A stretch of DNA of 60,421 nt. It comes from Gemmatimonadota bacterium (lineage in GTDB: Bacteria; Gemmatimonadota; Gemmatimonadetes; Gemmatimonadales; GWC2-71-9). Below, piece after piece: positions 1-60,421 of the stretch. Where the stretch lies: positions 1 to 60,421 of the forward strand of contig QKDC01000028.1 in NCBI GenBank assembly GCA_003246755.1, read 5' to 3'. Under the pieces are notes generated by a model, which saw nothing but the letters and a program-made list of their open reading frames with translations, searched no databases and was not told the DNA's origin. A program made the translations under genes and the position numbers. Each line of letters opens with the position of its first letter. The stretch's first letter is position 1.

Positions 1-38
1 GGTGCGATTCGAGGCCGATTGAGAGTCCTTCGCCACAT
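1..38 (-). CDS. Probable 5' end of a gene running off the left edge (MWRRTLNRPRIA...)
   Basis: ATG at 38-36 on the minus strand, with GGAG (46-43) just upstream and an AT-rich region beyond it. Only 12 codons are visible. Confidence 0.35.
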   Translation of the reverse strand, partial: MWRRTLNRPRIA

Positions 39-46
39 CTTACTCC

Positions 47-76
47 AAATTCATATTCCCATGACAATATGATTTT
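47..76. promoter_or_regulatory. AT-rich inverted repeat, candidate operator site
   Basis: AAATTCATATT-N8-AATATGATTTT (10/11 match) in an otherwise GC-rich window, directly upstream of the ATG at 38. Confidence 0.4.
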
Positions 77-85
77 ATCTCTGTC

Positions 86-517
86 TTAGGCAAGTTCCGT
101 CGCCTGGGATCGCCCCGCGCCGAAAGGTTTGATTCGAGGCCAGGCGGTCCACGCGAAGAGCAGGACGGCCAACAACTCGGCCACCCGGCCAACCGCAGCG
201 ACCCAGGCATCTGCTCCGAGGCTGAGACCGCCGCCAGCCATCCAGACCCCACCGTTCAGGAGCCACCACGCCACGCGAATCGGTGACTCTGGGCCACGGG
301 CCTCCCCCCGAGTGCCGCCGCGGTGTTTGGGGAGAATCCAATAGGCCACACCGAGAGCGAGTTGGAGAACCCAGCCGAGCAAGAGGAGTTCAACGTGGAG
401 TGGTCGGAACCTCAGCATGATTCCTGGAATACCTGAGAGCAGGAATGCCCCGAGCAAGGAGCCGCCGAGGAGGGAAAGCAGTGCCGTGCGGATGAAGCGC
501 ACCGCGAGCGGAGGCAT
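86..517 (-). CDS. Small 4-TM membrane protein with a conserved His (NnrS/heme-copper-oxidase-like repeat unit)
   Basis: 143 aa with four hydrophobic helices. Its motif H-x-x-LL-x-x-GW-x-x-QL-x-x-G-x-A-x-W-x-x-P is shared with the adjacent gene. Confidence 0.7.
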   Translation of the reverse strand: MPPLAVRFIRTALLSLLGGSLLGAFLLSGIPGIMLRFRPLHVELLLLGWVLQLALGVAYWILPKHRGGTRGEARGPESPIRVAWWLLNGGVWMAGGGLSLGADAWVAAVGRVAELLAVLLFAWTAWPRIKPFGAGRSQATELA

Positions 518-520
518 TGC

Positions 521-916
521 TCAGCGCTCCTTGACGCGCGGCCAGACGTGCAAGACCAGCAGGAGGAGGGCGAGGAACTGCAGTGCGGCGGAGGTGAGCA
601 GGAAGGTGTGCCTCGGCTGACCGAACACCATCGGTTCGATCCCCGCTCGGAGGAGAAGGCCCAGATTCAGGAGGAGCAATCCGGCCCAGCCGACGCGCTC
701 ATCACCACGTGGGGTGGCCGCGGAGGCTCGCGGGAAGAGCCAGTGCGCGATGCCGAAGATGAGTTGCGTGAGCCATCCGACGACCAGGAGATGGAGGTAG
801 GTAGCCGAAAGACCCGCCCGTGCCGGCGACGACACCGCCAGTAGGACCCCGATCCCCATCCCACCCACGAGGTAGAGGAGCGCGCACTTGAGGGCGAACC
901 GGGTCAGACGGGGCGT
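521..916 (-). CDS. Paralogous small 4-TM membrane protein; probable ACG start at 916
   Basis: The track ORF 521..868 extends in frame to ACG-CCC-CGT-CTG (xPRLTRFALKCALLYLVGG), which aligns with the paralog N-terminus MPPLAVRFIRTALLSLLGG. GGAGG lies 7 nt upstream. Confidence 0.65.
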   Translation of the reverse strand, partial: TPRLTRFALKCALLYLVGGMGIGVLLAVSSPARAGLSATYLHLLVVGWLTQLIFGIAHWLFPRASAATPRGDERVGWAGLLLLNLGLLLRAGIEPMVFGQPRHTFLLTSAALQFLALLLLVLHVWPRVKER

Positions 917-1902
917 GGTCCCGCCTCCCGGAGCGCTTGGGCGAAACGTCGGACGATCTCCCCTGCAGGCTCGATCGAGGTGATTCCCTCCACACTCTTG
1001 CCCGCTTGCCAGTAGTCCTGCTCTCCCGTCTCATCGAGAGAGGATCGCTTGAGTTGCCACAGGGACTTGAGGGCATACAGAGTCCTCATCCAGTGCTTGC
1101 GCTTTCTCCCACGCAGCATCCAGCGTGCGAAGGGACCGGCCTTCAGTCCCATCCGGCGGACGAACGGTGTGTTGATCACGGCGACAGGCACACCGGTAAT
1201 CCGTTCGCTGAGCACGATGTCCTCTTCCTTGGCCCGAACGATCGCCTCTTTATAGGGCGCGCTCGTGCGGCACTCGGTGCTGGCGATGAACCTGGTCCCC
1301 ATTTGCACTCCGGCGTACCCCATCTCCAGGGCCCCGACGAACTGTTCCGGGCTGCCGATGCCGCCGGCACAGACCAGGGGGAGGCCGAGATCGGCGAGTT
1401 CGTCCCACAACTCCTGGGCGGACTTTGGTCCGGCGTGGCCTCCGGCTCGTCGGTTGACCGCGATGAGTCCATGGACCCCTCCATCGAGCCCCTTCTCGGC
1501 CCATTTTCGTTCCGTCACATCGTGATAAACGCATCCCCCGACCGCGGCAACCGCATCTACGACCCAACCTGGCTTTCCCAGAGACGTGACAAAGAACCGC
1601 ACACCCTCTTCGAGGGCCACATTCACCCACCGAACCATCCGTTCATGATAGGTCCGGCTCGAGGCCTCGATCAGCGCGTTCATACCGATGGGCTTCGATG
1701 TCAGGGACTTGATGTACCGGAGCCCCTCACGAAAATCATGCCCGTGCACATAGGTCAGCGAAATCGGCTGGACGATTCCGATGGCCCCAGCTTCTGACAC
1801 CGCCGCCACGAGTTCAGGGTTACTGCAGGGATACATCGCCCCGGCGATGAGTGGGACCTCGATCCCCGCGTGTCGAGTAAGGGCTGTCTCCGGCAAGCTC
1901 AT
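904..1902 (-). CDS. Nitronate monooxygenase / FabK-like FMN-dependent oxidoreductase
   Basis: AGGH and AGGI...GVQMGTRF motifs. Start placed at 1902 from the ATGA overlap with the upstream gene. Confidence 0.85.
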   Translation of the reverse strand: MSLPETALTRHAGIEVPLIAGAMYPCSNPELVAAVSEAGAIGIVQPISLTYVHGHDFREGLRYIKSLTSKPIGMNALIEASSRTYHERMVRWVNVALEEGVRFFVTSLGKPGWVVDAVAAVGGCVYHDVTERKWAEKGLDGGVHGLIAVNRRAGGHAGPKSAQELWDELADLGLPLVCAGGIGSPEQFVGALEMGYAGVQMGTRFIASTECRTSAPYKEAIVRAKEEDIVLSERITGVPVAVINTPFVRRMGLKAGPFARWMLRGRKRKHWMRTLYALKSLWQLKRSSLDETGEQDYWQAGKSVEGITSIEPAGEIVRRFAQALREAGPRPV

Positions 1903-2387
1903 GACGTCACTGGACTCAACAGCCAACGGACCGTGGTGCGGGCCACTAGGTCTTGCGTGGCATCGGTGATGAGGGTCTCGACATCGATTTCGGTGGGTTC
2001 CGTGACTCGTTGTGGTGGGGAGGAGGCACTAATTGCGGTGAGGGTGCCGCGACCTTTCTTCTCGAACTCGATGGAGAGGCTGACCGGGATGCCCCGCACG
2101 TCAGCGGAGAGGCCGAAGAGCATCCCGAGGCCACTGGTCACTTCCCCAAGATTGGCGAGAGCAAGCGCATGTACCGACTTGAGGTGATTTCTGACCCGGC
2201 GCCGGTCGCGCAGGGTGACCCGGGCAAATCCGGGACGCAATTCACGGACATGGGCGCCAATACTCCCGGTGTACGGGACTGTGAGGCCGAGCAGCCGGGA
2301 AAAGAGCCATGTTCCTCCCGGAAGTCGATGGAGGCGATCCCAGGCACGGATCACTGCGGTGATGGGGCTGAGGGAGGGTGTGGACAT
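1899..2387 (-). CDS. Hotdog-fold thioesterase-like protein (DUF4442/PaaI-like)
   Basis: 162 aa; VPYTGSI and NHLKSVHALALANLGE motifs typical of this family. Confidence 0.8.
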   Translation of the reverse strand: MSTPSLSPITAVIRAWDRLHRLPGGTWLFSRLLGLTVPYTGSIGAHVRELRPGFARVTLRDRRRVRNHLKSVHALALANLGEVTSGLGMLFGLSADVRGIPVSLSIEFEKKGRGTLTAISASSPPQRVTEPTEIDVETLITDATQDLVARTTVRWLLSPVTS

Positions 2388-2412
2388 TGAGATTCCTGTC
2401 AGTGATTGAGGA

Positions 2413-5584
<3,172 letters not shown>

Positions 5585-5748
5585 GAGATGCCTCGTCAGA
5601 TGGGGGCCGTTGGTTCGACGCACGACGGGTGAACGGGACCTCGAGAAGTTAGTGCGGGGCTTGGCAAACCGTGCAAGCTGGCGCATGGTTGGGCGTCTCT
5701 AGACACGACCGCCAGCAACTTGGACGCTTCTTGGCTGACGAGGGCACG

Positions 5749-6789
5749 ATGCTTCGAATCACTGCCGTGGGACTGTTTGCTTCGACGCTCGCGGGATGCG
5801 GGTTCCTGGGGTTGGGTGGCGGGGACGATCTCGTGGGATGTAGGGAAGGGTTCCAGTCCATCGCCGAGGTCACGGATGTCCAAGTGGCGGACCTGGGGAT
5901 AGGCGACGCAGGCCTTCTGGTCCAGGTCGACGGCGAGACCGTGTGCCGACTGCTGTATGGCGACTACACCCCGACGTCGCCCATGTACATCGCCTCGGCT
6001 GCGAAGTGGTTGAGTGCCGGGGCGATTCTGGCCTTGGTCGACAGAGGCGATCTGCAGCTTGATACCAAGGTGAGCACGTTTTATCCGAGTGCCTTGCACC
6101 CCCTTGCCGATGTGACGCTGGCACAACTCATCTCTCACACCTCGGGCATGCCCGGCTGGCACCCCTGTCTGGATGTCACCGAGGGTACGTTGGACATGTG
6201 TGTCCAGGACATGCTCGATCTCGATCTTCTGTTCCCGCCCGGGACGGGCTTCCTCTACGGGGGCCCCGCCTTCAGTCTCGCCGGCGCGATGGCGCAGCGA
6301 GCGACGGGGAAGCTCTGGTATGAGATCTTCGCCGAGGTGATGGCAACGCCCCTGAGACTCACCGCGACGACCTACCGCGAGGAGAATCCCACGTTGTCGG
6401 AAGGATTCGTCACGTCATCGCTGGAGGACTACGGACGGTTTGCCAGGATGATCCTGGATGACGGCGTCTGGAAAGGAAAGCGAGTCCTGTCACACGAGAT
6501 GGTCCTCGCCATGCGCACAGACTGGGCGGAGGGTACCACGCCGTACTATTCCCCAACCGAAACTGCCAGCTATGGCCTGGGTGCTTGGACTGGCTCCCTC
6601 GATGGGGACGGATACGCCCAGACACTCACCAGCCCCGGGGCCCAGGGGTTCTACCCGCTGGTGGACTACAACCGGCGCATGGTTGTCGTTTTCGCCGTCG
6701 AAGACAATATCCAGCGGATAGGCGACGGTCTGACCCAGATCCTTCGGGCCATCCGCGGGGCGGTCGACGCCTCCGCCGGAGTACCCTAG
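5749..6789 (+). CDS. Beta-lactamase-family serine hydrolase, lipoprotein
   Basis: Lipobox LAGC, SxxK motif (SAAK), LISHTSG, PGTGFLYG. Confidence 0.85.
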   Translation: MLRITAVGLFASTLAGCGFLGLGGGDDLVGCREGFQSIAEVTDVQVADLGIGDAGLLVQVDGETVCRLLYGDYTPTSPMYIASAAKWLSAGAILALVDRGDLQLDTKVSTFYPSALHPLADVTLAQLISHTSGMPGWHPCLDVTEGTLDMCVQDMLDLDLLFPPGTGFLYGGPAFSLAGAMAQRATGKLWYEIFAEVMATPLRLTATTYREENPTLSEGFVTSSLEDYGRFARMILDDGVWKGKRVLSHEMVLAMRTDWAEGTTPYYSPTETASYGLGAWTGSLDGDGYAQTLTSPGAQGFYPLVDYNRRMVVVFAVEDNIQRIGDGLTQILRAIRGAVDASAGVP

Positions 6790-7337
6790 GGAGTCTCGGC
6801 CACCAACCGGTCCCGGTACTGTGCCCTCAGCTTGGCGACCTTGGGCGCGATCATCGCCTGGCAATAGGCCTGCTCGGGATTGCGCAGGTAATAGTCCTGA
6901 TGGGACTCCTCCGCTTCGAAGAAGTCCGTCAACGGTACCAGTTCGGTGACGATGGGAGACGGGAAAACGTCCTCGGTGGCGAGGCGCGCAACGATCGCTT
7001 CTGCGGCCTGAAGCTGCTCGGCCGAATGATAGAACACCGCTGAGCGGTATTGGGTCCCGACGTCGGGGCCCTGTCGGTTGAGTGTGGTGGGGTCGTGGAA
7101 GGCGAAAAAGATTTCCAGGAGGTCCGGATAGGAAATCACCTCCGGATCGAACGTGATCTGAATGGCCTCGGCATGCCCTGTCGTCCCGCGACACACATCA
7201 CCGTACCCTGGATTTCGTACCGTGCCTCCAGTGTATCCCGAGACCACCCGGGTGACACCTCGAAGCGGCTTGAACACCGCCTCCAAGCACCAGAAGCATC
7301 CCCCTGCGAAGGTCGCCTGCATCTGTCTCATCCTCAT
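6786..7337 (-). CDS. msrA: Peptide methionine sulfoxide reductase A
   Basis: GGCFWC active site, GHAEAIQ, RQGPDVGTQYRS, AEESHQDYY and a C-terminal YC. Confidence 0.96.
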   Translation of the reverse strand: MRMRQMQATFAGGCFWCLEAVFKPLRGVTRVVSGYTGGTVRNPGYGDVCRGTTGHAEAIQITFDPEVISYPDLLEIFFAFHDPTTLNRQGPDVGTQYRSAVFYHSAEQLQAAEAIVARLATEDVFPSPIVTELVPLTDFFEAEESHQDYYLRNPEQAYCQAMIAPKVAKLRAQYRDRLVAETP

Positions 7338-7352
7338 TCTTCCGGTGGAGGT

Positions 7353-7646
7353 TCAGTCATCAAGCTCCCCGGCTTTCCGGAGAAAGCGCTCAGCGAGTTG
7401 CTCGTAGCGATCGTTCTCCTCCGCTCTCGCCTGTTCCAGCAGGCGTCTCACGGAGGGGACAAGACGCCGATCCCCGAAGAGATAGCCGGTTGCTTCTTCG
7501 GCACCAATCGAGTCGCCGATGTTCGCCCCATGCAAGAGGGCGCGTGCGGCGGCATCCCGAAATCCCGGATCGTCGGGAGGCGGTAAAGGATACCGCAGCC
7601 GGGGACTCGGACCGTCCTGGTCTTCGCTCACGAACGCGCGTGACAT
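7353..7646 (-). CDS. Hypothetical protein (97 aa, MSRAFVSE N-terminus)
   Basis: GGAGG 8 nt upstream of the ATG at 7646; same strand and 15 nt upstream of msrA. Confidence 0.7.
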   Translation of the reverse strand: MSRAFVSEDQDGPSPRLRYPLPPPDDPGFRDAAARALLHGANIGDSIGAEEATGYLFGDRRLVPSVRRLLEQARAEENDRYEQLAERFLRKAGELDD

Positions 7647-7725
7647 GACCAGAACCTCCATGGCCAAGGCTCCAGGTCAAGGGGTTACAATTGCTGCTCC
7701 CGCCGGGGAGGCCTATTCTTCTTCG

Positions 7726-7810
7726 ACCGCCAGGGGCATCCTGTGCTCACCGGGATTGAGAACGCACCCTTGGAACCTGATCCGGTTCAAACCGGCGGAG
7801 GGAGCGCGGT
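7726..7810 (+). ncRNA. TPP riboswitch
   Basis: P1 ACCGC/GCGGT enclosing AGGGG...TGAGA...ACCCTTGGAACCTGATCCGG...CCGGCGGAGGGA, directly upstream of thiC. Confidence 0.93.
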
Positions 7811-7866
7811 ACAGAATCCAGGGCAACTTGTCAGGCATCTGTGCTTCGCTCCCCCATTGGCGCTGA

Positions 7867-9552
<1,686 letters not shown>

Positions 9553-9567
9553 CTTCACTGCAGGAGT

Positions 9568-10506
9568 ATGAGAATGCGCAGAGTCTGTGTCTTGATCGGT
9601 ATCACCCTCATCGCCTGTGGGGGAGGGGGGGAGGATGCGACACCCGAATCTGGGTCCGTTGCGCCACGTCGGGCCTCGCTTGTCGCGGTTGTGGACAGCT
9701 TCGCGACTCCCGAATCCGCCATCTTCGACCCGGAGCAGGATGTCTGGTTCGTGACGAACATCAATGGAAATCCTTCAGCGAAAGACAACAACGGCTTCAT
9801 CAGCCGGATCGACCCCGATGGCACGATACAGGACTTGCGATTCATCCAGGGTGGATCTTCTGGAGTAACTCTCCACGCGCCAAAGGGCACTGCCCTTCAG
9901 GGAGATACGCTCTGGGTGGCCGACATCGATGCGATTCGGGGCTTCGACAAGAGAACTGGTGTGACAGTGGAGACGGTGGATCTCAGTGGTCAGGCTCACT
10001 TCCTCAACGACATTGCCGTCCATCCCGATCGATCGCTCTACGTGACGGATACCGGGATCGAGTTCGACGCAAACGGGGAGATGAGTCATCCAGGGCCCGA
10101 CCAGGTTTTCCGAGTATTCGATGGGCAAGCCCGTGTGGTGTTGGCGGACGAACGCCTGCAGAGCCCCAATGGCATCGCATGGGACGAGGCCTTCAAGCGA
10201 TTCGTGATCGTTCCCTTTGGTGGCACCGAACTACTGCGGTGGAGCATGGCCGTCGGGTTCACCCCTCTCGGAGAAGGACCGGGAGGACAGGATGGAGTGG
10301 TCGTGCTGCCTGGGGAGATGCTCCTCGTGTCGAGTTGGGCGGATTCCACCCTCTTTCTCATGGGTACCGATCGGGTCCGGATCCCGTTGATTACAAACGT
10401 CCCGTCACCGGCAGACATCGGATACGACTCTTCGAGGAGTCGCGTGGCCATTCCGCTCTTTCAGAACAATCAGGTGCAGATTTGGACGATCCCCCCGACG
10501 GGTTAG
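9568..10506 (+). CDS. SMP-30/gluconolactonase-like beta-propeller lipoprotein
   Basis: Lipobox LIAC; PES, NDI, PNGI and DG propeller motifs. Confidence 0.8.
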   Translation: MRMRRVCVLIGITLIACGGGGEDATPESGSVAPRRASLVAVVDSFATPESAIFDPEQDVWFVTNINGNPSAKDNNGFISRIDPDGTIQDLRFIQGGSSGVTLHAPKGTALQGDTLWVADIDAIRGFDKRTGVTVETVDLSGQAHFLNDIAVHPDRSLYVTDTGIEFDANGEMSHPGPDQVFRVFDGQARVVLADERLQSPNGIAWDEAFKRFVIVPFGGTELLRWSMAVGFTPLGEGPGGQDGVVVLPGEMLLVSSWADSTLFLMGTDRVRIPLITNVPSPADIGYDSSRSRVAIPLFQNNQVQIWTIPPTG

Positions 10507-10877
10507 TCCCCTCGAAATCGTATCCGGGCCAGGGCGATGAGGACCGTGAGCACTCCAACACCGACGATCAAAGCCGTCGCGGACATCCCGCCGAGGGAGG
10601 GGAGATCCAACTTCCCTCCACCGCCGGCAAACTGAAAAGCCACCATGCCAGCGAGCAGGGCGGCGACCAAACCTCCCACGATGGCTGCGGCCTTCGCCGG
10701 TGCGACCTCCGGTTTGTCCTTCCCCTTGGCCAGCTGCAGCGCGTGTTGGATCTCCGCGCGACTCAGTGAGGGGAACTCACGCTGATAGGCGTCGATGGTC
10801 TCCTCGAGCCGGCGCGCTAGCTCCTCCGTTTGTCGCGAAGGGCGGGAAGGGGGCATTGGGACTGGGACAAAAACCAT
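10503..10877 (-). CDS. Hypothetical membrane protein
   Basis: GGAGG 5 nt before the ATG at 10877; a helical N-terminal domain followed by two TM segments. Confidence 0.65.
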   Translation of the reverse strand: MVFVPVPMPPSRPSRQTEELARRLEETIDAYQREFPSLSRAEIQHALQLAKGKDKPEVAPAKAAAIVGGLVAALLAGMVAFQFAGGGGKLDLPSLGGMSATALIVGVGVLTVLIALARIRFRGD

Positions 10878-11002
10878 GGGCACCTCCGGTTGGTCAGGTC
10901 CGAGCCTGAGTACATTGGAATCTGTACTGAACTGGACCCGTGTGCATCTCTGATCGAATGAGGTTCCCGGGCCGACCCCGTCTCATGTATCGTTGGTAAC
11001 CC

Positions 11003-12271
11003 ATGTCCCCTTTGCTGTCGGCCGTTCTTGGATTGCTGATTGGGATCGGTCTCGGTGCCGGCATCCTCTTCCGTCGCCACCGATCGGATGGTTCGACGCC
11101 CGACACTCAGGCAAACACTCCCGACGATCAGACCCAGCGATTGGCCGACGCCGGTCGTCAACTCTCCACCGTCGCTCACGAGTTGAGCAGTCCGCTCACC
11201 GCCATTCTGGCGTTTTCGGACGATCTGCTCCAGGCCGAACCGCGGGTCGAGCAACGGGAGGCGCTGCTCGTCATCAGGCACCAAGCCCGCCGCTCCCGCG
11301 TGCTGTTGCGCGGTCTCCTCGAAGCGGTGCGGGGGAGGGAGGCCGGTGCCGTGAAAGAGCGGGCTCGTATCGATCCGGCAGAACTCGTGTCGCGGGTTGC
11401 TCGGGTCACCGAGCGGGAATGCGAAGAACGGGGGTTGGAATTCGATTGTGTTGTCGTCCCCGCGGTCCCCGCCATCGTGGGCGACGTGGCAGGGTTGGAG
11501 CAGGTGCTGTCGAATCTTCTGCAGAATGCCTGTCAGGCAACACCGCGAGGGGGGAAAGTCTCTCTGACAGTTCAGGTACGCGGGAGACTTCTCGAGTTCG
11601 TCGTGCGGGACAACGGTCCGGGTATACCCCCTGAAATATTCCCGTACATCTTCGAGCCATTCTACTCAACCAAGCCCGACCACGAGGGGACAGGTCTCGG
11701 CCTCTCGATCTCACAAGGCATCGTGCGAAACCACAATGGCATCCTGACCGCGGAAAACATTCCCGACGCAGAGGGTGGTGGAGCACGCTTCGTGGTCGCG
11801 ATGCCCTTTGATGACCGGCGGTGGAGGGACCGCAGTGGGGGTTCCGAGGCATTGGTGGGGGAGCGGGCGAGGACCGAACGGCCCGGACCCGCGGGGCGCC
11901 GTGTGCTACTCGCGGAGGATGAGGTGACGGTGCGACAGGCCGTACGCCGTTTCCTCGAACACAGAGGTTGGTACGTCACCGAAGTGGGAGATGGCCGGGC
12001 CGCCCTCGCCATCCTGCTTCCGGAAGAGGGGGAGGCACCGTTCGACGCTGTGGTCTGTGATCTCCATCTCCCAGGGATCTCCGGGGTCGTGGTGTATGGG
12101 AGGGTCTGCGCCGAATCTTCTCATCTGCAAAAACGCTTCCTCCTCATGACGGGCGATAGCACCAACCCCGTCGTGACCAGGTTCAGACAGCGCACCAACG
12201 CCGAGGTTCTCGAAAAACCCTTTGAACTCGAGGTCTTGGCCGAGACCCTCGAACGGATTGTGCTTCGATGA
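11003..12271 (+). CDS. Hybrid sensor histidine kinase (1 TM + HisKA + HATPase + receiver)
   Basis: AHELSSPL (H box), NLLQNA, DNGPGI, FEPFYSTK, GTGLGL; receiver motifs LAEDE, CDLHLP and KPF. Confidence 0.92.
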   Translation: MSPLLSAVLGLLIGIGLGAGILFRRHRSDGSTPDTQANTPDDQTQRLADAGRQLSTVAHELSSPLTAILAFSDDLLQAEPRVEQREALLVIRHQARRSRVLLRGLLEAVRGREAGAVKERARIDPAELVSRVARVTERECEERGLEFDCVVVPAVPAIVGDVAGLEQVLSNLLQNACQATPRGGKVSLTVQVRGRLLEFVVRDNGPGIPPEIFPYIFEPFYSTKPDHEGTGLGLSISQGIVRNHNGILTAENIPDAEGGGARFVVAMPFDDRRWRDRSGGSEALVGERARTERPGPAGRRVLLAEDEVTVRQAVRRFLEHRGWYVTEVGDGRAALAILLPEEGEAPFDAVVCDLHLPGISGVVVYGRVCAESSHLQKRFLLMTGDSTNPVVTRFRQRTNAEVLEKPFELEVLAETLERIVLR

Positions 12272-12314
12272 ACGACGGGGCTCGGCTCACCAGAGGTCAC
12301 CTGGCTCCCCGGTG

Positions 12315-13145
12315 ATGCTGCTCGGATTCGCCCTGGCGATTTGTATCGGCATCGTGCTCGGGGCCCTCGGTGGGGGTGGGGCGGTCCTCACGGTCCCCCT
12401 CTTGGTTTATGTCTTCGGTGTGGGGATGAAGCATGCCGTCCCCATGAGTCTGGTCGTGGTTGGCCTCACCAGCGTGTTGGGTGTGTACCGCTACCAAAGG
12501 CTGGGACACGTCGACGTCGGAGCCGCCATCATCTTCGGTCCTGCGGCGATGATCGGTGCCATCCTGGGAACCGAAGTGGCCTTTCTGGTGAGTGGACAGG
12601 TTCAGTTGCTCGTCTTCGGCGTTCTGCTCCTTCTCGCTGCGACCCTGATGCTCCGCCGATCACGTGCCCGACACCCGGCCATCAGGACCGGTCGTCGGCC
12701 GGTCATCTTGCTGGCTCTGATCGGAACCGGTGTGGGGTTCCTGACTGGACTGGTGGGTGTTGGAGGAGGCTTCATGTATGTCCCGGCCCTCGCCCTCCTG
12801 GCGGGCCTGGAGATGCACGCGGCGGTTGGCACGTCTCTGGCCTTGATTGCCTTGAGTTGTAGCGCGGGTCTGCTTCGCTACATTGGCCGTATCGATCTCG
12901 ATTGGCAGCTCACCGGAGCGATTACCATCCTCGCCTTGCTCGGCGTTGCGATAGGCACCGCCGTTGCTTCGCGCCTCCCGCAGCAGACGCTGCGGCGGAC
13001 GTTTGCGATTCTCTTGCTCGTCATGGGTGGGTTTGTTCTTTTGAGAGGGGAAGGACGTCCACCGCAGTCACGGATTGAAGAAACCACCATCAGTCAGGCT
13101 CTCATCGAGCGCTCCCTGATACACCTGTTCCCTTGGAGGTCGTGA
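12315..13145 (+). CDS. TauE/SafE family sulfite exporter
   Basis: Duplicated G-x-GGG-x-x-x-VP motifs, AVGTSL, about 8 TM helices. Confidence 0.9.
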   Translation: MLLGFALAICIGIVLGALGGGGAVLTVPLLVYVFGVGMKHAVPMSLVVVGLTSVLGVYRYQRLGHVDVGAAIIFGPAAMIGAILGTEVAFLVSGQVQLLVFGVLLLLAATLMLRRSRARHPAIRTGRRPVILLALIGTGVGFLTGLVGVGGGFMYVPALALLAGLEMHAAVGTSLALIALSCSAGLLRYIGRIDLDWQLTGAITILALLGVAIGTAVASRLPQQTLRRTFAILLLVMGGFVLLRGEGRPPQSRIEETTISQALIERSLIHLFPWRS

Positions 13146-13149
13146 CCGC

Positions 13150-14571
13150 ATGCTTTTTCGTTTGTTCTACGACCAGCAACTTGCGCAAGCGAGCTATCTC
13201 ATCGGATGCCAGGCGACCGGTGAAGGGATCGTGGTCGATCCGACACGAGACATCGAGCCGTACCTCGCGGTCGCGGCGGACGAGGGGATGCGGATCACGG
13301 CCGTGACGGAAACCCACATCCACGCCGACTTCGTTTCGGGTGCCCGTGAGCTGTCGGCGAAGACTCAGGCCACGATGTACCTCTCTGACAGCGGACCCGA
13401 CGAATGGAAGTATGCGTTCCGGGCCGACCCACTCGTGACCCCGATCGTCCACGGCGACCGCATCTCCATCGGGAACATCATTCTGGAAGCGGTCCACACC
13501 CCGGGGCATACCCCCGAGCATCTGAGCTTCCTCGTCACCGACGGGGCCACCTCCACCGAGCCGATGGGTATCCTCACGGGGGACTTTGTGTTCGTGGGTG
13601 ACGTTGGTCGACCCGACCTCTTGGAGAAGGCTGCCCGGGTTGCCGGCGCGAGTGACGGTGCGGCACGACAACTCTTCAAGAGTCTCACCTGGTTCAGGCA
13701 GCTCCCAGCCCATTGGCAGGTGTGGCCTGGACATGGGGCTGGATCGGCATGCGGGAAGGGGATCGGTGCTGTACCGCAGTCCACCGTGGGGTATGAGCTG
13801 CGTACGAACTGGGCGATGGGCATCGATGATGAGCAGGCGTTCGTGGATCAAGTCCTCTTCGGCCAGCCCGAGCCTCCGGCCTACTTTGGGGTGATGAAGA
13901 TCCTCAATCGGGATGGCCCAACAGTGCTTGATGGCTTCCCCTCACCAGCAATGATAGGCGTGGGTGATCTCGAGCATGTCCTCGCTGGTGGGGGAATCGT
14001 CGTGGACACGAGATCGATCGAGGCCTTTGCCGCAGAACACATCCCTGGTTGTCTCAATATCCCTCTCGATCGTGCCTTTGCGACCTCAGCCGGGTCGATC
14101 CTGCCGTACGACAAAGACTTCGTCCTGCTGGTCGATGAGCCGATGCCCAGCCTCGACCTGGCCATCCGGAGCCTGGTCATGATCGGACTCGATCGCGTGA
14201 GTGGTTATCTCCACACCAGTGCTGTCAATGAATGGAAAGAGAGTGGAAGACGCATGGCTTTTGTCCCTCAGGTGCGGGGGGAGGATCTCCAAGAGCGACT
14301 CGGCAAGGAAACCTTCCTCCTCGACGTCCGTGGGGAGACGGAGTGGCGTGCGGGACACATCGACTCTGCGACGCTGATCCCGCTCCCCGAATTGCGACGG
14401 CGATTGCAGGAAGTCCCTCGCGACCGACCGGTGCTGGTGCACTGCCAGGGAGGCGGGCGATCGGCCATCGCCGCCAGCGTCCTCCTCGCCAACGGGTGGC
14501 CCGATGTGTCAAACGTCTCCGGCGGGTTCTCGGCGTGGCTCCAAGCTGGCCGACCCGCGCTGTCCTCCTAG
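13150..14571 (+). CDS. MBL-fold persulfide dioxygenase-rhodanese fusion (CstB-like)
   Basis: THIHADF, HTPGHTPE, GDVGRPD, PGHGAGSACG, and two rhodanese domains, the last with the active-site motif HCQGGGRS. Confidence 0.9.
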   Translation: MLFRLFYDQQLAQASYLIGCQATGEGIVVDPTRDIEPYLAVAADEGMRITAVTETHIHADFVSGARELSAKTQATMYLSDSGPDEWKYAFRADPLVTPIVHGDRISIGNIILEAVHTPGHTPEHLSFLVTDGATSTEPMGILTGDFVFVGDVGRPDLLEKAARVAGASDGAARQLFKSLTWFRQLPAHWQVWPGHGAGSACGKGIGAVPQSTVGYELRTNWAMGIDDEQAFVDQVLFGQPEPPAYFGVMKILNRDGPTVLDGFPSPAMIGVGDLEHVLAGGGIVVDTRSIEAFAAEHIPGCLNIPLDRAFATSAGSILPYDKDFVLLVDEPMPSLDLAIRSLVMIGLDRVSGYLHTSAVNEWKESGRRMAFVPQVRGEDLQERLGKETFLLDVRGETEWRAGHIDSATLIPLPELRRRLQEVPRDRPVLVHCQGGGRSAIAASVLLANGWPDVSNVSGGFSAWLQAGRPALSS

Positions 14572-14617
14572 GGCACTCGGCCGACTGTGGGACGGGGCCG
14601 GGGTGTCGTGAAGCGGC

Positions 14618-15463
14618 TCAGGCGACGACCGGATCTGCCTTCCAGAGGTAGTTGGGTCGAACATAGGCAAGTTCGAATCCCAGTCGCCGGAGATTGTGGA
14701 ACGAGGGTGCGCGGCGATCGGTCTTGTCCTCTGCCGTTTCCACGACGAGACGTTTGACGCCGAGACTCTTGGCATCCGCGATGCGACGCGCCAGCAAGGC
14801 GCTCTGAGCACCCCGGCCTCGATGGGCAGGGTCGGTCGCGGCAAACCCCAGCCACCCAGCGCTACCTTCGACATACAAGGCCCCTCCGGCAACAGGAACG
14901 CCGTCGTCGAGCGCGAGATACTGGCGCCAGGCCGGTCGTCCCACCGTGGCCGAGATCCAAGGCCGAGTGGCATCGGGCAGACCGAATCCACGGGCGACGA
15001 TGGCGGCGAACTCGTGTGACCGTCCAGCCCCAATCCGCTCGACAGTGAGGTCGGTCACGATCCGCGGCTGATCCTCAGTCGTTCGCGTGAGTTTGACCCA
15101 ATTGTTGTAGTGGAACAATCCACGAGACCTGAGCCACTCCGGAAGGAGCGAGGGTTGGGTACCGGGAGCCATTTGAACAAAGAACCGGGGGGTTCCGGCT
15201 TCACGATACCAGGCGATGAGTTCATCGATGACTTCGGTACTTGCCGGGGTCTCCAGCCCTAGTCCGATGACCCGGTTGAACATGAGGACATCGATCCTGT
15301 GAGCCATGATCGCCAGTCCTCCGCCGACTCGACGCGTTTGCACACCGAGCAAGTCGGCCTCACGTGGGGGGAGAACCCCGGCGAAGGCCGCGGCGCTCGC
15401 CGCGTCCATGGACTCCAGCACTGAGATCAGGTCACGACCCTCGTGCGTCACGAGACGGCCCAC
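14618..15463 (-). CDS. GNAT family N-acetyltransferase
   Basis: C-terminal acetyl-CoA motif TDPAHRGRGAQSAL...HNLRRLGF. Confidence 0.85.
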   Translation of the reverse strand: MGRLVTHEGRDLISVLESMDAASAAAFAGVLPPREADLLGVQTRRVGGGLAIMAHRIDVLMFNRVIGLGLETPASTEVIDELIAWYREAGTPRFFVQMAPGTQPSLLPEWLRSRGLFHYNNWVKLTRTTEDQPRIVTDLTVERIGAGRSHEFAAIVARGFGLPDATRPWISATVGRPAWRQYLALDDGVPVAGGALYVEGSAGWLGFAATDPAHRGRGAQSALLARRIADAKSLGVKRLVVETAEDKTDRRAPSFHNLRRLGFELAYVRPNYLWKADPVVA

Positions 15464-15577
15464 GATAAGCAGGGTGTACCCCCGAACTGGACGACGGAGG
15501 GCTCACGGTCGGGTGGATCGGGGAGGGCAAGCATCACCTCCGAATCCTGTCCACACGGGGCCTTGACCGCTAGTACC

Positions 15578-15622
15578 CCAAAGAAGAGCGGCCGGCCCAC
15601 CACCTGGTGAACCGGCCGCTCT
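15578..15622 (-). terminator. Intrinsic terminator after csp
   Basis: 11-bp stem AGAGCGGCCGG/CCGGCCGCTCT followed by TCTTT on the minus strand, about 25 nt after the csp stop. Confidence 0.7.
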
Positions 15623-15647
15623 CGTGCCGCTAATGGTTCCTCGCGGT

Positions 15648-15860
15648 CTATCGTCCGAGCTTGACGACGTTCTCGGCCGCCGGACCCTTGGCGCCCTGAA
15701 CGATGTCGAACTCAACCCGCTCACCCTCGGCGAGGGTCTTGAAACCCTCGGCCTGGATGGCCGAATGATGGACGAAACAGTCCTTCTGTCCATCTTCGGG
15801 CGTCACGAAACCAAATCCCTTGGCATCGTTGAACCACTTTACAGTACCGGTCGTACGCAT
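15648..15860 (-). CDS. csp: Cold-shock protein (CspA family)
   Basis: KWFN, RNP1 KGFGFV, RNP2 [13 protein letters not shown]; AAGGAG Shine-Dalgarno. Confidence 0.97.
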
Positions 15861-16035
15861 TCCCTACTCCTTCTGTGGTGTAATCGGAGTCCGGGCATGC
15901 CGTACAAGCCGACTACGAGTGTTTTCCCCGTGAATAGCCTCACGGGCGGCTTGCGATTGGAGCCAAGAAAAAAGGCCGGCAGATTGCCAAGCCACGAGGC
16001 CCTCGGAAATTCCATGCATTCGCATGGTATCGCAG
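15861..16035 (-). promoter_or_regulatory. Long structured 5' leader of csp
   Basis: About 175 nt between the promoter and the ATG, with several stems including a hairpin followed by TTTTTTCTT. Confidence 0.55.
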
Positions 16036-16041
16036 ACACGG

Positions 16042-16070
16042 AATATACGCCCCGGGGGTGCAAACAGCAA
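16042..16070 (-). promoter_or_regulatory. Sigma70-type promoter of csp
   Basis: TTGCTG (16070-16065), 17-nt spacer, TATATT (16047-16042). Confidence 0.6.
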
Positions 16071-16189
16071 CGCTTTTCCCTCGTGGAGACTTGACCCCTC
16101 GCTGCGGGTCGGCCTGATTAGAGGATCCTCAGGACCCGCGTTGAGCCGGTTCCGGCATGGACAACAAACCTGGCACGACAGGAGGTATC

Positions 16190-16651
16190 ATGCGTTTTCG
16201 CGTCTTAGCACTTGCCGCCGGAGCCCTGGCGGTGGGAGTCATGACCATCGCCCGTCTTACTCCGGCACAGGCCGAGGTGCAGAGCCCGGTGGTTACCGTC
16301 TACAAGTCCCCCACCTGCGGGTGCTGTGGCAAGTGGATTGAGCATATGAAGGCCAATGGGTTCGAAGTACGCGCGGTGGATCTCGATGACCTCACGGAAG
16401 TGAAGCAAGCGAGCGGTGTTCCGATTCCCCTCCGAACCTGTCACACGGCCCTCGTAGGTGACTATGTGGTTGAAGGTCATGTCCCCGCCGACCTCGTGAA
16501 GAAGATGCTGGCCGAGAAACCAAATGCGGCTGGTCTGGCCGTTCCCGGGATGCCGATAGGGTCACCTGGCATGGAGGGCACCCCGAAGCAAGCCTACGAT
16601 GTGCTGCTCTTCCAGAAGGACGGGAAGACCAGCATCTTCGCGAAGCGCTAG
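16190..16651 (+). CDS. DUF411 (CopG-like) periplasmic metal-binding protein
   Basis: Signal peptide; YKSPTCGCC, CHTA, EGHVPA and GLAVPGMPIGSPGME motifs; AGGAGG Shine-Dalgarno. Confidence 0.9.
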   Translation: MRFRVLALAAGALAVGVMTIARLTPAQAEVQSPVVTVYKSPTCGCCGKWIEHMKANGFEVRAVDLDDLTEVKQASGVPIPLRTCHTALVGDYVVEGHVPADLVKKMLAEKPNAAGLAVPGMPIGSPGMEGTPKQAYDVLLFQKDGKTSIFAKR

Positions 16652-16670
16652 GCGAAGAGGGACGATCCCG

Positions 16671-17267
16671 CTAGCGAGGGACTAGCGGGATCTCCACCCT
16701 TGTTCGTTCCCACTCGACCACCAGCAGCACGGTATCCTGTACCGGCATGGTGGTCATCGTCAGGGCTTCAACGAAATCGCTGGTTGCCTTGGTCCCGACG
16801 GTAGTCCGGGCGATTTCCTTCTTCAGGACCTCCGGCGAGAAGTCCTTCCCCCAGTGGAATGTGGAGCCATTGACAGCGATCTCCCACGCATCCTCTCGGG
16901 GTGTTGCGTAGAGGGAGTACTTGCCCGCTGGCACCTCGATTCCCGCAATGGAGATCGGGATGGTGGTATAGAGTCTGGTGGGTTCGTTCGCACCGAGGCG
17001 CCATCGCTCGCCGAAATGGACGAGACTCCCGAAGACGGCCCGCCCCTTTGCGGAAGGTTGACCGTAGCAGAGCCGCGCCTCCCCGAAACCGATCCGGAAT
17101 TTCTGGCTGACCAGGGGGCTCTGTCTGGGTCGGAAGGACGACGGGCTGGTCCAGTCCCGCATACAGGGGGGGAGGGTCACGTTGACCGGCATGAATGTCA
17201 GGGTCGCGATTCCGAGCACCAGTGCCACAAGTAGGGCCGCGACCCAGCCCAGCAGTCTTCCAATCAC
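16671..17267 (-). CDS. DUF2911 family protein
   Basis: SP...YGQPSAKGR-x-VFG-x-LV...WRLGANE...AGKYSLY. Confidence 0.85.
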   Translation of the reverse strand: MIGRLLGWVAALLVALVLGIATLTFMPVNVTLPPCMRDWTSPSSFRPRQSPLVSQKFRIGFGEARLCYGQPSAKGRAVFGSLVHFGERWRLGANEPTRLYTTIPISIAGIEVPAGKYSLYATPREDAWEIAVNGSTFHWGKDFSPEVLKKEIARTTVGTKATSDFVEALTMTTMPVQDTVLLVVEWERTRVEIPLVPR

Positions 17268-17426
17268 GAGTTATCACCCCTCGTTCTGCACCGCTCAAAG
17301 GTGCGCTGGTCATCGAGCCAACCAATACCCGAAGAAAACCCGACAAGACACTCTCCTTCGGCCTTCAGGTCCACTATGGGCCTGGATCCTGCAATGGAGA
17401 CTCCCCGGAAGGAGGAGTGTATCGAC

Positions 17427-17849
17427 ATGATGAACCATGTCGTGGCCCATTTGAGCGACGGTACGATCGTCAAAGGCCTCTGCTTCGACATCGACGCGCA
17501 CAAGCCCTATTGTCACATCAAGACCAATGGTGAGGTGACGGAAGTCGCCCTTCAGGATCTCAAGGCCCTGTTCTTCGTCAGGGATCTCGAGGGTAATCCC
17601 AAGCGAGTCGATACCCAAGAGGCGGATCCTGGTGATTCGAGGCTGCGCGGAACGACGCAGGTCGAGGTGCGGTTCCTTGACAACGAACGCATCGTTGGAC
17701 TCTCCAACCGATACCCCCCCCGGGGGGCCTTCTTCTTCATTCTGCCCGTCGATCCGGCGAGCAACAACACGCGTGTTCTGATCAACGCTTCGGCGGTTCG
17801 TTCCATCGAACTGGTTCACCCCGAAGCGGCCACTGGCACGCACGGCTGA
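17427..17849 (+). CDS. Conserved hypothetical protein with two short internal beta-rich repeats
   Basis: Strong AAGGAGG Shine-Dalgarno; LKALFFVRD and VEVRFLDNERIVG...FFILPVDPASNN segments. Confidence 0.7.
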   Translation: MMNHVVAHLSDGTIVKGLCFDIDAHKPYCHIKTNGEVTEVALQDLKALFFVRDLEGNPKRVDTQEADPGDSRLRGTTQVEVRFLDNERIVGLSNRYPPRGAFFFILPVDPASNNTRVLINASAVRSIELVHPEAATGTHG

Positions 17850-17970
17850 GCCCTTGGCTCGCTGGGGTCGAGATCTCCCCTCCCGGGGACGGGCCCGATT
17901 CGCTCTGTGGGGATGGTGACCGTTATCTTTGGATTGTCCTGACACCGAGGCTTGAGGCGGTCCACCATCA

Positions 17971-19017
17971 ATGAGCACTTTTTCCGATATCAAGGACAAG
18001 TCCCTGGCGTCATGGCGCGAGATCGTCGCCCGGTATCAGACGCCGTCCACCTGGCGCAGTGTGGTGCAACTCTGCACCACCTTGGGTCCCCTCGTCCTGG
18101 CCTTCGTGGTCATGTACTTCCTTGCACGGGTCAATTACTGGCTCACCCTCCCTGTGGCCATCGTGGCCGCGGGGTTTCTGATCCGCACCTTCATCATCAT
18201 GCATGACTGTGGTCACGGGTCCTTTTTCCGTTCCCGTCGGGCCAACGATATCGTGGGGTTCATTACTGGTGTCCTGACCTTGACACCTTACGTGCAGTGG
18301 CGGCGAGATCACGCCATCCATCATGCGACCTCGGGGCACTTGGATGAGCGCGGTTTTGGTGACATTGCCACCCTGACGGTGCGAGAGTACTTGGACCTCA
18401 GTCGCTGGCGTCGATTCTGTTACCGAGTGTATCGCAATCCGCTCATTCTTCTTGGGGTCGGCCCGATCGCCCTGATCCTCCGCCACCGGGTGCACAATCC
18501 CAAGTCGGCCGGGCGGAAGGAGATCGTGAACGTCTACGCGACGAACCTGGCGATTCTTGTTGTGTTTACCCTGGCCTCCCTCGTGGTCGGTCCCTGGAAG
18601 GTGCTCTCACTCTACGGACCTGCGATGTTCCTGGCCGCTGCGGCAGGCATCTGGTTGTTCTACGTCCAGCATCAGTTCGAGGATACCTATTGGGCGGAGG
18701 CGGGGGAGTGGGACTATACGATCGCGGCTGTGGAGGGGAGTTCGTTCTACCGACTCCCGCGGGTGCTCGATTGGATAACGGGGAGCATTGGATTCCATCA
18801 TGTCCACCACCTCAGTCCCAGAATCCCCAACTACAACTTGCGCCGGTGTCATAACGAGAACCCGTTGTTCCAGCGGGCCCGAGTGCTGACCGTCTGGGAG
18901 AGTGCCAAGACCTTTTCCCTGAAGGTGTTCGACGAGGAACGCAAGCGCCTCATCGGTTGGCGTGAACTCCGACGCATCCGGGCCTCCGCAGGCCGCGCGG
19001 TGGCCCCCGGCCGCTGA
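17971..19017 (+). CDS. Membrane fatty acid desaturase (Bacillus Des-like)
   Basis: His boxes HDCGH, HAIHH and HHVHH, plus FYVQHQFE. Confidence 0.93.
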   Translation: MSTFSDIKDKSLASWREIVARYQTPSTWRSVVQLCTTLGPLVLAFVVMYFLARVNYWLTLPVAIVAAGFLIRTFIIMHDCGHGSFFRSRRANDIVGFITGVLTLTPYVQWRRDHAIHHATSGHLDERGFGDIATLTVREYLDLSRWRRFCYRVYRNPLILLGVGPIALILRHRVHNPKSAGRKEIVNVYATNLAILVVFTLASLVVGPWKVLSLYGPAMFLAAAAGIWLFYVQHQFEDTYWAEAGEWDYTIAAVEGSSFYRLPRVLDWITGSIGFHHVHHLSPRIPNYNLRRCHNENPLFQRARVLTVWESAKTFSLKVFDEERKRLIGWRELRRIRASAGRAVAPGR

Positions 19018-19073
19018 TCGCCGTCCCGGTTCGTCCCGATTCGTTCGACCCATGGCCGCCCTCGGGCGGCCAT

Positions 19074-19102
19074 TTGACATCCCGGGGTGCGTCGTCCACT
19101 AT
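19074..19102 (+). promoter_or_regulatory. Sigma70-type promoter of the EF-G paralog operon
   Basis: Perfect TTGACA (19074-79), 17-nt spacer, CACTAT (19097-102); AGGAGG before the ATG at 19136. Confidence 0.6.
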
Positions 19103-19135
19103 CCCTATCCCCTTTTCTCAGGAGGCCGGGACCGC

Positions 19136-21181
19136 ATGAAGGTCTATGACACAACGGCGATCCGGAACGTGGCGTTCGTGGGGCACGGATCCTCCGGCAA
19201 GACCACCCTGGTGGATGCCCTCGCGTTCGTTTCCGGATCGAGCCGCAGACATGGCACCATCCAAGATGGCACCACCCTCACCGATCACACTGCCGACGAA
19301 ATTGAGCGCCAACACTCCATTGGCCTCAGTCTGGGCATTGCCGAGTGGGAGGGCGCCAAGATCAACCTGATCGACGTCCCGGGCTACCTGGATTTCATGG
19401 GGGAAGTGGTGACCGGGTTGTACACGGCCGACGCGGCCGTCGTCGTGATCAGCGGCGCCAGCGGCGTCGAGGTCGGCACCGAGAAGACATGGCAGATCTG
19501 CGACGAACGCCACCTGCCCCGTATCATCTTCGTGTCACAAATGGACAAGGAACGCGCTGATTTCGACCGCGTATTCGATGACGTCAAGGAGCATTTGTCG
19601 CCCAAGGTCGTGCCCGTCGAGATCCCCGTCGGGTCAGGAACCGAGTTTCGGGGGATCATCAATCTGCTGACCGGGAAGACCCACCTGTACAAGGCGGGTA
19701 CCAAGTCCGGAGAATATGAAGAAGCAACGATTCCCGACGATCAGAAGGAGACATTTGCCAAGTACGACGAGCAACTCGTCGAGGCCATTGCCGCCACCGA
19801 CGACGACCTACTCGAACGGTACCTCGGCGGCGAAGAACTTCCGCGTGCCGACCTCGTCACCGTGCTCAAGAGGGGGATGGCCCAAGGGGAGATCGTACCC
19901 ATGCTCTGTGGGAGCGCTACACTGACCTACGGCATGCGGGCTCTGCTGACGGACATGGTCGAACTCTTCCCTTCACCGGACGAAGTGGCCCCTCCGGCGG
20001 AAGGCAAACTGGTCGCCCGGGTCTTCAAGACCGTCTCCGAGCCGCACGTGGGCGATGTCTCGCTCTTCCGACTCTACCGAGGCGGTGTCAAGAACGGACA
20101 AGAAATCTTCAACGCCGAACACTCGCTCGTGGAGAAACTCAACCACCTCACGGTGCAGCAGGGCAAGGATCGAATGGAAGTGGCGCGGCTCGCCGAGGGT
20201 GACATCGGTTCCGTCGCAAAACTGAAGGACACACACACCAACGACACCTTTTGTCTGGAAGCCAATCCCGTTCAGCTCGAGCCGATTCCCTTCCCGGAAC
20301 CAGTGGCACTGTCTGCGGTCGTGGTCAAACAGCGTGGTGAGGAAGACAAACTGGCGGCGGGTCTCCACAAGCTCCATGAGGAAGATCCCACCTTCAATTT
20401 CGAGTACAGTTCAGAGCTGGGGCAAACCCTGATCCATGGGATGGGTGAGCGACACTTCGATGTCATTCTCGGTCGCCTGGAGCGCAAGTTCGGAGTGCAT
20501 GCGGAGCTCCTGCGTCCCAAGGTTGCGTATCGGGAAACCATCAAGGGCAAGGGAGAAGGGCAGGGGAAGCACAAGAAACAATCTGGCGGCCGAGGACAGT
20601 ACGGAGACTGCAAGATCAGGCTGTCACCCCTTCCACGTGGGTCCGGGTATGAGTTCGTCGACAAAATCGTGGGCGGCGTGATACCCAACAAGTACATCCC
20701 TGCGGTGGATAAGGGGATCCGCGAGGCTGCGGTCCGAGGGGTCGTCGCGGGGTATCCCCTCGTCGACTTCCGTGCGGAGTGTTACGACGGATCCTATCAT
20801 GACGTCGATTCGAACGAGATGTCGTTCAAGATGGCGGGGATCCTGGCCTTCCGGAACGTTGCCCCAACTTGTCGCCCGGTTCTCCTCGAGCCCCTCTCCG
20901 ATATCGTGGTTTGGACTCCGGAAGACGTGCTCGGTGACGTGATGGGCGATCTCTCGGCGCGACGAGGTCAGATCCTGGGGACTGAACAAGACGGCCGCCT
21001 CCTCAAGGTGCTGGCCATCATCCCCGAGGCCGAATTGTATCGCTACAGTACCACACTGCATTCCATCACCCACGGTCGCGGTACGTACCGTCAGTCCTTC
21101 AGGGGGTATGCGGAAGCCCCGCCGGACGTCGCAGCCAAGGTCGCCGAGGAGAGCGCGAGGGAGAAAGAGGAAAAGAAGTAG
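19136..21181 (+). CDS. fusA2: Elongation factor G paralog (EF-G2 type)
   Basis: Full five-domain EF-G layout (GMGERH, VAYRETI, KQSGGRGQYG, DGSYHDVDS) with divergent G motifs, and not in the str operon. Confidence 0.9.
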   Translation: MKVYDTTAIRNVAFVGHGSSGKTTLVDALAFVSGSSRRHGTIQDGTTLTDHTADEIERQHSIGLSLGIAEWEGAKINLIDVPGYLDFMGEVVTGLYTADAAVVVISGASGVEVGTEKTWQICDERHLPRIIFVSQMDKERADFDRVFDDVKEHLSPKVVPVEIPVGSGTEFRGIINLLTGKTHLYKAGTKSGEYEEATIPDDQKETFAKYDEQLVEAIAATDDDLLERYLGGEELPRADLVTVLKRGMAQGEIVPMLCGSATLTYGMRALLTDMVELFPSPDEVAPPAEGKLVARVFKTVSEPHVGDVSLFRLYRGGVKNGQEIFNAEHSLVEKLNHLTVQQGKDRMEVARLAEGDIGSVAKLKDTHTNDTFCLEANPVQLEPIPFPEPVALSAVVVKQRGEEDKLAAGLHKLHEEDPTFNFEYSSELGQTLIHGMGERHFDVILGRLERKFGVHAELLRPKVAYRETIKGKGEGQGKHKKQSGGRGQYGDCKIRLSPLPRGSGYEFVDKIVGGVIPNKYIPAVDKGIREAAVRGVVAGYPLVDFRAECYDGSYHDVDSNEMSFKMAGILAFRNVAPTCRPVLLEPLSDIVVWTPEDVLGDVMGDLSARRGQILGTEQDGRLLKVLAIIPEAELYRYSTTLHSITHGRGTYRQSFRGYAEAPPDVAAKVAEESAREKEEKK

Positions 21182-21712
21182 GTGGCGTTCATTGGGTATG
21201 TGCCCGACGGGGACATCGACCCCGTGGACAACGTGCCGGACCACGACAACATCATTCGCATCCATGGTGTCCACAGCCGGACGATGCGGCAGCATTACGA
21301 GTTGTATGTCGAGTTGATGCATCGGCCGGGGCCTCTTGGCCGAGAGCAGCGTGAGATGATCGCGGTAATGGTGTCGGGTATCAATGGCTGCCGGTATTGA
21401 CTGCACCATCACGGAGCGGGCCTCCGTCGACTTCTCGAGGCACGAGGCCTTTCTTCGCAGGCTCAGGATCGCCTGATCGACGCCCTGGCGCGTGACCACA
21501 CGCGCGCGACGCTGAATCCTCCCGACCGGGCAATGCTGGATTACGCCCTCAAATTGACGGTCACGCCTGGCACGATGACGGCAACGGATGTCCAACCGCT
21601 GCGTGCGCAGGGCTTCAATGACAGAGCTATTCACGATATCTGTGCCGTGACGGCGTACTACGCCTTCGTCAATCGTATCGCCGATGGGCTCGGCGTTGAG
21701 CTGGAATCCTGA
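21182..21712 (+). CDS. AhpD-like / peroxidase-related selenoprotein (CxxU, Sec73), 176 aa
   Basis: In-frame TGA at 21398-21400 in NGCRY*LHHHG. The frame stays open for 103 more codons and reads as the typical C-terminal half of the family (MLDYALKLT..P...GFNDRAIHD...AYYAFVNRIADGLG). Confidence 0.88.
21409..21430 (+). promoter_or_regulatory. Bacterial SECIS-like hairpin
   Basis: Stem ACGGAG (21411-16)/CTCCGT (21422-27) with loop CGGGC, extended by TC/GA with a bulged C. The core stem begins at the 11th nt after the UGA. Confidence 0.75.
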
Positions 21713-21767
21713 ACCCGGCTCGAGCCTCTACCCAACATGCCGCGCCGGCCACCCGTATGAGCAGGCA

Positions 21768-22730
21768 ATGACCCTTTCTGCGTCCACCGTGGCTGTCGTC
21801 CAGGCCGAGATCCAGCCCGATGTCACGGCAGCGCTCGAGGCGACGGCCGCGGGGGTCCGGCACGCACGAGAGGCCGGAGCCTCACTCGTGGCCTTTCCGG
21901 AAACCTGGATCCCGGGGTACCCAGCCTGGCTCGACCACTGTCGTGATGTGGCGCTTTGGGATCATGAACCGGTCAAGCGCCTCTACCGCGAAATGGCCGA
22001 GCGTGCGGTCGCCGTGCCGGGCCCGGTCTCTCAGAAACTGGCAGAGATTGCGGGGGATTCGCATGTGACCCTCGTGGTGGGGGTGACGGAACGGGTGGAT
22101 GTCGGTCCGGGGCAAGGGACGCTATTCAATGCACTACTGACCTATGGCCCTGGGGGTGAGTTGCTCAATCACCACCGCAAGTTGGTACCGACCTTTTCGG
22201 AGCGGATGGTTTGGGGACCGGGGGACGGCGCCGGACTCCGGACGGTCGACACGGAATGTGGGCGAATCGGAGGCTTGATCTGTTGGGAGCATTGGATGCC
22301 CCTCGCCCGGCAGGCGTTGCACGCAGCCGGTGAGGATATCCATATCGCTGCTTGGCCTTGGGCCCACGATCTCCTGCAGGTAGCGAGTCGGCACTATGCC
22401 TTCGAGGGTCGCTGTTTCGTGTTGGTGTGTGGTGGATTGATGCGAGCCGACGATCTGCCTTCGGATCTCGAACGTCGCCCCGACATGCCGTCGCCCGCAT
22501 CGCCATTTGTCCTTCGGGGGGGCAGCGCCATCATCGGTCCCGACGGCCATTACCTGATCGAACCGGTACTCGACGAACCTCGCGTGCTGGTGGCAACCCT
22601 CGATCTCGGCAGGCGACGAGAAGAACAGATGACCCTCGACGTGACGGGACACTATGCCCGAAGCGACGTCTTCGACTTTTCACTCCGCTCCACCAAGCGA
22701 CCCGACGCGGGGAGTGAATCCACCGTTTGA
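21768..22730 (+). CDS. Nitrilase (carbon-nitrogen hydrolase family)
   Basis: Catalytic triad motifs FPETWIPGYP, HRKLVPT and LICWEH; C-terminal DVTGHYAR. Confidence 0.92.
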   Translation: MTLSASTVAVVQAEIQPDVTAALEATAAGVRHAREAGASLVAFPETWIPGYPAWLDHCRDVALWDHEPVKRLYREMAERAVAVPGPVSQKLAEIAGDSHVTLVVGVTERVDVGPGQGTLFNALLTYGPGGELLNHHRKLVPTFSERMVWGPGDGAGLRTVDTECGRIGGLICWEHWMPLARQALHAAGEDIHIAAWPWAHDLLQVASRHYAFEGRCFVLVCGGLMRADDLPSDLERRPDMPSPASPFVLRGGSAIIGPDGHYLIEPVLDEPRVLVATLDLGRRREEQMTLDVTGHYARSDVFDFSLRSTKRPDAGSESTV

Positions 22731-22750
22731 CCGCCCAGAGGAGAACTCCG

Positions 22751-25030
22751 ATGTTGCCGTCCGTTTCACGACTCGCAGGACCGACTGGCCTGTGGGTGGG
22801 CATTCTCGTGGCTTGGACAGCCCACCCCTCACCCCTCCCGGCGCAGGGGCTAGCCGCACCACGCCCGATGACCTTTCTCGACATGCAGCTCCAGCGAGCG
22901 GCGGGGTCGCCGACCCTCAGCCCTGACGGCCGGCAGGTGCTCTATACCCTGCGGGTGCCGAATTGGAAGGAAGCTCGTTCTTCGACCGACATCTACCTCG
23001 TCTCGGTGGCGGGTGGCGTCAGCAGTACCAAGCAGATGACGTTCACGAGTGACAAGAACGAGACCTCTCCCTCCTGGGGTCCCGGCGGAGCGTTCTTCGT
23101 TTTCCGCTCCAACCGAGACGGGACGGGTGCCAATCCGCCTGAACAACTCTTCGTGATGCGGACTGACGGTGGTGAAGCGAAGCGGATCACCGATGCGAGA
23201 GACGGCGTGGCGAACTTCGAGTTCACACGCGATGGTCGGTGGCTGGTCTATGCGGCCGGAAAGGAAGAGGGCCGGCAGTTGTGGGCGCTCCCGGTGGCGG
23301 GGATCGAAACGGCAACTCCCACCCGACTCACCAAACATCCGACTCCCGTGGGTTGGTGGCGCGTAGCCCCCGACAGTCGTGCCGTTTACTTCATCGCGCC
23401 CGACACGGTTGAAACCGACAATCGCCTCCGCAAGGAGAAGAAGTTCAGCGTCCAGATACGCAATGAGCCCGAACCGGTCGAACACCTCTGGGTGCTCGAT
23501 CTCTCCTCAAAGGAGGAACGCCGCCTCACCTCCGATACCTCCTACAGTGTACGAGGGGTGACCCTTTCCCAGGACGGCCGCTGGATCGGCTACCGTGCCA
23601 CACCGGACGATCGCTACAAACGCAACATCACCGAGTCACGGAACCACGACGACGTCTACCTCCTCGAGACGGCAACCGGCCGTGTTGAGCGTCTCACCGA
23701 CAACGAGGAAATTGGCGAGAGTTCGGTGTCGTTCTCACCCGACGGATCGATGATGGCGATCTCCGCCCCCAATGACTGGACGTATTTTCGCGACGAGAAG
23801 ATCTGGGTCCGGCCCACGGCCGCTCGAGGAGCGGCCTGGCGGAAACTCGGTGCCGCGTACGACGGTGCGTTCGATGTTGCGTTCTGGTCGGACGATGGCC
23901 GGACGATCTATGCCAACGTCGGGGTCAAGGTGACCCAGCAGGTCATGGCCATCGATGTCGAACGCGGTTCTGTGCGACCGGTCACGGAGGTGCGTGGTGT
24001 GGTCTCGGTCGATCGGGAGGAGGACACTGGAGCGGTGTTCGTGACCTATACCTCCCCCACGTCGCCACGGGACCTCTATCTGGTTGACCGGGTCGAGGGC
24101 CTGGCACAGATGGATTCCTGGCACAGGTTGACCGAAGCGAACCCGGAAATGGCTGAGCTGATGTTGGGCTCCACGGAGGAGGTAGAATGGCGTTCAACGG
24201 ACGGGAAAACTGTCGGCGGCGTACTCGTCAAACCTGTGGGTTACCAACCGGGGCGTCGTTACCCGCTGATCGTCCAGATCCATGGCGGCCCGGCCGGTGT
24301 CCGTGAGATGACCTTCAACGTCGGATCTGGCTCTCAGGTGTATGCGGGTGGAGGGTACGCCGTGTTCCTGCCCAATTACCGCGGTTCGGTGAATTATGGA
24401 GAGCAGCATCGCCTCGATATCGTCGGCGTGGGGAACTACTTCAAGAAGGGCTACGAGGACATCATCACCGGCGTGGACTACCTCATCGAACAGGGCATCG
24501 CCGCACCGGACTCGCTGGGGGCGATGGGGTGGAGTGCCGGCGGGCACTGGTCCAACTGGATTCTCACTCACACCAACCGATTCAAGGCCATCTCGAGTGG
24601 TGCGGGGGCCATGAACTGGATCTCGATGTACGCACAGAGTGATGTCCAGCGAGCTCGCGCGGAGTACTTCGCCAACGGGAAGTTGCCCTACGACAACTTC
24701 GATGCGTACTGGGACGTGTCGCCGCTCAAGTACATCAAGAACGCCAGGACACCCACCCTGATCCATGTGGTGGCCGGGGATCCTCGTGTTCCTCGTCCAC
24801 AGAGTGAAGAACTCCACATGGCCCTCAAGCAACTCGGTGTGCCGACCGAGTTCTACGTCTACCCGGGCAACACGCACGGAATCCCCGATCCGCGAAACCG
24901 GTATGCCAAGGCGATGGCGGAGTACGCCTGGTTCGAGCATTGGATCAGAGGCAGACCGTTGTTCCAGTGGAAGGATGTCCTCGACTCCCTGACAGATGAG
25001 AGTCCTCCCCCGGCCAACCCGGGGCGATGA
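22751..25030 (+). CDS. Exported S9 family peptidase (beta-propeller + alpha/beta hydrolase)
   Basis: Signal peptide, SPDG repeats, IHGGP, GWSAGG (Ser), DPRVP (Asp), THG (His). Confidence 0.92.
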   Translation: MLPSVSRLAGPTGLWVGILVAWTAHPSPLPAQGLAAPRPMTFLDMQLQRAAGSPTLSPDGRQVLYTLRVPNWKEARSSTDIYLVSVAGGVSSTKQMTFTSDKNETSPSWGPGGAFFVFRSNRDGTGANPPEQLFVMRTDGGEAKRITDARDGVANFEFTRDGRWLVYAAGKEEGRQLWALPVAGIETATPTRLTKHPTPVGWWRVAPDSRAVYFIAPDTVETDNRLRKEKKFSVQIRNEPEPVEHLWVLDLSSKEERRLTSDTSYSVRGVTLSQDGRWIGYRATPDDRYKRNITESRNHDDVYLLETATGRVERLTDNEEIGESSVSFSPDGSMMAISAPNDWTYFRDEKIWVRPTAARGAAWRKLGAAYDGAFDVAFWSDDGRTIYANVGVKVTQQVMAIDVERGSVRPVTEVRGVVSVDREEDTGAVFVTYTSPTSPRDLYLVDRVEGLAQMDSWHRLTEANPEMAELMLGSTEEVEWRSTDGKTVGGVLVKPVGYQPGRRYPLIVQIHGGPAGVREMTFNVGSGSQVYAGGGYAVFLPNYRGSVNYGEQHRLDIVGVGNYFKKGYEDIITGVDYLIEQGIAAPDSLGAMGWSAGGHWSNWILTHTNRFKAISSGAGAMNWISMYAQSDVQRARAEYFANGKLPYDNFDAYWDVSPLKYIKNARTPTLIHVVAGDPRVPRPQSEELHMALKQLGVPTEFYVYPGNTHGIPDPRNRYAKAMAEYAWFEHWIRGRPLFQWKDVLDSLTDESPPPANPGR

Positions 25031-25031
25031 C

Positions 25032-26300
25032 GTGAGGCTTTTCCGTTGGGTTTTTCCGTTTCTCGCCCTGGCCTCCCTGATCCCAAGCGCGGAGGCTCAG
25101 GACGTGGGCCGGGCGGAGTTCCGCGTCTTTCTCGATTGCCAGCGGATCCGTTGTGACTTCGACTATCTCAGGCGCGAGATCGTATGGGTCAACTGGGTTC
25201 GCGATCGGCAGGACGCCGACCTTCACCTTCTGGTGACCTCCGAAAACACAGGAAGTGGCGGCCGTCGGGCTACCCTCCGTTTTATCGGTCTTCGCACACT
25301 CGCCGGTCGAGACCTGCAGCTCCTGGCCAGTACAGCGCAAACGGCGACCGACGATGAGGAGCGACAAGAACTTGTCCGTGTGATGGGTCTCGGTCTGGCG
25401 GGGTACGCCGGAGCCCTGGGTCGTGGAACCGGTCTCGAAGTGGTGGATCACACTCCGATTGAGATTCGGGAGACCGGGCAGCAGGAATTGGTGGATCCCT
25501 GGAATCGTTGGGTCTTCCGGGTGACGGCCAATGGGAACCTGAGTGGCGAATCACGGGCATCGTCGAACAGTTTCAGCGGCTCGGTGCGCGCGAGCCGGAC
25601 GACGGACGACTGGAAACTCACCCTCTCGAGTCGTGGCAGCAGGACATCGAGCCATTTCATCTTCGAGGACAGCACGACCTACGACAACGTCACCTCCAGC
25701 TACGGCTTCGATGGGCGGGCGGTACACAGCCTTGGTCCTCGATGGTCTGCGGGCGCACAGGCCGAATTCGATCGTTCGAGTCGCCAGAATCTCGACGCCT
25801 CGTTACGAGTCGCGGCCGCGCTGGAGTACAACTTCTGGCCGTATTCAGAGTCGAGTCGACGGCAGTTGACCGTGCTGTACTCTCTCGGGCGAAGCCAGTT
25901 TGACTATGCCGATACGACGGTGTTCGATCTGATCAATGAAACCCGATACGATCAACGGCTCATCATCGCGCTGGCCACGCGCGAGCCCTGGGGTACGAGC
26001 CAGCTCACGCTCGAGGGTCAGAATTACCTCCACGATTTGTCTCGCAACGAATTCTCGATCTCCGGCGGGGTTAGTATTCGCCTCTACAAGGGGCTCTCGG
26101 TCAACAGCAATGCGTTCTACAGCAGGGTACGAAACCAGCTGAACGTGGCAAAAGGAGGCGCGACGGATGAGGAGGTTCTGCTGCGGCTCCGGGAACTCGA
26201 AACGGGATACCGCTACCACATGTCGATCGGGTTCACGTACACCTTTGGTTCGATTTACAACGACATCGTCAATCCACGGATACGGAGGGACAATTTCTAG
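25032..26300 (+). CDS. Exported protein, probable outer-membrane beta-barrel
   Basis: Signal peptide ending AEA-Q; N-terminal DC-x-x-x-x-CD domain; amphipathic beta strands ending IGFTYTFG. Confidence 0.7.
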   Translation: MRLFRWVFPFLALASLIPSAEAQDVGRAEFRVFLDCQRIRCDFDYLRREIVWVNWVRDRQDADLHLLVTSENTGSGGRRATLRFIGLRTLAGRDLQLLASTAQTATDDEERQELVRVMGLGLAGYAGALGRGTGLEVVDHTPIEIRETGQQELVDPWNRWVFRVTANGNLSGESRASSNSFSGSVRASRTTDDWKLTLSSRGSRTSSHFIFEDSTTYDNVTSSYGFDGRAVHSLGPRWSAGAQAEFDRSSRQNLDASLRVAAALEYNFWPYSESSRRQLTVLYSLGRSQFDYADTTVFDLINETRYDQRLIIALATREPWGTSQLTLEGQNYLHDLSRNEFSISGGVSIRLYKGLSVNSNAFYSRVRNQLNVAKGGATDEEVLLRLRELETGYRYHMSIGFTYTFGSIYNDIVNPRIRRDNF

Positions 26301-26340
26301 GCTCGCGCCGGGTCAAGACGGCGTCGGGACGTGGGAAACT

Positions 26341-26370
26341 TTGCCTCCAGGTGCTGCGTCGGTATATAGA
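26341..26370 (+). promoter_or_regulatory. Possible promoter of the MoxR-vWA operon
   Basis: TTGCCT followed 16-18 nt later by TATATA/TATAGA in the 127-nt gap. Confidence 0.3.
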
Positions 26371-26427
26371 TAGACTTCGGCCCGCTCTGTCGGGCCTTTA
26401 CTGCTTTCTCAGGGGCCGCTGATCCGA

Positions 26428-28713
26428 ATGCTGGTCGCCTTGCCATCACTCTTCGAAGCGCTCTTCAAGTACCGCCCGGTGGTCTTCGAGAGAGGGCGGC
26501 TCATTTTTGCGGCCGCCCGGCCGGCATTCCTTGTCGTGATGGCTCTGGCGCTGATCGCCCTTGCAGTGGTCTTCACGTACCGTCGACTCGGTGGGCGGGC
26601 TACACCACGCATGCGATTCGCGTTGTCCATGCTCCGCGCACTGGTTCTGGCCATCGTCTTGGTTGCCTTGCTGAGACCCGCGCTCCTGGTCACCACCGCC
26701 GTTCCTGAACGAAACGTCATCGGTATTCTCTTGGACGATTCGCAGAGCATGGAGATCAAGGACGATGGGGTGACATCGCGAGCAGCTGTCCTGCAAAGTC
26801 TCTTCGGAGACCGGGCTGCGCCGATCCCCACCCAATTGGCGGAACGCTTCCATCTGAGATTCTTCCGGTTTTCCCGATCGGCGCAACGCGTGTCCGATCC
26901 CTCCCGTCTCGCGTTCGAGGGGGGGCGCTCCGATCTCGCGACATCTCTTGACGACGCCCGGAGAGATCTCGCCGCACTGCCACTTGCGGGCCTCGTGGTC
27001 GTGAGCGACGGGGCTGACAACGCCGACAGCTCTATTACTCGCTCTCTCCTGGCCATGAGTGCGGCGGAGGTTCCCGTCTACACCGTCGCGCTTGGTGCGG
27101 AGCGATTGACCCTCGACCTCGAACTGGCCAGAGTGGAGGCTCCACGCGCGGCGTTGCGGGGGTCATCGATTCTGATCGAGGCACTGGTCAGGCAATCGGG
27201 GTCGGTTCGCGACACCGCTGAGCTGGTTGTTGAAGAGAATGGTCAACGACTCGCGGTGCATCGGTTTGCGCTCCCCGGTGATGGACAGGCCACGACGGTC
27301 AGGCTTCCGGTGGCTCTCGCCGAGGAGGGGGCCCGACACCTCCTGGTGCGCGTCCCACCCGAATCCGGTGAGCCAGTGACCCGGAACAACGAACGCTCAA
27401 TACTGGTTTCGGTGATGGATCGGTCGGAGCGGGTCCTCTACTACGAAGGTGAACCACGGTTCGAGTTCGCCTTCCTGCGACGAGCAGTGGCCAGTGACAC
27501 GAATCTTCATTTCGTCGGGCTGCAGAGGACGGCCGATGGCAAGTACTTCAGGGTGGGAGTTGAGGATAGTCTCGATCTCGTCGGTGGGTTCCCGACGAGC
27601 AGGGAGGAGCTTTTCGGCTACCGTGCCTTGGTACTGGGGAGCGTCGAGGCCGCGGCATTCACCGCGGAGCAGCTTCGGGCGATTTCGGATTTCGTGAGTC
27701 GTCGGGGAGGTGGCTTACTGTTTCTCGGTGGTCGCCGGGCCTTCTCCGAGGGCGCCTATCGGGATACCCCGCTGGAGGATGCCTTCCCCATCACCCTGGA
27801 AGACTCTGACGATCCGGAATTCTTCCGCGTGGTGAAGGTGGCACCCACCCCAGCAGGGATGGGCCATCCCGTTACGGCACTGCACTCCGGCAGTGCCCCG
27901 GTGGCTTGGGATTCCATGCCACCCCTGACGTCAGTGAACAGTGTTGGGCGCCTGAAAGCGGGTGCAACCTCTCTTCTGCAAGGGGTCGACACCCTGGGGC
28001 GCGGTTCTCAGCCCGTGCTGGCCTACCATCGATTCGGGAGGGGCAAGGCGGTTGCGCTCCCGGTGCAGGACGTGTGGCGATGGAAGATGAATCCGGCCCA
28101 ACCACCCGAGGACAGGCGCTTCGAAGGGTTTTGGCGTCAGCTGCTGCGTTGGATGGTGAGTGAGGCTCCCGATCGAGTCACCATGACTGTCCTTGGAGAC
28201 CAGGTCGACGAAGGTGAATCCCTCACCCTGATTGCGGAGGTACGTGACGAGGCTTTCCGAGGGCTGAGCAATGCTTCTGTCCAGGCACTCGTCACTACCC
28301 CCTCCGGTCGCCTCGACGAGCTTCCGATGGATTGGGAGGTGGGATCGGAAGGGCAATACCGAGTGACGTTCCCCGCGGTGGAAGTCGGCCAATATGAGAT
28401 CGTCGCTCTGGTCCCCTCCAACACCGACACCCTTTCGAGTGAGCCCGCCTTCGCGACGGTGGGAGACGTGGGACGTGAATACTTCGGGGCCGAGGCCCGC
28501 CCGGCTCTCCTGCGACGGATCGCCTCGGAGACGGGTGGGAGGTTCTATACCGCAGAAACCGTTTCAGAACTCCCCCGGGACATCGTGTATACGGAGCGGG
28601 GAATCACAAGAACCGAACGACTCGACGTGTGGGACATGCCCATCATCTTCCTTTTGCTCGCTGGATTGTTGACCGCGGAATGGGGACTCCGTCGGTCCCG
28701 GGGGCTCGCATGA
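26428..28713 (+). CDS. Membrane protein with vWA, Ig-like and GATase1-like domains
   Basis: N-terminal TMs; MIDAS LDDSQS...VSDG; EGEPRFE...FVSRRGGGLLFLGG...FGRGK...WRW; C-terminal TM ending AEWGLRR. Confidence 0.8.
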   Translation: MLVALPSLFEALFKYRPVVFERGRLIFAAARPAFLVVMALALIALAVVFTYRRLGGRATPRMRFALSMLRALVLAIVLVALLRPALLVTTAVPERNVIGILLDDSQSMEIKDDGVTSRAAVLQSLFGDRAAPIPTQLAERFHLRFFRFSRSAQRVSDPSRLAFEGGRSDLATSLDDARRDLAALPLAGLVVVSDGADNADSSITRSLLAMSAAEVPVYTVALGAERLTLDLELARVEAPRAALRGSSILIEALVRQSGSVRDTAELVVEENGQRLAVHRFALPGDGQATTVRLPVALAEEGARHLLVRVPPESGEPVTRNNERSILVSVMDRSERVLYYEGEPRFEFAFLRRAVASDTNLHFVGLQRTADGKYFRVGVEDSLDLVGGFPTSREELFGYRALVLGSVEAAAFTAEQLRAISDFVSRRGGGLLFLGGRRAFSEGAYRDTPLEDAFPITLEDSDDPEFFRVVKVAPTPAGMGHPVTALHSGSAPVAWDSMPPLTSVNSVGRLKAGATSLLQGVDTLGRGSQPVLAYHRFGRGKAVALPVQDVWRWKMNPAQPPEDRRFEGFWRQLLRWMVSEAPDRVTMTVLGDQVDEGESLTLIAEVRDEAFRGLSNASVQALVTTPSGRLDELPMDWEVGSEGQYRVTFPAVEVGQYEIVALVPSNTDTLSSEPAFATVGDVGREYFGAEARPALLRRIASETGGRFYTAETVSELPRDIVYTERGITRTERLDVWDMPIIFLLLAGLLTAEWGLRRSRGLA

Positions 28714-29639
28714 TCCCCCTCATCCTGAGCCTCCTCGGCGCTCCACATCAGGATGCCGCCACCCACACCCTGATCGTTACGGGGGTCGGTGGAGAGGGCA
28801 AGTACCGAGAGGCGTTCGTGCAACAGGCAGGAACGCTGATCACCAACTTGATCGAGGAATATGGGGTGAACCCCGCGGAGGTCGTGTGGTTGGCCGAAAC
28901 GCCCGCTCTGGCCCCGGACAGGATCAGTGGCCGGTCCACTCGCCAGCGCGTTGTCACGGAACTCCAGCGGATTGCCGCAGGCGCAGGTCCGGCGGACCGA
29001 GTGCTTTTCGTCTACATCGGGCATGGCTCCGACGCCGGGGAGCCCAAGCTCAACCTTCCCGGTCCCGACCTTGGTGCGACTGAACTCCATGCTCTGCTTG
29101 AAGCCTTCCCGACGCAGCTGGTGGCGCTCGTGTTCGGCGCGAGCGCAAGCGGCGGTTTCATCGAACGACTGCAGGGTCCCAACCGGATCGTGGTGACGGC
29201 GACCAAGACCGGATTCGAGCGTAACGAGACGGTCTTCTCGACGGTGTTCGCGAGAGCCTTCGGAGGAGAAGCTGCCGACACCGACAAGGACGGCCGACTC
29301 TCACTGGCCGAGGCCTTCGAGTTCACCACCCACGAAGTCGCCCGGCTCTACGAATCGGATAACCGACTCCAAACCGAACACGCCCGACTCAGCGATTCGA
29401 CCCTGGCTCGACGATTCGTCTTCGTGCCCAAAGGAGCCCGGTCGGTGTCGGTGGTGGACGACTCCGCTGGGGCGGCGCTGCTTGCTCAGAAACAAAGGCT
29501 GGAGCGAGACATCGAATCGCTGCGGGCGCAGCGGGAGACCCTGGAGCCCAACGAGTACGACCGGCGGCTGGAGGAACTCCTTGTGGCGCTCGCGACCGTC
29601 AATCGGAAGCTCCGGGAACGGGCGGGGGTCCCCCGGTGA
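28710..29639 (+). CDS. Exported caspase/legumain-like (clan CD fold) protein, Cys apparently replaced by Ser
   Basis: FVYIGHGS (His-Gly), GASASGGF at the DAC-x-SG position, EF-hand-like DTDKDGRLSLAE, C-terminal coiled coil; ATGA overlap. Confidence 0.6.
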   Translation: MIPLILSLLGAPHQDAATHTLIVTGVGGEGKYREAFVQQAGTLITNLIEEYGVNPAEVVWLAETPALAPDRISGRSTRQRVVTELQRIAAGAGPADRVLFVYIGHGSDAGEPKLNLPGPDLGATELHALLEAFPTQLVALVFGASASGGFIERLQGPNRIVVTATKTGFERNETVFSTVFARAFGGEAADTDKDGRLSLAEAFEFTTHEVARLYESDNRLQTEHARLSDSTLARRFVFVPKGARSVSVVDDSAGAALLAQKQRLERDIESLRAQRETLEPNEYDRRLEELLVALATVNRKLRERAGVPR

Positions 29640-32233
29640 GTCGTCTCGGTACGATGGCAGCGACCATCGCCGTGATCTGCGGGGCGACCCTGCCGTTGGC
29701 CTGTCAGCAGACCCAGGCCCAGGGCAGAGATGCCGGGCGTGAGGCGGTACGGACGGGTGACTACCAGCGGGCACTGGCTATTCTCTCGACCCTGGCCCGT
29801 TCGCCCACCGCGACCGATGCCGACCGGTTTGCACTGGTCCGCGCCTACCGGGAAACTGGACGCTACGCCGAGGCAGTAGAAACCGCGAGTCAATTCGCGG
29901 CACTCGACCCGATCTGGCACGTCACGCTCGGAGAGCTCGCAGCGATACGGGGAGACCTCGACGAGGCCGAGCGCCACCTCCGCACCGGTCTTGCCACCGA
30001 AGGCTCCTTGGCGATCCGGAGTGGTGCACACCTTGGCCAGCTTCTTCTCGAGCGTGGCAGGCGGGAGGAGGCGAAGCGCCTGCTGGTCAACGTGATCCGT
30101 GGCAACCCTGGGCGGGATGGGGAATCCGAGGATTTGGCTGCGGTGGCGGCGGCACTTGAGGCGCTGGGTACCGCCTGGGGCGAACCAGACCGGTTCCGCG
30201 AAGCTCTCCGCATGTACGACCGTGCCATTGCGGCCGACTCCTCAAACCTGGAGGCCCAGGTCGCACTCGGAACCATGTTCCTCGCCAAGTACAATCGCCC
30301 CGATGCGCGAACGACCTTCGAGGCCGTGCTGAGGGTCAATCCCCGACATCCAAGGGCGCTCCTGGGTCTTGCTCTTGTCGCGCTGGCCGAAGGTCGCGCG
30401 GAAGGGGACGACCTGCTCGGACAGGCGTTGGAGACCAATCCCAATCTTGTCGAGGCACGGGTCGCGCTGGCGACGACTCATCTGGAGCGCGAAGACTACG
30501 CGGCTGCCGAGCGTGAAGTTAGCAAGGCACTCCTCACGAATCCCGCATCACTCCCCGCGCTCACCGTGCTGGCGGCGTCGCATCTCTTTGGCGGTGCTCC
30601 GGCGGCCTACGATACGGTGGCGCGTCGCGTTCTCGACTTCAACCCAGTCTATGCGGAATTCTTCGCGCAGATGTCGGTATTGAGCGCACGAAACCGCTTT
30701 TATCAGCAGGCGGTTGATCTCGCCCGGCGTGGTGTGGCCTTGGATTCGATCTCAGCTACGGCGTTGGCGGCCCTGGGTCTCAACGAACTCCGAGTGGGAG
30801 CCATGCGCGAGGGACGTTCCCATCTCGAACGAGCCTTCGCACTCGATCCGTTCAATGTTTGGACCAAGAACACTCTCGACCTGCTGGACACCTTCGACCA
30901 GTATGGGAGGCTGGAATCGGACACCCTTCGAGTGATCGCGGCTCCTGATGAAGTGGATCTCCTTGGGCCCTATTTGATGGAACTGGGGGAGGCAGGGTAT
31001 CGATCACTCGCCGCACGCTATGAGTACCGACCGACACGGCCCATTCAGCTCGAAGTGTACCGTCATCACCCTGATTTTTCGGTGCGGACCGTCGGGTTGG
31101 CGGGTCTTGGTGCTCTGGGAGTGAGCTTTGGCAACGTGTTGGCGATGGATTCTCCCTCAGCTCGGCAGCGCGGAGAGTTCAATTGGGGATCGACATTCTG
31201 GCACGAACTGGCCCACACGTTCACCCTTGGCGTCACCGATCACCGCGTGCCGAGGTGGTTCTCCGAAGGTCTGTCCGTGGTCGAAGAACGTCGGGCTCGA
31301 GTGGGGTGGGGGGCGCAGCTGCGGTTGGGATTTCTGATGGCGTACCACGAGGGCAAGCTACTCCCGGTCAGTCGGCTCAATGACGGATTCGTGCGACCCT
31401 CCTACCCGGAGCAGGTGGGCTTCTCCTACTACCAGGCGTCTCTCGTGTGTGAGATGATTGAGATGACTCGAGGATCGGATGCCATCAATCGCATGCTCGA
31501 TGCCTATCGTCGTGGCCTGCCTGGACCCGAAGTCTTCCGCGAGGCGCTCGCCGTGGAGCCTGAGGCCTTCGACAAGGAATTCGACCGGTGGTTCGTTGAG
31601 CGCTTCGGATCGGTACTCGAGGCGGTGGCAGGGGCCGATGGTGGAGCGTTTCACCGAGAATTGCAGCGAGGACTACTCTCGGAAAAGGCCGGGGACACTG
31701 AAGCCGCTGTCGTGGCCTTCGAGCGTGCCAAGGAGTTGTTCCCGGAGTACGCCGAACAGGACAATCCATACTGGCATCTGGCCAGGATTCACCGGGAGAT
31801 GGGACGCCTGAAGGAGGCGGCTCGGGAACTCGCCCGGCTCACCGCTTTGGCCGAAAGCGACTACGCGGCGAATCTGGAGGAGGCGGAGGTTCTCGAAGAG
31901 CTTGGCGATCTCGCGGGCGCAGCCGAGGCCCTCGAACGGGCAGTGTACATCGACCCCCGCGATCCCGCGCTCCACGAGAGACTTGCCGTGCGCTACGGCG
32001 ATCAAGGGAGATGGCGGGAGGCGGCGCGGGAGCGTCAGGCCGTGCTGGCCCTGAATCCGGTGGACAGAGCCGAGGCGCATTTCCAATTGGCCCGGGCCTG
32101 GTTTCATGCCGGCGATCGGGCCGCGGCGAGACGCGCGGTCCTTCGTGCACTGGACATCGCCCCGGCCTTCGAGCGGGCACAGGAACTTCTCCTGCAGATT
32201 CGCGGTATCTCCCCTCAGGGAGGGTTGGATTGA
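29636..32233 (+). CDS. Exported TPR protein with a central gluzincin (peptidase MA-like) domain
   Basis: Many TPR repeats flanking WHELAH...PRWFSEGLS; possible lipobox PLAC; GTGA overlap. Confidence 0.85.
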   Translation: MSRLGTMAATIAVICGATLPLACQQTQAQGRDAGREAVRTGDYQRALAILSTLARSPTATDADRFALVRAYRETGRYAEAVETASQFAALDPIWHVTLGELAAIRGDLDEAERHLRTGLATEGSLAIRSGAHLGQLLLERGRREEAKRLLVNVIRGNPGRDGESEDLAAVAAALEALGTAWGEPDRFREALRMYDRAIAADSSNLEAQVALGTMFLAKYNRPDARTTFEAVLRVNPRHPRALLGLALVALAEGRAEGDDLLGQALETNPNLVEARVALATTHLEREDYAAAEREVSKALLTNPASLPALTVLAASHLFGGAPAAYDTVARRVLDFNPVYAEFFAQMSVLSARNRFYQQAVDLARRGVALDSISATALAALGLNELRVGAMREGRSHLERAFALDPFNVWTKNTLDLLDTFDQYGRLESDTLRVIAAPDEVDLLGPYLMELGEAGYRSLAARYEYRPTRPIQLEVYRHHPDFSVRTVGLAGLGALGVSFGNVLAMDSPSARQRGEFNWGSTFWHELAHTFTLGVTDHRVPRWFSEGLSVVEERRARVGWGAQLRLGFLMAYHEGKLLPVSRLNDGFVRPSYPEQVGFSYYQASLVCEMIEMTRGSDAINRMLDAYRRGLPGPEVFREALAVEPEAFDKEFDRWFVERFGSVLEAVAGADGGAFHRELQRGLLSEKAGDTEAAVVAFERAKELFPEYAEQDNPYWHLARIHREMGRLKEAARELARLTALAESDYAANLEEAEVLEELGDLAGAAEALERAVYIDPRDPALHERLAVRYGDQGRWREAARERQAVLALNPVDRAEAHFQLARAWFHAGDRAAARRAVLRALDIAPAFERAQELLLQIRGISPQGGLD

Positions 32234-33015
32234 TGACACACCGGTCACGCGTCATGCTGGGACTGCTCGTCGTGGCATGGATGGGGAGTGGGATGGTACT
32301 CGCACAGTTCCCCGGGGGAGGCCGCCGAGGTGGGGGGCGGAACTCCGAGGCGCTGCCCAACGCAGCTTACGACGGGCGTTTCACCTTCGTGCGGATTCGC
32401 TACAACGCTGTGGGAGGGCGTGGGCGTGGAGGATTCGGCGATCCGATGTGGAACCACGATTATCCCCGGGCCGAGTATCACTTCGACCAGATTCTGGCCG
32501 AAGTCTCCTATGCCCCCACCTATCTCGAAGGCGGGAACGTCCTGACGCTCGATGATCCGGAACTCTTCAACTATCCGATCGCGTATCTCACGGAACCGGG
32601 GTTTTGGAGTGTGAATCAGGCTGAGGCAGACGGCCTTCGACGCTGGTTGCTGCAGGGCGGGTTCCTGATCGTCGATGATTTCGCGGGCGAGCACTGGTAT
32701 AATTTCGAGGATCAACTTCGGATCGTCCTACCCGAGGCACGCGTCGTCCCGCTCGACGTCACCCATCCGATCTTCGATTCCTTCTTTCGCATCGAATCGC
32801 TCGACTTCACGCACCCCTACTATGGAGTGCAATCACAGTTCCTCGGTGTGTTCGAAGACAACGACCCCACCAAACGCTTGATGATGATCGTGAACTACAA
32901 CAACGACATCGCCGAGTACTGGGAGTGGTCCGACCAGAGTTTCGCGCCGATCGAATTGACGAACGAAGCCTACAAGCTCGGCGTGAACTACATCATCTAC
33001 GCCATGACTCACTGA
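32233..33015 (+). CDS. DUF4159 family exported protein
   Basis: Signal peptide; W-x-x-DYP, YPIAY, GGFLIVDDF, HPIF and GVNYIIYAMTH motifs; TGATG overlap. Confidence 0.85.
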   Translation: MTHRSRVMLGLLVVAWMGSGMVLAQFPGGGRRGGGRNSEALPNAAYDGRFTFVRIRYNAVGGRGRGGFGDPMWNHDYPRAEYHFDQILAEVSYAPTYLEGGNVLTLDDPELFNYPIAYLTEPGFWSVNQAEADGLRRWLLQGGFLIVDDFAGEHWYNFEDQLRIVLPEARVVPLDVTHPIFDSFFRIESLDFTHPYYGVQSQFLGVFEDNDPTKRLMMIVNYNNDIAEYWEWSDQSFAPIELTNEAYKLGVNYIIYAMTH

Positions 33016-33044
33016 CCTCATCGGTCATGAAAGGACCTCTCGGC

Positions 33045-34073
33045 ATGACTTCCACCCAGAGTGCCGCTTCCCCTGCTCACGACGATCTCGCCACCGCAGA
33101 GCGCCTCCAGTCTGGGTATGCCCAGATCCTGAGCGAACTGCGGAAGGTCATCGTAGGCCAGGATGATGTGATTGAACAGGTCTTCATTTCCCTGGTCGCG
33201 GGGGGCAACAGCCTCCTGGTTGGGGTACCGGGCCTGGCAAAAACCCTGCTCATTCACTCCATTGCCCAGGCACTCGACCTCAAGTTCGCACGGATCCAGT
33301 TCACACCGGACCTCATGCCGTCGGACGTGACCGGTACCGACATCGTCCAGGACGATCCGGCCAGCGGTCAGCGGCGTCTGGTGTTTGCTCCCGGACCGAT
33401 CTTTGCGAACATCGTCTTGGCCGACGAAATCAACCGTACCCCACCAAAGACGCAGTCAGCGCTCCTGGAGGCCATGCAGGAGCATCGGGTCACGGTCCAG
33501 GGCCGCACCTATGAGTTGGACCCGCCCTTTTTCGTCTTTGCCACCCAGAACCCGATCGAACTCGAAGGGACGTACCCCCTCCCCGAAGCGCAACTCGATC
33601 GGTTCATGTTCGAGATCGTCCTCGACTACCTCGAGGAGGGAGATGAAGAGGAAGTGGTGCGGCGAACGACATCACCGCAGACACCGGTATTTTCCCATGC
33701 GCTGAGCGGGACAGATCTCATTGACTTCCAGGCCTTGGTGCGGCGTGTGCCGGCGGCTGATCCCGTGATTCGATACGCTGTCGCTCTGACGCGGCAGAGT
33801 CGCCCGGGCGAGGGGGCTCTGGATTTCATCTCGCGCTGGGTGCTCTATGGGGCGAGCGTGCGGGCGGCCCAGAGCATGATTCTGGGTGGCAAGGCACGTG
33901 CCCTGATCCATGGCCGGCATCACGTCAGTTTCGAAGACGTGCGAGCCTTGGCCCACCCCGTCATGCGCCACCGTGTGCTGCTGAACTTCCACGCCCAATC
34001 GGAACGGGTCACCACGAAGGACATCATCGACCGCCTGCTCGACGCCGTCCCGGTTCCTCGGTCGGGACTGTAG
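33045..34073 (+). CDS. moxR: MoxR family AAA+ ATPase
   Basis: GVPGLAKT, RIQFTPDLMPSD, LADEINRTPPKTQSALLEAM, ATQNPIE, PLPEAQLDRF. Confidence 0.96.
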   Translation: MTSTQSAASPAHDDLATAERLQSGYAQILSELRKVIVGQDDVIEQVFISLVAGGNSLLVGVPGLAKTLLIHSIAQALDLKFARIQFTPDLMPSDVTGTDIVQDDPASGQRRLVFAPGPIFANIVLADEINRTPPKTQSALLEAMQEHRVTVQGRTYELDPPFFVFATQNPIELEGTYPLPEAQLDRFMFEIVLDYLEEGDEEEVVRRTTSPQTPVFSHALSGTDLIDFQALVRRVPAADPVIRYAVALTRQSRPGEGALDFISRWVLYGASVRAAQSMILGGKARALIHGRHHVSFEDVRALAHPVMRHRVLLNFHAQSERVTTKDIIDRLLDAVPVPRSGL

Positions 34074-34076
34074 GAT

Positions 34077-34994
34077 ATGACGACGCGGGCTCGTGACGAC
34101 CTGTCGGGAACATCGTTTCTCGATCCGACGGTCCTAGCCACGATCGGGAATCTCGAACTCCTCGCCCGCACGGTGGTGGATGGGTTTCTCCATGGGCTTC
34201 ACCGCTCGGCCCGCCTGGGCCTCTCGATGGAGTTTGCCGAGCACCGGCCCTACATGCCCGGTGACGAGATCCGACGGATCGACTGGCGCGTCTATGCCCG
34301 AACCGATCGGTTCTACGTCAAGGAATACGAGGCGGAAACACACGCCACCGTGACCCTTCTCCTGGACATTTCCCCGTCCATGGCCTACGGGACCGGAGCG
34401 CTGACCAAGTTGGACTACGGCCGATTCCTCACGGCCTGCCTCGCCTGGTTTTCGGCGCGCCAGCGCGATCGGATCGGGCTGGTGCTCTTCGACCGGGAGA
34501 TCGTGAAGTACGTCCCGCCATCGACCCGCCACCTTCAGTCCGTCCTGCACACGATCGAAACCCTGACCCCGGGGCGACCCGGAGATCTCGGCCCCCCGCT
34601 GCAACGCGTCGCGGAGCAGGCCCGGCGTCGGGGCATCATGGTCCTCATCTCTGATTTCTACGAGGACCCCGAGCGCGTGGGCGAGGCACTCGAACTGCTT
34701 CGTGCCACCGGCGCAGACGTGATGGCATTCCACCTCCTCGATCCGGCGGAAATCGAATTTCCTTTCGAAGGGGCTGCGACGTTCCAGGATCTGGAACACG
34801 GCGAACGACTCCCGGTGGTACCCGAGGATCAGCGCACCCGCTATCAGGACCTCATGCGGGCCCATATCGCGGGCCTGACCACGCGCATGGCCTCCACCGG
34901 AGTGGACTATTCCGTCTGTGATGTCTCCAAACCACTGGATTACGTCCTATACGAGTATCTCGCACGGAGGCAGTTCCTGAGGAGTCCCCGGTGA
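34077..34994 (+). CDS. DUF58 vWA-like protein
   Basis: G-x-H-x-S...EFAEHRPY-x-PGD-x-x-RRIDW, LDISPSM, LISDF. Confidence 0.93.
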   Translation: MTTRARDDLSGTSFLDPTVLATIGNLELLARTVVDGFLHGLHRSARLGLSMEFAEHRPYMPGDEIRRIDWRVYARTDRFYVKEYEAETHATVTLLLDISPSMAYGTGALTKLDYGRFLTACLAWFSARQRDRIGLVLFDREIVKYVPPSTRHLQSVLHTIETLTPGRPGDLGPPLQRVAEQARRRGIMVLISDFYEDPERVGEALELLRATGADVMAFHLLDPAEIEFPFEGAATFQDLEHGERLPVVPEDQRTRYQDLMRAHIAGLTTRMASTGVDYSVCDVSKPLDYVLYEYLARRQFLRSPR

Positions 34995-37069
34995 GCGGTC
35001 TCGCGTTCCTGGTTCCGGCCTTTCTGGTCGGTCTCGGGGTCCTGGTGGTCCCAGTCGTCGTGCATTTACGACATCGCCAACGGAAGACGGCTGTTCCGTT
35101 TCCCTCGCTCATGTTTCTCAAACGCATCGAGTTCCGGGAGGTGCGCCGCCAGCAGATTCATCACTGGCCACTGTTTCTCCTTCGGTGCCTCGCAATCGCC
35201 CTGCTTGTTCTCGCCTTCGCTCGGCCGTTCTTCCAAGACCGCGAGATGGGCGGGGGGTTCGCGGTGCAGGGTGGTCGTGAGGTGGTCATTCTCCTCGACC
35301 ATTCCGCAAGCATGGGGTTCGGTGATCGCTGGTCACGTGCCCAAGCTGCAGCACAGGAGATTATCGATGGCCTGACGGCCGGAGACCGAGCGGCTGTGGT
35401 GTTGTTTCATTCCACCGCCACTGTCGCAACGACACCGACGGCCGACAAGGCTCTGTTGACGGCCGCCATCGATGAGGCTCGTCCCACATCGGGATCTACG
35501 CGGTATGGACCGGCACTTCGCGCGGCCAGGGAGATCGTCTTCGGAACAGATCGGCCCGGGCGGGAGGTCATCATGATGAGCGACTTCCAGCGCTCAGGGT
35601 GGACCGGTGAAGATCTCCAGACTCTCCCCGAGGGCACCTCGTTCAAAACTGTGGATTTGTCGGGTACGACCTCCGACATAACCGTCGGAAGCATCGAGGT
35701 GGTCGCCAACAACCAGGGCGACCGAACCGTCGGTACCGTGGTGGCGCAGGTGGTTGCCAGTGACCTGCGGGAGCCGCGACAGATCATGGCAACACTCGAG
35801 GTCGCAGGAAGGAATACGGAGACCAGGGAGGTCACCGTTCCCGCACGTGGCCCGGTGGCGCTCCGTTTCGATCCCATTACCCTCCCGGGCGCCCCATTGC
35901 GTGCGACCATCCGGCTCGAGACTCGCGATTCGCTTCCGGGCGACGACGCGTTCCATTTCCTCGCTTTTGCCGATCCGGCGGTGCGAGTGATCCACCGCCT
36001 CCCTGACGGCGCGGATCCCGGGCGCTCGTTCATCAGGCAGGCACTTGGCATTAGCCGACAACCGAGGGTCGACGTGATGCTCCGCAGCTCGACAATCACT
36101 GCGGCCGATCTCTCCCGCGCCGACGTGGTCCTGCTGGAAGGAGTCAGCTTCCCTGGGGGGGGTGAGGGGCAGCGCCTCACCGATTTCGTACGGGCCGGGG
36201 GAGGGTTGCTCCATGTCCTCAATGAACGTGTAAGCGGGGCCTGGCCCTCGGCTCTGATCGACGCCCAACTCGGGGATGTGGTTGATCGTTCGGCCGGCGC
36301 ACCGGCAACGATCGGGCTCATCCGGCGGGACCATCCCGTATTCGAACCCTTCCGTCTCCCACGATCGGGGGACTTCTCCGCCACGCGAATCTATCGGTAT
36401 CGCAGTGTGCGTAGTGATTCCATGGAGGTAATCGCCCAATATGACGACGGAGCTGCAGCGCTGCTCGTTGGCACCAGCGGGTCGGGTCGGGTTCTGATCT
36501 GGTCCTCCTCTGTGGACAACGTATGGAGCGACCTTCCACTCCAACCCGTGTTTCTCCCGTTGGCGCATCAGCTCGTACTCTTCGCAGCAGGATTCATCGA
36601 TCAGCCGACCGCATATCGGATCGGTGATGTCGCCTCCTTCGATCCGGAGGTGACGGCAAACGCTCCGGTCATTCTGGTGAGCCCGGGAGGAGAACGCAGA
36701 CGCTTCGAACCAGTGGCGACACCCCTGTCGTTCACTATCGCAGAACAAGGATTCTACGAACTGCGGGAGGCGCGAGCGGGTGGTCGTTTGCTGGCGACCG
36801 CAGCCGCCAATCTCGCCCTCGGCGAGTCGGATCTCACGCCCTTGGATCCGGCCGACTTGGCTATCGCCGCCGGAGCGCCGGACTCGGTACCGAGTGCGGC
36901 CAATCCCGTCCAGGCCGACCTCACGGTGCAAGAGCGCGAACGCGAGCAAAGTCTCTGGTGGTATGTGCTGGCACTGGTGGCGGTGACCCTTCTGGTGGAA
37001 CCCATGATCGCCAACCGCCTGACTGGCGCCGTACGCACCCCTGTCGTAGTCTCAGGAGTGAACCAATGA
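34991..37069 (+). CDS. BatA N-terminal + vWA domain membrane protein
   Basis: PVVVHL...VPFPSLMFL...LLVLAFARP; MIDAS LDHSAS...T...SDFQ; FVRAGGGLL; ESDL; C-terminal TM. Confidence 0.88.
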   Translation: MSGLAFLVPAFLVGLGVLVVPVVVHLRHRQRKTAVPFPSLMFLKRIEFREVRRQQIHHWPLFLLRCLAIALLVLAFARPFFQDREMGGGFAVQGGREVVILLDHSASMGFGDRWSRAQAAAQEIIDGLTAGDRAAVVLFHSTATVATTPTADKALLTAAIDEARPTSGSTRYGPALRAAREIVFGTDRPGREVIMMSDFQRSGWTGEDLQTLPEGTSFKTVDLSGTTSDITVGSIEVVANNQGDRTVGTVVAQVVASDLREPRQIMATLEVAGRNTETREVTVPARGPVALRFDPITLPGAPLRATIRLETRDSLPGDDAFHFLAFADPAVRVIHRLPDGADPGRSFIRQALGISRQPRVDVMLRSSTITAADLSRADVVLLEGVSFPGGGEGQRLTDFVRAGGGLLHVLNERVSGAWPSALIDAQLGDVVDRSAGAPATIGLIRRDHPVFEPFRLPRSGDFSATRIYRYRSVRSDSMEVIAQYDDGAAALLVGTSGSGRVLIWSSSVDNVWSDLPLQPVFLPLAHQLVLFAAGFIDQPTAYRIGDVASFDPEVTANAPVILVSPGGERRRFEPVATPLSFTIAEQGFYELREARAGGRLLATAAANLALGESDLTPLDPADLAIAAGAPDSVPSAANPVQADLTVQEREREQSLWWYVLALVAVTLLVEPMIANRLTGAVRTPVVVSGVNQ

Positions 37070-40000
37070 GATACCTATCCTCCTCCCCCGCCGATCTGCT
37101 GGAGATCGTGACACTCGTGCGACGACGCTGGCGCCTCCGGAACGCACTTCGCGGGGCAGTCGTGGTTCTGGCGGTCGTCTTGATGTGGCTAGTCGCGGGA
37201 GGAGCCCTGCTCGACAGTATGCGACTCTCTCTCGGTGTGACCCGGGCGATCAGTATTCTGGGATATGCCGGAGTTGCCTTCGTCGTTTTCCGGTTCTGGG
37301 TTCGCCCCACGTTGCGTCGCGTCACGGACGAGCAGGTTGCTCTCTATATCGAGGAGCACGAGCCCAACCTCCACTCCCTCCTGGTCAGTGCCGTCGAACA
37401 GGCCAAGAGTGGGGCCTCGAGGGCGCCCGCCTTCACCGATCGATTGGTGGCGGATGCCCTCGAACAGATGCGCGCGGTGGAGCATGGGCGCAGGATCGAG
37501 CGACGGAATCTCCGACAGGCAACGGCGTTCGCAACGGGGCTCTCCGTCCTGGCGGCACTTCTCCTCACGCTTGGGACGCCAGCCACGCGCCAGGGGGCAA
37601 GGACACTGCTGCTTCCGTGGTCGGAAGCGGCTGCTGCGACACCCTATCTGGTGCTGGTGGCCCCCGGGGACGCCACGGTGTCTCGGGGGGGCGACCAGGA
37701 AATCACCGCCGAACTCCGGGGCTTCACCTCCGAGCGCGTGGAAATCCTATTCCGCTCGGGGGATGACCCCGAATGGCAACGTGTCGCGATGGCGCCTGGT
37801 GACTCAGGGACCACATACGTCTTCCGACTCTTCGACGTGGCGGAACCGACCGAGTACGTCGTCGAAGCCGACGGGGTGCGTTCGACCATGCATCTCTTGT
37901 CCGTTGCCGATCTTCCCGCGGTCGGCAATTTCATCGTGGACCTGCGGTTTCCGGCATATACCGGGCTACCCAGCGAGAGACACGACCCGGGAGGTGACAT
38001 CGTCGCGCCCCGGGGCACCTCGGCCGAGTTCACGGTAACACCAACCCTACCAAGTGCGGCGGGGAGACTGATCACTGAGGCGGGTGACACGGTCAGCTTG
38101 GCCTCCAACGAGATCGGCGACCTCGCGGGACGCTTTCAACTGGAGCGTGATGCCATGTTCCGGTTCGAACTCCAGGCATCGAATGGTGCCTGGGTGGAAG
38201 CATCCCTCAGGTATCGAATCGACGTCGTCGACGACCGAGGACCTACGGTGATCATCCGGTCGCCGGGTCGTGACATGCAGGCAACCGCGGTCGAGGAGAT
38301 CTTCACCGAGACCGAGGCGAATGACGACTACGGACTGCGGCAGCTGGAACTCGTGGTCCGGATCAACGGTGGAGAGGAACAGGTGATACCGCTCCACGCC
38401 GGGGGGCGCCCCGTTCGCGAACTTGTCGGAAGCCACACACTGTTCCTCGAAGAATGGTCCCTCGAGCCGGGCGATCTCATCACCTACTTCGCCCGGGCCA
38501 CCGACAACAGCACGGTGGGTCAGACGACGAGTTCGGACATCTACTTCCTGCGGATTCGCCCCTTCGGGAAGGACTATCGGCAGGCTGAACAAGCAGGACA
38601 GCCGGGACAGCCCGGAGACACACCCGAGGGGCTTTCGGAACAGCAGAAGCAGGTCGTTGCCGGGACCTTCAAGGTGCAGCGCGACCGGGATGTCGCCCCA
38701 GCGGATCGGACCCGTGAAGACCTCGCAACTCTCGCCCTGGCTCAGGGTCAACTCCGTGAACGAGTGGTTGGCTTGACTCAGCAGATGGCCCAGCGAAACG
38801 CCGGTGCTGTGGACTCTGGCTTCACGATCATCCTCAACGAGTTGCTGCAAGCCATTCCTGAGATGCAGGCGGCTGAAGAACAACTTGGTCGTCGCCGTCC
38901 CGATGAGGCCCTCGGACCCGAAGAACGGGCCCTGCAGCATCTCCAGCGGGCCGAAGAGGCGTACCGGGAGGTGCAGGTTGCCATGGGTGGGCAGCAGCAA
39001 GGAGGTGGCGGTGCTTCCTCGAATGCGGAGGATCTCGCCGATCTGTTCGAGCTCGAAATCGACAAACTGCGGAACCAATACGAGACGGTGCAGCGGTCCC
39101 AGGAACAGCGTGCCGCTGAACAACTCGATGAAACCCTCGAGCGGCTGAAGCAACTGGCGAGCCGCCAGCAGCAAGAGAGTGAACGACTTCGTCGTGCCGC
39201 AGAGGGCCTGCAGAGTAGGGGGCAGTCGGGATCTGGGGGTGGTGCCCAACAGCGCAGAATGGCCACGGAGGCCGAAGAACTCGCCCGGCAACTCGAACGG
39301 CTCGCGAGGGAGCAACCCTCCCCTGAAGCCACGGAGGCCGCGCGCCAGATCCGTGACGCCGCCGAGGAAATGCGGAGGTCTGCAACCGGTCAGGAGGGCA
39401 GCGAGTCTCGAGCTGGGGAAGCGGCCCGCCGTCTTCGGGAAGCGACGCGTTCTCTCGAATCGGGGCGTTCAGGGAGGCTCGAACGCGCGGTGTCGTCAGC
39501 GGCACGTCGTGCCGAGGGATTAGCCGAGCGTCAGCGGGAGATTGGGCGTGACGAGGAGCGGGCCCTTCAGCAGGGGGCCATGGATCGCGCGACGGCCTCG
39601 AACCTGGGAGAACGGAAGGACAGCCTCGAGGCCGAAGTCGAGCGCCTGCGGGAGGACCTCAACCGTCTGGGCCTCGATGCCGGGAGCGAACGTCCAGAGG
39701 CTAGTCGGCGTCTGGCCCAAGCCGAGGAAGGCCTCCGTGAGGACAGGGTCGAGGACAAGATCCGGTACTCAAAGGGGTTTCTCAGGGGTGGGGCGTCGCC
39801 CGAGTATGCACGCAACTTCGAAGAATCCATTGCGGCCAACCTCGACAGTGCCGCGTCACGGCTTCATGCAGCCGCCGAGGCGGTGAGCGAGGCCAATGCC
39901 AACGATCCCTCGCGAGCCCTGGACCAGGCCGGTCGTCTCGTACGCGGCCTCGAATCGCTCTCCAATCGGCTCAACCAGCGGGCCCAAGGTGGAGAATCTG

Positions 40001-40566
40001 CAGAGGCGCAGGAACGTGGCAACCGCCGGGGTGAGGGGGAGGGGCAACAGGATCGGGGACGAGAAGGTGAGGGTGCAGAGGGGCAAGCTCAGGAGGGCCA
40101 GGGGCAGCAGCCAGGACAAGGGCAGCCCGGACAGGGGCAGCAGCCTGGCGGTCGGGCACAGTTGGGAGCGAATAGCCGTGACGGTCGACCCTCTTTCGTG
40201 GATCCCGGGTCGGCCCGGCAGCTTGGCCGTGAGTTGCGTGAGCGACGGTTTGGCGCGGATTCACTCTTGGCCGAGGTCGAGCGGCTTGGATTCGACGGCC
40301 GGGATCTCCGCGAGATCGTCGCGGAGTTACGTCGGTTGGAGAGCGGGGAGCTTTTTTCCGATCCCTCGGGTCTCGAACGTCTGGAACGTGACGTTCTCGA
40401 CCGGATCAAGGCGTTCGAGTTTGCGCTTCGGCGGCAGATTGCGGGCGATGAAAGTCGGCCCGTCATCGGACCGTCCGGTGAGGTGCCTCCGAAATTTCGA
40501 GAACTGGTCGAGGAGTACTACCGTTCGCTGGCGCGGGTCAATCGAGGCCCCCCACCCCCCAAGTAG
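37066..40566 (+). CDS. DUF4175-like membrane-anchored, Ig-like + long coiled-coil protein
   Basis: Three TM helices, P-x-YTGLP, DDYGL, LEPGD-x-x-x-Y-x-x-x-ATD, Q/E/R-rich coiled coil, C-terminal VPPKFRELVEEYYRSL; ATGA overlap. Confidence 0.85.
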   Translation: MRYLSSSPADLLEIVTLVRRRWRLRNALRGAVVVLAVVLMWLVAGGALLDSMRLSLGVTRAISILGYAGVAFVVFRFWVRPTLRRVTDEQVALYIEEHEPNLHSLLVSAVEQAKSGASRAPAFTDRLVADALEQMRAVEHGRRIERRNLRQATAFATGLSVLAALLLTLGTPATRQGARTLLLPWSEAAAATPYLVLVAPGDATVSRGGDQEITAELRGFTSERVEILFRSGDDPEWQRVAMAPGDSGTTYVFRLFDVAEPTEYVVEADGVRSTMHLLSVADLPAVGNFIVDLRFPAYTGLPSERHDPGGDIVAPRGTSAEFTVTPTLPSAAGRLITEAGDTVSLASNEIGDLAGRFQLERDAMFRFELQASNGAWVEASLRYRIDVVDDRGPTVIIRSPGRDMQATAVEEIFTETEANDDYGLRQLELVVRINGGEEQVIPLHAGGRPVRELVGSHTLFLEEWSLEPGDLITYFARATDNSTVGQTTSSDIYFLRIRPFGKDYRQAEQAGQPGQPGDTPEGLSEQQKQVVAGTFKVQRDRDVAPADRTREDLATLALAQGQLRERVVGLTQQMAQRNAGAVDSGFTIILNELLQAIPEMQAAEEQLGRRRPDEALGPEERALQHLQRAEEAYREVQVAMGGQQQGGGGASSNAEDLADLFELEIDKLRNQYETVQRSQEQRAAEQLDETLERLKQLASRQQQESERLRRAAEGLQSRGQSGSGGGAQQRRMATEAEELARQLERLAREQPSPEATEAARQIRDAAEEMRRSATGQEGSESRAGEAARRLREATRSLESGRSGRLERAVSSAARRAEGLAERQREIGRDEERALQQGAMDRATASNLGERKDSLEAEVERLREDLNRLGLDAGSERPEASRRLAQAEEGLREDRVEDKIRYSKGFLRGGASPEYARNFEESIAANLDSAASRLHAAAEAVSEANANDPSRALDQAGRLVRGLESLSNRLNQRAQGGESAEAQERGNRRGEGEGQQDRGREGEGAEGQAQEGQGQQPGQGQPGQGQQPGGRAQLGANSRDGRPSFVDPGSARQLGRELRERRFGADSLLAEVERLGFDGRDLREIVAELRRLESGELFSDPSGLERLERDVLDRIKAFEFALRRQIAGDESRPVIGPSGEVPPKFRELVEEYYRSLARVNRGPPPPK
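40081..40152 (+). repeat. Low-complexity coding repeat (GQGQQP-like units)
   Basis: GQAQEGQGQQPGQGQPGQGQQPGG encoded by imperfect GGGCAG/GGACAG repeats. Confidence 0.6.
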
Positions 40567-40569
40567 ACC

Positions 40570-41265
40570 CTAGTCTTTCCGTGCCTGAGGATCGGCCTTC
40601 TGGGCGCGACGTGCTTGGAACAGTTGTTCCCAGCCGTGCCGGATGGCCTGGGCTGATCCAATCCCCACCGCGAGTGCGAAGGCCACGCCGATGGCCCCGA
40701 AGCCAATCAGGAAGGCCGCCATCACGATCTGCCTGGCGAAGTTGAGTTGCCAGAGTGCCAGCGCACCGACAACGGCGAGCAATGCCGTCTTGGACATCCC
40801 ACCGACCAGGCGTGGGCTCGGCACGCCAGCCTCTTCGAGGGTATCCTCGACGCGGTCGGCGACGATGTTGGCCAGGAGGAGACCGATGCCGATGATGATG
40901 AGAGCCATCGCCAAGTTGGGGAGATAGCCCACAAACTGCTGCACCACGCCGGAGAGAACCGTCAATCCCCAGATTTGCAGGGCGTTGTTGAGAAATACCA
41001 TGACAACCAGGAGCATGATCACGACGCCGACGGCGCTGAACAACGCGTCCCGCACATCGGCCTTGGCGAGTGCCGCCCGCCAGGAAATCGGGCCACCCAA
41101 ACGGTCAAGGCGAATCCATTTCAGAAAGACGATGGTGGCACGCTTGGCGAGCCACCCGATGACCACGCCGATCGCGAGCAGAATCAACCCCGCGGTGAGC
41201 GTGGGGAGATAGGCAGAGAATCGGGACCCGAGTTCGTTGAACGGGCCTGTCGTTGGCAGTTGCAT
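40570..41265 (-). CDS. TM-helix repeat membrane protein (CmpX / MscS N-terminal-like)
   Basis: Two YLP-x-L-x-x-x-LI-x-x-x-IG repeats and ALAVGIG; no MscS beta domain. Confidence 0.75.
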   Translation of the reverse strand: MQLPTTGPFNELGSRFSAYLPTLTAGLILLAIGVVIGWLAKRATIVFLKWIRLDRLGGPISWRAALAKADVRDALFSAVGVVIMLLVVMVFLNNALQIWGLTVLSGVVQQFVGYLPNLAMALIIIGIGLLLANIVADRVEDTLEEAGVPSPRLVGGMSKTALLAVVGALALWQLNFARQIVMAAFLIGFGAIGVAFALAVGIGSAQAIRHGWEQLFQARRAQKADPQARKD

Positions 41266-41274
41266 TGTGCTCTC

Positions 41275-43521
41275 CTAGCGCTTTCCGAAGAATGCCCGCT
41301 CGAACCTGCCGGCAGTGTGTTGTTCGACGGCTCGGACCACGATCACCGGATTCGTTCCGCCCTTGGCAATGCTGACGGGGACCGTTTCTCCGATGAGTGG
41401 TGCCGTCGGCCCAGTGCTCGGACCGCCGATGAGAACGAGTTCATGTGGTCTGGCTGATTGGGCGAGCCCTCGTCCGATCTCGCGGCGGTGGAGCACCTTC
41501 AGGTCCGCCTTGAGGCCCGCGCTCTCCATGGTACCGCGTGCCGCGGTGACCTGGTGTTCCGCCGTCTGACGCTCGATACCCCGCTCCAACACCGTAACCA
41601 CACGAGTATCGGCCTCGAACCATGAAGCGAATGCGTGCGCGAGCTCGGCCGCGAGTTTGGAATTCTTCCCTGACGTGACCGGGACCAACACGCCTTTGAT
41701 GTTGTCTTTTGTTATCGTCCCGTAGACGACGCCGACGTGACACGGCGCGCGGGAGAGGACCCGATCCACGATTCCGGCGACGAGGCGGTCGAGGAAGGAA
41801 TGTCCTGTGGGTTGTCCCATGATGAGAAAATTGCAGCGTTCCTCGCGTGCGGTCTGCACGATAGCGTAGCTGATCCGTCTGGCAATCTTGACGACCGGGG
41901 TTGCCGTCACTCCACGGGAAGCCGCGTACGCGACCGCATCATTGAGCAGGGTCTCGCGGGACCGTGCAGCCGCGCGCCCGGTGAGCAAGGACTCGCCCTC
42001 CGGCACTTCAACCACGGTTACGACGACAATGGTGCCATCATGGTCCCGGGCCAACGCGCTCGCCGTCTCCATTAGGGTTGGGATGGACTTGGCGTTCGCG
42101 ATGGACACGAGCACGCGGTACTCCTTCCGCTCCAGGCGCTCCATCCATTGCACCCGCTCCTGAAACGCGTGTTCCCGTTGCCTGGCATATCCATAGTAGA
42201 ACACAGTCCCAGCCACGATCCAGCCGCCGGCGGCCACCCACGCCATGGGATAATCGCGGGCCATGAAGACCGCGATGATCAGCATGGTGATGACGGCGAG
42301 AATTGGGGTGAACGGGACGAAGGGAACCTTGAATCCTCGATCGAGGTCGGGACGCAGTTTCCGCAGACGGATCACCGCCACGTTTACTCCACCGAACAAC
42401 AGCAGGAACATCACGCTGGCGGCGGCGGCGACCTCCTCAATCGGCAGGGCGATGGCCATGGCGATGATGAGTGTCGCCGATAGGATGATCGCCCAGTGTG
42501 GGGTTCCACGGGTCGGGTGGACACGCCCCACGATGTTCGGCAGACTTGCGTCACGGGCCATCGCGAACGCGACCCGGGAGGAGGAATAGATCGTGGCGTT
42601 GAGGGCCGAGATGGTGGACAGCAGGCCCCCTACCAGGAGCAGAATTCCACCGCCCACCATGAATTGGTCGGCGGCGGTCACGAGCGCGATTTCCTTGGCC
42701 TCGCCCAGGTAGTCCGTGATCGCCATTCCGGCTGGAGGAACAACGGCTCCGATCGCCACGAAGGCCACGAGGAGGTAGATGGGGATCACAATCAACAGGG
42801 AGAGGAAGACGGCCCGCGGGACATTCCGCTTGGGATCATCGACTTCCTCGCTGGTTTGCGCGATGATCTCGTACCCTTCGAAGGCAATGAAGGTGAGACC
42901 CATTGCCCCGAGAACTCCTCCCCAACCGTTCTTCATGAACGGGGTGAACGATCCCTCCCATCCCGGACGGTTGACCATCGCCCAGAGACCGGCCGCAATG
43001 AAGACACCGATGATGGCGATTTTGCCAATGGTGACGACGTTCCCGGCCTTCCCCGTCTCCGAGGCTCCCCGGTAGTTGATCACCGCGAACAGGGCGCATG
43101 CCCCAACGGCCAGCCAGATTTCCAGTGGGAAGATCCGGGTCGAGACTTCGGTGACCCCCGCGACCGAGAGGACCTCCTTGAAATACGCACCGAACCCGAG
43201 AGCGTAGAGCGAGCACGCTACGGCGTGAGCAAACCAGTCCATCCATCCCGAGAGGAAACCGCTCGGATCAGGAAGGGATGCCTTGATCCACAGGTATCCT
43301 CCGCCCGCTCCGTGAATCGCCCCACCGAGTTCCGCGTAGGCCATTGCTGTGAGAAGGGCGACAAGCCCGTTGAGCACAAACACGATGAGCAAGGCCGGCC
43401 CGGCCACCCCGGCGGCGATACCGGTCAGCACGAAGATCCCGGCGCCGATCATGGCACCGACTCCGATCATCGTCACGTCGATGAGGCGCATTTCTCGACT
43501 GAGGCGGACTTCCATCGCCAC
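41275..43521 (-). CDS. APC family amino acid permease with two C-terminal USP domains
   Basis: GAMIGAGIF, AFEGYE, SSRVAFAMARD, RGFKVP; USP-like VLVSIAN...IMG...APCHV. Confidence 0.9.
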   Translation of the reverse strand: MAMEVRLSREMRLIDVTMIGVGAMIGAGIFVLTGIAAGVAGPALLIVFVLNGLVALLTAMAYAELGGAIHGAGGGYLWIKASLPDPSGFLSGWMDWFAHAVACSLYALGFGAYFKEVLSVAGVTEVSTRIFPLEIWLAVGACALFAVINYRGASETGKAGNVVTIGKIAIIGVFIAAGLWAMVNRPGWEGSFTPFMKNGWGGVLGAMGLTFIAFEGYEIIAQTSEEVDDPKRNVPRAVFLSLLIVIPIYLLVAFVAIGAVVPPAGMAITDYLGEAKEIALVTAADQFMVGGGILLLVGGLLSTISALNATIYSSSRVAFAMARDASLPNIVGRVHPTRGTPHWAIILSATLIIAMAIALPIEEVAAAASVMFLLLFGGVNVAVIRLRKLRPDLDRGFKVPFVPFTPILAVITMLIIAVFMARDYPMAWVAAGGWIVAGTVFYYGYARQREHAFQERVQWMERLERKEYRVLVSIANAKSIPTLMETASALARDHDGTIVVVTVVEVPEGESLLTGRAAARSRETLLNDAVAYAASRGVTATPVVKIARRISYAIVQTAREERCNFLIMGQPTGHSFLDRLVAGIVDRVLSRAPCHVGVVYGTITKDNIKGVLVPVTSGKNSKLAAELAHAFASWFEADTRVVTVLERGIERQTAEHQVTAARGTMESAGLKADLKVLHRREIGRGLAQSARPHELVLIGGPSTGPTAPLIGETVPVSIAKGGTNPVIVVRAVEQHTAGRFERAFFGKR

Positions 43522-43581
43522 GTGGTCCTCCGTTGCTATGAGAGGAGTGCGCCCGGCCAGCGGACCGGGGATATGCCTCGA

Positions 43582-45282
43582 CTACTCGACGGGGTCGCTC
43601 GTCGCAATACTATGTGGGTCGTCCTGGTGGAGCCGAGAAATCTGAAGCTGGCGCGTCTCGGGGAAGAGTTCGAAGTACTTTCTGACGCTCTCCGTCGTCC
43701 CACTAAGATAAACGACGTCACCATGTTTGACTTCGAAGCCTGGGTCGAAACCAACGATGACCTCTTCCTCCCGCTCCACCGCTACCACCGAACACCCAGT
43801 ACGATCGCGGATCCAGTGTTTTGCCAAAGGTTGTCCTACGAAGTTTCCCGCCCCTGTCGCGACCAGTTTGATCTCCGCCTCGAGCGAGACCGCTTCCTGT
43901 CCCAGAAGATGAAATGACAGGAGTTGTCCTGCCACTTGGCTCAGGGAGAGCGCGAAGTCTGCGCCTGCCCGGTGGATCCTGGATACGTTTTCGGCGCGTC
44001 GTACGGCAGCAATGATGATGGTCTCGGGTACCAGGTTCCGGGCCACGGCGGCGGCGAAGAGGGTTGCGCTATCGGTGTCGAGGCACAAGATCAGCGCTTG
44101 AGCCTCTCGAGCTCCCGCCTGAAAGAGGGTCTTGTGATCGAGGTAATCCCCCACGATATCGGTGCCCGCCGCCACCTCGGTATCGAGAATCCGCACGGTC
44201 TCCCCGGCGTCCCGCAGGAGCTCTGTGACTTTCGATCCGATATCCGTATTCCCGACGACGAGAAAAGGGCCCTCCTGGGTCACCGGGGTGGCGACCTCCC
44301 TCAGGCGTGTAATCGCCTCCCGGCTGCCCACCACCACCATGATCGTTCCCGCGACGAGCTTTGTCTCGTTTGGTGGGTGCTCGATGAGCCGTCCACCTAC
44401 CCAGAGACCTACGATGGTTGATTGGGTATCCTCTCGGATCTGTGAGTCTTCGATCGTCTTCCCGGCGAGTGGACTCTCGGTATGCACCCGGAGTTCCGCG
44501 ACTTCGACGTGCTCACCCAGTTGTCGGACTCCCCCTGCTCTTTGACCGATCTGACGACTCGCGCGTGTGGCGAGTGCTGCCGCCAGGACATGATTGGGCG
44601 TAAACGCTTTGGTCGCGCCGGCTCGGAGCATCGGAGGCCGCCGATCGGGATTCTCCACCAAGGCGATGATGGGGCCATCATAGCCATGGTACCGTGCGCT
44701 CAGGGCCATGGCTGCATTCCGATTATCGTCACCGTTCAAAACCATGCCCCGAGCGCCTTTAAGATGGCTCAGGTCCGGATCCTCGGCACCAAGGTCGCCG
44801 AGGACAACCTCGATCCCTCGTTCCCGGAGTCGGCGGGCGATCGGCTCGTCCTCTTCGAAGACCACGGTCTTCACCCCCTCCTGCACCAGTTCGTCAAGGA
44901 GCGAGGTGATTGCCGGTCCATAGCGGTAAATCAAGATCCGCCCGGACATGTCGCTCAGGGTCGTGGGGAGCCGTGCCTCAAACCGCTCTTCGATGAAAGG
45001 AAGGAGAAAGACGGGAAAGACCAGAAAGATGATCAGGACACCGAGGAATTGGGTCACGATGACGTAGAACTGCATCAAGGGGTGCGTCCAGGCCGCGTCC
45101 CGTCCGTACCCCGTTGTGGTCAGTGTCTCCGCGGCCCATTCGAGGCTATCTCCGAAGGACCGTGGTGTCCCTTCGAGGTGGATCATGCCAGCCTGGTAGA
45201 TGGCCGCCATGAGGACGACCATGACCGGCACGGCGAGGAAGAGGAGCAGCAACCGGCGATAGGCGCGAGAAACCTTGATCAT
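43582..45282 (-). CDS. 2-TM potassium channel with tandem RCK (TrkA-N/C) domains
   Basis: Selectivity filter TTTGYG between two TMs, followed by two RCK N+C pairs. Confidence 0.9.
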   Translation of the reverse strand: MIKVSRAYRRLLLLFLAVPVMVVLMAAIYQAGMIHLEGTPRSFGDSLEWAAETLTTTGYGRDAAWTHPLMQFYVIVTQFLGVLIIFLVFPVFLLPFIEERFEARLPTTLSDMSGRILIYRYGPAITSLLDELVQEGVKTVVFEEDEPIARRLRERGIEVVLGDLGAEDPDLSHLKGARGMVLNGDDNRNAAMALSARYHGYDGPIIALVENPDRRPPMLRAGATKAFTPNHVLAAALATRASRQIGQRAGGVRQLGEHVEVAELRVHTESPLAGKTIEDSQIREDTQSTIVGLWVGGRLIEHPPNETKLVAGTIMVVVGSREAITRLREVATPVTQEGPFLVVGNTDIGSKVTELLRDAGETVRILDTEVAAGTDIVGDYLDHKTLFQAGAREAQALILCLDTDSATLFAAAVARNLVPETIIIAAVRRAENVSRIHRAGADFALSLSQVAGQLLSFHLLGQEAVSLEAEIKLVATGAGNFVGQPLAKHWIRDRTGCSVVAVEREEEVIVGFDPGFEVKHGDVVYLSGTTESVRKYFELFPETRQLQISRLHQDDPHSIATSDPVE

Positions 45283-45411
45283 GCAACCACTTTGCTCGGG
45301 GTTCGTCAGGGACGGGCCAGCCGTCCCTTCAGAGTACTGAGGAAACCCATGGGCACGCTAGCGGCTGCCCGGGTGGCCGATCTCAGTCTGGTGTCACCGA
45401 ACGCAGGTGAC

Positions 45412-45819
45412 TCACTTGGACCGCGAGACGATTTCCTCCATGATTCTGCGGGCGAAGTCCTTGTCCCATGTTACGGCGGAACGCCGTACGACGACCTCGA
45501 TCCGCGTACTCGAACCCTCGGTTCGAAGAGTGACCGTAATCTCGCGGTCAGCGGTCTCTCCGCTCAGTTCACGCCTTTCGCCTGAGCCTTGTTGCTCGGT
45601 CTTGGTTTTGGTTTCGGTCACCTCGAGAGTGGCAAAGGCTGCCCTCGCCGCCCCGAACGCGGGCTCCATTGGCGCGGCCACGAGGGACTCGACACCACGA
45701 TCATTGATATAGATCGCGCCGCCCGCCCCCGCCCCGGCGGCAGCGACCAAACAGCCGCCGGTAGTGCCCGCGATGAGGAGTAGAGTAAGAGTGACCAGGT
45801 GTCGTCTTCGAAGGTACAT
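45412..45819 (-). CDS. DUF3568-like lipoprotein
   Basis: TGGC lipobox-like sequence followed by LVAAAGAGAGG; GAGG Shine-Dalgarno. Confidence 0.75.
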   Translation of the reverse strand: MYLRRRHLVTLTLLLIAGTTGGCLVAAAGAGAGGAIYINDRGVESLVAAPMEPAFGAARAAFATLEVTETKTKTEQQGSGERRELSGETADREITVTLRTEGSSTRIEVVVRRSAVTWDKDFARRIMEEIVSRSK

Positions 45820-45902
45820 GGCATCCTCTGCGGTAGGACCAGGTATGGTCGAGGCGTCGAGGCTTCAACGCTACGACGCGATCGGTCGGGGCCTTGTTTC
45901 CG

Positions 45903-46409
45903 TCAAGAACGGGACTCCGTATCGAATAGCAAGATGCTACGGAGGAGTTCGCTGGCAAGGTCATACCCCTGGGGCCATCCGCTCGCCCTGGGTCCAGCCA
46001 CATTGAGCCGCGTGGGTGGGGGTAGTGATGCCAGCCACCGCCGAACCCGATGCACTGCGGCATCATGCGGCGTGTCAGTGAGATCGAGGTGGAGGAGCGG
46101 CTTACCAAGCTGGTCGGCCGCCTCACGAGTCTGAAGACTCCCCCCGGAGAGAGGACCCCAGGAGATGAGCAATGTGCCGTCGGTATCGCGGACGTTCCGC
46201 ACGGTTCGCACGGCATAGTCCGGGGATCCGGTTTCCTGAAGACGATCGTACTTCGACGGAATGATCCCATCCTCGGCGAGCCGTCCCGTGGGGATCCATC
46301 CACCATGGAGAATGCCGAGTTCGAGAGCGACATCGAGGGCCGCCCGATCGACCCCTGTCTGACCTCCAGACCAGATCTGTTCCACGCGGACTGGTCGCGT
46401 ACTGCTCAC
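45903..46409 (-). CDS. Putative molybdenum carrier protein (SLOG superfamily)
   Basis: SGGQTGVDRAALD, GR-x-AEDG, RT-x-x-NVRDTDGTL, LNVAGPRAS. Confidence 0.9.
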   Translation of the reverse strand: MSSTRPVRVEQIWSGGQTGVDRAALDVALELGILHGGWIPTGRLAEDGIIPSKYDRLQETGSPDYAVRTVRNVRDTDGTLLISWGPLSGGSLQTREAADQLGKPLLHLDLTDTPHDAAVHRVRRWLASLPPPTRLNVAGPRASGWPQGYDLASELLRSILLFDTESRS

Positions 46410-46593
46410 AGGTCCTCGGCAAGCCTGGACACCCGGTCAAGGCTACGGGTGGCACGAGGGAAAATGGGGGGTGACATCCTCCCGCCAAGATAGGACCGGT
46501 ACGAGGTCAGATGAAGAATCATGTCCCCAGATGACAGCGGCCCCAATCAGCGGTAGGATACCAAGGACTGACGTTTCTGACCCCGGGGTCGTT

Positions 46594-46920
46594 ATGCAAA
46601 CACGGATTCAGGTACTCTGTCGCCAGGGCCGGAGCCTTCGAGAGGCGATCGCGGACGACAACCGACTCGCACGTTATGGTCTGGAGGTTGTCCAGGAGCA
46701 CAAGCCAGGTCGAAGCCCTGGGTGGATGAAGCTCAAGTCCGCTCACCGCGACCACCGTGGCGCGATCAACATCGAGTGGGACTCGCCGATGCAGACCCTG
46801 CGGTGCCGGGTCGTAACCAGGGGTCGGGGACGACCAGGCGAGGTCACCGCCGAGTTTCTTCGCTACCTCCTGGCCGTCCATCATCGGCGCATCGAAAGCG
46901 TTCTGATCCGGCCCGGGTAG
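46594..46920 (+). CDS. Hypothetical basic protein (108 aa)
   Basis: Fills the gap, globular-looking composition (PGRSPGWMKL...GAINIEWD). Confidence 0.6.
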   Translation: MQTRIQVLCRQGRSLREAIADDNRLARYGLEVVQEHKPGRSPGWMKLKSAHRDHRGAINIEWDSPMQTLRCRVVTRGRGRPGEVTAEFLRYLLAVHHRRIESVLIRPG

Positions 46921-47065
46921 CCCAGACTGGGGTGGGGCGGACACCTTCTCCTTCCGCCGTCGCGTGTGATGGATGTATTGAGCGCAGGATTCGGATGGCA
47001 TGCGACCACAGCCAATGCTATCCTGGTCCCGTCTGTTACGTGGAGTTGCACTCGTGGTTCCAGTC

Positions 47066-48112
47066 ATGTCCGATACCGAGTTGTGGAACGCCGTCCTGTC
47101 CCGTGACCCTGAGCTTGCCGGTGCTTTCGTTTATGGAGTCCGGTCGACAGGGATTTACTGCCGGGCGGGCTGTCCCGCGAGGCGTCCTCATCGCAAGAAT
47201 GTCGAGTTCTTCGCCGTCCCTGCCGCCGCGGAGCGGGGAGGGTACCGTCCCTGCCTCCGTTGCCGACCGCGAGAAGCGGTGCACCGTCATCCGCAGGTCG
47301 CGCTTGTCGAACAGACTTGCCGATTGCTCCAGGCGGCCAACGGCGATCGGCTGACCCTCGATGCACTCGGTGCCCAGGTGGGAGCGAGCCCCGGCCACCT
47401 TCAGCGCACCTTCAAGCGTCTGACCGGTGTCTCGCCACGGGCGTACGCCGATGCACTTCGTCGCGAACGACTGCGCGATGCGCTTCGGGAAGGGGAGAGT
47501 GTGAGTCGTGCGATCTACGGCGCAGGGTATGGCTCGCCCAGTCGGGTCTACGAGAATCGCAGTGGGTCCATGGCGATGACGCCGGCCACCTATCGCAAGG
47601 GAGGGGAAGGAGTGCGTATGGCGTTTGTCACCGCCCGTTCGCCGCTTGGCCGAGTCCTCGTCGCCAGTACCGAACGAGGCGTCTGCTTCGTGTCGCTCGG
47701 TGACTCGGATCGTGAACTCCTCACCGCCCTCGAGGCGGAATTCCCCGAAGCCGAACGCCTGAGAGGTGGGCGGGAGCTGCAATCGGTGGTAGAGGAGGTG
47801 GTCAGGAGGACATCCGGGAAGGCACCGAGTCGTGAGTTAGCACTCGATATCCAGGCGACGGCCTTCCAGCGTAGGGTGTGGGAGGAACTGCGTCGAATCC
47901 CGACCGGTGACACCGTCAGTTACGCGGGGATTGCGAAGAGGATCGGCGCGCCGCGGGCAGTACGTGCGGTGGCCAACGCCTGTGCACGAAACAATGTTGC
48001 GGTGATCATTCCTTGTCATAGGGTCCTGCGGTCCGACGGCGCCCTTGGTGGGTATCGATGGGGACCCAAGCGGAAGCAGAAACTCCTCAGGTCGGAGCGG
48101 GGTGAGAGCTAA
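47066..48112 (+). CDS. ada: Bifunctional transcriptional activator / O6-methylguanine-DNA methyltransferase Ada
   Basis: Zn ligands YCRAGC...RPCLRC, AraC-type HTH, C-terminal PCHRV. Confidence 0.95.
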   Translation: MSDTELWNAVLSRDPELAGAFVYGVRSTGIYCRAGCPARRPHRKNVEFFAVPAAAERGGYRPCLRCRPREAVHRHPQVALVEQTCRLLQAANGDRLTLDALGAQVGASPGHLQRTFKRLTGVSPRAYADALRRERLRDALREGESVSRAIYGAGYGSPSRVYENRSGSMAMTPATYRKGGEGVRMAFVTARSPLGRVLVASTERGVCFVSLGDSDRELLTALEAEFPEAERLRGGRELQSVVEEVVRRTSGKAPSRELALDIQATAFQRRVWEELRRIPTGDTVSYAGIAKRIGAPRAVRAVANACARNNVAVIIPCHRVLRSDGALGGYRWGPKRKQKLLRSERGES

Positions 48113-48615
48113 CCACTGTCCCCGGTATCCCGATTATCCCGGCCATCGCGACTCCATGCGATGGCCAGGATGATCGCACTGACTGATATCCCCACATCGG
48201 CCACATTGAACGTCCAGAACCGGGTCGGACCCACTCCGATATCGATGAAGTCCACAACTCCGTGTGCCCATCGAATCCGGTCGATCAGATTCCCGATCGC
48301 TCCACCAGTGATCAGGGCGAGAAGGACCACTCGCAGCCGCTGTCCACGTGGGGCTGCCCGGTAAACCCCGATCAGTACTCCAACCATGACGAAGCCGATC
48401 AGCGTAAAGGCCGGGCGTGACCAGTCTCCGAGAGAAAGGCCTAGCGCGGCCCCTCGGTTGAAGGTCAGAGTAAGTCTGACAAGGTCACCAACGACTGGCA
48501 CTGGCGTGCCCGGGATCAGGGACGCCAGTGCCAACCGTTTCGTCAGGATGTCGATGGCCAACCATCCGATGGCAACCGACCAGAAGAGCCTGTGATGGAC
48601 GTGTCTCTGGCCCAT
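48109..48615 (-). CDS. lspA: Lipoprotein signal peptidase II
   Basis: NRGAA, GGAIGNLIDR, VVDF, FNVAD. Confidence 0.95.
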   Translation of the reverse strand: MGQRHVHHRLFWSVAIGWLAIDILTKRLALASLIPGTPVPVVGDLVRLTLTFNRGAALGLSLGDWSRPAFTLIGFVMVGVLIGVYRAAPRGQRLRVVLLALITGGAIGNLIDRIRWAHGVVDFIDIGVGPTRFWTFNVADVGISVSAIILAIAWSRDGRDNRDTGDSG

Positions 48616-48636
48616 TCTTGAACAATAGCATGCGTC

Positions 48637-49713
48637 TTACCGGGCCGGAGGCAACCGAACCGCTACGCCCGCGTGGTCCGACGGCCAAATGGCGTAAAAG
48701 GGTCCGGCAATCTTATCGGCGGCTTGTTCTCCCAGGAGATCGACTCGCGCGCCACCCACGAGTTCGCCGTCGCTCGTCATGAAACCGCCGCGAACGAACA
48801 CATAGTCCAGTCGCTTGGTGAACGAGGCCGTGGCGTTGGAAAGATCGGGTGCATGGCAGCAGGTGAGCCCGGGATCTCCTCCGCGGACGGACGTCCAGGT
48901 GTCGATGAACCCATTACCAGTCAACATCGCGTACACCTGACTTCCTGGTTCATCGTTGAGATCACCCATGATGATGACGGGACCAGGCTGGTTGGCAAGT
49001 ATCCCAATCAGTTCCGAGGTCTGTGCGTTGCGTATCAGGGCAGGAATGCCGGTTCCCGACTCGAGGTGCGTACTGAGGATTCGGACATCTTTTCCTGCGA
49101 CCCGAACGTCCGCTGATACCCAGCCACGTCGAATGGTGGTGAAGCCAAGAGGGAGGTCAGCAGAGTAGTTACCACTTCCTGAGGAAATCACTGGTGCTCC
49201 GCGGCGGACGAGCAGCATGTCCTGATCGATGAGTCGTGCCCCGACCGGGGGGACCGTGATGTCGATGTTGACGACGGAGGCGACCACCTCGTAGTACAGT
49301 CCCCTTGCCTCCAGTGCCGCGTCGAGAATCGGCCAGAAGTCCACAACCAAGGGACCCCCGGGTGTGGGAATTTCGATGGTGGAGACCTCCTGCAGCCCAA
49401 CCGCAAGGGGTCCGGTTGTCGCGATTTCCTGTGCCAACCCTTGGGCCCGGACCCCAAAATCCGTCTTCCCGATGTTATCGATGGCCGCCAGGAGGGCCGG
49501 CAGGTCATCCGTTGGGTCCGGGCTGGCGAGTGCGGCGATGACCGCGTCGAGATCGGCTCCGACGTAGAGGTTCCGGGTCATGACGACGAGGGGTGGTGTA
49601 ACCTGTGAGGCCTCGCTCTGGAACTCGGGATTGGGGCCGACGGGGTTGGCGTCCTCGCACGCCGAGGCAAGCAGAACGACGGCGAGGAGACCGAAGGGGA
49701 TTGTTTGCTTCAT
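48637..49713 (-). CDS. Endonuclease/exonuclease/phosphatase family lipoprotein
   Basis: Lipobox ASAC; MTRN, LQEV, THL, GDLN, LDY and SDH motifs. Confidence 0.9.
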   Translation of the reverse strand: MKQTIPFGLLAVVLLASACEDANPVGPNPEFQSEASQVTPPLVVMTRNLYVGADLDAVIAALASPDPTDDLPALLAAIDNIGKTDFGVRAQGLAQEIATTGPLAVGLQEVSTIEIPTPGGPLVVDFWPILDAALEARGLYYEVVASVVNIDITVPPVGARLIDQDMLLVRRGAPVISSGSGNYSADLPLGFTTIRRGWVSADVRVAGKDVRILSTHLESGTGIPALIRNAQTSELIGILANQPGPVIIMGDLNDEPGSQVYAMLTGNGFIDTWTSVRGGDPGLTCCHAPDLSNATASFTKRLDYVFVRGGFMTSDGELVGGARVDLLGEQAADKIAGPFYAIWPSDHAGVAVRLPPAR

Positions 49714-49856
49714 GGGACTGCTCCTGCGTGAGAGTGAAAGAGGGATGGTTCCCATCTCTCGGCACAGGAACAGTTCAGTCAGTGAGTCAAGCCTGCATCA
49801 AGCGCCAGACCCCAGCCTGGGCCTGGCGCTCGTCTCACGGTCTTCGTGGGTGTGAT

Positions 49857-51449
49857 CTAGTTCGAGGGCCCGCCCGCCTGGGCCGCGAGCGCAAGCAACT
49901 CGCGCTGGGTCCGACCCTTCCGCAGGTACTCGAGGGCCATCTGGACCTGGTTGTCGTAGGGCACTTGGCGCCGGAACGCGGTCGAATCGCCGAAGCGCAG
50001 GGTTGCCACCCGCTGCTCGAGTTGGCGCGCCAGAAGCTGCGCTCCAGCCTCATAGGACCCATCGATGTTCGGGACCTCCGCATCTTCGAGCCGGCGATAA
50101 AGGCCCTCGAGCCATTCCGAGGTCACGGTGAAATCCAGGGTCGCCTGGCTCTGAAGTTCCCGAGCGTAGGCATAGATCGTTGCGTAGACTGTGGGCCATT
50201 TCGGCCCGACCGCGCGGAGGAATTCCTGCACCGACTCCGGCAAGGAGTCCTGACGCACCGTGACGTCGGGCGTGATGCCCCCACCACCATAAATCAGGCG
50301 CCCGCCTGACGAATGGAAGATGGGGCGGGCTTTCCGGGCGGAGTCACTCTCCGAAGAGTCAGGTGCGTACTCCACGAACCGACCGTCTTCGAGCTGCGTG
50401 TGCTCCCCTTGGATCGACCGACCACTCGGTGTGTACCACTTACCCGTCGTGAGTTTGATTGCCCACCCGCCTTCGAGCGGGAAGAGCGTCTGAACCAGTC
50501 CCTTCCCGAAGGAGCCCACACCGACCACCAAGGCCCGGTCATGATCCTGGAGCGCCCCCGCGACGATCTCCGAAGCGGAGGCCGAGTAGTTGTCGATCAG
50601 GACGATGATGGAAGTGGAATCGACGATGGACGGCCGGTTGGCGCGATACACTTCCGGCTCCCGTCCACGGTGGCGCACACTGGCAATTTCGGCGCCGGGC
50701 TGAAGGAAGAGGTTGGAGATTTCGAGCGCCTGGTCCAGACTGCCACCCGGGTTGCCTCTGAGGTCGATGATCATGGACCTCGCACCCCGCGCCATCAAAT
50801 CGCGCGTCGCCTTCTCCATCTGAGCGCCGGCAGACTCATTGAACCGCTGGAGCAGCAAGTAGCCGATATCACCGTCGAGCATGAGGGTGAACGGCACGGC
50901 AGGGACCTCGATCACCGCCCGCGTGAACGTCATCTTGATGGGATCCGGCACACCCGCCCGCCCGAAGGTCGCCGACACCGACGTTCCAGCGGGGCCGGTG
51001 AGACGCCCGGAGACCTCATCGATCCGCATCCCCGTGGTCGAGACGGTGTCCACGAGGAGAATGCGATCTCCTGCCTGAACTCCCCCACGCTCACCAGGTG
51101 TGCCAGGGAAGACCTTCGTAACCGTGATCAGACCATCCTGGCTCTCGATCTGCATGCCGATCCCGCCGTAGCGGTTGCCCAGAGTATTGCGCTGAAAGCT
51201 CGAAAGTTGGTCCGGAGAGTACAGGTCGGCGTAGGGATCATTCAACCCCTTCACCAAGCCGCGCGCCGCCTTCTCGTAGATCTCCGCGTTACTCAGGGAA
51301 TCCACGGAGTATTGCTCGACGAATTGCAGCACGCGGGCGAATAATTTGGGGCCGTCAGTGGTCGAAACCTGTCCTTGGAGGACGAAGGCGCCGATGGCCA
51401 GAGGTACCGTGGCCAAACCCAGAATCTTCAGTAACCGCTTGCGGTTCAT
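49857..51449 (-). CDS. ctpA: S41A carboxyl-terminal protease
   Basis: PDZ domain (GIGM), DLRGNPGG, SASASEIVAGALQD, SFGKG-x-VQ, WYTPSGRSI. Confidence 0.93.
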   Translation of the reverse strand: MNRKRLLKILGLATVPLAIGAFVLQGQVSTTDGPKLFARVLQFVEQYSVDSLSNAEIYEKAARGLVKGLNDPYADLYSPDQLSSFQRNTLGNRYGGIGMQIESQDGLITVTKVFPGTPGERGGVQAGDRILLVDTVSTTGMRIDEVSGRLTGPAGTSVSATFGRAGVPDPIKMTFTRAVIEVPAVPFTLMLDGDIGYLLLQRFNESAGAQMEKATRDLMARGARSMIIDLRGNPGGSLDQALEISNLFLQPGAEIASVRHRGREPEVYRANRPSIVDSTSIIVLIDNYSASASEIVAGALQDHDRALVVGVGSFGKGLVQTLFPLEGGWAIKLTTGKWYTPSGRSIQGEHTQLEDGRFVEYAPDSSESDSARKARPIFHSSGGRLIYGGGGITPDVTVRQDSLPESVQEFLRAVGPKWPTVYATIYAYARELQSQATLDFTVTSEWLEGLYRRLEDAEVPNIDGSYEAGAQLLARQLEQRVATLRFGDSTAFRRQVPYDNQVQMALEYLRKGRTQRELLALAAQAGGPSN

Positions 51450-51617
51450 GTACTTATCTCCACTTTGCCGAGGTGGTAATCGAGCCCTGGTCCCCCTCAC
51501 GGGACGATCGGCGCAAGCCCGGCGTGCACTTGGGGCCAGGGAATCTACACCCCTGGACACCATCGCGAGATCTCCCGCAGGAACTACGCCCAGGCACCCC
51601 AACTAGATTCGGATCCC

Positions 51618-52325
51618 ATGTCATTCACCCATTTCATGATCGTTACAGGGGTGGTTGGGCTCGGAGCCATGCTGCAGGGAACCATCGGGTTCGGGTTGGG
51701 TCTGTTCTCCGCGCCGCTCCTGATTCTGATCAACCCTCAACTCGTGCCCGGTCCGCTGCTCGGATCCTCGGCGGTCCTGACCATGCTGCTCGCCCGTCGC
51801 GAGTGGCACGCGGTCGAGAAAGCCGACCTGGGGTGGGCCATCACCGGGCGACTCATCGGCACCGGAATGGCAATGATCGCGTTACTCCTGCTGACGGAGA
51901 ATCGCCTCGAGACTCTCTTTGGTATCCTTGTCCTGAGCGCCGTTGCGGTGACGGCCCTCGGCTTGCATATCCGCCCCGCCCCGAAGGCCCTCACCCTGGT
52001 GGGAACCGCATCCGGGTTCATGGGCACTCTCACCGCCATCGGCGGACCCCCGATGGCTCTCCTCTACCAACACGAAAGCGGTCCTCGCATCCGGGGAACC
52101 CTCTCGGCGTTTTTCGTGGTCGGCGTCTCGTTGTCCCTCCTCGGTCTGACGATCGTCGGTCGTTTCGGTGTGGCGGAGTTGCGCCTGGCGGTTCACCTGA
52201 TTCCAGGAATCGTGCTCGGGTTTCTGATGTCGCGGCACACGGCCCACGCTTTGGGTCGACGCTTCATCCGCCCCGCCGTCCTCGCCGTGGCCACCTTTGC
52301 GGCACTCGCCGTGCTCATCAGGTGA
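51618..52325 (+). CDS. TauE/SafE family membrane protein (second, divergent copy)
   Basis: QG-x-x-GFG-x-x-x-x-x-AP and GGPP motifs; about 8 TM helices. Confidence 0.85.
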   Translation: MSFTHFMIVTGVVGLGAMLQGTIGFGLGLFSAPLLILINPQLVPGPLLGSSAVLTMLLARREWHAVEKADLGWAITGRLIGTGMAMIALLLLTENRLETLFGILVLSAVAVTALGLHIRPAPKALTLVGTASGFMGTLTAIGGPPMALLYQHESGPRIRGTLSAFFVVGVSLSLLGLTIVGRFGVAELRLAVHLIPGIVLGFLMSRHTAHALGRRFIRPAVLAVATFAALAVLIR

Positions 52326-52327
52326 GA

Positions 52328-53728
52328 TCAGGCGCCCTGGATCACTTTCAGCATCTCAGGAATGGTCGGAATCTTGGTGCGTGGTCGTCCGGCGGTTGTC
52401 CCGTTTGCGGTCTCCACGGCATCGAGTCTCGTCCAATCGGCCCAGGTCACCAGTGCTGATTGTCGTGCGCGAAGGAACTTGACGATGGCTTCAGGGTCCT
52501 GTTCTCGTGGCGAAAGCCCCGCCCCTCGCGAAACATCTTCCGCGATGCAGTCGGCGGTTTCGGCCGCATCGGGCTTATTGGTTCCGATCACCCCCGTCGG
52601 TCCGCGCTTGATCCAGCCGGTGACGTAGATCCCGGGAACCCGTAATCCTCCGGGGCATTCGAGCACTCGCCCGGCATCGTTCGGGATCACACCCTTGACG
52701 TCGTCGAACGGCAGCCCGGGGATGGCGACGCCGCGGTAACCCACCGAACGGAAGACCAGTCCCACGGGTATGGTTTCGAACTGATCAACCGGCTCCGCAA
52801 CGAGTCGATTCTGTTTGCCCTCCACCAGACGGTTTCGCTGAAGACGGATCGCCGCGACCGCTCCTGCATCGTCACCGATCAACTCGACGGGTGAGAGGAG
52901 GAAGCGGATCGTGAGTCGGCGGGGTTTGCCCGACGGTGTCCGGTTCGCGAAGTCGGTGAGAATCTCCATTCGTCTTCGCACGGTGGCATCGTCGCTCGCC
53001 GCGAGTGCCGCCTCGCTGAGCGCATCGAGCGTGATCTCGTCTCTCCGGACTGCCACATCTGCACCGATGAGCTCACCGAGCTCCTTGACCTCAGGGTTGG
53101 TGAAAGCCGCCTGAGCCGGTCCCCGCCTGCCGATGAGGAGCACTTCCTTGATGGTGCTCGCGGCGAGTGCGGTGAGTGCGTGGTCGGCCAGGTCTGTGAC
53201 GGCGAGTTCTTCGGGAAGCCGGCACAGGATCCGTGCCACATCGACCGCGACGTTCCCCACGCCAATGACGGCGACTCGTTCGGTGGAAAGATCGAACGCG
53301 CGCGTATGGTAGTCGGGATGGCCATTGTACCAGGCCACGAACTCCGTGGCCGAATGACTTCCGACGAGATGTTCCCCGGGGATGTTCAGTTGACGATCCG
53401 TGGCCGCGCCTGTAGCGAAGCAGACCGCGTGGTAGTGGCACTTCAAGTCATCGAGGCTGATGTGGGTCCCGACGTGGACGTTTCCGAAGAACCGGAACCC
53501 TGGTCTGCCGGCGGTCTTGTCAAAGCTCCGGGTCACGTTCTTGATCTTTTCGTGATCGGGGGCCACTCCATAACGGACCAGGCCATAAGGAGTTGGAAGG
53601 CGCTCGAACAGGTCGACGGTGAGGGGGTGGCCGCTCCGGAGCAGTCTCTCGGCGAGGAAGAACCCCGACGGACCGGCTCCGATCACGGCAACGCGGTGGG
53701 CAGATTGAGGGGGGTGATCGGTCGTCAT
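52328..53728 (-). CDS. Adrenodoxin-reductase-like ferredoxin-NADP+ reductase (FprA type)
   Basis: IGAGPSG, PYGLVRYGVAPDH, FVAWYNGHP, GNVAVDVAR, GWIKRGPTGVIG. Confidence 0.92.
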   Translation of the reverse strand: MTTDHPPQSAHRVAVIGAGPSGFFLAERLLRSGHPLTVDLFERLPTPYGLVRYGVAPDHEKIKNVTRSFDKTAGRPGFRFFGNVHVGTHISLDDLKCHYHAVCFATGAATDRQLNIPGEHLVGSHSATEFVAWYNGHPDYHTRAFDLSTERVAVIGVGNVAVDVARILCRLPEELAVTDLADHALTALAASTIKEVLLIGRRGPAQAAFTNPEVKELGELIGADVAVRRDEITLDALSEAALAASDDATVRRRMEILTDFANRTPSGKPRRLTIRFLLSPVELIGDDAGAVAAIRLQRNRLVEGKQNRLVAEPVDQFETIPVGLVFRSVGYRGVAIPGLPFDDVKGVIPNDAGRVLECPGGLRVPGIYVTGWIKRGPTGVIGTNKPDAAETADCIAEDVSRGAGLSPREQDPEAIVKFLRARQSALVTWADWTRLDAVETANGTTAGRPRTKIPTIPEMLKVIQGA

Positions 53729-53852
53729 GAAACTCCGGTTTCCTGGTGACGGGATAAGGTAATTCGGGGGCCCACGCATTGCGCGAACGGGCCTTTCTTC
53801 CCATCGTTAGATAGCGTCCGCACTGCACTAACCTTCAAGCCCGGGAGGAAGC

Positions 53853-54146
53853 GTGACCAAGGAAGAATTCGCCGAGAAGCTTGCCAAGAAGTGCGACCTC
53901 TCGAAAGCCAAAGCGACCGAGGTCCTCGACACCATCTTCAGCACCAAGCCCCGAGAGGGGATCATCGCCACCGAACTCGATGCTGGACGTGACTTCTCCA
54001 TTGTCGGATTCGGGTCCTTCCGCACCCGGAAGACCAAGGCGCGCAAGGGGCGTAACCCAAGAACTGGCAAGGAGATCATGATCTCCGCCCGCAAGGTCGT
54101 CGCGTTCCGACCCGGGCAAGGGCTGAAGGACCGCGTTCGCGAGTAG
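53853..54146 (+). CDS. hup: DNA-binding protein HU
   Basis: MTKEE..., GFGSF, ARKGRNPRTG, FRPG; GGAGG Shine-Dalgarno. Confidence 0.95.
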   Translation: MTKEEFAEKLAKKCDLSKAKATEVLDTIFSTKPREGIIATELDAGRDFSIVGFGSFRTRKTKARKGRNPRTGKEIMISARKVVAFRPGQGLKDRVRE

Positions 54147-54168
54147 GGAAGGGGTCGCCGGGAATCAG

Positions 54169-54200
54169 GGGGTCGGGCAGACGCCCGACCCCTTTCTGTT
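54169..54200 (+). terminator. Intrinsic terminator after hup
   Basis: 10-bp stem GGGGTCGGGC/GCCCGACCCC, loop AGAC, followed by TTTCTGTT. Confidence 0.8.
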
Positions 54201-54233
54201 CTTGAGTGGTGATCTGCAGGCCTTCCCGAGGCC

Positions 54234-55979
54234 CTAGTACCGCCAACTCGTCGTGTCAGCCCCAGGGGGGTGATTGCGCCGAATCTGGTCCATGACCCTG
54301 GGGATGAACATTTGGGGATACCGCAGCCGCGAGAAGGCGTTTCCCCGGGAATGATCTCCGTTCCAGCAGTGCTCGGCCCGGTCACCGTAGTCCACCTCGG
54401 CGTCTGCGGAGGGGGCCGCGGTCTCCAGAAACTCCTCCACCAGGTAGACGGCATTGTTCAAGTAGTAGTTGTCCATGTCCCCAACGTAGATGTGGAGCTT
54501 GCCACGGAGCTTGGGGCCCAAGGTCTGCCAGTCGCGACGGAGGATCCAGGAGAGGTCATAGTGCTCCTTCCAGTAGGCTGCAACTTCGGAATCGATGCGC
54601 CCCGTACTCTTGTCCCAGATGGGTTGGGGATACCCATCCGGTCCGACCGGGGAATAGACCGCCTGCCAGATATCCCATTGATCGCCTGACCGTCCCTTGG
54701 TTCCCAAGACCAATTCACGACGGTTCATGTCCTGGAGGGTGGCAGTCACCGCCCCGAGCCCATTGCGCATTCCGGGGCGCGGAGTGCGCTTCCATTGGCT
54801 GGTGACGTAGTAGGCGTTGGTGTCTTCGTAGATGTTGACCTGGGTGTACGCACGAAAGTCGATCGGGTCGGGGCAGGCAATCCAGGCGCCGTTGAAGTCG
54901 TCGGGATAAAACATCTGCACCGCCATCGCTTCCCACCCCCCCGTTGATCCACCATAGGTGAACCTGGCCCAGCCTTCTCCCAAGCCGCGGAACCGCCGCT
55001 CGATTTCGGGAACCAGTTCCCGCATGATGGCATCACCGTACGGCCCGTTGTTCTCGGAGTTGACGGCGTAGGAATCATCGTAATACGGGGTGGGATGCTG
55101 GATCTGCACCAGCAATACCCGTGGAAATCCCGACCCAGTCCAATCGCGATAGAACTGGTGCGCGAATTCCTGCTGGATACGATTGTAGCAATCGAGTTGA
55201 AACCGAGTACTGAATGCACACTCGAGATCTGCCTCGGCCGGCTCGGGTCGGAAGTCCTCGAAGTCATAAGGGAAATGCCCATGGTCGATGACCAGCGGGT
55301 ATCGCGCCTCGGGGTGCTCTTCGAAACCCGCGGGCAGCAACACATGGGCACCTAAATACATCGGGCGCCCCCAGAACTCCGTCAGCAGCTTGCTCTGAAT
55401 CCGGAGGTGTTTGACAAACGGAGTCTCACTCGGGGGGGGGATCGGCGGAATGACCTGATCGAGTCCGAGCGGAATCTCGGCGTTCCCACCGGGGTCGAGG
55501 CTGAGGTTGATGGGCCTGCTGTACAGATTACCGGGTTTCCGAGCCCACTGCTGACCCTCTCCCCGATCTGGGGGTAGTTTCACCGTGTAGCCGTCTGCCC
55601 GACGAAAGGTCTCATACCGGTTGAGCAAAGCCTGAACCCGGTAACGGCCCGCCGGAAGACTCGCGAGATTGTCGATCGGATAGCCAAGGACCTGATCATC
55701 GATGACCGCTGATTCATCGGGCCTGAGGCCATCCACGTCGACTCCAAAAATCAGCTGAGTATCCGGTCCGTCGTTGATCTGGAATCTGGGTTCGCCGGTC
55801 GTGTCACTGGAGAGGATGAGCAGCAGGCGGCCGTCGAGGGGGGCCGGACTGAGTTCTCCGGGGAAGCTCACGACAAACCTGAGACCGACAGGTGCCTGTG
55901 ACGTCGAGGCGGCCGCAGCGAGGAAGAGCAGAATCGGCATGCCGAGGACAGGGATGATCCAACGGGTCGTGCGGGTCAT
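54234..55979 (-). CDS. Exported alpha/beta-hydrolase (putative esterase)
   Basis: Signal peptide; SKLLTEFWGR...VLLP; nucleophile elbow GGSTGG; GDMDNY; EHCW. Confidence 0.8.
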   Translation of the reverse strand: MTRTTRWIIPVLGMPILLFLAAAASTSQAPVGLRFVVSFPGELSPAPLDGRLLLILSSDTTGEPRFQINDGPDTQLIFGVDVDGLRPDESAVIDDQVLGYPIDNLASLPAGRYRVQALLNRYETFRRADGYTVKLPPDRGEGQQWARKPGNLYSRPINLSLDPGGNAEIPLGLDQVIPPIPPPSETPFVKHLRIQSKLLTEFWGRPMYLGAHVLLPAGFEEHPEARYPLVIDHGHFPYDFEDFRPEPAEADLECAFSTRFQLDCYNRIQQEFAHQFYRDWTGSGFPRVLLVQIQHPTPYYDDSYAVNSENNGPYGDAIMRELVPEIERRFRGLGEGWARFTYGGSTGGWEAMAVQMFYPDDFNGAWIACPDPIDFRAYTQVNIYEDTNAYYVTSQWKRTPRPGMRNGLGAVTATLQDMNRRELVLGTKGRSGDQWDIWQAVYSPVGPDGYPQPIWDKSTGRIDSEVAAYWKEHYDLSWILRRDWQTLGPKLRGKLHIYVGDMDNYYLNNAVYLVEEFLETAAPSADAEVDYGDRAEHCWNGDHSRGNAFSRLRYPQMFIPRVMDQIRRNHPPGADTTSWRY

Positions 55980-56070
55980 GGGGACGCTCCGTTCGAGAAC
56001 AGCGATCCAGCAGTCACGTTAATATGGATTCGTCAGGAATGATGCCCCTCTTCATCGAGGTCACGAGCGC

Positions 56071-57750
56071 ATGAAACGAGACGATCCCGACGTTTGCATC
56101 ATCGGCTCTGGCGCCGGTGGAGGTATGGCCGCCTATATGCTGACTCAGGCGGGGGCCAAAGTTGTTGTGCTTGAAGCGGGCCCACTGTGGTGGCCGGAAC
56201 AGGATTCCGCGATGTTCACCTGGAACTACCAGACGCCGAGGCGGGGATCCGGGACCAGGCTGCGACCCTTCGGCGAGTTTGATGCGGGTGATGGTGGTTG
56301 GGATATCGAAGGGGAACCGTACACGCGTGCCCCTGGGACCCAGTTCGACTGGTATCGCGGTCGGATGCTCGGTGGGCGGACCAACCACTGGGGACGCATC
56401 TCCCTCCGGTTTGGACCTGATGATTTCCGACGAAGGAGTCTCGACGGCCTGGGTGACGATTGGCCCATCGGGTACGAGGATGTTCAACCGTACTATGACC
56501 GGGTGGACCGCCTCATCGGGATCTTCGGGAGCGTGGAGAATCTTCCGAACGAACCCGACGGCATCTTCCTCCCGCCACCGGAACCCCGATGCTGGGAACG
56601 TCTGGTACAAGCGACCGCCCGCCGGCTCGACCTCACCATCATCCCTTCCCGACTCTCGATCCTGACCCGGCCACACAATGGCCGCCCGGCGTGTCATTAC
56701 TGTGGCCAGTGCAATCGCGGATGCCAGGCCAATGCGAATTTTTCTTCACCGGGAGTCCTCCTGCGTCCCGCCCTCGAGACCGGTCGCCTGACCATCATCC
56801 CCGAAGCGATGGCGCGGGAGATCCGGGTCGACGCCCGGGGTCGCGCGAGCGGCGTGTCCTATGTCGACAAGCCCTCTGGGGAGGACCGGGAGATTCGGGC
56901 TCGGGTGGTCGTGTTGGCCGCAAGTGCCTGCGAGTCAGCCCGTCTCCTGCTCAACTCGAAACCCGCTGGAGCCCCCCATGGGCTGGCCAATGGGAGCGGT
57001 ACGGTAGGGAAGTATCTCACCGACACCACGGGGGCGGACATGGGGGCCTTCGTGCCTCAGCTCATGGACGTGCCCTCGCACAACTGCGACGGTGTCGGGG
57101 GTGCGCATCTCTATTTCCCGTGGGTCAAGGACAACAAGAGCCTCGATTTTCCTCGGGGTTACCACATCGAAATCTGGGGGGGGCGTGGGATGCCCGGAGC
57201 CGGAGCGATGGGAGGGGTCCAGAACTATCCCATCGGTGGAGGGTACGGACAGACCCTCAAGGATGCCTACCGGTCGTACTACGGGTCGGTGGTGGGGTTC
57301 AGCGGACGAGGGGAACAGATACCGAACCAGGACTGTTACTGCGAAATCGACCCCCATGTGGTGGATCGTTGGGGTATACCGGTCTTGCGCTTCCACTGGA
57401 AATGGTCCGAGCATGAAGTCCGGCAGGTCAGGCATATGCAGGAGACATTCGCTTCTCTGATCGAAGCGATGGGAGGTACGCCCCTCTGGTCCGCGGGCCC
57501 GAGCAATGACTGGGGCTTGGCGACGGGAGGTCGAATCATCCATGAACTGGGGACGACGCGTATGGGTAACGATCCCGGCACCTCGGTGGTGAACCGTTTC
57601 TGCCAAACCCACGAAATCCCGAACCTCTTCATCGCGGATGGCGGTCCCTTTGTCTCTCAAGCAGACAAGAACCCGACCTGGACGATCCTCGCGCTCGCTA
57701 TGCGGACCAGCGAGTACATCAGTGAAGAGATGCGGCGAGGTGCTCTATGA
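56071..57750 (+). CDS. GMC family flavoprotein oxidoreductase (glycoside-3-dehydrogenase-like large subunit)
   Basis: IGSGAGG, LGGRTNHWGR, CHYCGQCNRGC, HELGTTRMG, NPTWTILALA. Confidence 0.9.
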   Translation: MKRDDPDVCIIGSGAGGGMAAYMLTQAGAKVVVLEAGPLWWPEQDSAMFTWNYQTPRRGSGTRLRPFGEFDAGDGGWDIEGEPYTRAPGTQFDWYRGRMLGGRTNHWGRISLRFGPDDFRRRSLDGLGDDWPIGYEDVQPYYDRVDRLIGIFGSVENLPNEPDGIFLPPPEPRCWERLVQATARRLDLTIIPSRLSILTRPHNGRPACHYCGQCNRGCQANANFSSPGVLLRPALETGRLTIIPEAMAREIRVDARGRASGVSYVDKPSGEDREIRARVVVLAASACESARLLLNSKPAGAPHGLANGSGTVGKYLTDTTGADMGAFVPQLMDVPSHNCDGVGGAHLYFPWVKDNKSLDFPRGYHIEIWGGRGMPGAGAMGGVQNYPIGGGYGQTLKDAYRSYYGSVVGFSGRGEQIPNQDCYCEIDPHVVDRWGIPVLRFHWKWSEHEVRQVRHMQETFASLIEAMGGTPLWSAGPSNDWGLATGGRIIHELGTTRMGNDPGTSVVNRFCQTHEIPNLFIADGGPFVSQADKNPTWTILALAMRTSEYISEEMRRGAL

Positions 57751-58337
57751 GACTGGAACGCCGTACCCTACTGCAAATGTTGGCGGCCTCCCCGCTTCCT
57801 GCACTGCTGGGTGTCTCGCCTGCGGTTCTCGAACGTGCCTTGCGAGTGAGTGGTCGTGCCCGAACACAAGAACTTGGTCACTACGCCCCAACCTTCTTCA
57901 ACCCCTCCGAGTGGGAGACCGTACGACTGCTCGCCGACCTCATCATTCCCCGTGACGATCGATCGGGTTCGGCGACCGACGCCGGCGCACCGGAGTTCAT
58001 GGACTATGTGCTTGCCGAGGGATCAGAGTCGCAGCAGGTGGCGATCCGGGGTGGCCTCAGCTGGCTCGATCGCGAATGCCGCGCACGATATGGAAGCCGA
58101 TTCTACGACGCAACGCCGACCGAACGCACCGAGATGCTCAACGCCATCGCTTGGCCGGATCGGAGCGCCCCGTCGGTGAGTCCGGGCGTGGCGTTCTTCA
58201 ATCGCTTTCGCGATCTCGTGGCCAGCGGGTTCTGGTCGAGCGAGATCGGGGTGAAGGATGTCGGGTACGTCGGGAACGCATTCGTCACCTCATGGACGGG
58301 TTGCCCGGAGGAGGCTCGGCGCAAAATCGGATTGTAG
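57747..58337 (+). CDS. Gluconate 2-dehydrogenase subunit 3 family (Tat hitch-hiker subunit)
   Basis: Twin-Arg ERRTLL; LADLIIP-x-D-x-x-SGSA; GFWSSEIG; ATGA overlap with the GMC gene. Confidence 0.88.
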   Translation: MRLERRTLLQMLAASPLPALLGVSPAVLERALRVSGRARTQELGHYAPTFFNPSEWETVRLLADLIIPRDDRSGSATDAGAPEFMDYVLAEGSESQQVAIRGGLSWLDRECRARYGSRFYDATPTERTEMLNAIAWPDRSAPSVSPGVAFFNRFRDLVASGFWSSEIGVKDVGYVGNAFVTSWTGCPEEARRKIGL

Positions 58338-58364
58338 AAGACCCTTCACATCGTCTCAACAGCA

Positions 58365-60326
58365 GTGGATCGCATGGGGAAACTCGAGGTGCGAGCTGAA
58401 GGACACGACGAGGAAGGCCGTCGAGGCTTCGCACGGGCCCTGCTCGACGATCTGACCACCCTCGAGCGGATGATGGCTTCTGGGATGATCGAGAACGGGG
58501 TTCGACGGATCGGGGCCGAACAGGAGATGTTCCTTGTCGATCACTCCGGGCGCCCTGCCCCGGTGAGCCTCAAAGTCCTCGAACGTCTCGGGGACGACCG
58601 GTTTATCCCGGAGATCGGCCTCTTCAACATCGAGTTCACTGTCGCTCCTCGTCTGATCGGGGCTGACTTCCTCCAGTGGCTCCATACCTCACTGACCGAA
58701 GGGGTGGAGCGCGTTCGGGAGGCGGCACGAGGGCTCGGTGCGGACGTGGTGCTGGTGGGCATCCTACCTTCGATTGAACTCGCGGATCTGTCCCTGGGCA
58801 ATCTCACGCCGCGGGCCCGCTACCAAGAACTCAATCGGGTGATGTCAGCGATGGCGGGCGGTGAGCTGCGAACGCTGATCAACGGCACCGATCAACTACA
58901 GATCACGCACGACAACATGATGCTCGAGGCAGCCAATACCAGCCTCCAGCTTCATCTCCAAGTTGGCCCCGAGGAAGCACCGAATCTCTACAACCTCGCT
59001 CAGGTGATCACCGGTCCGATGGTCGCGGTTGCGGCCAATGCCCCGCTTTTTCTCCACCATCGACTCTGGCATGAAACCCGGATCGCGTTGTTCGAGCAGT
59101 CCTTGGATATTCGCTCTGCACCCGGTCGGATCCGGGATACCTGGCAGCGCGTCACGTTCGGCAGAGATTGGATCCACGCGTCCGTCCTCGAGATCTATCG
59201 GGAACAAGTCGCTCGCCATCGGATTCTGCTTCATGTTGACGTCGATACCCCCTCGAGCGTCATCCTCGCGGCCGGCGGGATCCCAACACTCCCCGCCCTG
59301 GCGGCACACAATGGGACCATTTATCGCTGGAACCGGCTCTGCTATGGCATCTCGGACGGACGACCACACCTGCGAATCGAGCATCGCGCGCTTCCTGCGG
59401 GCCCGACGGTATTGGACGAGGTGTCGAATGCGGCATTCTTCTACGGTCTCATGGCGGGTTTGAGCGATACCTACGATGATGTTCGGCAAGCGTTCCGCTT
59501 CGACGACATCAAGACCAATTTCCTCACCGCTGCCCGGTACGGCCTCGATGCCAGTATGCGTTGGGCCGACAGCGACGTGGTCCCGGTTCGGGAGCTCGTG
59601 CTCGAGACGCTGCTGCCCATCGCGCGAAGGGGGCTTACACGGGTCGGGACCACCGAACACGACATTAGCCGCTACCTCGGCATCATCGAACAGCGGGTCC
59701 GGACCGGACAAAACGGGGCGCGGTGGCAACTCGACGTCTGGGATCGGCTCGATAACTCGCGTACCAGGACGATCCGTTCGCAGCGCGTCTCACGGGCCAT
59801 TCTTCGCGCTCAACAAGATGAGGATCCTGTGCACACTTGGGGACTGCCGGACCGGGAGATGGACACGAGGTGGCAGGACTTGTATCGCACGGTGGGACAG
59901 GTGATGACCACAGATGTATTCACGGTCAGTCCCGACGACCTGGTGGACGTCGCCGCCTCCCTGATGCAATGGAAACACATCAGGCATGTCCCCGTCGAGG
60001 ACGCCGCCGGCAATCTTGTCGGGCTCGTATCCTACCGCGCGTTGCTGCGATTGGTGGCCGAAGGGCGCCATGAGACAGGATCGAGTGTGGCCGTCAGGGA
60101 ACTGATGCACGCCCAGCCGGTGACGACGACTCCCCAAACGACCTGTCTCGAAGCGGTCGACCTCATGCGGCGGCATGGTGTTGGGTGTCTCCCAGTGGTC
60201 CTCGACAATCGGTTGGTCGGGATTGTCAGCGAGAGGGACTTCCTCGGTGTGGCGGCGCGACTCTTCGAAGACGAAGTTCGCGCCGCCGGCACGGACGGGA
60301 CTAGTTCAGAGGAGACTTCCCAGTGA
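58365..60326 (+). CDS. Glutamate-cysteine ligase family 2 protein with a C-terminal CBS pair
   Basis: IGAEQEMFLVD, GILP, SLQLHLQV, HNGTIYRWNR, HLRIEHR; two CBS repeats (IRHVPV, VGCLPV). Confidence 0.88.
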   Translation: MDRMGKLEVRAEGHDEEGRRGFARALLDDLTTLERMMASGMIENGVRRIGAEQEMFLVDHSGRPAPVSLKVLERLGDDRFIPEIGLFNIEFTVAPRLIGADFLQWLHTSLTEGVERVREAARGLGADVVLVGILPSIELADLSLGNLTPRARYQELNRVMSAMAGGELRTLINGTDQLQITHDNMMLEAANTSLQLHLQVGPEEAPNLYNLAQVITGPMVAVAANAPLFLHHRLWHETRIALFEQSLDIRSAPGRIRDTWQRVTFGRDWIHASVLEIYREQVARHRILLHVDVDTPSSVILAAGGIPTLPALAAHNGTIYRWNRLCYGISDGRPHLRIEHRALPAGPTVLDEVSNAAFFYGLMAGLSDTYDDVRQAFRFDDIKTNFLTAARYGLDASMRWADSDVVPVRELVLETLLPIARRGLTRVGTTEHDISRYLGIIEQRVRTGQNGARWQLDVWDRLDNSRTRTIRSQRVSRAILRAQQDEDPVHTWGLPDREMDTRWQDLYRTVGQVMTTDVFTVSPDDLVDVAASLMQWKHIRHVPVEDAAGNLVGLVSYRALLRLVAEGRHETGSSVAVRELMHAQPVTTTPQTTCLEAVDLMRRHGVGCLPVVLDNRLVGIVSERDFLGVAARLFEDEVRAAGTDGTSSEETSQ

Positions 60327-60421
60327 GGATTCTCTCGAACAGATCGATGGCGCGTGGATCCTCTGACTGTCCAAGCCAGAACATGGCCTGCTTCCGAATC
60401 ACCGGGTCGCGATCCGCAGTT
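60301..60421 (-). CDS. 3' end of a HEAT-repeat protein (partial, not in the ORF track)
   Basis: The minus strand reads ...TADRDPVIRKQAMFWLGQSEDPRAIDLFERILTGKSPLN* with TAG at 60303-60301. Confidence 0.75.
   Translation of the reverse strand, partial: TADRDPVIRKQAMFWLGQSEDPRAIDLFERILTGKSPLN

What the first reader, a model, noticed from the sequence alone, without database searches (positions are those of the whole stretch)
21182..21712. Hidden selenoprotein: AhpD-like peroxidase with a CxxU motif and SECIS hairpin
Seen: the 72-aa track ORF stops at TGA 21398-21400 exactly where the second Cys of the AhpD-family N-x-C-x-Y-C-x-x-x-H motif should be (NGCRY*LHHHG). The frame then continues 103 codons to TGA 21710-12 and reads as the rest of a peroxidase-related CMD/AhpD protein. 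A hairpin ACGGAG-CGGGC-CTCCGT starts at the 11th nt after the UGA, with G at the second loop position. Established: bacterial SECIS elements lie in the coding sequence just 3' of the UGA, and Sec-containing AhpD-like proteins have been predicted before, so the family is not new. Inference: this is a 176-aa selenoenzyme that standard annotation would split or call a pseudogene, and the organism should carry Sec machinery although none is in this window.
Basis: partly seen in the sequence, partly recalled or inferred. Interest (0 to 1): 0.85.

Follow-up and report, generated by a model that had tools for sequence, protein, structure and literature searches.

The report
AhpD-like selenoprotein gene, known family
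This is a real gene for a small redox enzyme that uses the rare amino acid selenocysteine at an in-frame UGA codon, but it belongs to a selenoprotein family that has been catalogued since 2005, so it is a sound annotation fix and not a discovery.

Summary
GTG 21182 opens a frame that meets TGA at 21398-21400 at the second position of a C-x-x-C redox motif. The frame then runs 103 more codons to TGA 21710-12, and the hairpin ACGGAG-CGGGC-CTCCGT lies at 21411-21427.

The read-through protein scores 124 bits on TIGR01926 (cut-off 81.8). The TGA is conserved: 23 of 24 homologous matches in 60 related genomes carry exactly one in-frame TGA. So do 77 of the 80 closest loci in public genomes of many phyla. 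The half after the TGA is under purifying selection.

The hairpin arms are the only synonymous sites frozen in the gene, and they covary across 79 sequences.

The genome carries selA, selB and selD, and selD is itself Sec-encoding. TGA is its commonest ordinary stop. tRNA-Sec was not found in this 96%-complete, 190-contig assembly, which also lacks every tRNA-Pro. It is present in 17 of 20 relatives.

The family (AhpD-like, COG2128/TIGR01926, CxxU) is a published, abundant selenoprotein family (PMC1088965, PMC2398784, PMC13188914). Interpretation supported; novelty low.

The parts
21182..21712 (+). Complete coding sequence of a 176-residue AhpD-like (TIGR01926 'peroxidase-related enzyme') selenoprotein. 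It has a GTG start, an in-frame UGA (Sec73) and a terminal TGA.
   Evidence: frame. (TIGR01926 124.3 bits against a cut-off of 81.8). (Pfam CMD 42.5 bits against 23). (homologs begin MAFI.. at the same position). (purifying selection on both halves).
21167..21171 (+). Possible Shine-Dalgarno GAGGA, 10 nt before the GTG start. The upstream EF-G-like gene ends with TAG 21179-21181, directly abutting the start.
   Evidence: Read from the sequence. Inference only, not tested.
21353..21355 (+). Glu58 codon. It sits 12 residues before Cys70, the spacing of the proton-relay Glu in AhpD-like proteins.
   Evidence: Residue roles come from passages of PMC3141380: Glu36/Cys48/Tyr50/Cys51/His55 in PA0269 and Glu118/Cys130/His132/Cys133/His137 in M. 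tuberculosis AhpD.
21389..21391 (+). Cys70 codon (TGC), the first redox residue of the C-x-x-U motif.
21398..21400 (+). UGA read as selenocysteine (Sec73), in place of the second Cys of CxxC.
   Evidence: TGA was at the aligned position in all 20 sequences examined from related genomes and in 77 of 80 public loci. Cys is at this position in 10 of 25 full-length database homologs.
21410..21412 (+). His77 codon (CAC), the His four residues after the Sec (proton relay). Its last two bases also start the hairpin arm.
   Evidence: invariant H77; CAC in 11 of 11.
21411..21427 (+). SECIS-type hairpin inside the coding sequence. Arm 21411-21416, loop 21417-21421 (CGGGC), arm 21422-21427.
   Evidence: fold. 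(synonymous sites frozen only here). (90.7% of cells paired in 79 sequences, 4 of 6 pairs with compensatory change, 0 of 500 shuffles reach the covariation score). (RNAalifold recovers 4 of the 6 pairs on its own).

Best explanation
Window 21182-21712 (+) is one intact gene for a 176-residue selenoprotein of the AhpD-like 'peroxidase-related enzyme' family (TIGR01926, CMD/AhpD fold).

During translation, UGA 21398-21400 is decoded as selenocysteine. The short hairpin 11-27 nt downstream (21411-21427) acts as the bacterial SECIS. SelB carrying Sec-tRNA(Sec) binds it and delivers Sec to the ribosome. SelA and SelD make the Sec-tRNA.

The product carries the redox motif Cys70-x-Tyr72-Sec73, flanked by Glu58 and His77. 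This is the same five-residue proton-relay arrangement as in characterised AhpD-like proteins, with Sec in place of the second Cys. It most likely cycles between a selenol/thiol form and a selenenylsulfide form. In doing so it would reduce a peroxide directly or, more probably, re-reduce a partner thiol peroxidase, as part of oxidative-stress defence.

Shown here: the frame, the family, conservation of the UGA, constraint on the hairpin, and the presence of selA/selB/selD. Inferred: actual Se incorporation, the enzymatic activity, and the physiological partner.
For: (1) Family. TIGR01926 scores 124.3 bits against a cut-off of 81.8. Solved homologs 3c1l, 6k40, 2pfx, 2oyo and 2prr match at E 2e-21 to 1e-18 over residues 23-172, with their CxxC aligned to C70/U73.

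(2) The UGA is conserved.
- In 60 related genomes there are 24 matching places, and 23 have exactly one in-frame TGA. The 24th is a C-terminal fragment that does not reach the site.
- All 20 sequences I extracted (18 from relatives, 2 from this genome, 30-64% identity) read C-x-[Y/F]-U.
- Of the 80 best loci in public genomes (Gemmatimonadota, Acidobacteriota, Planctomycetota, Chloroflexota, Calditrichota and others), 77 have TGA and 1 has TGC. My pattern did not locate the site in 2.

(3) Cys homologs exist: 10 of 25 full-length database proteins have C in that column.

(4) The part after the UGA is functional. dN/dS of the C-terminal half is 0.17-0.46 in the 7 of 8 pairwise comparisons that could be computed, with dS above 1.

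(5) The hairpin is constrained.
- There are 37 columns with an invariant, degenerate residue among 11 orthologs (36 besides the Sec column). Only the TGA, His77 CAC, Leu81 CTC and Arg82 CGT keep one codon in 11 of 11. Gly78 is GGA in 9 and GGG in 2, and both pair with U.
- Other Leu, Arg and Gly columns have pairwise codon identity of 0.25-0.44.
- Hairpin columns against the rest give Mann-Whitney p = 0.0013 (4 against 32 columns; kin are not independent).
- CGT is only 15% of Arg codons and GGA only 18% of Gly codons in this genome.
- Across 79 sequences, 90.7% of cells pair, against 28-54% when the partner is slid. Four of 6 pairs have compensatory changes, and 0 of 500 shuffles reach the covariation score.
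- RNAalifold predicts the core of the same helix.
- More distant paralog groups have different hairpins at similar distance.
- The single TGC locus has lost the hairpin codons, pairing 4 of 6.

(6) Machinery. selA is at C27:36571-37893 (523 bits), selB at C183:29460-31271 (308 bits, full length) and selD at C127:17745-18662 (363 bits). selD reads HGAGUACK, so this organism has a second, canonical Sec codon. A second TIGR01926 CxxU paralog lies on C36.

(7) There is no genome-wide recoding. TGA ends 1478 of 2396 long open frames.

(8) The family is published as a CxxU selenoprotein: passages of PMC1088965, PMC2398784 and PMC13188914, which lists 'AhpD-like protein, TIGR01926, CxxU'.
Against: tRNA-Sec was not found in the window's genome.
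- The best Rfam RF01852 hit (54 bits) is a tRNA-Leu(taa) by ARAGORN, and the other hits are tRNA-Ser and similar.
- ARAGORN finds none at default settings. The relaxed candidates that I inspected (the 4 that appear at -ps90) are poor cloverleaves; the 7 further ones at -ps85 I did not look at.
- BLAST with a same-genus tRNA-Sec gives nothing better than E 0.26.
- A covariance model built from 12 relatives' tRNA-Sec gives a best hit of 37 bits on a tRNA-Ser.
- The assembly is 95.8% complete in 190 contigs and also lacks every tRNA-Pro, so this absence is weak evidence.

The hairpin is small (6 bp, -8.2 kcal/mol) and no more stable than shuffled sequence. In the 53-nt fold of this sequence a competing structure wins.

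In the smaller set of 20 relatives, which mixes paralog groups, the fixed-register helix pairs in 78.1% of cells and its covariation score is not above the shuffles (116 of 500 reach it).

The hairpin overlaps the conserved peptide H-G-A-G-L-R, so part of its nucleotide conservation is due to the protein.

There is no direct evidence of Se incorporation, expression or activity.
Confidence: 0.93

Rival explanations
1. Pseudogene: a Cys codon (TGC/TGT) mutated to TGA, leaving a truncated 72-residue product and a decaying downstream remnant.
For: Under table 11 the ORF stops at codon 73. Public gene callers commonly report only the ~103-residue C-terminal piece; by my count this applies to 75 of the best 120 database hits.
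Against: The same TGA sits at the same column in 23 of 24 matches in relatives and in 77 of 80 public loci from many phyla. The downstream half has dN/dS 0.17-0.46 with saturated dS. The frame stays open for 103 codons.
Confidence: 0.02
2. The gene is a genuine Sec gene by descent, but it is not decoded in this particular organism because tRNA-Sec has been lost. The product is then truncated or made by low-level near-cognate read-through.
For: No tRNA-Sec was found in the assembly by five approaches.
Against: selA, selB and selD are intact, with no internal stops other than the Sec codon of selD. selD itself and a second AhpD-like paralog also need Sec decoding. The assembly is fragmentary and lacks all tRNA-Pro. 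The DNA that flanks tRNA-Sec in three same-genus genomes has no ortholog-level match in this assembly; the best is 43-50% over about 85 residues. That suggests the whole region is missing. tRNA-Sec is present in 17 of 20 relatives.
Confidence: 0.03
3. UGA is read as an ordinary amino acid (Trp, Gly or Cys) through a changed genetic code or a suppressor tRNA, not as Sec.
For: Nine of 25 full-length database homologs show W at this column. This shows that some pipelines translated such genes with TGA=W.
Against: TGA is the commonest terminator of long open frames in this genome, at 1478 of 2396, and it also ends this gene. No tRNA with anticodon tca passes ARAGORN's default threshold. The dedicated Sec machinery is present. 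A structure immediately 3' of the UGA is under selection, which reassignment would not need.
Confidence: 0.015
4. Assembly or sequencing error: the true codon is TGC or TGT.
For: None found. The window is from a metagenome-type assembly, and only contigs, not raw reads, could be laid.
Against: A 4984-nt contig of run X2 covers 21396-21800 with no differences, including the TGA. That run may be the source sample, so it is not independent. Close orthologs in other genomes have the same TGA.
Confidence: 0.005

Closest known systems
AhpD-like selenoprotein family. It appears as 'AhpD-like protein', COG2128, CxxU in the Sargasso Sea selenoproteome (PMC1088965), as 'AhpD-like 1' in the GOS selenoproteome (PMC2398784), and as 'AhpD-like protein, TIGR01926, CxxU' in a 2026 review (PMC13188914).
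   Same: Same NCBIfam model above cut-off. Same CxxU motif with Sec as the second redox residue. A SECIS hairpin lies just 3' of the UGA, and Cys homologs are widespread. In GOS the family had 299 Sec sequences and 902 Cys homologs, fourth in the list of families (passage read).
   Different: Nothing of substance. This is one more member, in a genome whose nearest named homologs come from Gemmatimonadota and other MAGs. I saw passages and tables of these papers only. Their supplements were closed, so I cannot say whether this exact clade is listed there.
DR1765 of Deinococcus radiodurans (PDB 6k40), with the structural-genomics 'peroxidase-related' proteins 3c1l, 2pfx, 2oyo and 2prr.
   Same: Same subfamily by sequence (E 4e-21 for 6k40, residues 23-171). 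The E..C-x-x-C..H motif aligns. According to a review passage (PMC8945050), a DR1765 mutant is more sensitive to H2O2, and complementation depends on the two Cys of CxxC.
   Different: These proteins have Cys at both positions, while the window's protein has Sec at the second. The original DR1765 paper was not read; I saw only the review's account.
Mycobacterium tuberculosis AhpD (TIGR00777; PDB 1GU9/1KNC) and Pseudomonas aeruginosa PA0269 (2o4d).
   Same: The proton-relay pattern is the same. It reads Glu, 12 residues, Cys-x-(His/Tyr)-Cys, 3 residues, His (PMC3141380 passages). Here it is Glu58, Cys70, Tyr72, Sec73, His77. This is a mechanistic analogy for thiol-based peroxide or disulfide reduction.
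   Different: The window's protein is not an ortholog. TIGR00777 scores 19.4 bits against a cut-off of 191.95, and 2o4d matches at E 0.0027 only. No AhpC partner or lipoamide system is linked in the neighbourhood.
Bacterial SECIS elements, such as that of E. coli fdhF
   Same: A stem-loop within the coding sequence immediately 3' of the UGA, with G in the first two loop positions. The loop starts 16 nt after the UGA. This fits the consensus for bacterial SECIS prediction as I recall it (loop 16-37 nt from the UGA).
   Different: The conserved helix is much shorter (6 bp, 5-nt loop) than the roughly 40-nt fdhF element. SelB binding was not tested.

Membership tests
AhpD-like selenoprotein (TIGR01926 peroxidase-related enzyme, CxxU) | Read-through protein matches the family model above its curated cut-off | tested here: met
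   TIGR01926 124.3 bits against 81.8, residues 23-172 on profile 31-173 of 178.
AhpD-like selenoprotein (TIGR01926 peroxidase-related enzyme, CxxU) | In-frame UGA at the second position of the CxxC redox motif, aligned with Cys in homologs | tested here: met
   C is in that column in 10 of 25 full-length database homologs and in the solved structures.
AhpD-like selenoprotein (TIGR01926 peroxidase-related enzyme, CxxU) | UGA conserved among orthologs, with the downstream reading frame kept under purifying selection | tested here: met
   23 of 24 matches in relatives, 20 of 20 extracted, 77 of 80 public loci, dN/dS 0.17-0.46 downstream.
AhpD-like selenoprotein (TIGR01926 peroxidase-related enzyme, CxxU) | Proton-relay residues Glu / Cys / Tyr-or-His / Cys(Sec) / His at the family spacing | tested here: met
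   E58, C70, Y72, U73 and H77, compared with the residue lists in PMC3141380. This is by sequence only; no structure was modelled.
Bacterial Sec-decoding system | SECIS stem-loop just 3' of the UGA, supported by conservation or covariation | tested here: met
   Stability alone is not significant. The smaller mixed set of 20 gave no significant covariation.
Bacterial Sec-decoding system | selA, selB and selD present in the genome | tested here: met
   523, 308 and 363 bits, each above its cut-off. selD has Sec at HGAGUACK.
Bacterial Sec-decoding system | selC (tRNA-Sec, anticodon UCA) present in the genome | tested here: inconclusive
   Not found in the assembly. The assembly is 95.8% complete in 190 contigs and has no tRNA-Pro. 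17 of 20 relatives have it, confirmed by ARAGORN in the 12 of 12 loci checked.
Bacterial Sec-decoding system | Selenium actually incorporated at the UGA | not testable with these tools
   Needs 75Se labelling or peptide mass spectrometry.
M. tuberculosis-type AhpD (TIGR00777) | Match to the AhpD subfamily model above its cut-off | tested here: not met
   19.4 bits against 191.95. The gene shares the core motif and probably the chemistry, but it is not an AhpD ortholog.
Carboxymuconolactone decarboxylase superfamily (Pfam PF02627) | CMD domain match above the gathering score | tested here: met
   42.5 bits against 23, residues 45-83.
AhpD-like selenoprotein (TIGR01926 peroxidase-related enzyme, CxxU) | Peroxidase or disulfide-reductase activity dependent on the CxxU pair | not testable with these tools
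   Inferred from Cys homologs: PA0269 has weak H2O2 reduction that NEM blocks, and the DR1765 mutant phenotype is described in a review passage.

The most novel reading that the evidence does not exclude
The 176-180-residue clade to which this gene belongs may depend on Sec almost obligately, since 77 of the 80 nearest public loci carry TGA. It has spread across at least eight phyla together with one nearly invariant minimal SECIS (CAC GGR GCG GGN CUC CGU). This would be a dual-coding module in which the RNA element, and not protein function, fixes the peptide H-G-A-G-L-R. In support, Cys-form homologs vary more in this peptide (HVAGLR, HGVWLR, HGANLR, HSASLR). If so, the clade is a natural test bed for how small a bacterial SECIS can be, and a portable Sec-insertion tag.
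Probability: 0.3. Interest if true: 0.35.

Novelty: already known. Interest (0 to 1): 0.2.

Why it matters
It matters mainly for annotation. Standard gene callers split or truncate this gene. Many public entries are about 103-residue C-terminal stubs or show W at the Sec column. The same genome needs Sec-aware calling for selD and for a second AhpD-like paralog.

It also adds a data point that this lineage uses selenium for redox defence. Its nearest named homologs come from Gemmatimonadota and other environmental MAGs.

It does not open a new question. The family, its CxxU motif and its SECIS have been in the literature since 2005, and the enzyme's physiological partner remains unknown for the whole family.

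Tried and rejected
tRNA-Sec hunt in the window's genome. All of these gave nothing convincing: Rfam RF01852, ARAGORN on the hits, ARAGORN genome-wide at default and relaxed thresholds, Rfam E-value scan around selA, selB and selD, BLAST with a same-genus tRNA-Sec, two short conserved motifs and my own covariance model R1.

Synteny route. The DNA flanking tRNA-Sec in same-genus genomes has no nucleotide match in this genome. There is only a 43-50% identical RidA-like paralog on C22. That region (L062) holds no tRNA-like RNA.

Thermodynamic tests of the hairpin are not significant.

Covariation on the 20 relatives' sequences with one fixed register is not significant. That set mixes paralog groups whose hairpins lie in other registers.

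Conserved gene neighbourhood as a clue to a partner. The order EF-G-like / AhpD-like / CN-hydrolase recurs only in the closest relatives: 4 of 99 loci for the EF-G-like gene, and 5 at ortholog level for the hydrolase. I draw no functional link from it.

Sequencing runs. No RNA holder is listed. Laying the contigs of 4 runs showed no differing letters, but only X2 covers the TGA with an identical contig and it may be the source sample. X4, from another study, has identical contigs on both sides (21161-21392 and 21444-21695) but not across the TGA. Contigs break at 21395-21433.

Not attempted: structure prediction, complex prediction and the protein atlas. The sequence matches to solved structures were already decisive for the fold.

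Supplementary files of papers were closed and not requested. BSepDB (PMC13326102) was seen only in a search listing and may already list this clade.
Full report
**Observation**

- A GTG at 21182 directly follows the TAG stop of an upstream EF-G-like gene and opens a frame that reads ...SGINGCRY.
- The frame meets TGA at 21398-21400 and continues LHHHGAGLRR... for 103 further codons to TGA 21710-12. Read through, this gives 176 residues.
- The hairpin ACGGAG / CGGGC / CTCCGT occupies 21411-21427. It begins at the 11th nucleotide after the UGA and has G at the second loop position.

**What the protein is**

- The read-through product matches NCBIfam TIGR01926 'peroxidase-related enzyme' at 124.3 bits (cut-off 81.8). 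It matches the AhpD core-domain model TIGR00778 at 42.9 bits (cut-off 27.8).
- It matches Pfam CMD at 42.5 bits (cut-off 23).
- It does not reach the M. tuberculosis-type AhpD model TIGR00777 (19.4 bits against 191.95).
- Five solved 'peroxidase-related' proteins (3c1l, 6k40, 2pfx, 2oyo, 2prr) match at E 2e-21 to 1e-18 over residues 23-172. Their C-x-x-C aligns with Cys70 and the UGA codon.
- The five proton-relay residues are all present at the same spacing: Glu58, Cys70, Tyr72, Sec73, His77. They are described for PA0269 as Glu36, Cys48, Tyr50, Cys51, His55, and for M. tuberculosis AhpD as Glu118, Cys130, His132, Cys133, His137 (passages of PMC3141380).

**Is the UGA a Sec codon or a lesion?**

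- A six-frame search of 60 related genomes found 24 matching places outside this genome. 23 of them contain exactly one in-frame TGA. The remaining one is a C-terminal fragment covering residues 109-176 only.
- I extracted the 18 relatives' sequences for which loci were returned, plus the two copies in this genome. All 20 read C-x-[Y/F]-U at the aligned column, at 30-64% identity to the query. Five rows without loci and the fragment were not examined.
- One of the 18 (G021, locus L027) comes from a genome flagged as unpublished. No count depends on it.
- A scan of one genome per species across bacteria returned 80 best loci from MAGs. These were labelled Gemmatimonadota, Acidobacteriota/Thermoanaerobaculia, Planctomycetota, Chloroflexota, Calditrichota, Marinimicrobia, Fidelibacterota, Desulfosarcina and others. 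77 have TGA at the site and one has TGC (L117). My pattern failed to locate the site in two, L079 and L134.
- Cys-containing homologs exist. In an alignment of 25 full-length database proteins the column reads C in 10, W in 9, and S, R and L in 2 each.
- By my count, 75 of the best 120 database hits are 100-122-residue proteins covering only the part after the UGA. These are split gene calls.
- Pairwise dN/dS between this gene and eight orthologs is 0.13-0.38 for the N-terminal half and 0.17-0.46 for the C-terminal half. dS is above 1 wherever it could be computed; two half-comparisons were saturated.
- The region after the UGA is therefore translated and under selection.

**The hairpin**

Thermodynamics say nothing. 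The hairpin folds at -8.2 kcal/mol with z = +0.14 in a 35-nt context. In a 53-nt context a competing fold is the MFE, with z = -1.07. The comparative evidence is strong.

- Among 11 orthologs whose synonymous sites are otherwise saturated, I listed the 37 columns with an invariant, degenerate residue.
  - The only columns with a single codon in all 11 are the TGA, His77 (CAC), Leu81 (CTC) and Arg82 (CGT).
  - Gly78 is GGA (9) or GGG (2), both able to pair with the U of CUC.
  - All four of these residues lie in the hairpin arms. Other Leu, Arg and Gly columns have pairwise codon identities of 0.25-0.44.
  - Hairpin columns against the other 32 give Mann-Whitney p = 0.0013, with the caveat that kin are not independent.
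  - In this genome's long open frames CGT is 15% of Arg codons and GGA is 18% of Gly codons.
- In an alignment of 79 sequences (this gene plus 78 public loci, including the TGC one):
  - the six proposed pairs form in 90.7% of cells, against 28-54% when the 3' partner is slid by 1-3 columns;
  - four of six pairs show changes on both sides (GC to AU, CG or UA), and 0 of 500 shuffles reach the observed covariation score;
  - 56 of the 77 TGA sequences form all six pairs and 10 form five.
- RNAalifold, run blind on the same alignment, returns the central four pairs.
- Results that do not support the hairpin:
  - In the smaller 20-sequence set from relatives, the same fixed-register helix pairs in 78.1% of cells and its covariation is not above the shuffles (116 of 500 reach it).
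  - That set mixes three paralog groups. Two of them carry different hairpins, CGCCGC/GCGGCG shifted by one position and GACCTC-CGTGCC-GAGGTC eight positions further on.
- I read the presence of some hairpin at a similar distance in each group as further support, but this is qualitative.
- The one Cys-form locus (L117) encodes H-V-A-G-L-R with CTG CGG and pairs in only 4 of 6 positions. This fits loss of the constraint once the UGA is gone (n = 1).

**Sec machinery**

- The window's genome (3.15 Mb, 190 contigs, 95.8% complete) encodes three of the four components, each above its curated cut-off and outside the window:
  - selA at C27:36571-37893 (522.9 bits);
  - a full-length selB at C183:29460-31271 (308.2 bits, profile 1-573 of 581);
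  - selD at C127:17745-18662 (362.8 bits).
- selD itself contains one in-frame TGA in the sequence HGAGUACKLG. I recall this motif as the catalytic Cys/Sec site of SelD.
- A second TIGR01926 paralog with N-D-C-L-F-U lies at C36:2255-2650.
- TGA terminates 1478 of 2396 long open frames, so the code is standard.
- tRNA-Sec was not found.
  - The 54-bit RF01852 hit is a tRNA-Leu(taa). All lower hits checked are ordinary tRNAs.
  - ARAGORN reports 42 tRNAs, none SeC and none for proline. The four relaxed-threshold SeC candidates that I inspected (those at -ps90) are poor; the further ones at -ps85 I did not inspect.
  - A same-genus tRNA-Sec finds nothing by BLAST.
  - A covariance model built from 12 relatives' tRNA-Sec scores at best 37 bits, on a tRNA-Ser.
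- 17 of 20 relatives have a tRNA-Sec at 67-78 bits. ARAGORN confirmed it as SeC(tca) in 12 of 12 loci.
- The DNA flanking tRNA-Sec in three same-genus genomes has no ortholog-level counterpart in this assembly. I therefore infer that the region is simply missing from the bin, but this is not shown.

**Mechanism**

Shown: one open frame interrupted only by a conserved UGA, a selected RNA hairpin 11-27 nt downstream, and SelA/SelB/SelD in the genome.

Inferred from the established bacterial pathway:
- SelD makes selenophosphate, and SelA converts Ser-tRNA(Sec) to Sec-tRNA(Sec).
- SelB binds the hairpin and delivers Sec at the UGA.

The product should work like its Cys homologs, with a Cys70/Sec73 redox pair assisted by Glu58, Tyr72 and His77.
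- PA0269 shows weak H2O2 reduction that is sensitive to thiol alkylation (PMC3141380 passages).
- Loss of DR1765 sensitises D. radiodurans to H2O2, with dependence on the CxxC cysteines. This comes from a review passage in PMC8945050; the primary paper was not read.
- Whether the window's enzyme reduces peroxides directly or re-reduces a peroxiredoxin is open.
- The neighbours are a fatty-acid desaturase, an EF-G paralog, a carbon-nitrogen hydrolase and an S9 peptidase. They give no clue, and the gene order is kept only in the closest relatives.

**Comparison with what is known**

- The Sargasso Sea selenoproteome paper lists 'AhpD-like protein' (COG2128, CXXU, 27 sequences) as a new selenoprotein family and figures its SECIS (passages).
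- The GOS analysis lists 'AhpD-like 1' (COG2128, CxxU) with 299 selenoproteins and 902 Cys homologs (passage).
- A 2026 review lists 'AhpD-like protein, TIGR01926, CxxU' (passage).
- The gene here meets every sequence-level criterion of that family. It is a member, not a variant.
- The search terms were 'AhpD-like', 'selenoprotein' and 'selenocysteine', and 'AhpD', 'CxxC', 'crystal structure' and 'peroxidase-related'.
- 'Gemmatimonad' does not occur in the main text of the 2026 review. I did not search further for Sec use in that phylum, so I make no claim about it.

**Verdict**

The missing tRNA-Sec in an incomplete assembly is the only open point. Novelty: already known. Interest 0.2. This is a correct and useful annotation, but an ordinary member of an abundant, published selenoprotein family.

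Noticed in passing
G000:C127:17745-18662 (locus L018:1501-2418): selD of the same genome is itself a selenoprotein gene, with one in-frame TGA in HGAGUACKLG. A standard gene call would truncate it.
   Followed up: partly
G000:C36:2255-2650 (locus L041:1501-1896): A second TIGR01926 paralog (101 bits, 30% identical to the window's protein) with the motif N-D-C-L-F-U. Its own hairpin is CGCCGC-GGTC-GCGGCG, one position out of register with the window's.
   Followed up: partly
Alignment A1, column of residue 73: In 25 full-length database homologs the Sec column reads C (10), W (9), S (2), R (2) and L (2). W, S, R and L codons are all one base from TGA. W probably reflects gene calling under a TGA=W table on short contigs. 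S, R and L are unexplained and were not checked at DNA level.
   Followed up: no
L117:1717-1764 and Cys-form proteins P0010-P0015, P0017, P0027, P0029, P0063: Cys-form homologs vary more in the peptide after the redox motif (HVAGLR, HGVWLR, HGGNLR, HGANLR, HSASLR) than Sec forms, which keep HGAGLR. This suggests that the SECIS constrains the protein sequence in Sec forms.
   Followed up: partly
window 21395-21433: Logan contigs of four metagenome runs break at this stretch, and short pieces from other organisms align only here (2-3 differences). The SECIS-coding segment is shared almost letter for letter between different organisms in the same samples, which fragments assemblies at this gene.
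   Followed up: no
window 19130-21181 (+): An EF-G paralog with all five EF-G domains lies upstream. The listed ORF starts further upstream, at GTG 18962, and overlaps the end of the desaturase gene. Its TAG stop abuts the GTG start of the selenoprotein gene. The pairing recurs in only 4 of 99 homologous loci examined, so it is probably incidental.
   Followed up: partly
window 21684-22730 (+): The longest ORF of the downstream carbon-nitrogen hydrolase would overlap the last 29 nt of the selenoprotein gene. Similarity to its orthologs in relatives begins at residue 8 counted from the ATG at 21768, so that ATG is the more likely start.
   Followed up: no
G000 whole assembly: ARAGORN finds 42 tRNA genes but none for proline and no tRNA-Sec. 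The tRNA complement of this bin is therefore incomplete despite 95.8% marker completeness.
   Followed up: yes
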